DNA from: an uncultured Armatimonadetes bacterium
GTDB lineage: Bacteria > Armatimonadota > UBA5829 > DTJY01
Direction of reading: 5' to 3'
Length of the DNA stretch: 64,000 nt
NCBI GenBank assembly: GCA_963717145.1
Contig: OY970325.1
Coordinates: 2,208,001 to 2,272,000, forward strand
The number at the start of each line of letters is the position of its first letter. Position 1 is the first letter of the stretch. Position numbers and translations under genes: made by a program. Of this stretch, positions 1-64,000 are shown one piece after another. Below the pieces are notes generated by a model that was given only the letters and a program-made list of their open reading frames with translations, searched no databases and had not been told where the DNA came from.

Positions 1-966
1 ATGGTGGTCGTCCATCGTCCATCCGCCGTATGCCACCAGGTCCGGGAAGCGCCCCTCGGCCTCGACGTCGTTCTGAGTCAGCACGTGGTCGCCGATATAT
101 CGCACGCTCTCCCGCTTGCCCGGCACGAACTGGATCCAGTCGATCGCCCAGTTCTCCGCGCCGTGATCGCCATGGTTCTTGAGATGGTCCCACATTCCGT
201 AGACGATCTTCAGAAGCTCGTCCCGTATCTCCTCGGAATCATGGATGCTGTCATCCTCGCCGCCGAGTTCGAGCCACCAGTAGCCCATCTCGAGCCAGCG
301 GTGGTTGCGGAAGGGGAGGTCCTCCTCGGTCGGGAAGTCGTATGCCCACGAGGGCGGCTCGAACGGCTGGGGCGTGCCCATGTTCTTTGCCTGGAAGAGG
401 ACCGTCATGCCCATCGTCTTGTTGTCCGCGACCTCGGGCTCGATCGACTCGTTGTACTCGCTCCGGGCTTCGCGTCCGATGCGGTACTTCGCGCCGCTCA
501 ATGGAGCGAGGATGGCATCGCCCGAGCAGTCGGCGAAGACCTTCGCCTCGATGGTGTGCCAGGTGTAGGTGGAAAGCTGCCAGCCGGTGATCGACTTGAT
601 GAGGTCTCCATCCATCTCGGCGTCGGTGCAGGCGCAGTTCAGGAAATGGGTGATGTTCGGCTCGAGCATCACCTTCTCGTAGATCACCGTGTCCCAGATA
701 TAGAAGCTTTTCTGCGGGTTGCGGTGGAGGTTTTCGAGCCTGATCTCCTCCAGGATGCCGGTCTCCCGCATGTTGGGGATCTGCCCGTGCCGATCTGCGC
801 CGCAGACATGGACCCTGCACTCGCTCGATGCATTGCCGCCGAACATCGGCCGGTTCTGCACGATGGCGACCTTCGCGCCCTCCCGAGCGGCGGCGATGGC
901 GGCGCACACACCTGCCATCCCTCCACCCACAACACAGAAATCAAACTTGTGTGACAATCTCTTCAT
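1..966 (-). CDS. FAD-dependent oxidoreductase, partial (runs off the window start)
   Basis: Not in ORF track. Minus-strand frame from ATG 966 (RBS GGGAGG) reads MKRLSHKFDFCVVGGGMAGVCAAIAAAREG...FADCSGD...KRESVRYIGDHVLT: Rossmann GxGxxG and the same motifs as the 22627-23886 protein. Confidence 0.85.
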   Translation of the reverse strand, partial: MKRLSHKFDFCVVGGGMAGVCAAIAAAREGAKVAIVQNRPMFGGNASSECRVHVCGADRHGQIPNMRETGILEEIRLENLHRNPQKSFYIWDTVIYEKVMLEPNITHFLNCACTDAEMDGDLIKSITGWQLSTYTWHTIEAKVFADCSGDAILAPLSGAKYRIGREARSEYNESIEPEVADNKTMGMTVLFQAKNMGTPQPFEPPSWAYDFPTEEDLPFRNHRWLEMGYWWLELGGEDDSIHDSEEIRDELLKIVYGMWDHLKNHGDHGAENWAIDWIQFVPGKRESVRYIGDHVLTQNDVEAEGRFPDLVAYGGWTMDDHH

Positions 967-991
967 TGCTGACCTCCCGCCTACACCTTGA

Positions 992-1020
992 AGTATATAC
1001 GGCTGCTTGCACGAGGTCAA
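992..1020 (-). promoter_or_regulatory. sigma70-like promoter of the oxidoreductase (TTGACC-17-TATACT)
   Basis: -35 at 1020-1015, -10 at 997-992, 17-nt spacer. Confidence 0.65.
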
Positions 1021-1021
1021 G

Positions 1022-2488
1022 GTAACAGTTCACGCTTGGGGATAACGAGTTTGATCAGGCAGGGAAGAGGACAGACTTGCCTGCGAGCAGTTGCCTGCAT
1101 GATTCGAGCATGTCCAGACCCCTGACGTGCCATGTGCCAAACAGACTCATGAGCGTCATCTTTGTCTCGGAACCCTTCGCGCTTCGTGTGCCTCCGCATA
1201 CCTTGCGGGCGATCACACACGGCCTCAGCGCTCGTTCTGCGCCATTGTTGTCCGACGGTACTTCCGGGTACTCTACGAACATGAACAACTCGTGCAAGCG
1301 ATCTATGAATCTCTTTGCCAGCGTCTGCTGTGGAGCATCTGAGCCGACATACGGACCTGAGAGCGCCTCTACCTCTTCCTCGAAGAGTACTCGCTTCCAC
1401 TTGCGAACCTCCGCCTTCTTGCTCCGGAACTCCTTTGCCCGATCGTAAACACCCTTCACCGCATCCGCCCATGCGATGACGCCCGTGTCGTCCGCGTTCC
1501 TCTCCTTCAGTTTGTGCAGATCCCTGGCCAGATGTGCCCAGCATATCTGGCGGTCTGCAACTACCGGGTTGTATCCGGCATAGCAATCCGTTACCACTAC
1601 CCCTTCGTAGTCGCCGCCTATCGTTTCCTTCGGGATCTCTCCACTCCGACTCCGCCGGTAGATGAAGTATCGCACGTTCTTAGTGGAGAAGGTCCAGATG
1701 TATCCGTTCAGCCCATCCTCTCTCCAGCCCGTCTCGTCTGCGTTTATGTATGGGCTTCCACGTACAAGCGAGAGTAGCCGCTCTTTCTCTTTTTTGCCAC
1801 AGTCTGCCACCGTGTGCAATATCTCGCTTATCTCTCCCACAGAGAGCTGAAGACCATACAGAGCCTTCAGCAATCCCTGTATCGTCCGCTTTGTCATGCG
1901 ACCTACCGTCGAAAGATACGATATCAGGCTCATCAGGTTCACGCCTACCCGATGCTTGCCTACAACCTGGCCGGAAAGGTCAACCTTCGGCACATGACTC
2001 TTGCCACAGTATCCGCATCTTCTGGCGATGAACCTGTGCTCGACTACGTCCACAGGCACGATGGGGATGTCGATGACTTGGCGGAGTCTCTTTACCGTGC
2101 CCCCTGTGAGCGCTCGGCCGCAGTCCGGACACTTCGAGTGCGCGTGCTCGACTACACGGGTGGGTGTCTCCCGCCTGCGCACGAACGACTTCTTGCGCTT
2201 CTTTCGTTCAGCTGCCCGGCGCTCTTTGCGGTTCGGCTTCACCCAGTCAGGCACGGATGGGGAACTGCCATCACCGCCGGAAAGCCTGGCGCGAAGGTCT
2301 TCGTTCTCCTTCTCCAGGTCGCCGATACGCGCCACGAGTTGGGGAACTAGACCTTCCAACTGGCTGACCCTGGCCTCAAGCTCCTCGTATGTCGGCTTGG
2401 ATTGCTCGCTCACACTCCTTGGTTCGAGACGCTCCCAGCAGGTTCCTTCTTCTTACAGACAAAATAATCCCTAAGCCTGAACTGTTAC
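1022..2488 (-). mobile_element. IS66-family element, single-ORF type, copy 1
   Basis: Terminal IRs GTAACAGTTCACGCTT / AAGCCTGAACTGTTAC; 8-bp direct repeat AGGTCAAG at 1014-1021 and 2489-2496. Confidence 0.9.
1055..2413 (-). CDS. IS66-family transposase
   Basis: N-terminal coiled coil, CPDC...CGYC Zn finger, ADETGW, TDCYAGY, QICWAHL, SDNNGAERALR motifs. Confidence 0.92.
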   Translation of the reverse strand: MSEQSKPTYEELEARVSQLEGLVPQLVARIGDLEKENEDLRARLSGGDGSSPSVPDWVKPNRKERRAAERKKRKKSFVRRRETPTRVVEHAHSKCPDCGRALTGGTVKRLRQVIDIPIVPVDVVEHRFIARRCGYCGKSHVPKVDLSGQVVGKHRVGVNLMSLISYLSTVGRMTKRTIQGLLKALYGLQLSVGEISEILHTVADCGKKEKERLLSLVRGSPYINADETGWREDGLNGYIWTFSTKNVRYFIYRRSRSGEIPKETIGGDYEGVVVTDCYAGYNPVVADRQICWAHLARDLHKLKERNADDTGVIAWADAVKGVYDRAKEFRSKKAEVRKWKRVLFEEEVEALSGPYVGSDAPQQTLAKRFIDRLHELFMFVEYPEVPSDNNGAERALRPCVIARKVCGGTRSAKGSETKMTLMSLFGTWHVRGLDMLESCRQLLAGKSVLFPA

Positions 2489-2496
2489 AGGTCAAG

Positions 2497-3972
2497 GTAA
2501 CAGTTCACGCTTGGGGATAACGAGTTTGATCAGGCGGGGAAGAGGACAGACTTGCCTGCGAGCAGTTGCCTGCAGGACTCGAGCATGTCCAGCCCTCGGA
2601 CGTGCCATGTGCCAAACAGACTCATGAGCGTCATCTTTGTCTCGGAACCCTTCGCGCTTCGTGTGCCTCCGCATACCTTGCGGGCGATCACACACGGCCT
2701 CAGCGCTCGTTCTGCGCCATTGTTGTCCGACGGTACTTCCGGGTACTCTACGAACATGAACAACTCATGCAAGCGATCCGTCAATCTCTTTGCCAGCACC
2801 TGCTGTGGAACCTCTAAGCCGACATACGGACCTGAGAGCGTCTCTACCTCTTCCTCGAAGAGCACTCGCTTCCACTTGCGAACCTCCGCCTTCTTGCTCC
2901 GGAACTTCTTTGCCTGATCGTAAACACCCTTCACCGCATCCGCCCATGATATGACGTCCGGGTTATCGGCGTTCTTCTCCTTCAGTTTGTGCAGTTCCCT
3001 GGCCAGATGTGCCCAGCATATCTGACGGTCTGCAACTACGGGGTTGTATCCGGCGTAGCAATCCGTTACCACCACCCCTTCGTAGTCGCCGCCTATCGTT
3101 TCCTTAGGTATCTCTCCGCTCCGACTCCGCCGGTAGATGAAGTATCGCACGTTCTTAGTGGAGAAGGTCCAGATGTATCCGTTGAGCCCGTCCTCTCTCC
3201 AGCCCGTCTCGTCTGCGTTTATGTATGGACTTCCGCGTACAAGCGATAGAAGTCCCTTCATCTCGCCTCTGCCACAGCCTGCCACCGTGTGCAATATCTC
3301 GCTTATCTCTCCCACAGAGAGATGAAGACGATACAGAGCCTTCAGCAACCCCTGTATCGTTCGCTTTGTCATACGGCCTACTGTCGAAAGATACGATATC
3401 AGGCTCATCAGGTTCACGCCTACTCGATGCTTGCCTACAACCTGGCTCGACAGGTCAACCTTCGGCACATGCGCCTTGCCACAGTATCCGCATCTTCTGG
3501 CGATGAATCTGTGCTCGACTATGTCCACAGGCACGATCGGTATATCAATAACCTGGCGGACTCTCTTTACCGTGCCCTCCGTGAGTGCCCGACCGCAGTC
3601 CGGACACTTCGAGTGCGCATGCTCGACTACACGGGTGGGGGTCTCCCGCCTGCGAACGAACGACTTCTGGCGCTTCTTTCGTTCGGCTGCCCGGCGCTCT
3701 TTGCGGTTCGGCTTGACCCAGTCAGGTATGGGGGTGGAACTGCCGCCACCCGAGAGCTTTGCCTTGAGATCCTCCAGTTCCTTGACGAGACGCTGGATCA
3801 TCTCCCGCTGCTCCAGGACAATGCCCACCAATTCTTCTCTTGTCAGACCGTCGAACTCTTCCACACAGGCATGTTCCACCCGCCCGGCCAAGGGTCCTTC
3901 CTATTGCAAGCCGACAATGTCGGAAAAACTCTCACTGCTCTCGCAAAATGATCCACAAGCCTGAACTGTTAC
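2497..3972 (-). mobile_element. IS66-family element, copy 2 (related, non-identical)
   Basis: Same terminal IRs; flanked by AGGTCAAG at 2489-2496 and 3973-3980. Confidence 0.9.
2530..3891 (-). CDS. IS66-family transposase
   Basis: Same motifs as copy 1 with a different N-terminus; start codon uncertain. Confidence 0.9.
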   Translation of the reverse strand: MAGRVEHACVEEFDGLTREELVGIVLEQREMIQRLVKELEDLKAKLSGGGSSTPIPDWVKPNRKERRAAERKKRQKSFVRRRETPTRVVEHAHSKCPDCGRALTEGTVKRVRQVIDIPIVPVDIVEHRFIARRCGYCGKAHVPKVDLSSQVVGKHRVGVNLMSLISYLSTVGRMTKRTIQGLLKALYRLHLSVGEISEILHTVAGCGRGEMKGLLSLVRGSPYINADETGWREDGLNGYIWTFSTKNVRYFIYRRSRSGEIPKETIGGDYEGVVVTDCYAGYNPVVADRQICWAHLARELHKLKEKNADNPDVISWADAVKGVYDQAKKFRSKKAEVRKWKRVLFEEEVETLSGPYVGLEVPQQVLAKRLTDRLHELFMFVEYPEVPSDNNGAERALRPCVIARKVCGGTRSAKGSETKMTLMSLFGTWHVRGLDMLESCRQLLAGKSVLFPA

Positions 3973-3988
3973 AGGTCAAGGCGCAAAC

Positions 3989-4020
3989 AAAACAGCACAG
4001 GCATCTGCCTGTGCTGTTTT
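3989..4020. terminator. intrinsic terminator downstream of sodA
   Basis: AAAACAGCACAGGCA-TC-TGCCTGTGCTGTTTT perfect hairpin with A/T tracts on both sides. Confidence 0.75.
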
Positions 4021-4096
4021 GGATCACCGTAGTCGGTGTTTCGGAATTTGAGTGAGTCTGTGAACGGAAATCCCGAAACACCGAACTGCTTACCGT

Positions 4097-4696
4097 TCAC
4101 TTCTTGACCCACCCGTACATCTCGGCGACCGAGTCCCAGTTCACGAGGTTGTCCATGAACGCCTTGGTCCAGTCCGGTCGCTTGTTCTGGTACTGGAGGT
4201 AGTACGCATGCTCCCAGACATCGAGGACGAGGAGCGGCTTGGCGCCCCACTGAGTCCGGTCCTCATGGTTCTCCGCGCCAAGGACGACGAGTGCATCATC
4301 CTTGTAGCGGTAGGCCAATACGCCCCATCCTGAGCCCTGGATTGCGTTTGATGTTGCGAGGAACAGGCCCTTGAAAGCATCGAAGCTGCCGAAGCTCTTG
4401 TTGATCGCCTCGGCCAACTCGCCGGAGGGTGCTCCTCCTCCTCCGGGCTTCATATCCTTCCAAAACATCGAGTGGAGCAGATGGCCCGATCCGTGGAACG
4501 CCAGATCCTTCGCGAGTGAGTTCGCGGCGGCGAAGTCGCCGGACTTGAGCGCGGCCTGGACCTTCTCCTCGGCGGCATTGAGTCCCGTCACATAGGCGGC
4601 ATGATGCTTGTCGTGGTGCAGGTGGAGCGTCTCCTCGCTCAGGTACGGTTCGAGGGCATTGTACTCGTAGGGAAGCGGTGGCAGTTCGTGCGCCAT
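4097..4696 (-). CDS. sodA: Fe/Mn superoxide dismutase
   Basis: LHHDKHH and DVWEHAYY metal-ligand motifs; metal specificity not determined. Confidence 0.93.
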   Translation of the reverse strand: MAHELPPLPYEYNALEPYLSEETLHLHHDKHHAAYVTGLNAAEEKVQAALKSGDFAAANSLAKDLAFHGSGHLLHSMFWKDMKPGGGGAPSGELAEAINKSFGSFDAFKGLFLATSNAIQGSGWGVLAYRYKDDALVVLGAENHEDRTQWGAKPLLVLDVWEHAYYLQYQNKRPDWTKAFMDNLVNWDSVAEMYGWVKK

Positions 4697-4770
4697 GGCG
4701 GATCCTCCTTGGGAACGTTATGCTTGCTTATACCGCCAACTCTTCCGTATCAAACCACGGACAAAAGGAG

Positions 4771-4799
4771 TTGACAAATCCGGGAAACTTGGGTAAGAT
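4771..4799 (+). promoter_or_regulatory. sigma70 promoter TTGACA-17-TAAGAT
   Basis: Consensus -35, 17-nt spacer, upstream of the RHH gene. Confidence 0.7.
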
Positions 4800-4831
4800 A
4801 TATGCAGTATTTAGTTAAGGAGTGGTCTGCC

Positions 4832-5071
4832 ATGAGTGCCAAGGTCATCAACATATCGCTTCCCGAGGATCTTCTTCGCGAGATCGATGAGGCAGCACGT
4901 TCCGACAGCCGAACGAGGAGCGAGTTCTTCCGTGAAGCGGCACGAATCTACATGGAGAGCCGTCGTTGGCGGAGGATCCGCAGTTGGGGCTCGAAGACCG
5001 CACAGGAACTCGGACTGACCGAGGACGACATTGAGCGGATAGTTCACGAGTACCGCAAAGGCGGGGTCTGA
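4832..5071 (+). CDS. CopG/ribbon-helix-helix protein (antitoxin-like)
   Basis: INISLPEDLLREID...RSEFFREA RHH pattern; RBS AAGGAG before ATG 4832. Confidence 0.8.
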   Translation: MSAKVINISLPEDLLREIDEAARSDSRTRSEFFREAARIYMESRRWRRIRSWGSKTAQELGLTEDDIERIVHEYRKGGV

Positions 5072-5106
5072 AATGCATTCCCTTGGCGTTCTTGGCGTCT
5101 TGGCGG

Positions 5107-5994
5107 TTAGGCCCGGGGGTGCGATTCGCGGTAGACTTCCTTGAGGTGCTCGCGGGAGACGTGGGTGTAGATCTGCGTGGTGGCGATGTCCGCGTGGCCG
5201 AGCATCTCCTGGATCGAGCGGAGGTCCGCGCCGCCCTGCAGCAGGTGGGTCGCGAATGAGTGCCTCAGCGTATGTGGAGTGATGTTCCTGGTGATCCCTG
5301 CCCTGGCGGCATGCCTCTTGATGAGCTTCCAGAAGCCGACCCTCGACATCTTCCGCCCGCGGATCGTCAGGAACAGATACTCCGAGCTTCCCGATCGAGC
5401 ATATGCCGGCCTCGACTCCGCCATGTACCGCTCCACGTAACCAATCGCGACCTTCCCGAGCGGGACAATGCGCTCCTTCGATCCCTTCCCGAAGCATCGC
5501 AGGAAGCCGACCGAGAGGTTCAGATCGCTCAGCCGTAGGTTGATCAGCTCTGAGACGCGGAGACCCGAGGCATAGAGCGTCTCAAGCATCGCCTTGTCGC
5601 GAAGGCCGCCTTCCGTGCTCATGTCCGGCTGGTTCAGGAGCGCGGCGACCTCCTCCACATTGAGCACGCTGGGCAGCCTCTTCGCGCCCTTCATGCCTTC
5701 GATATCTGCCGTGAAGTCGGTATCGCTGAACCCCTCGCGGCAGGAGAACTTGCAGAACGTCTTGATCGCCGAGAGCTTCCGGCTGATGCTGTTCGGGGAC
5801 ATCGCCGCCTCACGCAGGCCGTAGAGGAACCCCTCGACGGTGCGCTCCGTGACCTCGCCGACCGACGATGCGCCGTGCTCGCCCGCATAGGTCGCGAACT
5901 GGGCGAGGTCGTGCGCATAGGCGGCCACCGTGTTGGATGACAGCCCTCGCTCGACGGTCAGATAGTCGATGAATGCCTGGATAGTCTCATCCAC
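5107..5994 (-). CDS. xerD: tyrosine recombinase XerD
   Basis: ERGLSSNTVAAY, LYASGLRVSE, GKGSKERIVP, HTLRHSFATHLL, LGHADIATTQIYTH; GTG start at 5994. Confidence 0.9.
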   Translation of the reverse strand: MDETIQAFIDYLTVERGLSSNTVAAYAHDLAQFATYAGEHGASSVGEVTERTVEGFLYGLREAAMSPNSISRKLSAIKTFCKFSCREGFSDTDFTADIEGMKGAKRLPSVLNVEEVAALLNQPDMSTEGGLRDKAMLETLYASGLRVSELINLRLSDLNLSVGFLRCFGKGSKERIVPLGKVAIGYVERYMAESRPAYARSGSSEYLFLTIRGRKMSRVGFWKLIKRHAARAGITRNITPHTLRHSFATHLLQGGADLRSIQEMLGHADIATTQIYTHVSREHLKEVYRESHPRA

Positions 5995-7696
5995 CGGCCG
6001 GCACGCTCCTTGCGAAGATGAGAATGTCCGGGCTAGCGTAGGACATGTCGTGAGGCAGGTCCCACTGCATCGGGAATCGGACGCCGAACAGCTCGGGCCT
6101 GCGGACGAACTGCTTCTCGATGCGATAGTCGCGCTTGAGAACCGCCATGTACCTCTCATAGTCGGGATCGTGAAGCCGCTTCCGATCCACGTACTCGAAC
6201 TCGGACAAGATGGCGTAGTCGGGCGCGGCCTGCTCGAAGAACTCGGCATTCCACTCCTTCCGTCCATCGACCGCGAAGATGTAGCCGGTCGATTCTTCCG
6301 CAGACGCCAGCCGGTCCATGGGGTCCACGCTCCCGAAGTCCGGGAGCAGTGGAGGCGTGTAGAACCAGGGCGTCGTCGGGAGCCCGATGGAGCTTCCGTC
6401 GGGCGTGTTCGACTTCACCCATGCCGCCGCCTGGTCGCGCGTGTCCTGTCGGACGAACAACGTGTCCAGGGACGCTGCATAAGCCGCTGTGTACCCGATC
6501 GCGAGCGCGGCGACCAAGCCGATGATGACTCCCGCCGCCTTCCCTCTCTCGCCACATTCAACCACAATCCTGGCGCCGAGGAGCAAGATCACCGGCAGCA
6601 GAGGAATGACGTATCGGGCAAAGCGCACCTCCGCGAGTCCGATCAGCACGTAGTATGCGGCGACAAAGACGATCAGCATCCAGTCCCGCGCGCCGGTCTC
6701 AGACATCGGCGTTTGGACCCGCCATGAAAGCAGCAACCGGGCGATCCCATTTCCCGTCGACCGCCTGAAGAGCGCATGGAGCACCCCGAGGATTCCGAGG
6801 ACCAGCAGCGCCGGACCGAGTCCCGGCAGGAGTGAGTGCATCAGGTGATAGAGAAACCCCGATCCCGTCCCGGTGAAGACCAACCCGTGGCCCGTGTCGA
6901 CATGAAGCACCTCGAACCTGAAGTCACGGACGAACGCCTGGGTGTTGATCAGCGCGCCCGGGCATCCGATCAGGAATCCCGCGATGGCGGACCCGATGCC
7001 TGAGAGCAACTTCGGCTGGAATGCCTGAAACATCGGCCTCCCCTGTGCGCTCGCAAGGTGGACTGCAATCAGTGACAGCAGGACGAGCCCGGCGTTGTAC
7101 TTCGTCGCCGCCGCGAAACCGGCGAACAACCCGGCGAGGATGTAGTTCCTCCACCGGCTGTCTTCAGGGATCCGGGCCGCATAGAGGAGCGATAGGACCA
7201 GGAAGAACGTCGCCGGCACATCGACGGCCATGAACTTCGAGTGCATGGCGTGGAGTGGAGCAATCGCCAATAATGCCGCCGCCAGCAGCCCGACACGCCT
7301 GCCGTACATACGCCGTCCGAGCGCGTACAGCAGGTAGACGGTCAGGATACCGAGTGCGACCGCGATGATCCGTCCCGTCATGTAGACCTTGGCGAACTCG
7401 TTGATGTGCGCCATCAGATCGCCGCTGAGGTCGATCGCACCGGCCATCATTGCCACGTTGATGCCGATATTCACGAGGTAGATGTACAGCGAGCCGTAGT
7501 TGTAGAAGCCGGGATCGAACTGCCCGCTGAGGATGTCCACGTTGGTCGCGGCGTTGAGGACGAGAGTCTCGTCGGGGTGGTACGAAAAGAAGTGCGAGAT
7601 GGTCGGCAGTCCCCAATGGAGACCCCAGATACGGAGTCCCGCTGCGACCGCCAGGATGATCAGTATGAATGCGAGCGTGCTACCTGATCTTCTCAA
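5987..7696 (-). CDS. polytopic membrane glycosyltransferase (GT-C, PMT/ArnT-like)
   Basis: HPDE after TM1, many TM helices, ATKYN, RYVIPLLP. Confidence 0.75.
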   Translation of the reverse strand: MRRSGSTLAFILIILAVAAGLRIWGLHWGLPTISHFFSYHPDETLVLNAATNVDILSGQFDPGFYNYGSLYIYLVNIGINVAMMAGAIDLSGDLMAHINEFAKVYMTGRIIAVALGILTVYLLYALGRRMYGRRVGLLAAALLAIAPLHAMHSKFMAVDVPATFFLVLSLLYAARIPEDSRWRNYILAGLFAGFAAATKYNAGLVLLSLIAVHLASAQGRPMFQAFQPKLLSGIGSAIAGFLIGCPGALINTQAFVRDFRFEVLHVDTGHGLVFTGTGSGFLYHLMHSLLPGLGPALLVLGILGVLHALFRRSTGNGIARLLLSWRVQTPMSETGARDWMLIVFVAAYYVLIGLAEVRFARYVIPLLPVILLLGARIVVECGERGKAAGVIIGLVAALAIGYTAAYAASLDTLFVRQDTRDQAAAWVKSNTPDGSSIGLPTTPWFYTPPLLPDFGSVDPMDRLASAEESTGYIFAVDGRKEWNAEFFEQAAPDYAILSEFEYVDRKRLHDPDYERYMAVLKRDYRIEKQFVRRPELFGVRFPMQWDLPHDMSYASPDILIFARSVPAGG

Positions 7697-8249
7697 CCTG
7701 CGCTCCCGGAGATGGCATGCACATATACCTCTGGATCAGCAGGAATATCCCGATCGCGAGCAGGACGTCCCCGATGCTGAGGACCGTGGTAAGTCTCGGA
7801 ATCGCGATGGGAATAATATCCGTCAAGGGTTTCAGCCGTGTTTCCGGCGTCATTATAGCATGACGGGCAGCATCTATGCGCTCGAGGTAGTCCAGCATCC
7901 CGGCAGTCTTCGCCGCCCATCGGCTTACGGGCATCGTTCCGCCGTTCACCGTGAGCGCCAGGAAGTTGAGGAACGAGCCGATGCCCAGGAGTTTCATCTC
8001 GCGAATGTGCAGATTGACGGCGATCACCCCGAGAAGCACAACGTACAGAAGGACGTTCAGAGTGCGCACCACCGTTCGGATGAGATCCTCATTGTGAGTA
8101 CGGTAAGTCAGGATCGTCGCGGCGGCGAAGAATATCAACGGGATGGCGAACACATAGGCGCCGCGGAAGGGGATGCGGCCCAGGTTGGCCAGTCTGCCCT
8201 TCCTGACAAGCCCCACGATAACGGCGAGCAGCGCAGCCTCAACGTTCAT
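7680..8249 (-). CDS. DUF5317-like membrane protein (putative peptidase, see findings)
   Basis: LNFLALTVNGGTMPV, LTDIIP and SIGD motifs; about 5 TM segments. Confidence 0.75.
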   Translation of the reverse strand: MNVEAALLAVIVGLVRKGRLANLGRIPFRGAYVFAIPLIFFAAATILTYRTHNEDLIRTVVRTLNVLLYVVLLGVIAVNLHIREMKLLGIGSFLNFLALTVNGGTMPVSRWAAKTAGMLDYLERIDAARHAIMTPETRLKPLTDIIPIAIPRLTTVLSIGDVLLAIGIFLLIQRYMCMPSPGAQVEKIR

Positions 8250-8935
8250 GACGCCTCCGCGTCCAATCTGTGACGCTTCTGCAGCACTCTCAGGAACGCC
8301 TCGACGACCTCCGGGTCGAATTTCTCCCCGGCCGATTTCTTGAGTTCGGCTACTGCGCGTTCCTCATCCATCCGTTCGTGATAAGAGCGCTCTGACGTCA
8401 TGGCGTCATATGCCGTGGCGACGGCGAGTATCCGAGCGCCGAGCGGAATCTCGTTTCCCGCCAATCCGTCGGGATAGCCGGATCCATCCCATGCCTCGTG
8501 ATGATGGCGGATGAACGGTGAGATCTCTCTGAGGAAGGCTACCTGCTTGACGATCTCCTCTCCGATGGCCGAGTGCGTCTGTAACTCACTCATCTCTTCG
8601 GAAGTAAGTCTCTCCGGCTTGTTCAGTATGGAGTGAGGCACGCGGATGTTGCCCACGTCCTGAAGGAACGAAGCGTATTCGAGGTCCTTGCCCATCTTCT
8701 TCGGCAGCCCCATATGCCCGGCGATCGCGGCGGCATACTCGGCCACTCGCTCACCATGTCCCACGGCCTTCAGGTCCTTGGTCTCGACCGCCCGCGCGAG
8801 GGTGAGCAGACTCCTGCGATACGCCCGTCCCATCCTACGAGGCAAGTGGACGTAGGAATACAGCGCGGCAACTACGGTTGCGGCTAATGCTATCGCAAAG
8901 GCGGGCGATTTCAGCAGTTCCAGGAAGCTACCCAT
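8246..8935 (-). CDS. HD-GYP domain protein with one TM helix and a degenerate HD motif
   Basis: GHGERVA, LQDVGN (canonical LHDIGK), HHHEAWDGSGYP. Confidence 0.85.
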   Translation of the reverse strand: MGSFLELLKSPAFAIALAATVVAALYSYVHLPRRMGRAYRRSLLTLARAVETKDLKAVGHGERVAEYAAAIAGHMGLPKKMGKDLEYASFLQDVGNIRVPHSILNKPERLTSEEMSELQTHSAIGEEIVKQVAFLREISPFIRHHHEAWDGSGYPDGLAGNEIPLGARILAVATAYDAMTSERSYHERMDEERAVAELKKSAGEKFDPEVVEAFLRVLQKRHRLDAEAS

Positions 8936-10286
8936 TGTCGCTCTCCTGTTTCGCCGCCATGACGGTGAGGAATGCCTTGACGACGCGTGGATCGAACTGG
9001 GTGCCGGCGCCGTACCGCAGTTGATCTATGCCGTCGTCGATGCTCTTGGGCTTCCTGTCCTTGTTGTATTCGCGCATTTCACCTGTCATCGCATCGAATG
9101 CATCAGCGGCGGCAATGACTGCTGCTTCGATAGGTATCTGCTTCTCCGAGAGCGCATCCGGATATCCCCTGCCATCCGGACGCTCGTGATGCCCCCTGAC
9201 CCATGGCACTATGCACTCCAGGTACTGCATCTGGGTAAGGATCTCCGCTCCGCGCGCCGGATGCTGCCTGATCATCTCCCAGTCGTCGGGGGACAACTGG
9301 CCGCTCTTGTCGAGTACCACCTCGTCGACTCCGACTTTCCCGATGTCGTGAAGCAGGCCGGCATCCTTGATGTACATCAGCGACTGCACGGGAAGCTGCA
9401 TCTGCCTCGCGATCCGCTCAGACAGGTCGGCAACCCGCTCCAGATGACCCTTGGTGTACAGGTGATGGTGCTGAATGTATGTGCCGAGCGCGGTGATCGT
9501 CTCTCGGTACGTGTTCACGTATGTGACGTGCAGGTTCAATGCCTGTCGGGCAACGAAGAACGGGATGATCAGCAGCAGTATCCCCCACGGACCATATCGT
9601 ATGTAGAGCGAGACGAACAGCGTCGCGAACGGCACGCTTACGAACAGGTCGGGGAACGACCACTTGAGGTTACGCTGGGCCGAGACCCTCCAGGGCTCAT
9701 TCTCGCCGAGACTTGTTCCAGTGGCACAAAGCAGTGCGGTTGTGACGCTGTATATCCCGGCCCAGAGCAGCAAGTACAACACGAGTTGGATGTCCGGACC
9801 CGAACTGGTGAGCGCCGGACTGAGGAACGGCCCCCCGGCAACGACGTACACCAGCGAGGCAGCCGCCAGCGCGATCACGTGGTTCGCGTCATTGTAGAGG
9901 ACCAGCGGAGCCAACCATCTGAACGGCGTTCCCCACTGCGTGATGAACGGTGCGATCAGAATGGGAATCGTGCTGACGACGATCGTGGCCGCTGAATGAT
10001 GGCTCAGGAACATGCCCAGGACGACGGGAACGGTGACAGTGACCTCGATGTTGACATCCGGGAGTTTGGTGGGGAAAAGCTCGGTGAGGAAGATGACGCC
10101 CAGGAAGAAAAGCCATTCCCATACGAACGAGCGGTCGCGAAGGAGGAAGTACACCGCGACAAAGAACATCCCCGCTCCGATGACGGAAACCACGCGAGAA
10201 TAGACTGCGAATCTCGACGAAAATCTTCGCAATGGAGAATGCCTTGAACTTATTAGGCCGGAATCGGCAGCAAGCTCTCCAGTCAA
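8928..10286 (-). CDS. multi-TM sensor fused to an HD-GYP phosphodiesterase
   Basis: About 7 TM segments, then GHLERVA, LLHDIGK, HHERPDGRGYP; start codon uncertain. Confidence 0.87.
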   Translation of the reverse strand: MTGELAADSGLISSRHSPLRRFSSRFAVYSRVVSVIGAGMFFVAVYFLLRDRSFVWEWLFFLGVIFLTELFPTKLPDVNIEVTVTVPVVLGMFLSHHSAATIVVSTIPILIAPFITQWGTPFRWLAPLVLYNDANHVIALAAASLVYVVAGGPFLSPALTSSGPDIQLVLYLLLWAGIYSVTTALLCATGTSLGENEPWRVSAQRNLKWSFPDLFVSVPFATLFVSLYIRYGPWGILLLIIPFFVARQALNLHVTYVNTYRETITALGTYIQHHHLYTKGHLERVADLSERIARQMQLPVQSLMYIKDAGLLHDIGKVGVDEVVLDKSGQLSPDDWEMIRQHPARGAEILTQMQYLECIVPWVRGHHERPDGRGYPDALSEKQIPIEAAVIAAADAFDAMTGEMREYNKDRKPKSIDDGIDQLRYGAGTQFDPRVVKAFLTVMAAKQESDNG

Positions 10287-10322
10287 AACCGGAGAGCGGC
10301 CGTCCTAGGTCGCTCTAGGCGC

Positions 10323-10409
10323 CTATGGGGGCGGCCAGTACTTCGGGAACGCACCTGAGCTGAGTACTAACGCAGCCAGGGCTAGCAGCACTTTGACTAA
10401 GGTCTTCAT
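10323..10409 (-). CDS. 28-aa small peptide MKTLVKVLLALAALVLSSGAFPKYWPPP (putative signal precursor)
   Basis: Below the ORF-track cutoff; RBS AAAGGGG 9 nt before ATG; cationic N-terminus, hydrophobic core, short aromatic/Pro tail. Confidence 0.75.
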   Translation of the reverse strand: MKTLVKVLLALAALVLSSGAFPKYWPPP

Positions 10410-10557
10410 TTAGGTCAACCCCTTTCGTGTGGTGAGAATAATGCCCGTCGTCGCTAAAAGACAGACAATTTCACCGCTCCGCTCGGGTTGTTTGGATTCG
10501 CTTGTGTTTCGCGGATGCGACCCCTCAGCTGCTGCCGATCGCCGGCCTAAATTGTGT

Positions 10558-11214
10558 TTACTCTTCGATCGCCATACCGAGTCGTCGGTTAATGGCGTCT
10601 AGTGTAGCATTCACCACCGCTTTCCATAAATCCTGCTTTACGATTGCTGTGCCGGCAAGATAGTCCTCGCCCCTCGCAGTTATCATGTTCACGAGCACGA
10701 CCACAATGCTTCTACCGGACAGGGTTACCGAGGTATCCAGGTCCTCCAGGACGAGCATTCCGTCGGATCCCTGGCAGTTTTCGAGAGCGCGCAGAGTGGC
10801 GGTTGCAATCAGGCGCAACTGGTTATGGGACGAGCTGTGACCGGCTGCGCTGCCCGTGTAGATGTCCTCACCACGGATCAGTCGGACCATGGCTTCGGCT
10901 TTGGTTCCGTTGAGGGAGATGTGCACGTCCGAAAACTTGAGCCGCGAATCGCTGAACCGAAACTGCTTGCCGTTCTGCGTCTGAGCGACGCTGACGATCT
11001 TGTGGTCCAGCTCGAAGCCGTACTGGGCCATGAGCGCGGATTCGACATCCCGCACGACCTGCTTGGGGACTCTGCCCCCATCCGCCAGTACGTGCAGCTC
11101 TTCAAGCTCTCCGTCCTTGCCGGCTACGGCACACACGGAGATGACGCCTCTGAGAGAGCGGATGACCGCCTCAACCTCCATGGCTGATACTCGTCTGGGT
11201 GCTTCCATGTCCAT
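10558..11214 (-). CDS. conserved two-domain hypothetical protein
   Basis: Clean ORF with RBS right after pheT; ELHVLA...PKQVVRDVESAL N-domain; C-domain ending AVVNATLDAINR resembles a LeuA-allosteric-like fold (inference). Confidence 0.75.
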   Translation of the reverse strand: MDMEAPRRVSAMEVEAVIRSLRGVISVCAVAGKDGELEELHVLADGGRVPKQVVRDVESALMAQYGFELDHKIVSVAQTQNGKQFRFSDSRLKFSDVHISLNGTKAEAMVRLIRGEDIYTGSAAGHSSSHNQLRLIATATLRALENCQGSDGMLVLEDLDTSVTLSGRSIVVVLVNMITARGEDYLAGTAIVKQDLWKAVVNATLDAINRRLGMAIEE

Positions 11215-11222
11215 TCCTCTCG

Positions 11223-13250
11223 CTAACGGAACGATGCCGCCAGGTTCTTGACCAGGTAATCCCTGATCTGACCCATGCGTTCGTCTACCTCTTCGTCTCG
11301 AAGAGTCCGCTCCCGCGAACGGAAGATGATGCTGAAGGCCAAGCTCTTTTGTCCGGCAGGAAGAGGCTGGCCCTGGTAGTAATCGAACAGGCTGGCGCTT
11401 TCAAGTAAATCGCCGGCTCCGTTGACGATCGCCTCGTGTACACACTGGTATGGAAGGCTATCCGGCACCACGACAGCGAGGTCTCTCGAACTCGCCGGGT
11501 ACCGTGAAATAGCTCTGTATTTCTTATCGGCGCGAGTCGCGTCCATCAAGAAATTGATATTCAGTTCGAACGCAGATACTCTTGAGGCTAAGTCCAGCGA
11601 TTTGGTCCGGGCGGCGCTGATCTCGCCTATGACACCAAGCTCGGTATCTCCCAAGACTATCTTTGCACCCCTTGAGGGATGAAAACCGGGTATCGAGTCG
11701 GAGCGGAGGGTCACATCCGTGATGCCGATCCGCTCGAGGAGCGCCTCCAGGATGCCCTTGAGGAGGAAGAAGTCCGCCTGCAGGGAACCCTTGTCGACGT
11801 TCCATGCCTTGTCCCACGCGTTGCCCGTGATGGCGACGGCGACGTTGCCGTTCTCGATGATGGTTCCTTGGTCGTCGGGCTGAAACACCTGCCCGATCTC
11901 GAAGACTCCGAGGTCTCTGACGCCTCTTCCTGCGTTATATGATAATACCGCCAAAAGGCTTGGTGTTAAACCGCTTCTTAGGTAACCAAGCTCCTCGCTG
12001 AGAGAATTCCTCAGCGGAGTCTGGGCCGAATGCTCGTCGGGCGGTGTCATTGTGCTCGTGACGACTTCCTGCAGGCCGCATGAAATCAGCAGCTCGGTGA
12101 TCTCTCGGTCGAGTCTGACGTGATCGCTGTCGTGTCCCTGCATGCTCTCACCACATGGGAGAGTCTCGGGTATGTTCTCGTAGCCGTGTATGCGACCGAC
12201 TTCCTCGATGAGGTCCACCTCGCGCTCGATGTCGGCACGGAAGGTCGGAACCTGCACCCTGATCTGACCGTTGCGGCTGACTTCCATCCCGAGCCGGGAG
12301 AGGTAATCCGCCACCTGCTCGTCACTGAGATCCATGCCCAGCAGCATCCTGGTGCGCTCCGGTCGGATGGTGAGCGCGATGGGCTCGATCTTCTTAGGAT
12401 AGACGTCGATGACGCCGCGAGCGATCGTGCCGCCTCCCGTCTCCTGGATGAGCTGGGACACCCGGTCGAGTGCCTGGATCGTGAGGTTCGGATCCACACC
12501 CCGCTCGAATCGGTATGAGGCCTCGGTGGACATCCCCAGTTTGCGGGCGGTGCGACGGATCGAGAGCCGGTTGAAGTGAGCCGACTCGATCAGGACATTC
12601 TTCGTGCGGGAATTGACTTCGGAATCGGAGCCACCCATGACCCCGGCGATCGCGACCGCATGTCTCGGGTCGGCGATGACGAGCATATCGGGGTCGAGTG
12701 TCCGCTCCTCGCCGTCGATCGTGGTGATCTTCTCGCCGGCCGCCGCCTGTCTCACGATGATGTGATGGTCGGCCAGGAGATCGGAGTCGAAGGCGTGAAG
12801 CGGCTGGCCGAGTTCCAGGAGGACATAGTTGGTGGCGTCGACCACATTGTTGATCGGGCGCATCCCGGCGGCCAGGAGTCTCTTCTGCATCCATCCAGGC
12901 GAATCGGTGATGGTGGTGCCCGTGATGACTCGCGCGGAGTACCTGGGGCAGTTCACGGGGCTGGTGATCTCGACCTTCGCGAGGCTCTCGGCAGCCGGTT
13001 CACCCTCGACGAGCGATATCTTCGGCTCGCCCAGAGGGATGTTCAGGAGCGCCGATGTTTCCCGTGCGACGCCGACCATGGAAAGCAGGTCCGATCGGTT
13101 AGGCGTCACGTAGGTGACGAAGACGGATTCTCCTTCCAGTTGGCGTATCTCTTCGACTTCCAGCCCTGCCATGGTAAGGCGATCGGCAAGCGCTTGGTCA
13201 GCAAGCGTGAAATCGCTATATTCTCTTAGCCATGCCACAGGCACGAGCAT
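11223..13250 (-). CDS. pheT: phenylalanine-tRNA ligase beta subunit (short form)
   Basis: TPNRSDLLS, ELGQPLHAFD, RFERGVD, DLIEEVGRIHGY, C-terminal anticodon-binding domain. Confidence 0.95.
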   Translation of the reverse strand: MLVPVAWLREYSDFTLADQALADRLTMAGLEVEEIRQLEGESVFVTYVTPNRSDLLSMVGVARETSALLNIPLGEPKISLVEGEPAAESLAKVEITSPVNCPRYSARVITGTTITDSPGWMQKRLLAAGMRPINNVVDATNYVLLELGQPLHAFDSDLLADHHIIVRQAAAGEKITTIDGEERTLDPDMLVIADPRHAVAIAGVMGGSDSEVNSRTKNVLIESAHFNRLSIRRTARKLGMSTEASYRFERGVDPNLTIQALDRVSQLIQETGGGTIARGVIDVYPKKIEPIALTIRPERTRMLLGMDLSDEQVADYLSRLGMEVSRNGQIRVQVPTFRADIEREVDLIEEVGRIHGYENIPETLPCGESMQGHDSDHVRLDREITELLISCGLQEVVTSTMTPPDEHSAQTPLRNSLSEELGYLRSGLTPSLLAVLSYNAGRGVRDLGVFEIGQVFQPDDQGTIIENGNVAVAITGNAWDKAWNVDKGSLQADFFLLKGILEALLERIGITDVTLRSDSIPGFHPSRGAKIVLGDTELGVIGEISAARTKSLDLASRVSAFELNINFLMDATRADKKYRAISRYPASSRDLAVVVPDSLPYQCVHEAIVNGAGDLLESASLFDYYQGQPLPAGQKSLAFSIIFRSRERTLRDEEVDERMGQIRDYLVKNLAASFR

Positions 13251-13271
13251 CAGGGGTTCCTCACTGGACGG

Positions 13272-14321
13272 CTAGAACTGTCTAAGGAAACGAACGTCGT
13301 TCTCAAGGAACAGACGCAGATCGTCGATCGCGTACCGAAGCATCGGCATTCGTTCGATGCCGAGGCCGAACGCGAAGCCTGTGTACTTCTCCGAATCATA
13401 GCCGAACCGCTCCAGTATGTTCGGATGGATCAAACCGGCTCCGCCGAGTTCCAACCAGCCGCTCGACTTGCAGATGGCACAACCTGCGCCCCTGCACATC
13501 ACGCAGCTTATGGCGACCTCGGCTCCCGGCTCGACGAACGGGAAGAAGTCCGGGCGGAACCGCACTCGAGTGTCGTCGCCGAACATCAACCGCGCGAAGT
13601 TGGCCAGGGTGCCCTTCAGGTCGGCCATGCTGATGCCTTCGTCGACTGTGAAGCAGTCGACTTGGTGGAACGTATGCGAATGCGTTGCGTCCACTGCCTC
13701 GTATCGGAAGCAGCGGCCAACGGTGGCGATCCTCAACGGCGGCTGGCGCGTCTCGAAGACACGGCCCTGAAGCGCCGTAGTCTGCGTCCTGAGCAGAAGG
13801 TCGTCGGTTACGTAGAACGACATCTGCTCGTCCATAGCGGGATGGTCTTCCGGGTAGTTGAGCGCTTCGAAGTTGTAGCGATACTGCTCCAACTCCGGGC
13901 TCTCCATGATCTCGTAGCCCAGCCCGACGAAGATCTCTTTGACGCGGTCGATCGTGGTCGTAAGGAGGTGCCGCCTGCCGGTTCTGAACAACCGGCCGGG
14001 CAGAGTCACGTCGACCGCCTCCTGCGTGAGGCGGCGGCCGTCCTCCTGTGCCTGGATGTCCTCGATCTTGGTCTCGAGCCTTGCCTCCAGGTGGTTCTTG
14101 AGTTCGTTTGTGAGGCGGCCGAACTCGGGCCTCAGATCGCGGGGTAACTCTCCTACGGATCGCGAGAGTTCTGTTACCTTGCCCTTGCGCCCGAGATACT
14201 TGACGTCGACGTCTTTCAGATCGGTGGAGGAAGCGGCCTGGTCGATGGCCTGCTCCACCTCAATCCGCAGGGCGTCCAGTTGCTCCTGCACCGATCCAAT
14301 ATCTTGTAACCTCTCAGGCAT
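13272..14321 (-). CDS. pheS: phenylalanine-tRNA ligase alpha subunit
   Basis: LLRTQT, FHQVD, FRPDFFPFVEP, GFAFGLGIER. Confidence 0.96.
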   Translation of the reverse strand: MPERLQDIGSVQEQLDALRIEVEQAIDQAASSTDLKDVDVKYLGRKGKVTELSRSVGELPRDLRPEFGRLTNELKNHLEARLETKIEDIQAQEDGRRLTQEAVDVTLPGRLFRTGRRHLLTTTIDRVKEIFVGLGYEIMESPELEQYRYNFEALNYPEDHPAMDEQMSFYVTDDLLLRTQTTALQGRVFETRQPPLRIATVGRCFRYEAVDATHSHTFHQVDCFTVDEGISMADLKGTLANFARLMFGDDTRVRFRPDFFPFVEPGAEVAISCVMCRGAGCAICKSSGWLELGGAGLIHPNILERFGYDSEKYTGFAFGLGIERMPMLRYAIDDLRLFLENDVRFLRQF

Positions 14322-14345
14322 GGTGTTGCTTCTTTAGTGATTGGT

Positions 14346-14717
14346 TCAGGCGCTCGCCGTTGCCGCCGCCTGCTCTGATACCCTCTGAACCAGCGCCGAG
14401 AATCCGGCCTGGTCGTGGACCGCCATGTCGGCAAGCACCTTGCGGTCGATCTGAATTCCGGCCTTGGTCAGGCCTTCTATGAATCGGCTGTACTGCATAC
14501 CTTCCTGGCGGGTCGCCGCGTTGATGCGGGTGATCCAGAGCCGCCGGAAGTCGCGCTTGCGGACTCGGCGGTCGCGGTATGCATACTGAAGCGCGTGCGC
14601 GACGGCCTCATTTGCAGTCTTGAAATTATGGCTTCTATTGCCCCAATAACCCTTAGCGCGGTCAACGACTTTCTTGTGCCGCTTGTGGGTCATCATTCCA
14701 CGTTTCACACGTGCCAT
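14346..14717 (-). CDS. rplT: 50S ribosomal protein L20
   Basis: MARVKRG...YAYRDRR...[12 protein letters not shown]. Confidence 0.97.
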
Positions 14718-14746
14718 TCAGACTATCTCCTTTCGGTAAGGGTTTC

Positions 14747-14950
14747 CTAGGCGCTGATGCCGGGCATCATTCGCCGGACTCTGCGCCTGTCCCCGGTCGG
14801 GATTGTGGACTCGACATCCAGCCTGCGCCTTCGAGCCGCACTCTTCTTCATCATGAGGTGGCCCTTACCGGTGTTGTTGTGCATGATCTTTCCGGTGCCG
14901 GTAACTGTGAACCGCTTTGCAGCGGACTTCTTCGTTCTGATCTTCGGCAT
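14747..14950 (-). CDS. rpmI: 50S ribosomal protein L35
   Basis: MPKIRTKKSAAKRFTVTGTGK; lies between infC and rplT. Confidence 0.95.
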   Translation of the reverse strand: MPKIRTKKSAAKRFTVTGTGKIMHNNTGKGHLMMKKSAARRRRLDVESTIPTGDRRRVRRMMPGISA

Positions 14951-14985
14951 TCGCGTTCCTTTCAAGACGAACTTTGCCACAATGC

Positions 14986-15081
14986 TCCACCCTCCTCCTT
15001 CGTAGTGGCCGTGCCTCTGTGCCGGCCAGCAACGTTGTAGGCCGGCACAGAGGCACGGCCACTACGAAGGAGGAGGGTGGA
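14986..15081. repeat. REP/REPIN-like palindrome, family A (GTAGTGGCCGTGCCTC...)
   Basis: About 42-bp perfect inverted arms; core shared with copies at 29172, 31864, 37857 and 47392. Confidence 0.85.
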
Positions 15082-15140
15082 TGGCCCGTGGCAAGGTCTA
15101 CTTCCATAGCCAACGTCCATTCCCCGATGGGAATGATCCT

Positions 15141-15218
15141 TCGGTAGCACGATGCAGTGACGCTGCCGAAGCACGAAACTCTCGATGCGTCGGTAGCACA
15201 ACGCAGTGGCGCTGCCGA
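15141..15218. repeat. two direct copies of a 29-bp imperfect hairpin TCGGTAGCAC..GCAGTG.CGCTGCCGA
   Basis: Copies at 15141-15169 and 15190-15218. Confidence 0.7.
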
Positions 15219-15227
15219 TGCATCGAC

Positions 15228-15737
15228 TCAGGTCTTGGGAGTGAGGATCATCGTCATCGTTCGACCTTCGAGCCCCGGCGGTTTCTCGATCGCGGCGATC
15301 TCGGCGGTCGCTTCGGCAATTCGGTCGAGAGCACGTCTGGCGAACTCGGGGTGAGTTATCTCCCGGCTCTTGAACTGCACGGTGACTTTGACCTTGTCGC
15401 CATCCTTGAGAAACTCCACGGCATGCTTGAGCTTGAACTGGAAGTCATGCTCATCCGTCGCCGGACGCATCTTGATGATCTTGAGTTCCGAGATGTGATG
15501 TTTCTTGCGGGCATCTCGGTCGCGCTTCCCCTGCTCGTACTTGTACTTGCCGTAGTCCATGATCTTGCAGACGGGAGGAACGGCCGTGGGCGAAACCTCG
15601 ATGAGGTCTAACCCCTTCTCCCGTGCCATTGCAAGTGCTTCGCGAACGGACAATATACCGAGCTGTCCGCCATCATCATCGACCAGCCTGCATTCGCGAG
15701 CCCGGATGCGCTCATTTAGCCTGAAATCTCTGTTTAT
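15228..15737 (-). CDS. infC: translation initiation factor IF-3 (probable ATA start)
   Basis: NERIRA...PPVCKIMDYGKYKYE; SD GAGGTG is 7 nt before ATA at 15737. Confidence 0.95.
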   Translation of the reverse strand: MNRDFRLNERIRARECRLVDDDGGQLGILSVREALAMAREKGLDLIEVSPTAVPPVCKIMDYGKYKYEQGKRDRDARKKHHISELKIIKMRPATDEHDFQFKLKHAVEFLKDGDKVKVTVQFKSREITHPEFARRALDRIAEATAEIAAIEKPPGLEGRTMTMILTPKT

Positions 15738-15805
15738 GTGCAATCACCTCATGAAAAGACTGACCGCAGCGTGCTGAGGTCACATGTTTCCACTTTCTGA
15801 GACAG

Positions 15806-15834
15806 AGTATACCAGAGTGTGTTCAGTCTGTCAA
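15806..15834 (-). promoter_or_regulatory. infC promoter TTGACA-17-TATACT overlapping the thrS 3' end
   Basis: Consensus -35 at 15834-15829, -10 at 15811-15806. Confidence 0.75.
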
Positions 15835-17532
15835 CTCCTTGCTTATGCGTGCAAGAAAGTCGTCCACCGGCATCGGACCAAGGTCACCCTCTTCTCGCTG
15901 TCTCACCGACACGGCAAGCGATTCCGCCTCCCTGTCGCCGATCACGAGCATGTACGGAACCTTCTGCATCTGGGCCTCACGGATCTTGAAACCCGTCTTT
16001 TCGTTCCGCGCGTCTACCGTCGCCCTGACGCCGATCGCCCCGAGCCTCGAAACGATGCCCTGCGCGTATTCGTGATGCCGGTCCGCAATAGGAAGGATCA
16101 CCACCTGCATCGGCGCGAGCCACAACGGGAATGCGCCTGCGTACTCCTCGATGATGATACCCATGAACCGCTCGATCGAGCCGAGCGCCGCGCGGTGGAT
16201 CATCACGGGCCGATGAGCCTTCCCGTCGTCGCCGATGTACTCGCACTCGAACCGCTCGGGCATCGAGAAGTCGAGCTGGATCGTGCCGAGCTGCCACGAG
16301 CGCTTCATCGAGTCGGTCACGTGGAAGTCGATCTTCGGTCCGTAGAACGCGCCGTCGCCGGGGTTGATCGCATACTCGATCCCCATCGACTTGAGCGCCT
16401 CGTGGAGCGACTTCTCAGCGGTCTCCCACATCTCGTCCGTGCCGATCGACTTTTCGGGCCGGGTGCTCAGCTCGATGCGGTATTCCGTGAACCCGAACTT
16501 GGCATAGATCGTCTGAATCAGGTCGATGACATTGATGATCTCGTCCTGGATCTGGTCCGGCGTGCAGAAGACGTGCGCATCGTCCTGGGTGAACGCGCGG
16601 ACCCGGAACAGCCCGTGCAGGACGCCCGACTTTTCGTGCCGGTGGACGTGCCCCAGTTCGGCGAATTTCATCGGCAAGTCGCGGTACGAGCGCAGGTCGT
16701 CCTTGTAGATCAGGATCACGCCCGGGCAGTTCATCGGCTTGACGGCGTAGACCTGCTCGTCGATATCGACGAAATACATGTTCTCGCGGTACGTATCCCA
16801 GTGGCCGCTCTGATGCCAGAGCGCCTCGCTGAGGATCATCGGCGTGCGGACCTCCGAGTACCCGCGCTCGCGGTGCATCCGTCGCCAGTAGTCGAGCAGT
16901 TCGTTGAGGACGACCATGCCCTTGGGATGCCAGAACGGGAAGCCGGGGCCTTCCTCCTGGAAGCTGAAGAGATCGAGGTCGCGCCCGATCTTCCGGTGAT
17001 CGCGCTTCCGAGCCTCTTCGAGCTGGGCGAGATGCACCTCGAGTTCGTCCCTGGTGGGGAACGCCGTGCCGTAGATGCGTTGGAGCATCGGGTTCTTCTC
17101 GCTGCCCCGCCAGTATGCGCCCGCAATGCTCAGCAGCTTGAACGCCTTGACCTTGCTGGTATAGTTGACGTGCGGTCCACGGCAGAGGTCGACGAAATCG
17201 CCCTCCTGATAGACGGTGATGGTCTCGTCCTCGATCTCGCGGATCAGCTCGAGCTTATACGGCTGATCGGCGAAGATCTGCTCGGCCTCTTCCCTGGTGA
17301 CCTCCTTGCGGACAAGCGGAAGGTTCGCCTTGACGATCTCCTTCATCCGCGCCTCGATCTTCTCCAGGTCCTCGGGCGCGAACCCGACGGGCAGATCGAA
17401 GTCGTAGTAGAACCCATCCTCGATCGCCGGACCGATTCCGAGCTTGACCCCCGGATAGAGGTCGGTCACCGCCTGCGCCATCACGTGCGAGGCGCTGTGT
17501 CTGAGCGTCATGATATCGGCATCTTCCACCAC
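15823..17532 (-). CDS. thrS: threonine-tRNA ligase (lacks N-terminal TGS domain)
   Basis: LRHSASHV, GFYYDF, DLCRGPH, KPMNCP, FYGPKID, MIHRA; GTG start after AAGGAG. Confidence 0.95.
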   Translation of the reverse strand: MVEDADIMTLRHSASHVMAQAVTDLYPGVKLGIGPAIEDGFYYDFDLPVGFAPEDLEKIEARMKEIVKANLPLVRKEVTREEAEQIFADQPYKLELIREIEDETITVYQEGDFVDLCRGPHVNYTSKVKAFKLLSIAGAYWRGSEKNPMLQRIYGTAFPTRDELEVHLAQLEEARKRDHRKIGRDLDLFSFQEEGPGFPFWHPKGMVVLNELLDYWRRMHRERGYSEVRTPMILSEALWHQSGHWDTYRENMYFVDIDEQVYAVKPMNCPGVILIYKDDLRSYRDLPMKFAELGHVHRHEKSGVLHGLFRVRAFTQDDAHVFCTPDQIQDEIINVIDLIQTIYAKFGFTEYRIELSTRPEKSIGTDEMWETAEKSLHEALKSMGIEYAINPGDGAFYGPKIDFHVTDSMKRSWQLGTIQLDFSMPERFECEYIGDDGKAHRPVMIHRAALGSIERFMGIIIEEYAGAFPLWLAPMQVVILPIADRHHEYAQGIVSRLGAIGVRATVDARNEKTGFKIREAQMQKVPYMLVIGDREAESLAVSVRQREEGDLGPMPVDDFLARISKELTD

Positions 17533-17601
17533 GGTCGTCTCCTTCGTTGCTTCGTGAACCAACGCCCCATCATACAGGATTTGTGCACGCTTTGGCAAAC
17601 C

Positions 17602-17700
17602 TTGGAGTGCGGCGGCTCGACGCCGCTTTGACGCGGGCGGCTCGACACCCTCCCAAGGCCACGGCCTGGCAAAGCGATGTCGAGCCATCGCCTTCCGAAG
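17602..17700. repeat. degenerate REP-like palindrome, family B (TTGGAGTGCGG.GGCTCGAC.CCGCTTTG)
   Basis: Matches the perfect copy at 37110-37188. Confidence 0.7.
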
Positions 17701-17862
17701 CCACGCGCGAAGCGATTCGTCCCACGCAGGCAATCCAATCTGGACAACAGACGGCCGATTCTGATATAGTAGTGCAGTTTCCAGGATCGGCCGGACTCGG
17801 CTGGTCTCGCAACAGGGATTCACACATCCCGCACGAGCGATGCAGAAAGGGTTGTTGGAATA

Positions 17863-19089
17863 GTGATCACTGTTCAGAAATATGGTGGCAGCTCGGTGGC
17901 GACCACCGAGAAGATATGCAATGTGGCGAAGCGGATCAAGAAGGCGGCGGACAGCAGCCAGGTCGTGGTCGTCATCTCCGCGATGGGCGACGCTACGGAC
18001 GAGTTGATCGCGATGGCGAAGGCCATAAGCAAGATCCCCGACGAACGCGAGATGGACAAGCTGCTTGCGACCGGCGAGCAGGCCAGCAGCGCGCTCCTGA
18101 CCATGGCGATCCACGAACTCGGCGTCTCTGCCGTATCGTTGACAGGCGGGCAGGCGGGGATTATCACCGAGAACACGCCCGGCAAGGCCAGAATCCTGCA
18201 GGTCAACCCCGAGAGGATCCAGCAGGAGTTGAGCGACGGCAAGATCGTTGTCGTGGCGGGCTTCCAGGGAATCACGGACGATCCGAGCTGGTCGGACATC
18301 ACGACGCTCGGTCGCGGCGGATCAGATACCACCGCAGTGGCTCTCGCGGCTGCTCTGAAGGCGGACAAGTGCGAGATCTACACCGATGTGGACGGCGTAT
18401 TCACCGCCGATCCGCGAGTGGTGCTCAATGCGCGCAAACTCGATGATATCTCATACGAGGAGATGCTCGAACTCGCAGGACAGGGCGCCAAGGTCATGCA
18501 CTCCAGAGCAGTCGAACTCGGCGAACTCTACGGCGTCAATATCATGGTGGCCCACAGCGTCCGTGAAGTGCCCGGAACGATTATCACAAAGGAGGAGAAT
18601 CTAGTGGAGGCCAAAAACCCCGTTCGTGGCATCGCTCATGACACGGATGTTGCGAAGATAACCGTTGTGGGGGTGCCGGACCGACCCGGTATCTCTTATC
18701 AGATTTTCCATGCCCTGGCGGAAGCCAATATCAACGTCGACATCATCGTCCAGAATGTGAGCATCCTTGGAGTCACCGATCTGTCATTCACCGTCAACCT
18801 GGCCGATCTGGTCAAGGCGGAGAAGGTCCTCGAACCGGTCATGCGCAACATCGGCGCGAAGGACATGACGACATCGGTCGATCTGGCGAAGGTGTCGATC
18901 GTCGGGACAGGGATACGCAGTCATCCGGGCTATGCGGACAAGATGTTCGGAGCGATGGCTCGCGAGGGGATCAACATCGTGTCGATCACAACGAGCGAAA
19001 TTCGTATCACATGCCTGATCGACAAGGCCGACGTCCAGAAGGCGGTTCAGGCGCTCCACTCGGCATTCGAACTCGAAAAGCCGGAATAG
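17863..19089 (+). CDS. lysC: aspartate kinase with two ACT domains
   Basis: [42 protein letters not shown]. Confidence 0.95.
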
Positions 19090-19094
19090 GCCGT

Positions 19095-19179
19095 GGGGAA
19101 TGGTTGATGGTTGATGGTTCATGGTCAATGGGGATTCGTCCGCCATCGACCATCAGCCATTAACCATCAACCATTCCCC
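19095..19179. repeat. inverted heptamer array (ATGGTTG)n...(CAACCAT)n
   Basis: GGGGAATGGTTGATGGTTGATGG...CCATTAACCATCAACCATTCCCC; related array at 44172. Confidence 0.75.
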
Positions 19180-19201
19180 CGGGCGTGCCCACCCTGCCCT
19201 G

Positions 19202-19447
19202 TTACGAGCAGGAGCCAAGCTCGTACTTCTCGACAAACTCATCGTTGTTCAGCGAGTAGAGGTCTTTCTGCATCTGCTCTTCGATCATCTGCATGGAGCT
19301 GATGTCGGCGCTGCTCGCCTTGATGAAAGTCCGACCGGATTCCTTCTTGTTCCTGAGGACGACCACGCAGAACGGAGACATCATGCTCCCTCCGATCCGG
19401 CGATCGACCTCCCAGTAAGTGGACGCGGATTCGTCAACAAACGGCAC
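19202..19447 (-). CDS. small hypothetical protein (81 aa)
   Basis: Fills the gap between the hydrolase and lysC; natural-looking composition. Confidence 0.55.
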   Translation of the reverse strand: MPFVDESASTYWEVDRRIGGSMMSPFCVVVLRNKKESGRTFIKASSADISSMQMIEEQMQKDLYSLNNDEFVEKYELGSCS

Positions 19448-19492
19448 TGTTTCGCACCCCGCTTTCGAGTCCGACCTTCCACTCCCCGATAC

Positions 19493-20272
19493 TCAGGCCC
19501 GCGTGAAGTGATCGTACAACGCTCGGGAGACCTCTGCAATCGCACGCGCGGCCCGAGGCGCCTCGTCCACATCGCCCGCCAGCGCACACAAGACATACGG
19601 ACCATCCGGCGTGTAGACAACCCCTACATCGTGAGTCACACCCGTGATCGAACCCGTCTTGTTTGCCACTCTGGTGTCTTCGGGGAGAAGAAGCGGAATT
19701 TTGTCCCTGCACTGTTGTCTTGCCATGATCCCGATGATCTCCTCACTGGTAGATTTGCTCGAAATCCGGCCTTCCGCTATCCACCTGAGCAGGAGCATCA
19801 TCTCATGGGCGCTGATCAGGTTCTCATTTCCGAGCTTCTGCTGCTCCCAGTCGTACATCTTGCGCGCGAGTGTGATTGAGGTCAGCCCGAGCCCACGCAT
19901 GCGCTCGTTGACGGCATCCATCCCGATCCGGTCGATGATCATATTGGTCGCTGTGTTGTCGCTGACGGTGATCATCAGAACGGCGAGGTCGCGGAGGGTC
20001 AACTGCATGCCGTCATGGAGATCCATGAGTACCCCCGAGCCGGGTACCTTCTCGGACTCGCGAAGGGTAAACACCTCGTCCAGCGACAAACGCCCTTCAT
20101 CTCGCTGACACATGATCTCCACGAGAATCGGAACCTTGATGACGCTCGCGGAAGGAAAGACCTCATGCTCGTTGATGAGAACGGTATCCGCGCGGGAGAG
20201 ATGGCATGCGGCAATGCCAAATCTGCCAGGCGCGCTGACGAGGATCGCCTCCACTGTATCTCTAAGTGACAT
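19493..20272 (-). CDS. class A beta-lactamase-like serine hydrolase
   Basis: SxxK (ASVIK), SDN and KTG motifs; no signal peptide. Confidence 0.88.
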   Translation of the reverse strand: MSLRDTVEAILVSAPGRFGIAACHLSRADTVLINEHEVFPSASVIKVPILVEIMCQRDEGRLSLDEVFTLRESEKVPGSGVLMDLHDGMQLTLRDLAVLMITVSDNTATNMIIDRIGMDAVNERMRGLGLTSITLARKMYDWEQQKLGNENLISAHEMMLLLRWIAEGRISSKSTSEEIIGIMARQQCRDKIPLLLPEDTRVANKTGSITGVTHDVGVVYTPDGPYVLCALAGDVDEAPRAARAIAEVSRALYDHFTRA

Positions 20273-20394
20273 GGATCAACCCCGATTGCTTCTATGGAAT
20301 GAATGCCGGCAATGGCTGGTGATATTGCCGTCTGCTGCCATAATTCTAGGTAAGCAGCGTCTGTTTGTCAATGACGCAGGGTATAATGGACAAA

Positions 20395-21315
20395 ATGACG
20401 AAAAACAATCGAGGTGGGCTGCGCATCGGCAGGGGAGCGGAAGGGGTTCTCGCCCGCATACCGGGTGACGAACTCGCCAAAGCCTTGTACTGGTTGCGGC
20501 ACAATCTGAATATGAGCACAATTAAGCAGGTAATCAAGGGGCTTGTGATCGGCGGCGCGTGCGGCATGGGACTCTGTGCCCTCGCCACGAAGGCCAAGTT
20601 GTCGGATCGCATCTCGAGCCTCGCACAGAACGTCGAGGGGGTTCCATTTCCCGGCACGCGTCTGTACGCATTCCTCGCATCACGGCAGCTTCGCTCGCTG
20701 TACCGCGAGATTGCGGACGAGATAGCAGATTCCGGTATTGAGGGCAGAATCCTCGATCTGGGAACGGACCTGGGTTACGTCCCCATCGAGCTGGCGAAGA
20801 AGAAACCCTCGCTGACGGTCATGGGGGTCGATACATCCGGCGACATGGTGCAGATCGCAGAGGCCAACGCTCGCTCGGAAGGAGTCAACGGCAAGCCGGA
20901 CTTCAGCGTCGGCGATCCGACAAACCTCCCGTTCCCGGGCCGGTACTTCGATCTTGTGGTAAGCGTGAACCTCCTGCACCAATGGACGGAACCCCAGGCG
21001 GTGTTCACGGAAGTGAACTACATCCTGAACCCTGGTGGCGAGTTCTGGATCTATGGCTACAAGAAAGACATCCCCAGGGAGTTGTGGTCAGAGCTTGCCC
21101 AGGATTTACCGCCGCACCAGCGCGTGCTGTTCCAAGTGGGACCGGCTGTTTCCTCCAAGGCCGCGCTCAGCGAGGATGAGATCGTACGGCTCGCGGAAGA
21201 GGCGCACTTCGAGGTGGTATCCGTTGAGGATAAGTGCCTTACCATGTTCCACGAGTGCATGCCTGTGTTCGTGAAGATCCGTCTCAGGAAACCCGATCTG
21301 GTCCGTGGGCAGTAG
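20395..21315 (+). CDS. class I SAM-dependent methyltransferase with N-terminal extension
   Basis: ILDLGTDLG (variant motif I), GVDTS, LPFPGRYFDLVVS, LNPGG; start codon uncertain. Confidence 0.78.
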   Translation: MTKNNRGGLRIGRGAEGVLARIPGDELAKALYWLRHNLNMSTIKQVIKGLVIGGACGMGLCALATKAKLSDRISSLAQNVEGVPFPGTRLYAFLASRQLRSLYREIADEIADSGIEGRILDLGTDLGYVPIELAKKKPSLTVMGVDTSGDMVQIAEANARSEGVNGKPDFSVGDPTNLPFPGRYFDLVVSVNLLHQWTEPQAVFTEVNYILNPGGEFWIYGYKKDIPRELWSELAQDLPPHQRVLFQVGPAVSSKAALSEDEIVRLAEEAHFEVVSVEDKCLTMFHECMPVFVKIRLRKPDLVRGQ

Positions 21316-21317
21316 CT

Positions 21318-22085
21318 CTACAACTGGCCCATTATCCTGTGGCACTGAGGGATCACCCGGACGTCGTCCACATGCTCGGCACAGATCGACTGCCAGGCGA
21401 GTACCTGATCGGGCGAAGGTGGGCGCACCCCTCCGCGCTCCGTTACCGGTTGCAGCACCACCGAAATCCGGCGGTCGATCTCGCCCACGATCCGCGACGC
21501 GGCCTCTATCTCGTCAGCCCGCGTCGCAGAGCACACCACCATCTTCACGTATAGTCGCTTCCCGGAGGCATTCGCCATGAACTCCCGGTGCCGCTCGATC
21601 AGGTCCTCACCACCGGCGGCAGAGGTAAGCTTCACGTCCATGCTTATGATGTCGATGAGTGGCAGAATCGGGCCGAGGTTCTCAGGAAGCGAGCCATTCG
21701 TCTCGATCATGACCTGCATGCCGGACTCCTTGACCGCGCGAGCGATTTCGACGGCCCAATCGAGGTCGAGCAGCGGCTCTCCGCCGGTCAAGACGACGGA
21801 ATGATGCAGCCCCCGCTGCGAGTTCAACCCACTCACGCATTCGATGACGCGGTCGAGGCTGACCGGATTCGGGACCTGTGCAAAATCGCGCCGGCCCGGC
21901 GTCCGTTCGAGGCAGCAAACAGGCGGGACCGACCGGGAATCCGATGTGTCGCAGTAGTCGCAGTCGAGGTTGCACCCGCACAGGCGGATGAAGATCTGCC
22001 GATACCCGACGCAGATTCCTTCGCCCTGAATGCCGGAGAAGACCTCGGTCAGATCGCCGTGAATGGGCGGGACATCACGCATCAT
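21318..22085 (-). CDS. queE: 7-carboxy-7-deazaguanine synthase (radical SAM)
   Basis: EVFSGIQGEG, CNLDCDYCDT, LTGGEP, IETNG, VIPQCH. Confidence 0.88.
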   Translation of the reverse strand: MMRDVPPIHGDLTEVFSGIQGEGICVGYRQIFIRLCGCNLDCDYCDTSDSRSVPPVCCLERTPGRRDFAQVPNPVSLDRVIECVSGLNSQRGLHHSVVLTGGEPLLDLDWAVEIARAVKESGMQVMIETNGSLPENLGPILPLIDIISMDVKLTSAAGGEDLIERHREFMANASGKRLYVKMVVCSATRADEIEAASRIVGEIDRRISVVLQPVTERGGVRPPSPDQVLAWQSICAEHVDDVRVIPQCHRIMGQL

Positions 22086-22441
22086 TCCCAGTAGCTCGCG
22101 GCGGATGTCGCGGTCTCCCAGACCGTCGCCTTCCGGATGCCGTCGCCCACGCGCCTGCGCATCTCCTCGAAGACGAACTTGGCGAGGTGCTCGGCGGTCG
22201 GATTCTCCTCGCGGAAATGGGGCAGGTCGTTCAGATACTGATGATCGAGTTGTGAGATAATCTCCCCGAGTTCCCGTTTGAGCCGCTTGAAGTCCACCAG
22301 CATGCCAAGATGATCGAGTTCTGAACCCTGATAGGCGACCATGACGCGGTATGTGTGGCCGTGCAGGTTCTCGCACGCGCCCTCATATCCGCGCAGACAG
22401 TGGGCGGAATCGAAATGTGCTTCGACGGTTAGTTCGTACAT
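22082..22441 (-). CDS. queD: 6-carboxytetrahydropterin synthase
   Basis: FDSAH...CENLHGHTY...LDHQYLN...PTAE...VWET. Confidence 0.92.
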   Translation of the reverse strand: MYELTVEAHFDSAHCLRGYEGACENLHGHTYRVMVAYQGSELDHLGMLVDFKRLKRELGEIISQLDHQYLNDLPHFREENPTAEHLAKFVFEEMRRRVGDGIRKATVWETATSAASYWE

Positions 22442-22543
22442 GTGGACATTATAGCGGGGAATCGGCCTCAGGTTCAAGGCCGCCAATGCGCGCGACGGCG
22501 TTGGGGATGGAGTTGGACTCCTTCCCCAACGGCATTCAGAGAC

Positions 22544-22621
22544 GTAGGGAACGTGCCGCCGTGCCGTTCCGTCTTGGCCCGCGCGCAGGATAGCGGAACG
22601 GCACGGCGGCACGTTCCCTAC
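22544..22621. repeat. GTAG-footed REP-like palindrome, family C (GTAGGGAACGTGCCGCCGTGCCGTTCCG)
   Basis: 28-bp perfect inverted arms. Confidence 0.8.
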
Positions 22622-22626
22622 TTGGA

Positions 22627-23886
22627 TCATCCCAGGTTCGCGCCCTGGGAGCGAAGGGTGCTCTTGAGGAGCGGGATGTCGAGCGCGCGCGGGGCTGTTC
22701 CCTGCTTGATGGAGAGGGCCGCGGCGGCCCCGGCGGACTGCCCGATCGCAAGGCAGATCGGCATGATCCTGAGCGACGAGTGCGCCTCGTGCGTAGCCGA
22801 GATCGGTCGCCCGGCGATCAGGAGGTTATCGAGCCCGAGCGGCGTCAGGCATCGGTACGGGATGTCGTACGATTCGCCCGGTTTCAGGCGCTTGATGACG
22901 GTTCCTGCGCCGGTCGGGCTGTGGATATCGATCGAGTACGAACCGCGCGCGATGCAGTCGTCGAACTTCCGCGCGCCGAGGACGTCTTCCTCCGTCAGAA
23001 TGTAGTCGCCGATCACGCGCCTGCTCTCCCGGACGCCGATCTGCGGTCCGCTCATGAGGATCTCGGCGTTCTCGAAGCCGGTGACATCCCCGTGCAGGAA
23101 CGCGAGGAACTGCCACATCTGCCTGCGGGCCTCGATCTCGGCCTTGGTCAGGTCCTCGGCGGATGTGCCGTCGGCATAGTTCACGCGCGTCTGGTTGAAG
23201 TGCATCTCGCCCTTGCGGGTCGTGCAGAACATCAGGACGTTCTCGCGCGGGCAGTCGAGTTGTCCCTCGGCCTTGGCGCGGTCGTAGAGCTGATTGAACT
23301 CCTCCCTCGGCGGGATTCGATCCTGATCGACCTGGCCGACCCGGAAGTTGAGGGTCATCGGCTGCGCAAGGCCGTCCGCGTCGCGGCCCTTTTCGCACCT
23401 TGCGCCGGCGAGGAATGCCAGGTCGGCGTCACCGGTGCCATCGATGTAGACCGTCGCCTCGATGCGCGACTTGCCCGACTTGTTGGCAATCTCGACCGAA
23501 GTGATCTCGGCGCCGGAGGTCGACGCGTCGGTGAGCATCGTGTGGAAGAGGAGTCGAACGCCGGCCTCCTGCGCCATCTGATCGCAGACGTACTTGTAAG
23601 CCTCGGGGTCGAATGCGGTGCGGCTGCCCTTGCCGTATGCGCCAAGCGCGGTGAGCCGCTCGGTCATCTCATTCAGGACGCCGCCTATGATCTGCTCGTC
23701 GCCCGCCCAATAGGTCATGAACGGGTTGACGAGGCCCATGGTGGCCATCCCGCCCAGGAATCCGTATTGCTCGATGAGAAGCGTATCCGCACCGTTCCGC
23801 GCGGCGCTGATCGCGGCGGCGAACCCACCAGGGCCTCCTCCCGCGACGAAGACATCGCACTTCCCAGTTTCTGATGTGTTGCTCAT
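22627..23886 (-). CDS. FAD-dependent oxidoreductase
   Basis: VAGGGPGG, YIDGTGDAD, GVRESRRVIG, YDIPYRCL. Confidence 0.88.
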   Translation of the reverse strand: MSNTSETGKCDVFVAGGGPGGFAAAISAARNGADTLLIEQYGFLGGMATMGLVNPFMTYWAGDEQIIGGVLNEMTERLTALGAYGKGSRTAFDPEAYKYVCDQMAQEAGVRLLFHTMLTDASTSGAEITSVEIANKSGKSRIEATVYIDGTGDADLAFLAGARCEKGRDADGLAQPMTLNFRVGQVDQDRIPPREEFNQLYDRAKAEGQLDCPRENVLMFCTTRKGEMHFNQTRVNYADGTSAEDLTKAEIEARRQMWQFLAFLHGDVTGFENAEILMSGPQIGVRESRRVIGDYILTEEDVLGARKFDDCIARGSYSIDIHSPTGAGTVIKRLKPGESYDIPYRCLTPLGLDNLLIAGRPISATHEAHSSLRIMPICLAIGQSAGAAAALSIKQGTAPRALDIPLLKSTLRSQGANLG

Positions 23887-23892
23887 GTCCAT

Positions 23893-24915
23893 TCACCTTT
23901 CCTTGCGCGGTATGATGAGATCAGCGATCAGAGGCCGGTGGTCTGATCCCACCACGTCAAGTACGAAACAGCGCCGCGCGGCTACATCGGCATCCGCGAA
24001 GATGTAATCTATGCGCATGAGAGGATGCCCCGCCGGATATGTGTAGCCCAGTCCGGAGCCTTCCCGCTTGAACACGTCCCGGTACCGCGATACGATCCGA
24101 CCGTAGCACAATCCCCTCGGCGGCGTGTTGAAGTCGCCCACCATCACGGCCTCGCCCACCGCTGTGGATGCCACCTTCTCCAGATCGCGAATCTGATCCA
24201 TCCGAACCTGAGCGGTATGGCGCAGGTATGCCGGCATCTCCCGCAGGCCGCCACTTCCGAGCGACCTGCCCGTGAGAGCAACATTAAGGTGTACGTTGTA
24301 GACAGTCAGCCACTGCCCATCAACATCCACGACCGTTTCGAGAGCGATGCGCCCACTCCCAGGCATGAGGCGATGCACTCTCTCCGTCGCGATTGGATAG
24401 TGCGAGAAGGTCGCCACATCCCCGAACGCCGAGGTATTCCAGCCCGCAAACTCCTTGCGCAGTGCCGGGAGGACGGAAGTATTCCAGTGGCCGTCATTCG
24501 CCTCCTGGAAGCATACAATGTCAGGATGCTCTCTCCTCACTGCCGCTATCACGTTGTCCACACCGCCGAACGCGCTGTGGACGTTCCAGGTCATCAGCCG
24601 TACATTTGCAGCATTGTCGGAGAGAATCGGCCGGTTGCCAAACGGGATCGCTGGTCCGAGCAGAGCGAAGTAGAAGATGCACAGTGCCGGCACGACCAAT
24701 CCAACAGGCAACCATGCCCGACGAATGAGCGCCCAGATGAGCAGCAGGGCCGAGGGTACACCGACCCACTGCTGCGGGGAATACGTGATCAGCGTCGTCA
24801 ACCAGTGCCGCTCGGCGATGAACGTCTCCAGCAGCCACACAACTGCCAGGAACGCGAGGTTGGCGACTGCCAGTACAACGAGACGACGGCCTTGTCTTCC
24901 CACTTGTCCTTCCAA
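23893..24915 (-). CDS. membrane-anchored endonuclease/exonuclease/phosphatase family protein
   Basis: 3 N-terminal TMs; MTWNV, FQEA, GDFN, IDYIF, SDHRP. Confidence 0.85.
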   Translation of the reverse strand: MEGQVGRQGRRLVVLAVANLAFLAVVWLLETFIAERHWLTTLITYSPQQWVGVPSALLLIWALIRRAWLPVGLVVPALCIFYFALLGPAIPFGNRPILSDNAANVRLMTWNVHSAFGGVDNVIAAVRREHPDIVCFQEANDGHWNTSVLPALRKEFAGWNTSAFGDVATFSHYPIATERVHRLMPGSGRIALETVVDVDGQWLTVYNVHLNVALTGRSLGSGGLREMPAYLRHTAQVRMDQIRDLEKVASTAVGEAVMVGDFNTPPRGLCYGRIVSRYRDVFKREGSGLGYTYPAGHPLMRIDYIFADADVAARRCFVLDVVGSDHRPLIADLIIPRKER

Positions 24916-24937
24916 GAACTGATGAGTGAGGGCAGCC

Positions 24938-26386
24938 CTACCTCTTCATCGACTCGGCGAGGCGGTCGCGGAGGATTTTGTTCACCGCGCCGGGATTGGC
25001 TCGGCCCTGCGTGTACTTCATCACCTGGCCGACGAGGAAGCCCATCGCCCTCTCGTCACCCGCGGCGATCTTCGCCACGACATCGGCGTTCTCGGCGAGC
25101 ACCTTATCGACGACGGGGTAGATCTCCGCGTCGCTGCTGATCTGAGTGAGTCCCTTCTTCTTGACGACATCGTCGGCCGACGCGCCGGTCTCGAACATCT
25201 CCTCGAAGACGGATTTCGCGATCTTGCCACTGATCGTGCCGTCCGCAATCAACCTGAGCATCGCGGCGAGATCGGCGGGCTTGACCTTCGACTCGCTGAT
25301 GTCGATGCCGGCCGAGTTGAGCGCCTTGGTGAAGTCGCCCGTCATCCAGTTGCTGATCGTCTTCGGCTCGTTGTAAGCCTTGACTGTATCCTCGAAGTAA
25401 TCAGCGAACGCGCGGGTGTTCGTCAGCGCCTCGGCATCGTATTCCGAGAGGCCGTACTGGTCCACGAAGCGGCACTTCTTCTCCTCGGGCAACTCCGGGA
25501 GCGCCTTCCGCTGCGCCTCGACGTACTCCTGAGTGAACTCCATCGGGACGAGGTCCGGCTCAGGGAAGTAGCGGTACTCCTGTTCGAACTCCTTGGTCCT
25601 CATCATCACGGTCACACCGTTGGCATCGTCCCACCGACGGGTTTCATGGATGATCTTTCCGCCGTCCTGGAGCACCTTCGACTGCCGGGCGATCTCGTAG
25701 TCCGAGCCCCGATAGACCGCGCGGAAGGAGTTGAGGTTCTTCAACTCGGTCCGAGTGCCGAGCATGTGCGTCCCCTTCTCGCGGACCGAGATGTTCGGCT
25801 CACACCGAAGGCTCCCCTCCTCCATCTTGCCGTCGTTGACGCCGAGGTAGGTGACGATCGCGCGGAGACGGACGAGGTACTCGCGCGCTTCCTCCGCGGA
25901 GTGGATGTCGGCCTCGCTGACGATCTCCATGAGCGGCACGGTGCTGCGGTTGAAGTCGATCAAGCTCTCGTCACTCCCGGGCGCGTGGATCAGCTTGCCG
26001 GTGTCCTCTTCGAGGTGAACGCGCCGGATGCGGATGCGCCGGGTCTCATCGCCGACGGTGATGTCGATCCAGCCGTTCACTCCGATCGGTGTGTCGCCGT
26101 ACTGAGAAATCTGGTAGTTCTTCGGCAGGTCGGGATAGAAGTAGTTCTTCCGGTGGAAGATGCTGTGCCGGGATACCTCGCAGTTCAGGGCGAGCGCGGT
26201 TCGGACGACGTATTCGACGGCCTTACGGTTCGCGACGGGGAGAGCGCCAGGAAGCCCGAGGCACACAGGGCACGTCCGCGAGTTCGGCGCGCCGCCAAAC
26301 TCCGCGCTGCAGTCGCAGAACATCTTGCTCTCGGTGAGCAGTTCCGCGTGTACTTCCATCCCGATGACGCCTTCGTATTCAGTCAT
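24938..26386 (-). CDS. gatB: Asp/Glu-tRNA amidotransferase subunit B
   Basis: [36 protein letters not shown]. Confidence 0.96.
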
Positions 26387-27840
26387 AGCTTCGGTCTCTC
26401 CCGATGGTAATCCGTGTTCTGCTCGAAGGCAAACGCCGTTCGGAGGATGGTCTCCTCGTCGAAGGGCTTGCCCATGATCTGCATGCCGATCGGGAGGCCG
26501 CCGATGAACCCGCAGTTGATCGAGATCGCCGGGATGCCCGCCATGTTGACCGGGATCGTGCAGACATCCGCGAGCTTCATCGCCAGCGGGTCGTCGGAGC
26601 GCTCGCCGATCCCGAATGCGGGCACAGGCGATGTGGGGCTGATCAGCACGTCGAACTCGCTGAACGCTTCGTCGTAGGCCTTGCGGACGAGCGTGCGGAC
26701 CTTCTGCGCCTTGAGGTAGTATGCATCGTAGTACCCCGCGCTCAGGGCATACGTGCCGATCATGATCCGCTGCTTGACCTCAGCGCCAAAGCCTTCGTCG
26801 CGGGTCTTGCTGAGCATTGAGAGGGTATCGGTCGCGTGGGCGGTTCGATGGCCGTACTTGACGCCGTCATATCGAGCCAGATTCGAACTCGCTTCGGCCG
26901 GCGCGAGGATGTAGTAGGTCGGAAGAGTGTATTCCATGATCGGCATGGAAAGCTCCCGGCACTCCGCACCGAGTTCGCAAAGTTTCTCGACCGCCTTCAT
27001 GACCATATCCGCGATCTCCGGGCTGACTCCCTGCGCGAAGAACTCCTTCGGGACGCCGATCTTGAGCCCCTTCACGTCATTCCTGAGAGCCGCGCGGTAG
27101 TCCGGCACGGGCAGATCGACAGAGGTGGAGTCGAGCGGATCCTTGCCCGCGATCGCCTGCAGCAGAATCGCGCAGTCGGTGACGTCCTTGGTGAGCGGCC
27201 CGATCTGATCGAGCGAGGAAGCAAACGCCACCAGACCGTACCGCGAGACACGGCCGTAAGTCGGTTTCATCCCGACAACGCCGCAGAATGACGCGGGCTG
27301 ACGGATCGACCCGCCGGTATCCGATCCCAGAGCGAGGATGCATTCATCCGCCGCGACCGCCGCCGCCGATCCACCGCTCGATCCGCCGGGAACTTTCGAG
27401 AGGTCCCAGGGATTATGGGTGACGAAGAAGGCGGAGTTCTCGGTGGATGAACCCATCGCGAACTCATCGAGATTCGACTTGCCAACCATGATCGTGCCCG
27501 CAGCGGCGAGCTTCTCGACGACCGTGGCGTCGTATGGCGGGACGAAATCCTGGAGGATCTTCGAAGAGCAGGTCGTCTTCGTTCCCCTCGTACACATGTT
27601 GTCCTTGATCGCGACTGGAATCCCTGCGAGTGGGCCGATCGGGTTGCCAAGGCCGATGCGCTCGTCGATCTCAGTCGCAGCCTGGAGAGCGATCTCAGGG
27701 GTGAGGGTCACATACGATCGAACCTGGGCCTCCACCGCATCGACCCGATCGAGGACCGCCTGAGTCACTTCACGCGCGCTGACCTCGCGGGCCCGGATCA
27801 TGTCGTGGAGTTCGTGTGCCGTTAGTCTGCTCAGTTCCAT
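26383..27840 (-). CDS. gatA: Asp/Glu-tRNA amidotransferase subunit A
   Basis: Amidase signature GGSSGGSA...[23 protein letters not shown]. Confidence 0.96.
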
Positions 27841-28143
27841 CTACATCTCCACAACCTGGGGCACGACAAAGTAGAAGTCGTGCTCCTCGGGGGCATTCGA
27901 GACGGCCTCCTCCTGGGTGAACGAGGGGCCGGCGACGTCCTCGCGGAAGACGTTCTTCATCGGGATGGAGTGGGAAGTCGGCTCGACATCGGCCGTGTCG
28001 AGTTCCTCGAGGCTCGCGAAGTGCTCCATGATCTGGTTGAGGTGGACCGTCAGCCGGTCCTTTTCGGCCTCGGACAGCTCCAACCTGGCGAGCCAGGCGG
28101 TGTGCTCGACTTCATCTCTGCTTAGTCTCAAGGTAGATACCAT
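27841..28143 (-). CDS. gatC: Asp/Glu-tRNA amidotransferase subunit C
   Basis: VEHTAWLARL...NVFRED...VVPQV; directly upstream of gatA. Confidence 0.93.
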   Translation of the reverse strand: MVSTLRLSRDEVEHTAWLARLELSEAEKDRLTVHLNQIMEHFASLEELDTADVEPTSHSIPMKNVFREDVAGPSFTQEEAVSNAPEEHDFYFVVPQVVEM

Positions 28144-28157
28144 CCTCTCTCACAGCA

Positions 28158-28240
28158 GGCCGTAGCCTAGCCCCTTGTGGGCGTTCGTAGATGCTGCTTA
28201 CCGTGCTCTTCGAACGCCCACAAGGGGCTAGGCTACGGCC
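28158..28240. repeat. GTAG-footed REP-like palindrome, family D (GTAGCCTAGCCCCTTGTGGGCGTTCG)
   Basis: About 30-bp perfect inverted arms. Confidence 0.8.
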
Positions 28241-28259
28241 CTGGATCCCCCCACGTCAG

Positions 28260-29157
28260 CTACACCCCGGCGATGATCTTGTCCATGCGGGCTGCAACAT
28301 CCTTCAGATATGCCGCATCGCCGCCACCGAGTTCGGCGGTCATGTAGCCGCTGTAGCCGACTTCCTCGATCGCCTTGCGGACCTCTTTCCAGTTGACGCT
28401 GCCATCCAGGAGATTCGTCCACTGGCGGCCGTCGAGCTTGAAGTCCTTCACGTGGAGCCGCCTGATCCGAGGTGCCCAGCGTGCGGATCCAGTCCTGCGA
28501 GATGCCGAACGCGCCGATGACGTTGCCGACATCGAAGTAGGCGCGCACCCACGGGCTCTTGAACTCGTCGACGTAACGGGCGAACTCCATTGGGCTGAGG
28601 AGGAAACCGTTCCAGACGTTCTCGACGGCGATAACGACGCCGAGCTTCTCAGCGGTCGGGATGATCTTCTTGATGCTGGCCTGGGAGCGCTCGTAGACAT
28701 CCTTGTAGCGCGTCTCTTCCGTAACTCGGCCGGGGACCAGGAGCAGCGTGTCGGCGCCCATCGCCTTCGCGCCCTTCAGGCCGTCGATCGCGGCCTGCTC
28801 TCCCTCAGCGCGATCCTTCGGGTCCGCGGCGGAGAGCGGCTTGCCCCATCCGCCGTAGATCACGGAATGGATATCGACGCCCGCCTTGGCGGCGGCCTTC
28901 CGCATCGCCTCGCACTCCTTGAGATCGGTGATGGGAGGGGCTTCGACGCCGTCGAACCCGCAGTCGGCGGCGAGCTTGAATCGCGCCTCCATGCTCTGGT
29001 CGCCGGGCAGCATCGAGTATACCACGGCCTTCTTCAGCTTGGTCTTGAACACCGGACTTACCTCCTTGGCAACGGCTTCAGTTTGCAGCAAACCGGGAGC
29101 GACGCCCGCCAGCGCGATTGTCGTGGCGGCGCGTCCCAGGAATTCGCGTCTGTTCAT
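28260..29157 (-). pseudogene. Tat-exported sugar phosphate isomerase/epimerase with +1 frameshift at ~28473
   Basis: MNRREFLG Tat signal; ENVWN, FDVGN; removing one base joins DWIRTLG to PRIRRLHVKDF. Possible sequencing error. Confidence 0.75.
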
Positions 29158-29171
29158 ATTGTACCTCGCAT

Positions 29172-29236
29172 GTAGTGGCCGTGCCTCAGTGCCGGCCTGG
29201 CCACATTGCTGGCCGGCACGGAGGCGCGGCCACTAC
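29172..29236. repeat. REP-like palindrome, family A
   Basis: GTAGTGGCCGTGCCTCAGTGCCGGCC...GGCCGGCACGGAGGCGCGGCCACTAC. Confidence 0.85.
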
Positions 29237-29241
29237 GTGAT

Positions 29242-30579
29242 CTAGACTTTCGGGGCCTTCCAGGGCTTCCGATACTTAGGCTTGGCCAACTCGTTGGCGT
29301 CCCTGTCGCCGATGACCTGGCACTTCTCCGCATCCCAGTGAATCCGACTTCCGGAATTCAGCGCGACGTGGCCGAGATTGAGCGACACCGCGAGCGGCAG
29401 ATGATAGTCGAAGTTGCAGAGCGGCTGCTCCCGGGTCTTGATCGCGTCCAGGAACTCGCGATCGTGTCCCGGCGATGACGGAATGCTCGGCTCGGGCAGA
29501 GGGACGCCCTCGAGCCTGTTGCCCTCGGAGATGATCTTGTGCGATCCATAGTCGCCCAGCAGCGTGCCCTTCGTGCCGTGGAACATGACGCCGAGCCTGC
29601 GACCTCCATCGGGAGGCCCGCCGAAATCGAAGTTGAAGCTGTTGCCGCACATGTTCATCCACGTCATCGTGAAGTCCTCGAACTCCCAGAGGACGTCGAC
29701 GGTATCCGGGATGTCGCTGATGTCGTCGGCAACGAACCGCCCGCCGGTGGCCATGACGGACTTCGGCTGGCCGGGATCCATCGCCCAGAATGCGAGGTCC
29801 ACGATATGCGGACCGAGTTCGTTCAGCCAGCTTCCGACGTAATCCTTGAAATACCGGTGCACGGTGAACCGCGCCGGGTTGAACGGGACGAGCGGCGCGG
29901 GTCCGCACCACGTATCCCAGTCGAGGCCTGCGGGAGGCTTCGTGTCGGCGGGCTTCCCGCAGCCGCCGGGATACTCATTCAGAGTGCAGATGATGCGCAC
30001 ATTCATGATCTTGCCGAGCATGCCTGACCGGACGATCTCCACGCAGCGGCGGAAGTTGTCGAGCGAGTGGATCTGCGTGCCGACCTGAGTGACCCGCTTG
30101 TTCTCGCGGGCGGCTTTCGCCATCGCGAACGCCTCGGCCGGATAGCGGGAGATCGGCTTTTCGCAGTAGACATCCTTGCCCGCCTCGCAAGCCGCGATCG
30201 AGATCAGCGGGTGCCAGTGCGGCGGCGTGGTCACTATGACCGCGTCGATGTCCTTCTGCTTGAGCAGCTTGCGGTAGTCCTTGTACGTCTTGGCCTTCCC
30301 ACCGGCTGCCTCTTTTCCGGCCGCGAGGTGCCCGTCATCGAGATCGCAGACCGCGCCGATCACGACGTCGGGGTATCTCATGAAACCGTGCATCACTCCC
30401 ATGCCTCGGCCTCCGAGACCGATCACGCCCAGCACGATCTTCTCGCTGGCCGAGACTTCCTGCGCCTGTGCAGTTTTGGTTGCCATACCGATGCCTCCTA
30501 TTCCAACAGCGACCGCCGCCGCCGAGGTAGTCTTTAGAAAGTCGCGTCTGCTCCACTGTCGGGCTTCTTCGCCGCTCAT
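29242..30579 (-). CDS. Tat-exported Gfo/Idh/MocA oxidoreductase
   Basis: SRRDFLK, IGLGGRG, KDVYCEKP, QVGTQ. Confidence 0.9.
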   Translation of the reverse strand: MSGEEARQWSRRDFLKTTSAAAVAVGIGGIGMATKTAQAQEVSASEKIVLGVIGLGGRGMGVMHGFMRYPDVVIGAVCDLDDGHLAAGKEAAGGKAKTYKDYRKLLKQKDIDAVIVTTPPHWHPLISIAACEAGKDVYCEKPISRYPAEAFAMAKAARENKRVTQVGTQIHSLDNFRRCVEIVRSGMLGKIMNVRIICTLNEYPGGCGKPADTKPPAGLDWDTWCGPAPLVPFNPARFTVHRYFKDYVGSWLNELGPHIVDLAFWAMDPGQPKSVMATGGRFVADDISDIPDTVDVLWEFEDFTMTWMNMCGNSFNFDFGGPPDGGRRLGVMFHGTKGTLLGDYGSHKIISEGNRLEGVPLPEPSIPSSPGHDREFLDAIKTREQPLCNFDYHLPLAVSLNLGHVALNSGSRIHWDAEKCQVIGDRDANELAKPKYRKPWKAPKV

Positions 30580-30686
30580 CGTGTCATGCCTCCCCGGTCA
30601 GCGTGCCATCGAACGTTTCGTCGTGCCGACCGGACAATCCTCGTGTGCTCCATTGTACCTGTTTTGCGCATCCGTTTACAACCTGC

Positions 30687-30783
30687 GGGGAACGGGAGGG
30701 CGAGGCTCCGTCCGAGCCGTGGATGGGGCCGTACGCCTTGCAACCGCCCACGGCTCGGACGGAGCCTCGCCCTCCCGTTCCCC
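30687..30783. repeat. REP-like palindrome, family E (GGGAGGGCGAGGCTCCGTCCGAGCCG)
   Basis: About 36-bp perfect inverted arms. Confidence 0.8.
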
Positions 30784-30789
30784 AATGCC

Positions 30790-31845
30790 CTACGTCCAGC
30801 CGTACTCGTAGCCCGCCTCGTACAGCGCCACAACGTTCTCCGGCGGGCCGATCGCCTGGATGTTGTGGCACGGCGCGATGATGTATCCCCCACCCGCGCC
30901 GAGAATGCGTATGTTGTCCTGAACCTCCTGCCGAACCTCCTCCACCGTTCCGAATGGTATGGTGTACTGGTTGTCCACCGCTCCGTGGAAGATCAGCCTG
31001 TCGCCGAAGTCGCGCTTCAGGCCCTCGCGCTCCATCCCGGGGCAGCGCCACTGGACCGGGTTCAGCACCTCGATGCCCATCTCGATCAGGTCGGGCAGAA
31101 TCTCCCTCGCCGCTCCGTCGGTGTGGTGGAAGACGTGCGAGCCGTGCTGCTTCGTCAGGTCCACCATGCGCTTCATGCGAGGGATCAGGAACTTGCGAAT
31201 GTGCGCGGGCGAGTACATCAGCGCAGTCTGACCGCCGAGGTCCTCGGCCACGTAGGTCGCCATCACGGCGCCGGGGATGGTCTCGAATATGCGAAGTGTG
31301 CTCTGGTACGCCAGCTCGAACAGCTTGTCGAGGCAGTAGTTGACGATCTCCGGGTTCTCGATCAGGTCCATGAACGCCTGCTCCTCGCCTCGGAGCGCCT
31401 TGTAGATGAGGAACGGCTCCGAGCCACCGCCCCGGATCGGACGGTGCTCCTTGCCCTCGATCTCCTGAGGGAGGTGCGAGTAGTCCCACCAGTCGGGACT
31501 CGGCCAGGTGTAGTCGGCCTCGATCTCCTCGACCGAGGAGTATTGTGCCAGCGGGGCGTAGACCGATTCGCTGTAGACGCCGGTCCCGTACTCGACCGTT
31601 CGGCGTCTGATGCCGAACACATCGCTGTCCTCGGGGATCGGAGGTCCGACGTACCGGCCGCCCACAGCCACCAACGTGTCGATGTGCAGACGCCGCAACA
31701 TTTCGTCGTAGTCGCAGCCGAGGTGTCGGAGCAGCTTCTCGTTGGCCTCGCCGGTCGCCCAGTAGTCCATCGGGATGCGATCGGGCTTCTCGCGATTCAG
31801 CACCGCCAGCCATCGCTCGCGCGGCGTCATGGTTTCCTTGGGCAT
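30790..31845 (-). CDS. uroporphyrinogen decarboxylase-fold (MtaA/CmuA-like) protein
   Basis: MTPRER...PDRIP, EDLGGQ, HHTDG, LNPVQ, GGGYIIAPCHNIQ, PPEN. Confidence 0.85.
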   Translation of the reverse strand: MPKETMTPRERWLAVLNREKPDRIPMDYWATGEANEKLLRHLGCDYDEMLRRLHIDTLVAVGGRYVGPPIPEDSDVFGIRRRTVEYGTGVYSESVYAPLAQYSSVEEIEADYTWPSPDWWDYSHLPQEIEGKEHRPIRGGGSEPFLIYKALRGEEQAFMDLIENPEIVNYCLDKLFELAYQSTLRIFETIPGAVMATYVAEDLGGQTALMYSPAHIRKFLIPRMKRMVDLTKQHGSHVFHHTDGAAREILPDLIEMGIEVLNPVQWRCPGMEREGLKRDFGDRLIFHGAVDNQYTIPFGTVEEVRQEVQDNIRILGAGGGYIIAPCHNIQAIGPPENVVALYEAGYEYGWT

Positions 31846-31863
31846 ACACGTTCCCTCACACAT

Positions 31864-31928
31864 GTAGTGGCCGTGCCTCAGTGCCGGCCAAGGGCGTTGG
31901 ATGGCCGGCACTGAGGCACGGCCACTAC
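31864..31928. repeat. REP-like palindrome, family A
   Basis: Perfect 27-bp arms GTAG...CTAC. Confidence 0.85.
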
Positions 31929-31935
31929 GTGATGG

Positions 31936-32700
31936 TTACTTGTTTCCGGCGGCCAGGCCGTTCTGGATGAGATACCTGTAGCTATCCTTGACCGCACCGA
32001 GCATGTTGCCATCGAAGGCATCGAGTTCGACGACAAGCCACTCGAGCACGTTCGGATCGGCCGCCCCGATGATCGCGGGGAATTCGAGCTTGCCCGATCC
32101 GACCGCCACGTGCGGGTGAGCCACCTCCAGCATGCCGTCCTTGACGTGCAGGTAGGGCATTCGCGACTTGTACTTCGAGATCACCTCGACCGGGTCGGCC
32201 TTACCCCAGGCGGCCCAGTAGACGTCAAGCTCACTGCATACGTCCGGCGCTTCGGCCATCAGGATGTCGTAGACGAGCTGCCCGTCCACCTTGTCGAATT
32301 CCCACCAGTGATTGTGGAAGCTGAAGCCCATCCCGTGTGGCTTCAGGAGTTCGGCCGCCTGCTGGAACTTGGCCGCACCGGCTTTGCAGCTATCGACGGT
32401 CTTGAACTGATCCGGCCCGAACCCGCTTATGATGTGCTTGTTGCCGAGAATCGACTCGGCGTCGACGATCTGCTGCACGTTCTCCGAGGTCGGCAGACCG
32501 GCGTGGTTGCTGCATGCTACCAGGCCCAGATCATCGAGGATGCCCTTGATCTCCGCAGGGCTGTGGCCATGGAGTCCGGCAAACTCAACTCCCTTGTAAC
32601 CGATCTCGGCGACGGTCCGAAGAACGCCGGGGAAATCGTCTTTCCCCTCTGGATAGACATCCGGGCGTAGAGTGTACAACTGAATGGCGATGGGCTTCAA
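31936..32700 (-). CDS. sugar phosphate isomerase/epimerase (IolE-like TIM barrel)
   Basis: IQLYTLR, GVEFAG, FHNHWWEF, ELDVYW, HVKD; RBS AAGGAGG. Confidence 0.88.
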   Translation of the reverse strand: MKPIAIQLYTLRPDVYPEGKDDFPGVLRTVAEIGYKGVEFAGLHGHSPAEIKGILDDLGLVACSNHAGLPTSENVQQIVDAESILGNKHIISGFGPDQFKTVDSCKAGAAKFQQAAELLKPHGMGFSFHNHWWEFDKVDGQLVYDILMAEAPDVCSELDVYWAAWGKADPVEVISKYKSRMPYLHVKDGMLEVAHPHVAVGSGKLEFPAIIGAADPNVLEWLVVELDAFDGNMLGAVKDSYRYLIQNGLAAGNK

Positions 32701-32959
32701 ATCTTGTGCCTCCTTATTCCGGGGAGGACATGCTCCCCAGGGACGATTCCGCGCCAGTGGTGCAAAAACCTTCCGCGGGCAAACCGTGTCGGGTGCATTC
32801 GAGTTGTGTGGGTGGCGACCGTCTCTCGTTATGGTTTCCAGAGAAACCTACTCGAGAATAGACGGTTTTGGGGCTTGGGAAGCTTGGCAAGCCACCCAAC
32901 CGTTCTCCTCGAGTAGCCACTCTGGTGGCATAACGAGAGGCTGACCCACTCTGTGGTAA

Positions 32960-34367
32960 TGCACCTCGCTGCCGAGTCGCTCCGTGTTGCCTCATTTAGC
33001 TTTGTTACCGAAACGCCATTCGTTGCGTCATTGATAATGTTACCAAGTAGTGTGTTCAAGTATGTCAGATCGGCTCTTGATCGCCGCTCAGGGCCGCGCC
33101 TTGCTCGCTTTCGATCTGTCTTTATTCGGCATCCTGTCAAGCTTTGATGATAGCCTGTGGATGCGTCTTAGTAGCTCCACCGGGTTCGTCGCTCTACGTT
33201 CTTTATCGAGGCGATCCTTTGCTTCATCGTCAAGCCATCCTTCAACACTTATCAGCTTGCGGTACGGCGTCATCGCAGGCTCATAGCGTTTGATCACTTT
33301 ACTCCCAATCCGCTCCTTTTCTTTAAGACGCATCATGGGCTGACAGAAGTTGTGATACGCCACGATCAGCGGATATATCGCCTTTAGTACCGCAAGCTGC
33401 TCGTCCGTCTCGAATCGCCGGTAACCTATAAACTGCCGGACTACGCTCCAGTTCTTCTGCTCTACATGACATTGATCGTTCTTCTTGTAAGGCCGACTGC
33501 GCGTAAACGTGATCCTGTGCGCTCGACAGTACTTGTTCATGTGATGGTTGATGAACTCGCCGCCGTTGTCGGTATCTATGCCTCTGACTGCAAACGGTGC
33601 GCTCTTGGACGCGGACTGCACCGCAAGCACGGTTCCGTGCTCCCCTCGGCCTTTCATTCCATCAAGCGCTACCCATCCGGTCGCTACATCAGTCATAGTC
33701 AAAGTATACAGGAACTCTCCGCTCCCGTCACCTCCGCAATGACCCACCAAGTCCATCTCGAAGAACCCAGGCTCAGCTTCATCCCAGTCGGCAAACGTCC
33801 TCACCGGGATCTGAGACCGAAGCAGTGTCCCCGGCTTTGTTAAGGTCCTCCCTGTTAGCGATAGGGCAGACCGCTCCTTCTTCATCAACCTGTCGATGCT
33901 CGACGCGCTGATCGAGTTAAGCAGCCTCTCTTCTTCTGGTGTAACCGTTATCTCCCCGAATGACTCCAGTATGGGTAGAAACTCAGTCAGAAACGGCTGC
34001 AGACGCTTACCGCACGCGTAGAAACTCGCAGCCCAGAGTGTCTTCAGCTTGTGGGCTATCGGCTCGTATTTCGACTTCCTTGCGCGTCTCACTGGACTCC
34101 TCGCTGGTGGAACTCCTTTCGCGAACAGCCTCACCAGCGACTTCCTGTGGTAACCGGTCAATCCCTGGACTTCACTCAATACCAGCTTCTTCTCCGATTT
34201 GGTGGCTTTGCCATATTCTTTGCGTTTGCGCCTCACGACTTCTCTTACGGATGCAGTTGTCATCTTCTCCATGCCTCAGTTTCGGTAACATTCTTATCTG
34301 AGGCAACGTTTCCGTTTCGGTAACATCGTTCGTGAAGCAATTCGCAGGGTATGCACATCATGCTACA
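32960..34367 (-). mobile_element. IS element with rve/DDE transposase; ends approximate
   Basis: Motif GGTAACA-N7/8-TGA.GCAA occurs twice at each end in inverted orientation (about 32986-33044 and 34284-34341); lower GC than flanks; TG...CA lies 26 nt outside each outer motif; no target duplication found. Confidence 0.6.
33088..34272 (-). CDS. integrase-core (rve) DDE transposase
   Basis: EMDLVGHCG, DTDNGGEFIN, FTRSRPYKKND..HVEQKN. Confidence 0.88.
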   Translation of the reverse strand: MEKMTTASVREVVRRKRKEYGKATKSEKKLVLSEVQGLTGYHRKSLVRLFAKGVPPARSPVRRARKSKYEPIAHKLKTLWAASFYACGKRLQPFLTEFLPILESFGEITVTPEEERLLNSISASSIDRLMKKERSALSLTGRTLTKPGTLLRSQIPVRTFADWDEAEPGFFEMDLVGHCGGDGSGEFLYTLTMTDVATGWVALDGMKGRGEHGTVLAVQSASKSAPFAVRGIDTDNGGEFINHHMNKYCRAHRITFTRSRPYKKNDQCHVEQKNWSVVRQFIGYRRFETDEQLAVLKAIYPLIVAYHNFCQPMMRLKEKERIGSKVIKRYEPAMTPYRKLISVEGWLDDEAKDRLDKERRATNPVELLRRIHRLSSKLDRMPNKDRSKASKARP

Positions 34368-34434
34368 ATTATGTTATACTCGCGGTTACTCATCGTTTGT
34401 CTGTGGGTACATCCATTGAGATCATACATAGCGC

Positions 34435-35214
34435 TTGAGGATAGGTAGGATAGTGTCGCTCATTACCTGTACATACAAACCATCGCAACACATATCCGTC
34501 GTGCTCCAATACCAGCAACTTGCGGTATCGAAGCGATCATACGTTCCAGCCGGGCACTGCGCGCCGGCCTTATTCAGCAGACAACTCGACTTCATGGCCG
34601 GACGCGGCTGGCAGGCCACAGCGCTTTCAACATTGGTCGAAAGATGCACATGCGGCGACGGAGCAGAACGGAACGAGTTCTGCATCACTTTCGACGACGG
34701 CTTCGAAAGCGTCTATCAGGTTGCATACCCCGCGTTGAAGCAGCGCAACCTGAGCGCCATTGTCTATATACCCACCGATTCGATCGGATGCCGAATAGGC
34801 TGGAACGAGCAACTTGCGCTCCGGCTCGAGCCGATCATGACCCTCGATCAGATCAGGGAGCTGTCGGACAATGGCTTCGAGATAGGCTCGCACACGGTCT
34901 CGCATCCCATGCTCACGAAGCTGTCGGACGCCGACCTCCGGCGGGAACTGGTCGACTCCAAACTGAGGCTGGAGCAGATAACCGGGAAGGAGGTCGCATC
35001 GCTGTCCTATCCGTATGGCGACTACGATCAGCGCGTTCTGGATGCCTGCGTTGAAGCCGGCTACCGGTCCGCCGTCTGTCAGAGGCTCTCCTCAGTCTCT
35101 TCGCCCATCAACCTGTTCGAGATTCCGAGGATCAGCGTGCGCTGGAATACCATTGGGGCAGTGCTTCTTCGGAACATCGGGCATGGGCACACAGACTGCG
35201 AGGATAAGGGCTGA
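34435..35214 (+). CDS. polysaccharide deacetylase (CE4/NodB-like)
   Basis: ITFDDG, IGSHTVSH, SYPYG, IPRI; start codon uncertain. Confidence 0.85.
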   Translation: MRIGRIVSLITCTYKPSQHISVVLQYQQLAVSKRSYVPAGHCAPALFSRQLDFMAGRGWQATALSTLVERCTCGDGAERNEFCITFDDGFESVYQVAYPALKQRNLSAIVYIPTDSIGCRIGWNEQLALRLEPIMTLDQIRELSDNGFEIGSHTVSHPMLTKLSDADLRRELVDSKLRLEQITGKEVASLSYPYGDYDQRVLDACVEAGYRSAVCQRLSSVSSPINLFEIPRISVRWNTIGAVLLRNIGHGHTDCEDKG

Positions 35215-35217
35215 TCC

Positions 35218-37086
35218 CTATGTGTTGGAGGTCTCGCGCCTGAGGCGTTCCAGGACCACCATCAGTATCGAGATGTCCGCGGGTGTCAGGCCGGGGATGC
35301 GGGATGCCTGGCCGACCGATGTCGGCTGCACCCGTCGCAGCTTCTCGAGGCCTTCCCGGGAGATCGCCTTGATCGCACAGTAGTCGATGTCAGCCGGAAT
35401 CGCCAGGTGATCGAGCCTTGCCTGCTGTTCGACCTGTATCTGTTGGCGGTGGATGTACCCCTCGTACTTGACATGCAGCTCGACCTGCTCCCTCATGGCC
35501 GCTGACAGCTCGGACCCGAAACCGTTCAGACGCAGCACATCGGCATATGACACCTCGGGCCGTCGGAGAAGCTCCTCCAGCGACGATCTCCGCGCCAAGT
35601 CGGGCAGTCCAAGCAGCGAGACTGATTCCACATCCTCGGGCCTGATATGCGTCGTCCGTAGTCGCTCCAACTCCAGACGAACCGCCTCCGACTTCTCCTC
35701 GAACGCTTCCCACCGCGTGTCGGGCACCAGGCCGATCTCCCGACCAATCGCCGTCAACCGCGCGTCGGCGTTATCCTGTCGAAGCAGGAGCCGATGCTCG
35801 GCGCGCGAGGTCAGCAGACGGTAGGGGTCGTCCGTTCCCTTGGTCACGAGGTCATCGATCATCACACCGATGTACGCCTGAGAGCGCTCCAGGACGAGTG
35901 ACTCCCTGCCCCGTATCTGAAGCGCGGCGTTGATCCCTGCGATAAGCCCCTGCGCGGCGGCCTCCTCGTAGCCGGACGTGCCGTTGATCTGGCCGGCGAG
36001 ATACAGCCCGTGGACGAGCTTCGTCTCGAGGCTCGGCTTGAGTTGCGGCGGCGGTACATAATCGTACTCGATCGCATATCCCGGGCGGATCATCGCCACC
36101 TCTTCGAGGCCGGGGATCGTCCGCAGGAACTCGAGCTGCACCTCCTCCGGCAGGCTGGTGGACATCCCCTGGACGTAGATCTCGTCCGTGTCCCAGCCCT
36201 CCTGCTCGAGGAAGACCTGGTGCCGCTGCTTGTCGGGAAACTTGACGATCTTGTCCTCGATCGACGGGCAGTAGCGCGGCCCGACGCCGTCGATCCGCCC
36301 GCCATACATCGCAGAGCGATCCAGGTTGCGCATGATGACCTCGCGCGTGCGGTCGTTCGTGTAGGTCAGCCAGCACGGGAGCAGCCCTTCCCGCTTCACG
36401 GGCGGGGTCATGTAGGAGAACGCGAGCGGCGCTTCGTCGGACGGCTGCTCCTCGGTCCGGGAGAGGTCGATGGTCGTCTTGTCCACGCGTGGGGTTGTGC
36501 CGGTCTTCAGTCGGCCAAGCTCGAATCCGAGTTCGCGCAAGCTTTCGGAGAGGCTCACCGAGGGGAACTCCCCTGCCCGACCGGCCGGGTAGCTGATCTC
36601 GCCGATGTGGATCAGGCCATTGAGAAACGTGCCGGTCGTGACGATGACGCTCTTCGCCCCATACTCCATCCCGGTCTGCGTGACGACGCCGATCGCGCGG
36701 CCCTTTTCGGTGAGGATGCGCTCGACCATCGCCTGCTTGAGGTCGAGGCCGGGCTGGGATTCGAGGGCCCGGCGCATGACGGCCTGGTAGAGCTTCTTGT
36801 CCGCCTGTGCGCGGATCGCCTGGACCGCGGGGCCTTTTCCGGTGTTGAGCATCCGGACGTGCGTGTAGGTCGCGTCGGTGTTGAGCGCCATCTCGCCGCC
36901 GAGGGCGTCTATCTCGCGCACTAGGTGGCCTTTCGCCGGGCCGCCGATGCTGCAGTTGCAGGGCATCAGCGCGACGTTATCGAGGTTGAGCGTCAACAGA
37001 AGCGCGCTGCACCCGATGCGAGCCGCCGCCAGCGCAGCCTCGCAGCCCGCATGGCCCGCGCCTATGACGATGATATCGTAATCCAT
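35218..37086 (-). CDS. mnmG: tRNA uridine-5-carboxymethylaminomethyl modification enzyme
   Basis: [46 protein letters not shown]. Confidence 0.96.
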
Positions 37087-37109
37087 CGCGACATTATACC
37101 ATATGGGTA

Positions 37110-37188
37110 CTTTGGAGTGCGGTGGCTCGACACCGCTTTGAGAGTCCCGTGGCATCCCAAAGCGGTGTCGAGCCACCGCACTCCAAAG
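37110..37188. repeat. REP-like palindrome, family B
   Basis: CTTTGGAGTGCGGTGGCTCGACACCGCTTTG and its perfect inverted copy. Confidence 0.85.
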
Positions 37189-37295
37189 GAAACTGGTACT
37201 TTGCACAACTTAGCCCAAGGGGGGCAGAGCACCATAATGTTAACAGCCAGTGGAACCACGGGCCGGCCAGGATACAGAGGGAACAAGGAGCAAGG

Positions 37296-37796
37296 ATGAG
37301 CTATCTCAGGGATGCCATGAAACGACCGACGAACATCATACCCGACGACATCAGCACGAAGCCCAGCGATGGCTTCGGCTGCAATCGTGCATCCCACGAC
37401 GCCTACGAAAAGGCCATGCCGAACCCTCAGGACTCGTACATTCACCTCAGCCGAAGCATGATGGTGAGGCTGAATCTCCGGAGAGCGAACGGCGAGGTCA
37501 CACCTGTGCTCTGCGTCTCGCATGACCTCAGCCACACGGGCCTCAAGATGCGCTTGCCGTGCCGATTGAACTTGACGCCGGGCGTGCTGCTCGAGATGGA
37601 GTTGTTCACACTGTTCAGTAAGACCCCGGTCGCGGTCAAGGCCTTCGTGCAGAAAGTAGTGCGCAACGCGGGAAGTGACGTCGTGCGCTTCGTGGTCGAG
37701 GTGAGGTTCAAAGGCCTCAGCCCGGCGGCGGAGCACGAGATCAACGCATTCATCCACCTCGCTCAACTCGACGAGCGGCGGATCCTCCTCTCCTAG
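37296..37796 (+). CDS. PilZ-like domain protein
   Basis: DLSHTG (DxSxxG), beta-rich body, VRFKGLS...INAFI C-terminal helix; RBS AAGGAG. Confidence 0.65.
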   Translation: MSYLRDAMKRPTNIIPDDISTKPSDGFGCNRASHDAYEKAMPNPQDSYIHLSRSMMVRLNLRRANGEVTPVLCVSHDLSHTGLKMRLPCRLNLTPGVLLEMELFTLFSKTPVAVKAFVQKVVRNAGSDVVRFVVEVRFKGLSPAAEHEINAFIHLAQLDERRILLS

Positions 37797-37837
37797 GTCT
37801 TCTCCAGAAGGTTATATCCCCTGCCAGGCCGAAATCC

Positions 37838-37930
37838 TTGGAGTGGTGTGGCTCATGTAGTGGCCGTGCCTCAGTGCCGGCCAGCGGCCGGCACTGAGGC
37901 ACGGCCACTACATGAGCCACACCACTCCAA
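37838..37930. repeat. REP-like palindrome, family A with extended arms
   Basis: About 45-bp perfect arms around a 3-nt loop. Confidence 0.85.
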
Positions 37931-37942
37931 AGGGGGATCAAC

Positions 37943-39010
37943 ATGAAGGCGATCGTGCTGCGCGAGAAGGAACACCTGGTGGTCGAGGATGTCCCCATGC
38001 CACCGCTCGGGCCTGACGAGGTCATGCTCCGGGTCACCGACTGCGGAGTCTGTGGGAGCGACATCCGCTACTTCCACGGCGAGAACCCCTGGGCTCAACA
38101 CACACTCGGCGAGATGCGCACGAACCCGCCGAATATCATCCCCGGGCACGAGGTCGCCGGCATCGTCGATGAGGTCGGCGATCGGGCCGACAGGTCGCTC
38201 CTGGGCAAGCGGGTGGCGGTTCTGAGCTTCAGGGTGGACGGAACCTGCTGGTGGTGCAGGCACGGCGAGGAAGAACTCTGCCCGAACACCCAGCATATGG
38301 GCCACGGCGCAGGCTGGGGTCACATGAACTACTACTACGGTGGGATGGCGGAATACGTGCCGGTCTGGGCGAGCCACGTCTTTCCCCTGCCCGATCACGT
38401 ATCGACGACCGATGCCACATTCCTCGACCCGCTCGGAGTCGCAGTCCATGCGGTCGAGATGTCGCGGCTGATCCCGACTGAGAGCGCGCTGGTGATCGGC
38501 ACGGGCGTCCTCGGCCTGATGGCGATCCAGACGTTGAAGGCCTATGGCTCGACGAACATCATCTGCGCCGACCTGGACGATGCGCATCTCGGCAAGGGCG
38601 CGGCTCTCGGCGCGGATCGGACGGTCAATGTGAAGACGCAGGATCTCGCGGCGGTGGTTCGTGAGGCGACTCAGGGCATCGGCGCGCGGGTGATCATCGA
38701 CACGGTCGGAAGGCCGCTGGAGGAGATGCTTCCCATTCTCTCACGCGGCGGGCGGATGATCAACCTGGCGGTCCACGACAACAGAGAGAATTTCGGCCAG
38801 ATCTGGCTCGCGGGCCAGCGGACGGTCATGACCTCGGCGAACTTCAAGTACTCCGAGTACCCGATCGCGATGGACCTGCTCTACTCGGGCCGCATCCAGG
38901 TCGAGCCGCTGATCACGCACCGTTTCCCGATCGAGCAGGGAGTGGAAGCATTCCGGGTCGCCGATCACAAGGAAGAAACCGGGGCGATCAAGGTGATCAT
39001 CAATCCGTAG
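37943..39010 (+). CDS. zinc-dependent alcohol/sugar dehydrogenase (MDR family)
   Basis: CGVCGSD, PGHEVAG, CWWC...C, VIGTGVLG. Confidence 0.9.
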   Translation: MKAIVLREKEHLVVEDVPMPPLGPDEVMLRVTDCGVCGSDIRYFHGENPWAQHTLGEMRTNPPNIIPGHEVAGIVDEVGDRADRSLLGKRVAVLSFRVDGTCWWCRHGEEELCPNTQHMGHGAGWGHMNYYYGGMAEYVPVWASHVFPLPDHVSTTDATFLDPLGVAVHAVEMSRLIPTESALVIGTGVLGLMAIQTLKAYGSTNIICADLDDAHLGKGAALGADRTVNVKTQDLAAVVREATQGIGARVIIDTVGRPLEEMLPILSRGGRMINLAVHDNRENFGQIWLAGQRTVMTSANFKYSEYPIAMDLLYSGRIQVEPLITHRFPIEQGVEAFRVADHKEETGAIKVIINP

Positions 39011-39199
39011 GAGACCGTTCGGATGGTTCACAGGATACTGGCGTTCTTCAGGCGAGTCCTTGGTCCATTGACAACAGACCCGGAGCAGGCGCGCGCCTCG
39101 TTCTTGCCGTGTTCGTGCGTCATGTGGATACTCATAATGCTCGTTGCGGTACTCCTGTTCCCGGTGTTCGATTGGGTCCACAGGCTTCGGTGAGGCCCA

Positions 39200-40027
39200 C
39201 TACGCTGGAGCGTACATCGGGCCGGAGAGGCCGAGGACTTCGATCTCGGTGACATCGCCGGATTCGATGAGTTCCTGCACGACTCCGGCGACCTCTTTGC
39301 GGTTCCAGCGGAACACCCAGGCGATGTCGCCGACCGACGACGCGACCGACATGCGCAGGTACCGGAGGATCAACTGCTTCTTCGCCTCTCTGGGATCGAG
39401 TGACCGAGCGCGCTCCAGGTGCTCCTCCGCGACCCAATCCCCGACGAGCGCCCAGTTGTGGATCGTCCAGCCCTCGAGCGATCCTCCCGCGGCCGTGATC
39501 CTAAAGCTCTCCTGGAGGTGCTGAAGTGCACGGTCGAGCGACCGCGTGACATCCTTGCCGATGGGGCCAAACTTCCGACGCAGATCGGGGCTCGGGATCT
39601 CCGGATGGGCCGCAATGAGATCGAGAGCGCGTCTCTCATCGCGCGACAGAATACCGTCCCGGTAGTCGTCCTGGTAGTCGCTAACCGAGGCGTAAACGGC
39701 ATACAGAAGCGGGAAGCACTCCCACGAGATGAACGTCCCGCGTCCCCGGAGCACCTTACCGTAGTAGCAGGCCCTCCTCGCCGGAAGCGTCTGCTTCAAA
39801 TCCCACCATGACCTTGCGACGGTGCTTCCCTTGGCATATGGATTGGGGTCGAAGGATTCAGGCGTCGCACGTTGAAGGCTGGGGAGATCGGCGTCCGAGA
39901 GGTCGATCAGCCAGAGGAAGCCGAGGTCGTTGATGAAGTCGAGCGCGTCGGCCTCCGAGCGGACGTGCGTGCCCGCCGTCTGACGGTAGCGGATCTTTCG
40001 ACTCTCGATCAGTTCATCAAGTGTCAT
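39200..40027 (-). CDS. winged-helix AlkZ/YcaQ-related protein
   Basis: WWDLKQTL...YYGKVLRGRGTFIS and HTH-like segments; family is inferred. Confidence 0.55.
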   Translation of the reverse strand: MTLDELIESRKIRYRQTAGTHVRSEADALDFINDLGFLWLIDLSDADLPSLQRATPESFDPNPYAKGSTVARSWWDLKQTLPARRACYYGKVLRGRGTFISWECFPLLYAVYASVSDYQDDYRDGILSRDERRALDLIAAHPEIPSPDLRRKFGPIGKDVTRSLDRALQHLQESFRITAAGGSLEGWTIHNWALVGDWVAEEHLERARSLDPREAKKQLILRYLRMSVASSVGDIAWVFRWNRKEVAGVVQELIESGDVTEIEVLGLSGPMYAPA

Positions 40028-40099
40028 GCCCTATCGTAGCATCAGGGGCATGCATCGTCAACTCGGGCCTTGGGTATGAGAGAAGCGAGGTGATGCGAA

Positions 40100-40567
40100 A
40101 TGGCAATCGCGACAGCGCCGAGACTCGAGATACGAACGATGATCCCGCCGTTCGAGCTGCCCTCAGCGGATGGGAGATCGGTGAACGTATGGCAGTTCAA
40201 GCAGCGGCAGAACCTGGTCCTGGTGTTCCTCCCAAGCCTGAATTGCCCGGGATGCGCCGAGTTCATCGAAAGCACAAGTGAGAACGCTCACGAGTATGAT
40301 GAGGAGGGCACGGTCGTTCTCCTCATCGTCAGAAGCGACATCGAAGCAGCGGTTCTACATTCACCACTTGAGGTCCTGTACGATCGGGACGGGCGCGTTA
40401 CCGAGCAGTATACGTCTGTCTTGCCGGCCGTGTTTGTTGCAGACAGGTTCGGCGAGTTGCAGGCGGAATGGCAGGGTCGGTTCCCCTCGCAGAAGGATAT
40501 TCTGGATGCCGTGGAGCTGATCAACCTCGAGTGCCCCGAATGAGGCGGCCCAGTCGAGTGGGCGTGA
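40100..40567 (+). CDS. peroxiredoxin/redoxin-like protein, probable selenoprotein (CPE-Sec-GGPVEWA)
   Basis: AhpC-like fold (PPFELP, NLVLVF, CPGC, VFVADRFG); UGA at 40541-40543 completes CxxU; frame stays open to TGA 40565-40567. Confidence 0.7.
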
Positions 40568-40579
40568 CCCACTTTCCAC

Positions 40580-41218
40580 CTACCGCGCATCCAGTGAGAC
40601 CAGGAACTGCTTCACCGGGCCGTAGACGAAGTGGTATGCGGCGTCCATCTTTCCCTCGACATCGCAGAGGTCAGTGAACGGTTCGGGATGCTGCACATCG
40701 AGTTCGATGTAGAGCTGGGACGGATCGTTGAAGAACGGCTCGATCTTCAGTTCATGTATGCCCGCCTGATGGAGCACGATCCTCAGACCGGTACCCCTGC
40801 GTCCCGCGCCCAGGAGGTCCCACTGAGCGGCAGAGACCGCGAGCATCTTGCCCTCGATGAACTGAGCAGCCTCGCCCGGACCGTCGAAGGGCAGGAACGC
40901 GGTGAGCTTCACGCCGAAGGTGAGGAATTGCTGGAGGCCGAGCCACTCCCGGGCGATCTTGAAGATCTCCATCACCTTTTCCTTGCTCGCCTGAAAGTGC
41001 ATGACGTTCTCGTTGACCTGGATGCGGTTCTGCTGCACGAAGCAGTCGCTGTCCTGGTTCGCCATGCGGATTCCGTCGGGAAGGTGCTGAAGGTTCTGGT
41101 ACGGGAATCGCTCGGTTATGTCGGCGTACAGACGGTTGAGGTTGACGTTCTGCAGCGCAATCGGCGGAAATATCAGCCCGGCGGTCAATCGCCGGCAGCC
41201 TATCAGCTCAGGGTTCAT
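40580..41218 (-). CDS. hypothetical protein
   Basis: RBS AGGAG before ATG 41218; upstream TTGACC-17-TACAAT promoter. Confidence 0.7.
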   Translation of the reverse strand: MNPELIGCRRLTAGLIFPPIALQNVNLNRLYADITERFPYQNLQHLPDGIRMANQDSDCFVQQNRIQVNENVMHFQASKEKVMEIFKIAREWLGLQQFLTFGVKLTAFLPFDGPGEAAQFIEGKMLAVSAAQWDLLGAGRRGTGLRIVLHQAGIHELKIEPFFNDPSQLYIELDVQHPEPFTDLCDVEGKMDAAYHFVYGPVKQFLVSLDAR

Positions 41219-41396
41219 CTGGCAGCTCCTATCAAGCAAGGCAGGCAACCGTTTGGTGGTGACTTCATTGTGCCAATTGTACCACCGACGGCCTCGATGG
41301 TCAAGGCGGCGAAAAAAGGCGCCTTGACCAGGTGAATTTCCTCCGATAGTGGGTAAGATCGAATACACTCAAAGTACTCGAAAGGGGTGAGCGGCG

Positions 41397-41672
41397 ATGA
41401 CAAAGCCGGAATTGATAGATGCCGTGGCGAGGGCCACCGGCATGAGAAAGTCGGACACGGGCAATGCCATTGATGCGATCTTCCTCGCAATCATGGAGGC
41501 GCTCGGCAGCGGAGAGCCGGTTGCGATCTCAGGCTTCGGCACCTTCGACGTCAAGACGCGCGCAGCCAGGATGGGGAGGAACCCCAGGACAGGCGAGCAG
41601 ATAAGTATCCCGCAGAGCACTGCATGTGTGTTCAGGCCGGGTAAGCGGCTGAAGGATGCGGTTGGCCGTTAG
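41397..41672 (+). CDS. hup: HU/IHF family DNA-binding protein
   Basis: MTKPELID...GFGTF...RAARMGRNPRTGE...FRPGKRLKDAV. Confidence 0.93.
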   Translation: MTKPELIDAVARATGMRKSDTGNAIDAIFLAIMEALGSGEPVAISGFGTFDVKTRAARMGRNPRTGEQISIPQSTACVFRPGKRLKDAVGR

Positions 41673-41744
41673 CTGCTCAGCGAAAAACAGGCTGACCACC
41701 TGAGACAAATGCCGAAGGGAGGCACGGGCCTCCCTTAATCTCGG

Positions 41745-41930
41745 CTAGTTCCGGAAAATGACACCGTGGTCCGGGCAAATGACAGTTGTTCCCGTACGCA
41801 CGCTGGCCATCGCGATGGCCAATTGCTGTTCGCAGTTCTCGTGGGGGCAAGTTATGGGCTCATCAGTTTCGTCGTACGACTCGATGAGTTTCCAGACCTC
41901 CCGGGCATAGGCATCTCTAGTCATCCTCAT
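41745..41930 (-). CDS. small putative Zn-ribbon protein (61 aa)
   Basis: CPHENC...CPDHG; RBS AAAGGAG. Confidence 0.65.
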   Translation of the reverse strand: MRMTRDAYAREVWKLIESYDETDEPITCPHENCEQQLAIAMASVRTGTTVICPDHGVIFRN

Positions 41931-42183
41931 GGCGATGCTCCTTTGAATCCTTTCATATGAGGGAGTCGGCTTCGGGCGAGATTGTTCAAAGAATCATAGT
42001 GATCTCCGATTGCATTATACCCAAATTTCGCAACGTTCACGCCAGTTTGCATCATTTGTATTTCCTCGGGAGACTCCCTCTCCGTTGCGGGGAGGGTTGG
42101 GGAGGGGTCTTCCCAGTGAGCTTGCAGGGAAGCCCTGAAACCTGCTAACATTACACCACATTCCGCGGAGAGAGAATCGGAAA

Positions 42184-43149
42184 TTGGCTGATCAGGCCGC
42201 CGTTATCACAGCATCGAAGATCCCACGATCAGGGGTGCGTTCGCTCCTCGGCCTCCGAGAGCTTCCTGCGCTCATCTTCCTGACGATCCTCATCGCCGGG
42301 ATGTCGATCTTCGCCCGGAACTTCGGCTCCAGCACCAATCTGTTCGTCATCGGGCAGGACATGGCCATCACGGGCATCATGGCCGTCGGGATGACGATGG
42401 TCATCGTCACCGGCGGCATCGACCTCTCCGTGGCCTCCGTGCTCTATCTGGCCGCCACGGTCGCCAGCATGTTGATGATGGCCGGGACAGCCATCCCGAT
42501 TGCCGTCCTGGCAGGGCTCGGCATGGGTACGGCATGCGGGTTCCTGAACGGCGCGCTGATCACCTGGCTGCGCATCCCGCCGATCATCACGACGCTCGGC
42601 ATGATGGGAATCCTTCGCGCCTCGGGCTCTCTCTACACCAAGGGCGCGTACATCGGTCCGCTGCCGATGGACTTCGCCTTTGTCGGCGTGAGATGGACCC
42701 CGGTGATCCTGCTGGCGATCATCGCGGCGGGATTCACCGTCTTTCTGTCCCGAGCGCGGCTGGGGAGATACGTACACGCAGTCGGCGGCAACGAGGAGGC
42801 GGTCCGGCTCTCGGGCATTGGGGTGAACCGAGTGAGGCACGTGGTCTACACTCTGAACGGACTGCTGGCGGCGGTATCGGGGATGATCCTGGCATCGTCG
42901 ATGAGTTCGGTGCAGTCGAACACTGCGAAGGGGTACGAGTTGGGAGTGATCGCGGCGGTGGTCATCGGCGGAACGAGCATCACCGGCGGCACCGGCTCGG
43001 TCCCGGGCACGATCATCGGAGCTGCGATCATGGCGCTCCTCTACAATGCGCTGAATCTGCTGGGGATATCGCCGTTCTGGCATCAGTTCATCATCGGCGT
43101 AGTAATCCTCGTGGCTGTGCTCATAGATCGGCTGAGGAGCGAGAGATGA
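42184..43149 (+). CDS. sugar ABC transporter permease (RbsC-like)
   Basis: GGIDLSV, GGNEEAVRLSG, IAAVVIGGTSITGGTG. Confidence 0.92.
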   Translation: MADQAAVITASKIPRSGVRSLLGLRELPALIFLTILIAGMSIFARNFGSSTNLFVIGQDMAITGIMAVGMTMVIVTGGIDLSVASVLYLAATVASMLMMAGTAIPIAVLAGLGMGTACGFLNGALITWLRIPPIITTLGMMGILRASGSLYTKGAYIGPLPMDFAFVGVRWTPVILLAIIAAGFTVFLSRARLGRYVHAVGGNEEAVRLSGIGVNRVRHVVYTLNGLLAAVSGMILASSMSSVQSNTAKGYELGVIAAVVIGGTSITGGTGSVPGTIIGAAIMALLYNALNLLGISPFWHQFIIGVVILVAVLIDRLRSER

Positions 43150-44172
43150 TGGGCGAAGCATTTGCGCAGAGATATGGAAGGGTGATGCGCGCGATGAGCA
43201 AATGCTTCGCCCCTACGCGTGCGATACTGAGATCGAAAGAATCTGTCGTCTTCGCGCTGTTCGTCGTGGTCTTTTCGGTATTTGCGTTGAGGGAGCCGAA
43301 TTTCCTGTTGGCGGACAACCTCTTCAACGTCGCACGGCAGTACTCCGAACTGGCGGTCGTGTCCGTCGGACTCACCATCGTGATCATAACCGGCGGGATC
43401 GACATCTCGGTCGGATCGATCGTCGGACTGACCTCCGTCCTGGTGGGCATCTTCGCGCTGAGGCTCGGGCTGAACATCTGGTTCTCGTGCGGATTGGCGG
43501 TGTTGGCGGCCCTGATCTGCGGTCTGATCAACGGACTCGTGGTCACGAAGGCGCGAATCCAGCCGATAGTCGCCACCCTCGCGATGTTCAGCGCCGCTCG
43601 AGGGCTCGGCGCTGGCACTGACGGAGGGGTACTCCCGCTCGGGATTCCCGGACTCGTTCGTCGGCCTCGGACAGACGGCGGTCGGGCCGGTACCACTGGC
43701 AGTCCCGGTCGCACTGATTGTCGTGGCGGTCGGGGTTGTCGTACTGCGGAAGACGCCCCTTGGTCGGGGGATCTACGCGGTCGGCGCGAGTGAACAGGCG
43801 GCCCGACTCTCCGGCATGGATACCTTCCGACTGAAGATGCTGGCATACGGCGGCACCGGTCTGCTCTGCGGACTGGCGGGTGTGATGTTGACTGCCCGAT
43901 TCGCGTCCTCCATGCCCGGCGGAGGCTCAGGTTTCGAGTTCGAGGCAATCACAGCGGTCGTCCTTGGAGGAAGCAGCCTCAAGGGCGGCGAAGGAAGTAT
44001 ACTTGGGACGATCATCGGAGTCGCAGTCATGGGCGTTCTCAGGAACGGCCTCAACCTGATCGGCGTACAAGACGACAGGCAGGTCTTGCTCCTCGGCGTT
44101 GCGCTCATACTTGCGGTCCTGGCGGACAACATCAGGCTGATGATCCGCTCGCGGCGGGAGGCACGGATCTAG
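43146..44172 (+). pseudogene. second sugar ABC permease with +1 frameshift at ~43608
   Basis: GGIDISV...SAARGL then continues ALALTEGYS...ITAVVLGG in another frame; removing one base gives 342 codons. Confidence 0.8.
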
Positions 44173-44272
44173 GGGAATGGTTCATGGGGAATGGTTGATG
44201 GTTGATGGTTAGACGGGGAATGCGGAATGAAAAGCCTCAGCCATTAGCCATGAACCATAGACCATTTCCATC
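44172..44272. repeat. inverted heptamer array (ATGGTTG-type)
   Basis: Same unit as 19095-19179. Confidence 0.7.
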
Positions 44273-44296
44273 ATCTATTCTCTCAGGAGGACGAAT

Positions 44297-45328
44297 TTGA
44301 AGCATAGAACACGCATTATCTGCATGCTGGCAGCCGTCGTGCTGGCAGTCGGCATACTGGCCGCCGGTTGCACCAGGAAGACCATCAAGCCAACCACCGC
44401 GCCCACGATGAGCACGACCACGAAGAAGCACAAGATCGCCTTCGTGATGAAGCTGCGAGGCATTCCGTACACGAACGCTATGGAGCGCGGGATGAAGCAG
44501 GCGATCGACGAACTCGGGATCGAAGCCGTCTTCCTCGGCCCACAGAGCGGCGGGGACACGATCCAGCAGATCGCGATCATAGAGGATCAGATATCGGCCG
44601 GTGTCGATGCGATCGTCATCTCGCCGAACGACGACAAGGCCGTGATCCCGGTCGTCAAGAAGGCGATGGACAAGGGCATCAAGGTCTTCACATGGGACTC
44701 CGATGCCCCGGAAAGCAAACGTATCTTCTACGTGGCGGCGGCGGACGATGTGGGCATCGGTGAGCAGATCATCGACAAGATCGCGAAGGAGATCGGCGGT
44801 AAGGGCAAGGTCGCGGTCATGACCGGCAGCCCGAACGCGCTGAACCTGAAGCTCCACGTTGATGGCGTCGTCAAAGCCGCGAAGAAGTACCCCGGCATCA
44901 AGCTGGTCGAGCCGTACATCTACAACGATGACGACCAGCAGAAGGCCATCTCAGGCGCGATCACCGTACTCCAGAGATACCCCGACCTGGCGGCATTTGC
45001 GGCGGTAAACTCGCCCGGCGTCCCGGGAGCGGCTCGCGCCTTGATCCAGACCGGCAAAGAGGGAAAGATCAAGATCTGGGGACTCTCGCTCCCGAGTGAG
45101 AACAAGGAATACCTGAAGAAGGACATCGTGAACGGCCTGATCCTCTGGGATCCCGGCAAACTGACCTACGCCACCGCCGTGCTCGTCAACGATTACCTCA
45201 ACGGCAAGAAGCCGGTCGATGGCATGGAGATCAAGGGCGTCGGCAAGCTGAAGGTAGGCAAAGGCGGGATGATCCTCATGCCGGGCGAGATCATCACGAA
45301 GGAGAATGTGGACCAGTTCGATTTCTGA
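44297..45328 (+). CDS. sugar ABC substrate-binding lipoprotein (LsrB/RhaS-like)
   Basis: Lipobox LAAGC; VDAIVISPND, TWDSDAP, LWDP. Confidence 0.88.
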   Translation: MKHRTRIICMLAAVVLAVGILAAGCTRKTIKPTTAPTMSTTTKKHKIAFVMKLRGIPYTNAMERGMKQAIDELGIEAVFLGPQSGGDTIQQIAIIEDQISAGVDAIVISPNDDKAVIPVVKKAMDKGIKVFTWDSDAPESKRIFYVAAADDVGIGEQIIDKIAKEIGGKGKVAVMTGSPNALNLKLHVDGVVKAAKKYPGIKLVEPYIYNDDDQQKAISGAITVLQRYPDLAAFAAVNSPGVPGAARALIQTGKEGKIKIWGLSLPSENKEYLKKDIVNGLILWDPGKLTYATAVLVNDYLNGKKPVDGMEIKGVGKLKVGKGGMILMPGEIITKENVDQFDF

Positions 45329-45365
45329 GTTGCAGAATCGCGCTGAATAGTGTACAATGCACTCG

Positions 45366-45460
45366 ATTGTGAGGGGGAGTAGCTAGTTCCGGCAGAGTCA
45401 ACATACTGGCCGCACGGCCTGGCTCTGCCAGCCCTGATAAGGCTTAGCGAGACCTTCGCA
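45366..45460 (+). ncRNA. yybP-ykoY Mn2+ riboswitch
   Basis: GGGGAGTAGC...GTCAACATAC...GCGAGACC core; upstream TTGCAG-17-TACAAT promoter; precedes a TMEM165 gene. Confidence 0.88.
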
Positions 45461-45499
45461 TCCGTCCGAGTTCGGACCGATGCGAAGGTCTTTTTGTTT
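45450..45499 (+). terminator. riboswitch expression-platform terminator
   Basis: AGACCTTCGCATC...GATGCGAAGGTCT followed by a T tract; overlaps the aptamer 3' strand. Confidence 0.8.
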
Positions 45500-45510
45500 G
45501 GGAGGACATC

Positions 45511-46203
45511 GTGGACGCATTCTGGTGGTCGCTCTTTGTGGTTTTCGTAGCGGAGATGGGAGACAAGACACAGCTTGTTGCCATCAGCCTCGCCACGCGG
45601 TTCAACGCTCGTGTGGTGCTCGCGGGAGTGTTTGTCGCAACCCTCTGCGTCCACCTGATCTCCGTCGGACTCGGCGGGGCTGCCGGCAAGCTTCTGCCGA
45701 CCGACTGGATACGGTTCATCTCGGGCCTGGCGTTCATCGTGTTCGGGCTGTGGACGCTCCGAGGCGACGAACTCTGCGAGGGTGATGACTGCCGCAAGGC
45801 GCGATCGCCGTTCTGGGTGGTCGCGATCACGTTCTTCATCGCGGAGTTGGGGGACAAGACGATGCTCAGTACCGTAACCCTGGCGGCTGAGAGGTCCCTG
45901 CTCTGGGTCTGGCTGGGATCGAGCCTGGGGATGGTGATCTCCGACGGGCTCGCGATAGTCGTCGGCCAGATCATGGGCAAGAGGCTGCCGGAACGTATCG
46001 TCAAGACGGTCGCAGCCTGCATATTCTTCGGCTTTGGCCTGTTCAGCAGCGTTCAAGGAGGGATCCATCTGTCTCCGGCAGTATGGGTCGCCGGGTTCGT
46101 TGCCATAGTGACCGCGGCCTATCTGATTCTCCGGCCCTGCGCCCGAGAGCAGTCTCCCGCCGAAGAGAGTCCTATCCCCGGCAAGACGCACCTGCAGCCG
46201 TAG
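45511..46203 (+). CDS. TMEM165/GDT1 (UPF0016) Mn2+/Ca2+ exporter
   Basis: Two EMGDKT/ELGDKT motifs. Confidence 0.92.
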   Translation: MDAFWWSLFVVFVAEMGDKTQLVAISLATRFNARVVLAGVFVATLCVHLISVGLGGAAGKLLPTDWIRFISGLAFIVFGLWTLRGDELCEGDDCRKARSPFWVVAITFFIAELGDKTMLSTVTLAAERSLLWVWLGSSLGMVISDGLAIVVGQIMGKRLPERIVKTVAACIFFGFGLFSSVQGGIHLSPAVWVAGFVAIVTAAYLILRPCAREQSPAEESPIPGKTHLQP

Positions 46204-46232
46204 TGGCCGCCCGGCAACAGCTCACAATCCTC

Positions 46233-46319
46233 GATAACGACTGTCATTCTGAGCGAAGCGAAGAATCTGTCTTCGAGCGGGCCAGATTCTTCGCTTCGCT
46301 CAGAATGACAATCGTTATC
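46233..46319. repeat. palindromic element, family F (TGTCATTCTGAGCGAAGCGAAGAATCTG)
   Basis: 28-bp perfect arms, extended by GATAACGA/TCGTTATC. Confidence 0.8.
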
Positions 46320-46424
46320 AAGCCCCAAAACCGGTATTCCTTCCAGCACTGACATCCTTCCCCTCGTGGCATAACCGTAGTGTAAGACGAAAAGTGAATA
46401 GCGCGAACGGAAGAAATGAATAGC

Positions 46425-46583
46425 GCCGGACGAAAAGGCAAAGCCGCCGAAAGGTGGTGACGCAAAGCCATGGATCTAACCCAGTGGGCAGCGGAGTGAG
46501 CCGAGAGAAACCCTGGCAACAATAAAGTTGGGGACTCCGGTGGGCGAAGCTGGATGCTGGCATGACAGCCAGGTTGCCGAAGG
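46425..46583 (+). ncRNA. c-di-GMP-I (GEMM) riboswitch with large P3 insertion
   Basis: GGCAAA-stem-GAAA-stem-GACGCAAAGCC...CTAA...ATGACAGCCAGGTTGCCGA consensus blocks. Confidence 0.85.
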
Positions 46584-46756
46584 ACTTCAGTCGCAACTGT
46601 ACGCGTTGTTACAGGGCGAAGCGCAGTTCCGTAGTGTTTGACGTGTGCGCGACTGAGTCTCTGAAAGCAGCCTGGCTTTTTTCGTGTCTCATCCGAAAAT
46701 GACCAGGCCGACGGGGGGCAGGAAGCCCCGTGAACACGATGGAGGAGGGATCCGAA

Positions 46757-46951
46757 ATGACGATACCGGAAGCGAAACAATATGTAGGAAAGAACTGCTG
46801 GGTAAGTTGGACTGACAGGCTCGGTGAAGAGCACAGCAAGGTGCTCCAGGTGGAGGATCTGCAGTTCCTCCCGCTCTATGGCGCATACATCATCGGCGAC
46901 ACCGAGGAAGTCAGGCTGGACAAAGTAACGACGATCCGCGCGCTCGATTGA
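46757..46951 (+). CDS. 64-aa hypothetical protein downstream of the c-di-GMP riboswitch
   Basis: RBS GGAGG; MTIPEAKQYVGKNCWVSWTDRLG... Confidence 0.75.
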   Translation: MTIPEAKQYVGKNCWVSWTDRLGEEHSKVLQVEDLQFLPLYGAYIIGDTEEVRLDKVTTIRALD

Positions 46952-47203
46952 GAGGACGCAACAGATACCTGGCCCGCATCGGGCGGGCATGGATTGCAAT
47001 GCCGAAAGGAGGACTAATACAGTTAGTCGGTTGGGATGTGAAGCTCTGACCCCTACTGTCCCTATGCACCCACAGAGCTTTGGGTCCTGCCAGCAATGCC
47101 TGAGGTTACTCCTTACCGCAGGCGCCAATCGGGGTGGGTAAGTCGTGCCCCCTTACCCACCCCACCCCTCTCTCTCCCTCAAGGTCTCCTCGCGTTCTTG
47201 CTC

Positions 47204-47233
47204 ATACTCCTACTCGTACTCGTACTCGTACTC
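47204..47233 (+). repeat. hexamer tandem repeat (TACTCG)n
   Basis: TACTCCTACTCGTACTCGTACTCGTACTC. Confidence 0.7.
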
Positions 47234-47236
47234 AAA

Positions 47237-47418
47237 TCCGGGCGAACCATTGGCGCATGCTGCCTAACGCTGGCTCAATCCGATCGGCCAATGATGTCGC
47301 CCCTACAGCCACTCCTTCCGGGCGAACTATTGGCGTATATCCCGAACGTCGGTGCAATCCGGTGGGCCAATGTTTCGCCCCTACGATCGGATGGCCGGCA
47401 CGGAGGCGCGGCCACTAC
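47237..47418. repeat. two diverged ~70-bp direct units ending TCGCCCCTAC plus a family A half-REP
   Basis: Units 47237-47306 and 47317-47384 both start TCCGGGCGAAC.ATTGGCG; half-REP at 47392-47418. Confidence 0.7.
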
Positions 47419-49715
47419 GGTCTGGCGCGCTCACCCGGGAACTGCTGGTGAAGCACCTTGTCCGCGAAATCGATCTTGGCCTCGATCATGCTGACGAGGG
47501 TCGGATAGCCGAGATCGAGCCGCACGGATAGATCGAGCCGCGGATCGCGTCGGGCGACGATCAGTGCCCGGCGCGCATTCACCAAGTCATCACGGACGAT
47601 CCGCTCGATATCGTCGAGCAGGCCGAGTGCCTTTTGGCGGTCGGTCTCACTTCGATACTTGCGCCTGAGAGCGAAGAAGTGGTTGCCATATGAGACCGCG
47701 CGGAACATGGTCAGCAGATACTCGCCCATGTCCAGTTCTCTCTGACATTCGACCTCGTAGGGAGCGCGCGCCTGGTTCCTCGCGGACTTCATCTCCCCGA
47801 CCCCCTGCTCCCACAGTTCGACGGCGAGGTCCATGTCGGCGATCTGGGCGGAGGACGCATCGATGTCCGGCGTGTAGATCGGTCGCAGTTTCATGGCCTC
47901 CGAGGTGCCGTCGGAGAGATCACCCTCCGCGAGATAGAAGAATCGCCCGAACAGGGCCTCAGGCATGCCCTCGTCGCTGAGCATGAGCGGTTGCGCCGCC
48001 CCGATGAAGCTCGGCCCTCGGTAGTAGCCGTGGGTAAGATACGGAATGTGGCCGAGCGCCTCGCTGAAGAGCTTCCATCCCGCGATGACGGCGTCGGCGG
48101 CTCCCGGGCCGAAGTCACGGAGTGCGATCTTCTCGATCTCCTCCTCAGCGGTTCCGGACGGCTCCCAGCTCATTCGACCGGCAAGTTCCTCTGGTCGGGA
48201 GCGGGCGAACCCGGTGCAGTCGTACGCATAGTAGATCGAGGTAGGCTTCAGTCCTCGGATGATCTCGTACCGCTGACCCCAGCGCTGCATGCACGGGATA
48301 CACGGCACGCTGGTGACCTCCCACGACGTGGCGCTCTCCGTCTTGCACGCCTGCTTCATCCCGTGGGCGAGGATCGCCTCGCGCTGGGCTTTATACCGAT
48401 CGCTCGGGCCGAGGAAGTCGATCGAGTAGTCCCAGATGCTCTTGGAGTAGCCGTCCTTCTGGTAGACGTAGTCCTTGTCAATCTCGGAGACGAACTGGAT
48501 GCCGGGATCGAGCTTCGAGATCAGGTCGAGCTGGAACGGCTCCTTCGACCAGACGAAAGCCGAGTACGGCCACGCGAGAAGCTCGGCGTCCGGCTTGACC
48601 TTGCGGATGGCGCGGAAGACCGCATTCGTCAGGTCGGCGACGACATCCTCGGGCGAGCGCTTGCTGCACCGGGGGCAGTCCGTGGCCTTGCCGCCCGAGC
48701 GCATGTAGCAGTGATAGAAGCCCTCGCCGCCGATGATCGCCACCATGCCTCCGAGCGTCGGGATACGGCGATAGACTTCGGCCCACGATTCGGCGATGTA
48801 CTGCAGCGTCTCAGGGTCGGATGGACAGAGGCAGCGGATGTTCGCTCCGTGCTGTGGCGCGCCACGGGCGTTCGGATGCGCCGTGAAGACCGGATGATCG
48901 GCGGGCAGCTTCGGGTTGTACGCATCGAGGTATATCTCGACTCCGACCGAATGCGCCAGATCCGCCAGGCGTTTCAGCTCCGCCAGGTTCTCCTCGCGCT
49001 CGGGATCGGCGAGTTCGGGATATCTCTCACCCAAATAGTCGCCGAGCTGGACGAAATGGAAAGTTGCATTGGCGCCGAATCGGCTGAGCGCTGAGAAGGT
49101 GTCCCGCGTGACCGGCCGGTCGATGCTGAGGCCGCTGACGGTGAACGTGCCGTAGACATCGCCGAACATTCGGACGTCGTAGATCGGCTTGCGGTCGACA
49201 GTCATCGGCTTGATGGCCGGAATCCCGCGCTCCAGGAGAAGCTGCTCGAGGTAGTAGACGCCGTAGAGGACTCCACGGGCCGATGGGCTGGTGATCTCGA
49301 TGCCCTTATCGGTGACCGTCAGCGTGTGGCTGTCGGCCTCGACGCGGGACTTCGCCGTGCCACTCACGCGCAGGAGGATCCGCTTGTCCGACTTGTCACC
49401 CAGCTTGATCCCGCCGGCATCCAGAAAGAACGACCTGAGTTCCTCGACGGCGAACGTGCCCGGCTCCCCGCCAAGTCCCTGAGCCTCGATACCCCACTGC
49501 TCACCGATCAGGACCTCACCTGGGGCGGCATTCCACGGCTTCGGCAGGAACTTCCGGTTGTGAGGCGTGTGAAGCTCCTTGTAGAACGGGCTGGCCTTCG
49601 TGTAGGCGATCTTCCGGTCGAAGACATCCTGAAGTGTCTCTGATCCCACGTTCCCCTCCCCCTGCGCGAACGACAGGCTGATGGACAGCACGGCGATGAG
49701 CAGCCATTTGCACAT
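47415..49715 (-). CDS. secreted putative glycoside hydrolase (GH20/GH67-like N-domain plus barrel)
   Basis: Signal peptide; HTLTVTDKGIEI...RGVLYGVYYLEQ...DRKP is typical of the hexosaminidase N-domain; catalytic family unknown. Confidence 0.55.
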   Translation of the reverse strand: MCKWLLIAVLSISLSFAQGEGNVGSETLQDVFDRKIAYTKASPFYKELHTPHNRKFLPKPWNAAPGEVLIGEQWGIEAQGLGGEPGTFAVEELRSFFLDAGGIKLGDKSDKRILLRVSGTAKSRVEADSHTLTVTDKGIEITSPSARGVLYGVYYLEQLLLERGIPAIKPMTVDRKPIYDVRMFGDVYGTFTVSGLSIDRPVTRDTFSALSRFGANATFHFVQLGDYLGERYPELADPEREENLAELKRLADLAHSVGVEIYLDAYNPKLPADHPVFTAHPNARGAPQHGANIRCLCPSDPETLQYIAESWAEVYRRIPTLGGMVAIIGGEGFYHCYMRSGGKATDCPRCSKRSPEDVVADLTNAVFRAIRKVKPDAELLAWPYSAFVWSKEPFQLDLISKLDPGIQFVSEIDKDYVYQKDGYSKSIWDYSIDFLGPSDRYKAQREAILAHGMKQACKTESATSWEVTSVPCIPCMQRWGQRYEIIRGLKPTSIYYAYDCTGFARSRPEELAGRMSWEPSGTAEEEIEKIALRDFGPGAADAVIAGWKLFSEALGHIPYLTHGYYRGPSFIGAAQPLMLSDEGMPEALFGRFFYLAEGDLSDGTSEAMKLRPIYTPDIDASSAQIADMDLAVELWEQGVGEMKSARNQARAPYEVECQRELDMGEYLLTMFRAVSYGNHFFALRRKYRSETDRQKALGLLDDIERIVRDDLVNARRALIVARRDPRLDLSVRLDLGYPTLVSMIEAKIDFADKVLHQQFPGERARP

Positions 49716-49775
49716 GCGGTGACTCCTGAGTGCGGATTGCTGAGAATCTGTTCGGCGGGCCGAGGCTGAACACCT

Positions 49776-51764
49776 CTAGCGGTTCGTGGGGACGAGCTTC
49801 TTGAGTCGGGTGATCTCATCGCGGAGTTCGGCGGCGGTCTCGAAGTCGAGTTCCTTCGCCGCGCGCTTCATGTCTCGTTCGAGGTCAGCCAGGACAAGCA
49901 GGATATGATCGAGCGAGGTATCATCCGCGATGGTCTTGCGGACCTTGTAGTGCGCCCTGGTTTCCGCGACCTTCCGCGCCTCGATGATCTCACGTACCGC
50001 AGTCGTGACTGAGGCCGGGGTGATGCCGTGTTCGACGTTGTAGGCTCTCTGTAGTTCGCGGCGGCGGTTCGTCTCACTGATCGCGCGGTGCATCGAGCCG
50101 GTGATGTCGTCGGCGTACATGATGACCGTGCCCTCGATGTGCCTCGCCGCGCGCCCGATCGTCTGAATCAGCGAGGTCTCGGAGCGGAGGAAGCCCTCCT
50201 TGTCCGCATCGAGGATGGCGACGAGCGACACCTCCGGGAGGTCGAGGCCCTCCCGGAGCAGGTTGATGCCGACCACGATGTCGTAGACCCCGAGCCGCAG
50301 GTCGCGGAGTATCTCCAGGCGGTCGAGAGTGTGGACCTCCGAGTGCAGGTACTGGACCTTCAGCCCCAGATCGACCAGATACTCGGTCAGGTCCTCGGCC
50401 ATCTTCTTCGTGAGCGTCGTAACGAGAGTGCGCTCGCCCTTGTCCGTCCGCATCCTGATCTCGTTGACAAGATCATCGATCTGCCCCTGAGTCGGCCGAA
50501 TCACTACCTCGGGGTCGATCAGGCCTGTCGGACGGACGATCTGCTCCACGATCTGCGCGCTGTGCTCCAGCTCGAACGGGCCGGGAGTCGCCGAGATGAA
50601 GCAGACCTGGTTGATGCGCTGCAGGAACTCATCGAATTTCAGCGGGCGGTTGTCGAGCGCTGAAGGCAGGCGAAACCCGAACTCGACGAGCGTCTCTTTT
50701 CGCGATCGGTCGCCGGCATACATGGCGTGAAGCTGCGGAATCGTCTGATGCGACTCGTCGATGACGAGCAGGAAGTCGTCCGGGAAGTAGTCGAGCAGGC
50801 AAAACGGCGGCTCACCCTCCTTGCGGCCATCGAGTATCCGCGAGTAGTTCTCGATCCCGGAGCAGTAGCCGAGTTCCTTCATCATTTCCATGTCATACTT
50901 GGTGCGCTGCTCGATGCGCTGTGCCTCGATGAGCTGTCCGTGCCGCTGGAAATGCTCGATCCGCTCCTGCAGTTCTTCCTCGATCAGGTGGAGCGCCCGC
51001 TCGAGGTTCTCCTCCGACGTGACAAAGTGCGTGGCCGGGAAGACCGTGATCCTGTCCTCGCGCTTGATCACCTCGCCCGTGAGCGGGTCGACGATCGTGA
51101 TGCGCTCGACCTCATCGCCGAAGAACTCGATGCGAATGACGATCTCCTCGTCGGCGGGCTGAATCTCCAAGATGTCGCCCTTGACTCGGAACGTCCCGCG
51201 CTGAAGGGCCATGTCGTTGCGGGTGAACTGGATGTCTACCAGACGGCGGAGGACATCCTCGCGGAGGTAGGAGTCGCCGACCTGCAGCGAGAGCATGCTC
51301 TGCATGTACTCCCGAGGCGATCCGAGGCCGTAGATGCACGAGACGCTCGCCACTATGACGACGTCACGCCGCTCAAGGACCGCCTGTGTGGCGGAATGGC
51401 GCAGGCGGTCGATCTCGTCGTTAATCGACGAGTCCTTCTCGATGTAGGTGTCGCTCTGGGGAATATAGGCTTCCGGCTGGTAGTAGTCGTAGTAGCTGAC
51501 GAAGTACTCGACGGCATTGTTCGGGAGGAATCCCCTGAACTCGCTGCAGAGCTGGGCGGCGAGAGTCTTGTTGTGCGCGATCACCAGGGTCGGCCTCCGG
51601 ACCTCCTCGATGACATTGGCCATGGTGAAGGTCTTGCCCGATCCAGTGACGCCCAGGAGCGTCTGGAAGCGAGCGCCGGAGTCGATGCCCGCTCTGAGTT
51701 CCCTGATCGCCTTCGGTTGGTCACCCTTAGGCTCAAAATCGGATACTATCTTGAAATCAGTCAT
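49776..51764 (-). CDS. uvrB: excinuclease ABC subunit B
   Basis: [47 protein letters not shown]-terminal UVR domain. Confidence 0.97.
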
Positions 51765-51777
51765 CTCTAGCCCGTTT

Positions 51778-51836
51778 CGATCTCCAGACGACTCCGTCGT
51801 CGACCGGCGGTCGACGACGGAGTCGTCTGGAGATCG
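51778..51836. repeat. perfect palindrome (28-bp arms, 3-nt loop) in the uvrB leader
   Basis: CGATCTCCAGACGACTCCGTCGTCGACC-GGC-GGTCGACGACGGAGTCGTCTGGAGATCG. Confidence 0.85.
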
Positions 51837-51884
51837 GCCCACCGGAAACGCACATCTGTTCGCACTTTGACTTCCTATTATACA

Positions 51885-53834
51885 CTAAAACCCGCCGGAA
51901 CCCAACTCCAGCATGATCTTGTTCTGGGATTTCGACCAGACGGCCATCAGCTCGCGGTTTCCGAGGCGCCGTCCGAGCGCGAATTCCGTGTCGCTGTAGG
52001 ACAGCGCGCCGAACTTGTTCCATGTGCTCCGCAGCCCGACTCGCCAGTTGTCGTCGACGTAGTAGCTGAGATCGGCCAGGAGGTTCGCCGATGAGTAGTC
52101 GAGACCCGTCATCGCAAAGAGAGTAGCGCCCCATTTCTTGCCATCGCTGAGGCGCAGATGCCCGCTGATACTCTGCTTGCCGAAGGTCGAGTTGCTGAGG
52201 GTCGTTGCCCGGTCTGCAAACCGGTAGTTCAGTTGAAGCCGGCTGGTCGTGGAGAGCCGCCAGTCCAGCATCGCGGTGGCGATCGTCGAAAGTCCGGAGG
52301 TATTGGCGGCGCCCCAGCGGTACCCGAGGCTCAGGGAACTCCGGAGTGAAATAGCATCGCCGAACTTGAAGGGATTCGAGTAGATATTGCCGAGCAGAGA
52401 CTGCTGTGTCCCGCCACTGCTTCCCACGTTCGACCCATCGATGTAGGATGTTCGACTCGAGAGCGAGAACCTGGCGGGCAGTTTCCCGAGCGGCTTTGAG
52501 GTCGTCTGCAGGCTGAGTTCAGTCGTCCGGCTGTCTCCACCCTCGGCAAGATGACTGCCATAGAAGTTGAGGCCCGCGCTGAAGCCATCGAAAGAGCGGC
52601 TCAGGTTCATCATGCCGAAAAGATCCTTGTGAGCAGCCCAATCGACATAGAGATACCCCTGACTGCGGCTGTCGATCTGTTGAGTGTGCGACACGTGCGC
52701 GCCCCAATCCGCGTCCGTGACCTGGCTGAAGAGGATCTGTCCGCTGGAACTCGGAGTGGTGTACTTCTGTCGCACATCGAGGAACCAGCCGGGTTTCTGC
52801 CCGTACCATCCCCAGCCGGCGCTCTCGCCGTGACGCACAAGAAGCGCGCCGTTCGAGGATGGAGTCAGGGAGTAGTACAGAGGGAGGTTCAGGGTGATAC
52901 CGCCTGTGCCATAGCCCACATACTGGCCGTCTTCACTCTGACCATCCGTCAGAGACAGGACATAGAACGGCAGCCAGAGAGTGCGCTTGCCGTTCATATA
53001 TACTCCGGCCGACTTGAACTGGATCTTATCCGAAGGGAAGATAGTGGCTGACTTCGCCTTGACCAACAGACTGCTCCCCGACAGATCAATGAGATCGAGT
53101 TCCTCTGGCAGATAGTCTCCCGTGCCCTCAGTCGGCTTGCTCTCGCCCTTGCGCAGATCTACAGCCTGGCTGCTCCCGCTGCTGATCGAAATGAGCTGTC
53201 CTTGCAGGGTGGTGATGTCACAGAGCAGCAGATCGCCCGTAATAGTCTTGTCCTTCAGCCGAATCTCGATAGGCGTATCGCGTCCGGAACTACGAGCGAT
53301 TATCCGGCCGGTCTGCAGGTCCACCTGCACCTGGTCGGCAGTCATCAGGATCGAACGGTAGCGGATTCGGACGCCGCCGATTGCCTCCAGTACCCGGTAG
53401 TCAATGCTGTACGCCAGGTAGTCGTCGGCATTCACCTCCAGGTACTGAGGGCCGTCAAGCTCCTCCGAACGGCTTCCGAACGAGACAGATATCTGCGCGA
53501 CCGCCTGACCCTCGAGCCAGGTCGCGGTTATCATGCAGTCGCCGGGAATATCGGAACTGGTGAGCTTGGCTCGCGCAACGCCCGCTGAGGTCTGCGCCGT
53601 CTCCTCGATCACTCCGAGGGTCGCAGCGAAGCGGACCTCGGTGCCGTCCGGAACCAACCCGCCGTCACGATCTCTGACCTCGGCGCTCACTGTGCAGATA
53701 CTCTTGCCATCGGCAAGAAGGGCAGTCGGGTTCGCGTTCAGGTGCAGGCTTCCCGCTCCTCTATCGGCCCAGACAGGCCCGCACACGCTCAGGAGCAGCG
53801 TCAAACATATGATAAGGGCGATGGATCGCACCAT
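51885..53834 (-). CDS. predicted outer-membrane protein: invasin-type Ig domain, LptD/OstA-like segment, beta-barrel
   Basis: Signal peptide; LLADGKS...VPDGTEVRF...GVA Big_1 pattern; alternating beta strands; C-terminal Phe. Confidence 0.65.
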   Translation of the reverse strand: MVRSIALIICLTLLLSVCGPVWADRGAGSLHLNANPTALLADGKSICTVSAEVRDRDGGLVPDGTEVRFAATLGVIEETAQTSAGVARAKLTSSDIPGDCMITATWLEGQAVAQISVSFGSRSEELDGPQYLEVNADDYLAYSIDYRVLEAIGGVRIRYRSILMTADQVQVDLQTGRIIARSSGRDTPIEIRLKDKTITGDLLLCDITTLQGQLISISSGSSQAVDLRKGESKPTEGTGDYLPEELDLIDLSGSSLLVKAKSATIFPSDKIQFKSAGVYMNGKRTLWLPFYVLSLTDGQSEDGQYVGYGTGGITLNLPLYYSLTPSSNGALLVRHGESAGWGWYGQKPGWFLDVRQKYTTPSSSGQILFSQVTDADWGAHVSHTQQIDSRSQGYLYVDWAAHKDLFGMMNLSRSFDGFSAGLNFYGSHLAEGGDSRTTELSLQTTSKPLGKLPARFSLSSRTSYIDGSNVGSSGGTQQSLLGNIYSNPFKFGDAISLRSSLSLGYRWGAANTSGLSTIATAMLDWRLSTTSRLQLNYRFADRATTLSNSTFGKQSISGHLRLSDGKKWGATLFAMTGLDYSSANLLADLSYYVDDNWRVGLRSTWNKFGALSYSDTEFALGRRLGNRELMAVWSKSQNKIMLELGSGGF

Positions 53835-53890
53835 AGTAATAATCTTAAGACCTTTGGCGACAACTGTCAACACGGAGACGAATACGAGAC

Positions 53891-53922
53891 AAAAAGCCCG
53901 TCACCTTGGTGCGTGACGGGCT
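53891..53922 (-). terminator. intrinsic terminator after the surface-protein cluster
   Basis: AGCCCGTCAC...GTGACGGGCT followed by a T tract on the minus strand. Confidence 0.75.
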
Positions 53923-53955
53923 GCTACGGTCATATTCGGCTTGCCAACCCGTTTG

Positions 53956-54702
53956 CTAGCCTCCAATCACAAAACCGAGGAGCAGCGCGCCCAGCATCGC
54001 CGGCAGCAGCCCCTTGTTTCGCGATTTGGCAGGCTTGTACACTTCCTGTCCCTGCCCCACCGGGCTGGTGGACAGAGCGGTCGGAGATGCCTTAGAGATC
54101 ACCGAGATCACCTTGTTGCAGCCATCATTGAGGGCGCTGATCGCAATCCCGCTCTCAGTCTGGCTCTGATCATCGGCCTTTCCGATCGCCGTACCAGTAA
54201 CGACGATGGTGAACGGCTTCTCGTTCCCGGTTCCTTTGATGAGGTGCACAGTGATCTCGATCTTCGCCTCTTTGGTCGCGTCGTTGAAGGAGTAAGAATC
54301 GAGGGAGCTGATAACCCCAAGGTCGGTCGCGATCGCCTGGCAGACTTTCTGAGCGCGCGCCACACCCTGAGGGTCCGTTGCCAGACCCGCGCTGAAGTCG
54401 TCCGGCTTGACCCTCTGCTCGGTAATGGCGCGCTGCAAAGAGAGGTTGCTGCGGACATCGCAGGCCGTGACAGCGAACTTATCGCTCAGCAGCGATAGTG
54501 CATCCTTCAGCAGTATCTGGAAGTCGATCGCCATCTGAGCCTTGCCATCGCCGAGGCTGTTCTTGACCGGAAATACGACGACGTTCTGCTTGCCGGCCGT
54601 GCTCTGCAGATCCGCCGCGAAGGCGGTGGCGCCCAGTGCAATCGCCAGAAGGCAAAAAGCAGTAACAGAAAGCATCATTGTTCTTGCGCGTGAAGGTCTC
54701 AT
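53956..54702 (-). CDS. secreted hypothetical protein, paralog of 54772-55596
   Basis: Signal peptide, VVVFPV, VTGTAIGK, C-terminal hydrophobic segment. Confidence 0.7.
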   Translation of the reverse strand: MRPSRARTMMLSVTAFCLLAIALGATAFAADLQSTAGKQNVVVFPVKNSLGDGKAQMAIDFQILLKDALSLLSDKFAVTACDVRSNLSLQRAITEQRVKPDDFSAGLATDPQGVARAQKVCQAIATDLGVISSLDSYSFNDATKEAKIEITVHLIKGTGNEKPFTIVVTGTAIGKADDQSQTESGIAISALNDGCNKVISVISKASPTALSTSPVGQGQEVYKPAKSRNKGLLPAMLGALLLGFVIGG

Positions 54703-54771
54703 CTCCCGAATCCTTCCATAAGGCCGGGGCACTGCGCTCGGCAGCACCCCGGTTGCTCAAACAGCGAGTTG

Positions 54772-55596
54772 TCAGATGCCCGGAATGGGCGGTGGGCTAT
54801 CCGGTGGCGCGGCGGAACCGCCTCCACCTCCGCCACCGCCAGAGCCACCGAGTAGCAGGCCGACCCCAAGGGACAGCAGGAGCATCGGCACCCAGCCGGT
54901 CTTCGACTTCTTCTTGATACTCGTCGGTGGCGGCACAATCACCGGCTCATTCTGAGCCGCAGCGTTATACTGCCCACCGGTAACCTGATCCAGTATCTTG
55001 CCGCCGGCATCACGAACCGCCGCAGCCGCGAGAGTGCTCTCGGTAGCATCAGCGGCGTCGCCCTTTGCCGCCCTGCCGGTAACAGTCGTGTCCGATGACC
55101 TGCCGGTCTTGACATCGATCACCTGCACGGTCGCTGTGATGGACGCCTCACCCTTCGCAGGGTCGAACTTGTAGAAATCCACAGTTCCTGTAATGGCGAC
55201 ATCAGCCGACAACGTCTTCGCAAGCGAGACAGCCCGCTTCATCGCGTCGGGGTCACCGGCAAATGGGCCGGCGGTCAGCTTCTTGCCGTCAAGCTCGATG
55301 TCAACCAGTCTCTTCACCGAGGGCAGGCGGCTTGAGTACGCAACGGTGGCATACCTCGGGCAGGCGGCAAGCCCTTTCTGCATGATAGCAGTGAGCTGCT
55401 CGGCGGCCAGCACGGCCTTGGTCGTGTCCGATGACTCGACCACCATGTTGCCGACCGGGAAGAACACGGCCGTCTGCCTCAATACGCCCTTCGGCGAAGC
55501 GGCCACAGCGGCGCTGCCCAGATAGGGCATCACGAACAAGGCCGCCATCGCAGAGGCGATACATCGGATGCCTCTAAATCGAACCATGACTTGCAT
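54772..55596 (-). CDS. secreted hypothetical protein (CsgG/TolB-N-like fold, inferred)
   Basis: AVFFPV...AKTLSADVAITGTV...VQVIDVKTG; C-terminal hydrophobic segment plus Gly/Pro tail. Confidence 0.65.
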   Translation of the reverse strand: MQVMVRFRGIRCIASAMAALFVMPYLGSAAVAASPKGVLRQTAVFFPVGNMVVESSDTTKAVLAAEQLTAIMQKGLAACPRYATVAYSSRLPSVKRLVDIELDGKKLTAGPFAGDPDAMKRAVSLAKTLSADVAITGTVDFYKFDPAKGEASITATVQVIDVKTGRSSDTTVTGRAAKGDAADATESTLAAAAVRDAGGKILDQVTGGQYNAAAQNEPVIVPPPTSIKKKSKTGWVPMLLLSLGVGLLLGGSGGGGGGGGSAAPPDSPPPIPGI

Positions 55597-55619
55597 GTTA
55601 GTACCTCTCCAGAAAAGGG

Positions 55620-58600
55620 CTATTTCCCGCCCAGGATCACACGGAACAGCCTTCCACCGACGGCATCAGCCGCAGGGAACGTATAGACTCCACCGGGCTT
55701 CAACTCGGTCGACTTTCCGGTCGTATCATCAACTAGTGTCAGAGTGCTGCCGATGGGCAGGGTTTCGATTCCCTCCCAGGACAGCTCCATCAGGCCTTCG
55801 GACTGATCGGTCGTGATCTTGACGATCCATGTCTCGCCATCGGAACCCTTCGACCGCACGTCGTAGGCGAATACTCCACCCTTGGCATCAGTGAAGTAAA
55901 GATCGACGAAGTTGCTCAAATAACCCGGGCTCTCGACCTTCGAGGCTGCCGATGCGACGCCGAGACCATTGAAGGCGTCGATCATGTCGCCCACTTTGGC
56001 GGTCAGGTTGACTTCCCAACCTGATCCATCCGCCGACTCGATGGCGAGCGGCTTCTGGGCCTCCATGTTGAGAGACCCCGGCGGCGGAACGACCAGATAG
56101 CAGTCGACCATCGCCTTCACCCAATAGCCGCGCCACGCGTCGATTGTGGTCAGCGCGCCGTTCCTCGTAGGATCGACGATTCTGTACTCGCCGGTGTTCG
56201 GGTTTGAACTCGACTGCACGAATGCCCAGCCGTAAGATCGAATCCATCCGCGTCCTGCAGCCGCTCCGATTGCGAGTGTCTCGTTCCCTCGGCGGACCTT
56301 CAGGGTGCTCCAATTAACGCTCCCGTTGAACGGGCATCCGATCTGGTTCCATCCTGGAGACAGGTGGATATCGAAGTTGGCCGTGCTGCTCGCCAGGCTC
56401 CCGACTCGGCGACACGGTCATGGTGGTTCCACCATAGACCTTCATCCAGTAGCCTCCGCCGAGTTCGATATCGGAAAGAGGCAGGTCCGGCGTACCAGGC
56501 AGTCCGGGTACCGACCGATAGTATGCATAGTCGTTTTGCAGCGGGCGGAACTGAGCCAGCGCGTATGAGCCATCGCCGAAGACCGATCCGGGGAATGCGT
56601 TCGCCGGATGGATCGGGATGGAGATCATATCGAGACCTCGAACCTGCGACGAGGGCCCTGTGACACTGATCAGTACCCAAGCGGATTCAGCCTGAGCGTA
56701 GTCAGCGTCGCCGGCCCATGTTGCCTTGACACTCCAGCGAGGTCCAGGCAACACACCGATCATGTCGGGCGTCCACGATGTCGAGAATATGCCGTTGGCC
56801 CCGGTGGTCACTGTCCGGGTGAACTGCGAATCATCCGGCCGCTTGAAGGTCAGCGTCAGAGGCGCGGACCTGGCCGGCGAGATGCTTCCAGTCAGAACAC
56901 CGGCAACGCCGATCCTCGGAGCGGTCGCAGGCTGGTTGACCTGCACACTCGCCACCGGCTTCGATGTGACACTGGGTCCGGTGCCTCCGGCTGGGTTGGC
57001 GTTCTCGAGTTCGAAGTCCTTCGTCCTGAACACAAAGGTGTGCGTGCCTGCCGGCAGCCCCTGCTTTGCGTAGGTGTATGTAACTCCCGTCTCGAAGTCA
57101 TTCTGATTCGCGACCTTCACCATGTCGAAGGTCAGCGGGGCTCCGGCCCCATTGATGTAGATGTCGAGCTTCACGTACTCGGGAAGATCGCCATCATCGT
57201 CGCTGTAGATGACACTATACGTATAGACCGTATCCGTCCAGCGGCTTGTCGGATTGACCATGCCGACACTCAGCTCCGGCGCGTGGTTCACGTGTACAAG
57301 CGGGCCGTTGATCGTCGCGGTCTGGACAGCGTTCTCCAGTCCGTCACTTGCCGTGACGTAGAAGCTGTTCGCGTTCGGATCATCGCTCGTAATCAGATCT
57401 GACCCGGCGAGAGTCTTGTGATAGCGGACACCGGCGGTTACGAAATCCGTCCCCGCGGACGTATCCAGAGTCATCGCGTAGGATATCCCGTTGACCCAGA
57501 CTCGGACGTACCCGAGGGTCGCATCCGGCGCACGGTTATCGGCGTCCTTGTAGGTGACCGTGAACTCGTAGGACATGCCCGCGTTTCCGTATGTCGGGGT
57601 GACAGCCGCGTTCAGCAGGACAGGCTTTCGGTTGATGTAGAACTCCGGATCCGTCACGCCCAGGATCGGGTATCTGCCAACCACCCATCCGTCCGATCCC
57701 TCGAAGTGGAATGTGTGCTTACCCGGGGTCAGCAGAGGATTCGCGCTGTCGACTACGGCGGTGAACTCGGCGCCGGTCACGTAGTTCGGCACGCCGGCAG
57801 GGCCCGTCATATCGACACCGGTAAGCGCTCCATCTACGAACAGCTTCACGTATCCTGTGACGTAATCTGCGTCTCGGAAGATCGGCGCGTCACCATTGGC
57901 ATCCGAGTAGGTGATCTTGAAGGTGAACAGTCCCCCTGCCAGACCGATCTGCGGCGTGACCAGTTCGCTGTTCAGCCCCTTGGTCATCAGCGGAGGCAGA
58001 TTGCCCAGCGGAGCGGTCTTGGTGATCCTCAGATTGGTGATCTCGCCTATCGCAGGGTACCGCACCACAGTTGTGCGACTCAAACCACCCTCACCGATGA
58101 GTTCGTTGGTCGAGGACATGAAGTGGACTGCGTAATCGCCCTCGCCGAGGCTGTTCAGGCGGTATGTGTATTCCGCACCGTTGGCGCAGTTGTTATCGTT
58201 CGGATCCTTGCTCAACTGGATCTTGCCTATGCTGAACGCGTTGCCTGCGGCAACACCGGGCAGGATTTGCGCGAGGAGCGTGACAGTGTTCGCCGTATTG
58301 CTCTCGACCCTGTAGGACGTGCCTGAGGCCGTGCCGTTCGTGAACTGCAACGGCAACCCCGCGAACTCGTTGACAGTCCAAGTCGGGGTGCTGCCGTCGA
58401 GATTCTCGGCAGTCACTACAGTCCCTGAGAACGACCGGACTTTGAAGTCGTTGAGCGGCTCGGGTGGTACGCCAATGATGATCGGCGGGACCGACGGGTC
58501 AACCTTGCGTATGAAGACTACCGGAGTGCCGCTGGTCGGCCACTCGTTGTTCGCGTCGGTGTACACGACCCCGAAGTTCACCCACTGCGACGTGCTGATT

Positions 58601-61600
58601 GCACTGCCCGGAGTCGGGAATACCGCTCCGCTTGAGGGCGCCGTGAGAGTCGGTTTGTTGTTGACATACGGTCCAGGTATCCATGTGACCGCGCCGATTG
58701 GATTATCGGAAGACCTGCCTCCAGTGTTGTCAAAAACAGCGAAGCCGCTGCCATCGGACGCCTCGAAGTAGTAATGGTGAGGCAACTGAGGCGTGAGCGC
58801 AGTCGTGCGGTAGAAGTAGGTCACGCCGTTCTTATAGTTGGGCTCTCCGCCCGCCGCCCTGGTCATGTCGAACGCCGTACCGTCGATTCGGACTCGGATG
58901 TAGTACGGAGGCTGACCCATCGTACCATCCTGATCGGAATAGGTCACCCTATAGGTGAACTCGGACGTGGACGCACCGGGATTCGGCGATACACTACCGC
59001 TGGACAGAGCCGGAGCATGGTTGACGCCGACATTCGTAGGCCCGGCGGTGGCGAACCAGTACTGGATATAGGCCGTCGGCAGCACCGGGTCAGTGGATAT
59101 CAGGCCGTTGATGTAATCGATCGAGTCGAAACCAACTTCGTTATCCGCTCCGTCGAATACCAGGGGATTACTATATGGGTTCTCCGTCGGCGCGTCCGGA
59201 ATGGGGCCGACGATCGGTTTGTGTGCCGTGGTAAAGACAGGCGCGTTAGGATCCGGCGCGTCCTGCCGCTCGCCTTTATACAGCGGAGTACCGTCCGCCT
59301 GGCGTGTGAACCAGATAGTACCCGCGCTCGGTGACTTCACTGCATCATACTCAGCTACGTCATAGCGGTCGGAGGCTACGAAGCAGTAGTAGTAGTCCTT
59401 GCCGGCGGCTTCACCAGTGAGCCTGCTCGAATAGCGGAATAGCGCGCCGTCACCACTATACACGTCGTCGCTCGGGTCCGCGGGGTCCATCAGGTGGCCG
59501 TGGTCCCATGAGATGCTACCGTTCGCCTGCACCTGGCCGATGTAGACGTCCAGGTACTTGGGCGCGTGGTTGTCTATGTCGACATAGCGAACCGAGTACT
59601 CGAAAAGAGTCGCACTGTTGTTGGCCCCGTCGGTAGCGACAACCGATCCGTCAAGGAGCTGAGGGATGGTGTTCCGGTTGATGTACGGGCCGAATATCCA
59701 GGACTCGGGCCGCGCGCTGTTCCAGTAGACAGCCTCTCCCCTGCGCTGGTCACGGGTATCGGTGACCGCGCCCCAGTCGTCTACGAACTCGAAATAGAAG
59801 CGCCTCTGGCCTTCCTGGAACTGCTGGGCCATATTGGCGGTGTCGAATATATACTTGACGCCCACGCCGTCGAAATCGCTGTCGGCGGGGTTCTCCTTGA
59901 TCATCTCACCGACGATCACCTGGCCGTCCGCAAACTCGATGAAGATCTTTGCGGAGTAGGGCCGCTGATTGTCCGCATCCTTGTAGGTGACGGTATAGCG
60001 GAATTTGTCACCGGCGGTGCCCGTCGGCGGGTCTACGGACGGGTTCTCGAGAACCGGTTTGTGGTTCACATACGGACCGTAGAACGCGTGTTGGCCTTCA
60101 TAGTGATGTCCTTCGACCGGGTACCGAACGCGCTTCAGGCCGTCGCTCGCCGTGAAGAAGTAGGAGTGCGGTCCGGGCAGCAGCTCGATGGGATTCGGCA
60201 GCTTATACACCACGCCGTGCTTCACATCGCTGCCTGTCTCGTTCTCCGGGCTGCGAACCAACGTGAAGCGACGATACTGAGTGCTCGGGTCATTCGCATT
60301 CGGGGTCCTCGTGTTCGAGTTGTTGACCCAGACGCTGATCTCACCGCCCGATCCCTGCTGCTGCTCGGGGGTGACGCCATAGAGGTGCTGGTACATAATC
60401 GGGAAGTCCCACTTCTGGTTCTGCGCGCCGCCAACTAGAATCCATCCGGTCTGAGGGTTCACCATCATATAGACCGGGGACACGGTGGTAATCCCCGGAT
60501 TCTGTGTCTGGGGCGCCTGGAGTCCGATGCTGACCACGGGATGGTCGTCCGCAGGGTAGTCATATGGGTTGGAAACGCCCGGTTGCAGCGTCGGCCTGTC
60601 CAGGTACAAGCTCGTATTGTAGGCATCCATGAAGCTGCGCCAGTCCCCATGGCGTGACCGGTTGAACGGCGTGTCGAAGGCCCTGCGGATTGGATCCTCA
60701 GGCGCAGGATCGAGCCAATCCGGCATGCCTCCGTTCTTGGTCCTTATGTAGTCATCACTGCAGCCGATGAACCATTCGTATTCACCGATCGGCAGACCGA
60801 CGTAGTCAAGATGATGGGGGGTCTGCGGTTCGATGTAGTAGACATACTCCACTCCGTTGGTATAGTCGTTATCCCCAGGGTTCGCCTTCTGCATGGGAAT
60901 GCCGATGAAGTCACGGTTCGGGTACTCCGCATCCCATGACTTGTTCTTAAGGTAAAGAACAACACCGGTGCTGGCTTCAGGGGGGTCGGGGCGCTTAAAC
61001 ACGAAGCCGTCACCTATCGCCCCACCCCAGCCAGACATATACGGGATTGGTGGCAGGTTGTCGGAGTTCTGGTATATGACCCGGAACTCCCAGCAAGTCG
61101 AGGTCGAGCCATCGTCAGGATTAGCCGCATCGTCAGGCTCGCGCCACTGGAAATTCTCGTTCAAGCCAAAAGATTGGATGGGCTTTGGCGCACCCGTAGC
61201 GTCGTTATACGCGTAATAAGCATAGAGAAAATCACGGTCCCCGGACTGCCCGGCATAGCGTCCGCTCAACGTTGGGTGCGAATCATGGATGATTACCTCG
61301 CAGGTCTCCGGCCCCACGGCCACCGGAGCCGGCGGCGGGTCGCCGGGAGCCCCCGGCGGCGGCTGATCCGCCGCCACGACGTAGACGGTCATCGCGGCAA
61401 CGGGGTCTTTGGCAACGAAGCCCGGCAAGTAGTATACATCCTGCAGGTCTGCTATCGGATGGGTCGGGTCTCGAAAGGCTGTAAACCCCTGTGCCGGCGG
61501 TGCCGGGGGATACGCGTTGGGGTAAGACGCCCGGAAGTTCAGCCCGGCGGTCACCCGGAACTCATAGAGCCTGCCCTCCGGAGCTGCTGGGCTTCCCTTG

Positions 61601-61884
61601 CCTGCTGACTGGGGAAAGACGTAATACGTGAAGCCCACATAGGGCACATAGGTGCCGATCTTGAGCGAATTCGCAATCGGCAGTCTGCCCCCGTCAGTCT
61701 CATGCCAGTTGAACTGAATGGTGTATATCGTATTGGAAGTGCCCTCGCCGGGCGGATCGCTGTCTTCACCCCCGGGCAGAGACGGCGTGATGCGGAAATT
61801 GTCGATGCTGGCGGCTTGGGCGCCGGCCACCAGCACGGCTATGAGCACTATGACTGCAAGAAGGCCATTTGTAAGTTTTTTCAT
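55620..61884 (-). CDS. giant (~2087 aa) secreted protein with tandem Ig-like repeats; +1 frameshift at ~56406
   Basis: RBS GGAGGT and signal peptide; repeated N..P.L....V.P..G...F.Y.V.Y.D.D...P units; removing one base joins ORF 56314-61941 to ORF 55620-56219 via LSPGWNQIGCPF. Confidence 0.8.
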
Positions 61885-61937
61885 ATGATAAATACCTCCG
61901 GAGATCTCGGAAAGATTGCCGGTGAGACAGATTGCGA

Positions 61938-63973
61938 TCATGGAGTCGGAGGGCCTCCACCGTCGCCATCACCACTCGGGGGCGGCGCCCCGCCGACGCT
62001 GGCGCCAATCTGCGCCACGGGAGTTACCATCACCGCCTTGATTCGCGAGTCGAGGATCTTGATCCAGTACCCCTGCCAGGGCTTGAGCTGGGTTGTGCGC
62101 TGACTGGACCAGTTCCATGTGTTGAAGTTGGTGTTCCACCACCAGAACGTCCTGCTGATCATCAGCCCCTTGATAGCCTCATCATACGTGAGGGTTCCGA
62201 GCGTTTCCGTGTAGAAGGACAGCTCGCCGGCCGTAATCGCGTATAGGTACGGGTTGCCGATCATGTTCCATCCGAGGTTGACGGGGATGAGACGACCGAC
62301 GAGACCATTCCACGGTACCGGGGTGAAGTTGCCGGTCGGCATATCAGTCGAGTCCGGCCTCGAAAGCTTCATCCAGTACGCTTCGCCCGGAATCACGCTG
62401 AGCACCTCTTCGTAAGGGTAGAGCGGAGCGCTTGTCGGCAGGCTGGCATCATATCGGAGCATCCTGGTCACGCTTCCGGGATCGAAGCCCAGTGCCGTGG
62501 TCGGGTTGGCATCAGTGAAATCGAACGGCACGGAAACCTGCTGCCAACCATAAAGGAAGGGCTGCTTCGATATGGCGGGTACGTGAATGTCTCTCTTCAC
62601 GATCGTGCCGCCCATCGGATACGCATTGACGGATACGTGGTACGTCAGGATGCCGGTGTGGGTCCCGTCCGCCTTGACCAGCCAGGAAACGGCTCCATCC
62701 GTGTTGGCCTTGATCTGCGCAATTGTCTTGGTGAACTTGGTCTCCGATGGATCGAGAGTCAGTCCGGCCGGCAGGACCAACGTGAAACTGCAGTTGCTGA
62801 GATCAGTGCTCTTGTCCTGATTCTCCAGAAAAGCGTTGATAGTAAAGGACGCAGGGCCGAATGACTCCGCCCCTGTGGTCGAATCCATGAAGTACTTCAG
62901 TATCCTGGGGCTGGAGGCGGCCGCGGCGTATCTGGGACGATCCATACTGGGCAGGATCGTAGATATGTTACTTGCCGGGTTGCCGATGTAGCTTACGATA
63001 ACCCGCTTCTGGCCGGGACGCACAGTGATCGGCTTCCAGAACGCCGCGTAGCACACGTCAGTGCTGATGAGGTCCTTTTCGGGTAGATCGTAGCCCCATA
63101 CAAGCTTTGGCTTGGCCACCAGACTGAGGGGATCGCTCACATAGCTCCAACTGGTCGGCCGGAGGATGGAGTACTCATCTATCCCGATCACATCCGGGCG
63201 AGTAGCACTGTTCGCGTCGTAGATGGCGCGTATGCCCTGCCCGGGGTCAGACGCTGAGTTGTAGAACTCAATACTCGGACACGCCCGTGTATCCAGGGAG
63301 GGATCGCCCGGGACCGGGAACAGTGTGCGGTGCTCGATGATAGGGAACCCGGCACACGCACGACATTGTTTCCGCTCAGTACTCCCCCGCAGGTGGGCTC
63401 AACTATCGTGTCGGTCCAGAACTTGAGGCCAATCTCATGACTATAGGAATCATTGTTGGTCAGAGTCCACTTAAACTGGGCAACGTCGTGGAACAGCCTG
63501 ATCTCTTCTTCGCACTCGATCAGGAGGGGATGTTCGTCCTGGGTCGGAGTGGGCTGCCATACGCTTCTGATGCATTGCTCGCCAGGAGCAATCGAGGGCT
63601 GAACCAACCAACGGCCATCGGATTCGATGTCACCCCAGAGGCCGAGATTCGCACCCTTCTCGAACGTGGCCCAAGATAGCACGGTATCCGGGGCCTCGCC
63701 CGTAAGGATGTCCGTCAATATCTGCACTCCGCCAAAGAAGAGCACCGGTTTGTCGTCATCGGTGGAGCTGAGGGGGTCTCCGGCCACATTCCACATTTCG
63801 TGAATACCGGAATCCGCATTGCCACTGCGATACAGAGACACACCGATGTATTCGTTGTTGATCGTGATGGCTTCTCCAGCCTCATCCTGTGCGAAGACTT
63901 CGACTGGCAGCAGGAGAAGGACGACTGCAACTAACAGAAGCCCGTATGATGCGAGATTGCGTTTTGACAACAT
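61938..63973 (-). CDS. secreted ~678-aa protein; single-base frameshift at ~63350
   Basis: Signal peptide; after VVRVP the alternate frame GFPIIEHRTLF...SATRPDVIGIDEY runs open into ORF 61938-63191; C-domain LGWNMIGNPY, WQGYWIK. Confidence 0.72.
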
Positions 63974-64000
63974 GGTCCTCCGTTGAGCAATATCTGTGCA

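Follow-up and report, generated by a model that had tools for sequence, protein, structure and literature searches.

The window analyzed here, 64,000 nucleotides from an uncultured Armatimonadota bacterium, carries an uncharacterized gene set that occurs in several bacterial phyla. The cassette comprises p218, a micro-protein gene, a MASE9-HD-GYP gene, sometimes a degenerate HD-GYP gene, and a DUF5317 gene. The 28-codon open reading frame (ORF) for the micro-protein is a real, unannotated gene, and its leader and coding sequence are enclosed by a structured RNA of approximately 300 nt that is newly found here. In the explanation that we favor, with roughly even confidence, the micro-protein would reside in the membrane as a partner of the MASE9 sensor and/or DUF5317, and the leader RNA would control how much of it is made.

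A gene set shared among phyla

The initial annotation had described five tightly packed, co-directional genes, and their coordinates and minus-strand orientation hold (Table 1). Reading frames of consecutive genes overlap at 8928-8935, 8246-8249, and 7680-7696. The proposal that the small ORF is tied to the membrane HD-GYP and DUF5317 genes is borne out by a gene order conserved across phyla. DUF5317 always lies downstream in module loci, both among class relatives and in cross-phylum loci. It also occurs without the micro-protein, p218, or the leader in 13 loci and is therefore independent of all three. The PMT_2 gene comes after DUF5317 in class relatives, also in loci without HD genes; it is an operon member in Armatimonadota only and was not seen adjoining the module in Bacillota loci.

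Table 1. Features of the module and its RNA element (positions within the window)
Feature	Positions	Strand	Evidence or remark
pheT		minus	listed first, before p218
p218 (218 aa)	10558-11214	minus	
Micro-protein ORF, 28 codons + TAG, MKTLVKVLLALAALVLSSGAFPKYWPPP	10323-10409	minus	homologue searches, codon-position variation
TM-HD-GYP (MASE9 membrane domain + HD-GYP)	8928-10286 as listed; 8928-10232 with TTG start	minus	
Short HD-GYP	8246-8935	minus	
DUF5317 membrane protein	7680-8249	minus	
PMT_2 (GT-C type) glycosyltransferase	5987-7696	minus	PF13231, 1.1e-19
Structured RNA element enclosing leader and ORF	10253-10550	minus	MFE, covariation
Closing long-range helix	5' arm ~10527-10550; 3' arm ~10253-10271	minus	covariation
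Tandem AGCGR motif, GAGCGGAGCGG	10474-10484	minus	most conserved leader sequence
Leader hairpin P2	10442-10467	minus	loop UAGCGA at 10451-10456
Putative SD-sequestering helix, AAAGGGG (10419-10425) with CAACCC (10485-10490)	10419-10490	minus	RNAalifold
Two hairpins between ORF stop and closing helix 3' arm	10274-10319	minus	sequence, MFE structure

The small ORF is a conserved coding gene

By tblastn or ORF listing, the ORF was found in all 16 same-class loci that hold the whole interval from p218 to the HD-GYP gene; 20 class loci were fetched, and two cut by contig ends and two without HD genes were left out of this count. It is also present in 4/4 loci from other Armatimonadota classes that have p218 and HD-GYP genes, and a single p218-ORF-DUF5317 locus that lacks HD genes carries it as well. 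Searching homologous loci for a comparable small ORF had been proposed in the initial annotation, and a p218-based search reaching from Armatimonadota to Bacillota recovered a matching one in 67 of 71 loci; for the opposite strand, the figure was 2 of 71. Among evaluable p218 loci, the ORF is directly downstream of p218 in 74 of 76; loci L111 and L169 are without it. The good ribosome-binding site credited to the ORF is present in the window, where AAAGGGG is located 9 nt 5' of its ATG.

Variation in the ORF alignments is mostly in third positions: variable columns at codon positions 1, 2, and 3 number 9, 7, and 23 in the gene's own family and 19, 12, and 27 across 15 sequences. Over codons 12 to 20 of 14 Desulfosporosinus-type genes, the residue is kept through two to four synonymous codons. 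No other protein of the module is as well conserved as the micro-protein, which shows 82 to 96% identity within the family compared to 40 to 86% for the neighboring proteins. No Pfam or NCBIfam family was found for it, its exact sequence is absent from a collection of 15 billion proteins, and four of four short versions are missing from the same collection.

A structured RNA encloses the leader and the ORF

The RNA structure of the element is conserved. Its minimum free energy (MFE) is -139.2 kcal/mol (z of -6.4), and the closing helix carries double changes between GC and AU at several pairs in 4 to 6 of 14 sequences. A flanking helix exceeds a z of 3 versus shuffles in 46 of 79 loci, in which the sequences differ. 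Rfam 15 gave no match over the element at an E value of ≤10 in the window or ≤1 in five other loci. A structured RNA around the ORF was absent from the initial annotation.

The leader is enriched approximately 13-fold in the word AGCGR, with 3.75 copies per 130-nt leader versus 0.28 and 0.29 in coding controls and 0.11 in the reverse complement. The copy number ranges from 1 to 6, a tandem AGCGRAGCG-like word is present in 78 of 79 loci, and the tandem motif is invariant in A1, A8, and A9. In pair counts from an alignment that had been fitted to the RNA model, all five pairs of P2 are changed on both sides in 9 to 17 of 31 sequences, with 91% of cells paired and the loop AGCG invariant, and helix 1 of the CCC/GGG pairing that RNAalifold places over the SD sequence is 97.7% paired, with UA for CG in 2 or 3 of 31 sequences. 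The CAACCC arm of this pairing sits just 5' of the AGCGR tandem. Because its covariation is weak, we treat the SD-sequestering helix as putative. Past the ORF, the first of the two hairpins (10304-10319) carries another AGCGA in its loop; the sequence of the hairpins is not conserved in relatives.

In 98 sources, model R2 gave 50 matches to the leader, all of them in front of the ORF, and it found no leader in the 13 loci with DUF5317 alone. Contigs of 214 to 282 nt from four RNA libraries fall inside the element, and in three RNA libraries from three studies, contigs of 214 to 240 nt with at least 99% identity are made up of it; such libraries can hold DNA, so these contigs are weak evidence. 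The closing helix could delimit an RNA piece that is stable by itself, and the element may be processed.

Two readings of this region center on the RNA. Instead of a protein-binding site, the leader could be a small-molecule riboswitch whose ligand would be c-di-GMP, the product of c-di-GMP breakdown, or some other metabolite, an idea combinable with our preferred explanation. Invariant unpaired nucleotides adjoining covarying helices, a helix over the SD sequence, and an operon encoding a c-di-GMP enzyme would suit it. However, no Rfam riboswitch was matched within the limits given above, and three to five repeats of a short AGCGR word, in a copy number that varies, would better suit binding by an oligomeric protein, and we consider this reading doubtful. 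The second is a regulatory upstream ORF whose translation itself matters, for example, through stalling at WPPP-stop in this class, which would control how the RNA folds and how the HD-GYP operon is expressed. The ORF does lie inside the structured RNA, with 90 nt separating it from the HD-GYP start, and PPP followed by an invariant TAG ends the ORFs of 13 of 14 relatives; Pro-rich ends slow termination, as this one would. Yet purifying selection covers the whole amino acid sequence and is strongest in the hydrophobic helix, the prolines are absent from Bacillota versions, and no terminator-like site was found between the ORF and the HD-GYP gene, all of which make this reading very unlikely.

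p218 is a candidate reader of the leader

The cytoplasmic p218 protein is always encoded directly upstream of the RNA element, and 577 relatives were found in a search of genome contigs. The window's copy has no match in Pfam or NCBIfam, including PF08502 (LeuA_dimer), which is matched by 6 of 16 homologues with scores close to the threshold or under it (best, 2e-5). The AF2 model (pLDDT of 90.1) has an alpha-beta-beta-alpha-beta N-terminal domain and a C-terminal domain of two beta-beta-beta-alpha units resembling the LeuA allosteric domain. Foldseek matched the model to LeuA (1sr9_B; E value of 4.6e-6) and to the LiCMS regulatory domain (3f6g_A; TMt of 0.59), with dsRBD or double-stranded RNA-binding proteins among the weaker matches. 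The best structural match is an amino acid-binding regulatory domain and not an RNA-binding one. Invariant residues of p218 are mostly basic or polar.

We infer that a factor reads the leader, with p218 as the strongest candidate. A more speculative extension, which we consider doubtful, is that the leader with its AGCGR repeats, together with the helix around it, represents a regulatory RNA of a new class. It would be read by p218, whose LeuA-type ligand pocket would admit a metabolic cue, and the cue would pass through the RNA to the amount of micro-protein and on to c-di-GMP. If true, the micro-protein, as a universal component, would supply the membrane-level input that MASE9 HD-GYP phosphodiesterases and DUF5317 have been missing, and a metabolite-to-c-di-GMP pathway would be common to Armatimonadota, Bacillota, and other phyla.

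An intact membrane HD-GYP protein and a degenerate one

Pfam HD_5 is matched by both TM-HD-GYP (3.4e-28) and the short HD-GYP protein (6.9e-43). Across 35 sequences of the 452-aa TM-HD-GYP family, H313, D314, H366, H367, G374, and Y375 are invariant and E368 and P376 are nearly so; with intact HD, HHE, and GYP motifs, the protein is a predicted c-di-GMP phosphodiesterase. Its true start is probably the TTG at 10232 and not the listed 10286, judging from a comparison of homologue N termini with the sequence. MASE9 (PF20972) is matched by 22 of the 35 aligned family members (best, 2.9e-11), and the window's protein has no match at an E value of ≤0.1; its Atlas features stand at 0.92 to MASE9 clusters. 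We know of no input signal for MASE9 proteins. The prototype of the domain is TM1467 of T. maritima, according to excerpts of the preprint by Galperin and Chou (10.1101/2021.11.05.467447), and the excerpted account of the sole studied MASE9 protein reports no phenotype (PMC6205966).

The 229-aa short HD-GYP protein has one N-terminal hydrophobic helix and keeps the GYP motif. An intact metal-binding HD pair was found in none of 17 orthologues: the His is replaced by Q, E, A, G, R, or M in every one (Q92 here), and the Asp is invariant. Neither this degenerate pair nor the MASE9 identity of the sensor domain had featured in the initial annotation.

DUF5317 is an orphan membrane family

The DUF5317 protein matches PF17248 at 1.3e-34 (119.8 bits versus a cutoff of 25) and consists of helices plus a small beta region. 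Over 50 sequences, N95, N102, M106, P107, D144, S158, G160, and D161 are invariant. The AF2 model is confident (pLDDT of 94.9, pTM of 0.88); a fold search of the PDB with it gave no match (best E value of 2.1), and a sequence search of the PDB gave no relative. Casting DUF5317 as a peptidase, as had been done before, finds no backing here, as all 50 family members match only PF17248 at a meaningful level and none an AgrB or peptidase family.

A related alternative is that DUF5317 acts on the micro-protein as its substrate, which would make it a new kind of intramembrane hydrolase using two invariant Asp residues (in LxDIIP and SxGD), the processing itself being the signal without quorum sensing. 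D144 and D161 are indeed the invariant Asp residues, D161 belongs to an xGD motif that presumably recalls the GxGD aspartyl proteases, and the micro-protein accompanies DUF5317 even where HD genes are lacking (L083). Weighing against this are the confident model without a fold match to any solved protease, the missing family match, and the 13 loci that hold DUF5317 alone, and we rate it quite unlikely.

Membrane helix or secreted peptide

The micro-protein is predicted to be a single-pass membrane protein with its N terminus inside. In an alignment of 39 homologues from several phyla, the spacing from Lys to GGA is constant and without indels in 36, and the tail differs in length and sequence; the transmembrane part is kept across phyla and the tail is not. 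The hydrophobic helix ends in a small-residue motif, SSGA here and AGGA elsewhere. Cys occurs only in some families and is not conserved. The variation of the tail between close relatives resembles that of pherotype peptides. Since the hydrophobic stretch from K6 to K23 has only 16 residues and ends with small residues at -3 and -1, a cleavable Sec signal fits too.

Under that alternative, a Sec-type precursor would be cut after SSG (AGG elsewhere), and its short C-terminal peptide would be sensed outside the membrane by MASE9 in a quorum-like manner. The sequence matches the Sec-signal layout in its n-region (K2 and K6), its hydrophobic core of 13 to 16 residues, and its small residues at -3 and -1; the ORF stands directly in front of the membrane sensor gene; and the tail is the part that differs between close relatives, although it retains one aromatic and one basic residue. 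However, the supposed signal is the most conserved part. Near-invariant residues and a fixed length in the h-region are unlike an ordinary signal peptide and argue against a mere targeting signal, and a near-invariant Gly at -1 together with such conservation is unusual for signal peptidase I sites. The aromatic cargo AFPKYWPPP put forward in the initial annotation turns out to be a class-specific tail: the released product would have 9 residues here, whereas most Bacillota have 4 or 5 after the conserved GGA, varying between congeners, and the product would have no sequence conserved across phyla. The cassette also has no exporter, modifying enzyme, or peptidase family, and excerpts of the MASE9 preprint describe short, poorly conserved periplasmic loops and propose ligand binding within the membrane (10.1101/2021.11.05.467447). 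We therefore regard a secreted signal as unlikely.

We infer from its sequence that the micro-protein stays in the membrane, where it is a candidate partner of MASE9 or DUF5317. In this favored explanation, the N-terminal Lys residues would lie inside, followed by one hydrophobic helix and a short outer tail. The protein would most likely serve the MASE9 domain and/or DUF5317 as an intramembrane partner or input subunit, tuning c-di-GMP hydrolysis as small membrane proteins tune sensor kinases. The leader, with its AGCGR repeats, hairpin, and helix over the ribosome-binding site, would set micro-protein synthesis, and p218 would read the leader.

Implications and comparison with known systems

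The module addresses a gap concerning the MASE-type membrane sensor inputs of c-di-GMP enzymes. It adds a cross-phylum micro-protein overlooked by gene callers, a partner protein, p218, and a covarying RNA without an Rfam family, as well as an orphan membrane family, DUF5317, with a confident model and no PDB fold match. The input side of the MASE9 HD-GYP class becomes testable by simple genetics, and annotating the micro-protein and the RNA would correct several hundred genomes or more.

The closest gene pair for comparison is hdgA-hdgB of Streptomyces venezuelae, in which, according to excerpted descriptions (PMC6205966, PMC13232838), an intact membrane HD-GYP protein is likewise followed by a degenerate one; neither a micro-protein nor DUF5317, p218, or an RNA leader is mentioned in those excerpts. 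The MASE9 preprint, as excerpted, counts HdgA among the MASE9 proteins (10.1101/2021.11.05.467447). HdgB, as excerpted, lacks the GYP residues and contains several TM helices, whereas the second HD-GYP protein here keeps GYP, has lost the HD His, and has one helix. The MASE9 prototype TM1467, as excerpted, shares the fusion of a polytopic N-terminal domain to HD-GYP, although the window's protein falls below the Pfam threshold for MASE9. Operons under c-di-GMP-I and -II riboswitches also have a structured leader before c-di-GMP turnover genes, but the leader here has no Rfam match, has repeated AGCGR words, and includes a coding ORF enclosed by a long-range helix.

Agr systems consist of the AgrD precursor, the AgrB peptidase, and the AgrC kinase, and the module is similar in that a small hydrophobic precursor-like gene adjoins genes for polytopic membrane proteins. 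The likeness to Agr drawn in the initial annotation ends there: the micro-protein has no thiolactone Cys, the cassette proteins match neither AgrB nor any other peptidase family and include neither a histidine kinase nor a response regulator, and the receptor candidate is an HD-GYP protein. MgrB and SafA, single-pass membrane proteins that regulate PhoQ in E. coli and Salmonella, likewise are tiny hydrophobic proteins encoded beside or coregulated with a membrane sensor and thought to act within the membrane. They have no sequence relation to the micro-protein, whose candidate partner is MASE9-HD-GYP and/or DUF5317 and not a histidine kinase, and whose gene, unlike theirs, is embedded in a conserved structured RNA.

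A conserved small gene lies between p218 and the HD-GYP genes

The cassette, in a genome assembled as one 5.37-Mb contig, is flanked by pheST and xerD. The 452-aa, 229-aa, 189-aa, and 569-aa ORFs overlap by 4 to 17 bases, and NCBIfam added nothing beyond the Pfam assignments for the cassette proteins.

Features of the cassette and its surroundings (positions in the window)
Feature	Position	Strand	Match or remark
pheST	13272-14321 and 11223-13250		Flank cassette on one side
p218 (218-aa ORF)	10558-11214	minus	No Pfam or NCBIfam match
Structured RNA element	10253-10550		Leader plus small ORF
Closing helix, two arms	about 10527-10550 and about 10253-10271		Enclose leader and small ORF
Small ORF (28 codons)	10323-10409	minus	No Pfam or NCBIfam match
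452-aa ORF	8928-10286	minus	Pfam HD_5
229-aa ORF	8246-8935	minus	Pfam HD_5
189-aa ORF	7680-8249	minus	Pfam DUF5317
569-aa ORF	5987-7696	minus	Pfam PMT_2
xerD	5107-6267		Flanks cassette on other side
89-aa ORF	4802-5071	plus	Beside xerD, opposite strand; N-terminus ribbon-helix-helix-like by eye

The initial annotation proposed the 28-codon ORF, which has AAAGGGG 9 nt 5' of its ATG, as a candidate peptide gene, and comparison with same-class genomes bears this out: the ORF is a gene. We collected 20 same-class loci around DUF5317 homologues; two of them run off a contig end, and HD genes are missing from two others. The order pheT-p218-ORF-HD-GYP-HD-GYP-DUF5317-PMT_2-xerD is kept whole in same-class loci, and the small ORF is present in all 16 with a complete interval, 14 found by tblastn and 2 (L042 and L044) by ORF listing. 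These ORFs have 28 to 30 codons, the common ribosome-binding word CGAAAGGGGTTGA in every copy, and a class-wide WPPP tail. Variation is biased toward third codon positions, with 9, 7, and 23 variable columns at positions 1, 2, and 3 within the own family and 19, 12, and 27 overall. Within the family, peptides are 82 to 96% identical, p218 proteins 60 to 86%, HD-GYP proteins 46 to 75%, and DUF5317 proteins 40 to 70%. A purely regulatory upstream ORF would suit the placement of the gene inside a structured RNA, but set against this codon pattern we regard that reading as highly improbable.

Beyond the class, a similar ORF occurs in all four loci with p218 and HD-GYP genes from other Armatimonadota classes; one Armatimonadota locus was unreadable for the small ORF owing to masked bases. 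In L083 (G154:C54, about 2550-3600), p218, a 25-codon ORF (MGKLTAALLAILSLVLAGGARVMWP), and DUF5317 stand in a row and the HD-GYP gene is absent, an order that links the peptide with p218 and DUF5317 and not with the enzyme alone.

The small ORF ends in TAG in the window (10323-10325) and in 13 of 14 relatives, with an extended ORF in L039. This stop always follows Pro-rich codons in the class, and the Bacillota versions use all three stops. A lipoprotein reading of the peptide was rejected, as a Cys precedes GA in some families only, with Thr at -1.

The cassette and its peptide recur across phyla

A p218 alignment search of one-genome-per-species contigs returned 577 relatives. The best 80, which we fetched, come from Armatimonadota, Bacillota, Sumerlaeota, Atribacteria, and more, the Bacillota carriers among them including Desulfosporosinus, Thermincola, Symbiobacterium, Syntrophomonadaceae, and others. 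Their usual order is p218, a gap, a MASE9-type HD-GYP gene, sometimes a short HD-GYP gene, and DUF5317. The initial annotation had proposed scanning homologous neighborhoods for small ORFs; with a rule of 18 to 50 codons, basic character at the N-terminus, and 11 or more hydrophobic residues, the gap after p218 holds a matching ORF in 67 of 71 loci, whereas the opposite strand yields one in 2 of 71. Under looser criteria, the four missed loci and three loci without a downstream match also have a small ORF. Two loci with p218 (L111 and L169) gave no such ORF, and four further loci end too early.

Bacillota peptides have 24 to 29 residues (e.g., MSKLFKAITVLVTLVLAGGAMYKI). Fimbriimonadales loci (L103-L120, e.g., L110 2459-2590) carry a 43-residue form (MKRWLILMAMLVAMMSVASAKRVYYPHKWDDP...) and a closing helix of other sequence, CAGGCAAGGCAAGC/GCTTGCCTTGCCTG; DUF5317 is absent within these loci. 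No peptide version has a Pfam or NCBIfam family. None of the four short versions checked occurs in a 15-billion-entry set of predicted proteins, in which the 43-residue form is listed as "hypothetical protein."

Across a 39-sequence peptide alignment, the spacing from the N-terminal Lys to GGA is free of indels in 36 sequences, and the tail varies in both length and sequence. Among 14 Desulfosporosinus-type genes, codons 12 to 20 hold their residue through two to four synonymous codons, whereas tail positions 21 and 24 show six and five different residues, respectively.

A structured RNA encloses the leader and the small gene

The predicted fold of 10240-10560 has an energy of -139.2 kcal/mol (z -6.4), with a long helix closing around the leader and the ORF. 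Among 14 class relatives, pairing is kept at several positions of this helix by GC<->AU double changes in four to six sequences; covariation is also seen in an internal hairpin. An ungapped helix scan of 79 loci found a flanking helix exceeding shuffles at z>3 in 46, with very different sequences. Rfam 15 has no match for the element in the window or in five other loci. A tmRNA, 6S, or RNase P identity was rejected on that result and on the protein-level selection of the ORF. In L040, GGTTAGA-like tandem repeats and an inverted copy directly follow the element, 3' of the closing helix.

Besides the ribosome-binding site, the leader contains AGCGRAGCG as an invariant tandem and a hairpin whose loop includes UAGCGR. 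A 130-nt leader has on average 3.75 copies of AGCGR versus 0.28 and 0.29 in coding controls and 0.11 on the reverse complement, and the tandem word is present in 78 of 79 loci. When 44 leaders were aligned by plain MAFFT, the stems were misaligned and RNAalifold therefore gave no structure, so covariance models were used. A model built on 16 Armatimonadota leaders also detects the leader in loci of Bacillota and Sumerlaeota. In the resulting 31-sequence alignment, whose fit to the model biases its statistics toward structure, 90.8% of cells are paired, all five hairpin pairs show double changes, and the covariation score is 0.596, versus at most 0.167 for slid partners and with 0 of 500 shuffles reaching it. 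At E<=0.01, a second model matched 50 times in 98 sources totaling 1 Mb, always at the leader position and never in 13 loci with DUF5317 but without p218. In the own genome a single copy scores strongly; the next match there (G000:C1:1046059-1046146, L175) is weak, at 19.9 bits and E 0.01. The conserved hairpin would accommodate a ligand-binding leader, a reading compatible with a membrane role for the peptide; given no Rfam match, we consider it possible but unlikely.

Contigs from four RNA libraries of four studies lie on the element (10318-10538, 10285-10521, 10329-10542, and 10263-10492), three of them at >=99% identity. They document the presence of the sequence in RNA libraries without establishing a discrete transcript; in these runs the stretch compared has no contig outside 10263-10542, which says nothing about transcript ends.

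The partner proteins

ORF listing starts the membrane HD-GYP gene at TTG 10286, within a hairpin loop. Homologue N-termini (MRR.S..F..Y) instead fit TTG 10232, which has AAGG 9 nt upstream, and this sequence evidence suggests a start immediately past the closing helix's 3' arm. The encoded protein keeps all HD, HHE, and GYP residues. The 229-aa protein has a single N-terminal hydrophobic helix and keeps GYP, and the His of the HD pair is lost in all 17 orthologues; the protein is unlikely to be a normal hydrolase. In L132 (Desulfosporosinus fructosivorans), the cassette is followed 2 kb downstream by a c-di-GMP-I-GGC riboswitch (10814-10900; 76.8 bits, E 1.7e-16), which precedes another short HD-GYP-like gene (11461-12003).

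The DUF5317 protein had been proposed as the peptidase of the system, an assignment that found no backing. It belongs to no other Pfam family, has no PDB relative by sequence, and is linked by the Atlas to nothing outside its own family; its model (pLDDT 94.9, pTM 0.88) has no fold match in a Foldseek search of the PDB (best E 2.1). Ten columns, D144 and D161 included, are invariant among 50 DUF5317 sequences. With these columns and the L083 gene order on one side and the lack of a recognizable peptidase relative on the other, we judge it very unlikely that the micro-protein is a DUF5317 substrate. The PMT_2 (GT-C) glycosyltransferase gene overlaps the DUF5317 stop, and PMT_2 also adjoins DUF5317 in Armatimonadota families without HD-GYP genes, p218, or peptide (L086, L087, L089, L045, and L046); in Bacillota it is not beside the module. 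DUF5317 may have a second, envelope-related link.

In the p218 model (pLDDT 90.1), the N-domain is alpha-beta-beta-alpha-beta and the C-domain resembles the regulatory domain of LeuA/citramalate synthase; dsRNA-binding proteins match more weakly. One source calls its relatives "predicted nucleic-acid-binding protein." In four Bacillota-type loci (L126 2314-2662, L116 3519-3885, L145 4762-5078, and L172 1212-1513), sub-threshold Rfam matches to the cspA thermoregulator, located 1 to 4 kb upstream of p218, probably mark a nearby cold-shock gene.

A candidate membrane micro-protein and its relation to MASE9 systems

The initial annotation viewed the peptide as a signal sequence whose short tail is released and sensed by the membrane HD-GYP protein. 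However, the best-conserved part of the peptide is the hydrophobic helix with its small-residue motif and not the tail, which has only 4 to 5 residues in most phyla, and the cassette has no exporter, modifying enzyme, or recognizable peptidase. These features favor a membrane-resident peptide, and we consider the secreted signal quite unlikely. We put at about even the chances that the peptide is a membrane-resident micro-protein partnering the MASE9 domain, DUF5317, or both. In this reading the AGCGR leader would govern its synthesis, with p218 as a possible mediator. When the peptide was co-folded with the MASE9 domain and DUF5317, the score was 0.17 against a mark of 0.32, which counts neither for nor against a complex; the peptide is shorter than the calibration of the tool.

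Among the main texts searched, no paper contained "DUF5317"; likewise, neither the MASE9 literature found nor the titles and abstract openings retrieved for HD-GYP with a small membrane protein or structured RNA described such a cassette. The membrane domain of the 452-aa protein is probably MASE9: PF20972 matches 22 of 35 family members, though not the window's own protein at E<=0.1, and Atlas features score 0.92. MASE9 was defined on Thermotoga maritima TM1467, and its authors name Streptomyces venezuelae HdgA as the sole studied member (10.1101/2021.11.05.467447); hdgA-hdgB mutants are reported to have no detectable phenotype (PMC6205966, PMC13232838). For the MASE9 domain itself, the same authors propose intramembrane ligand binding (10.1101/2021.11.05.467447).
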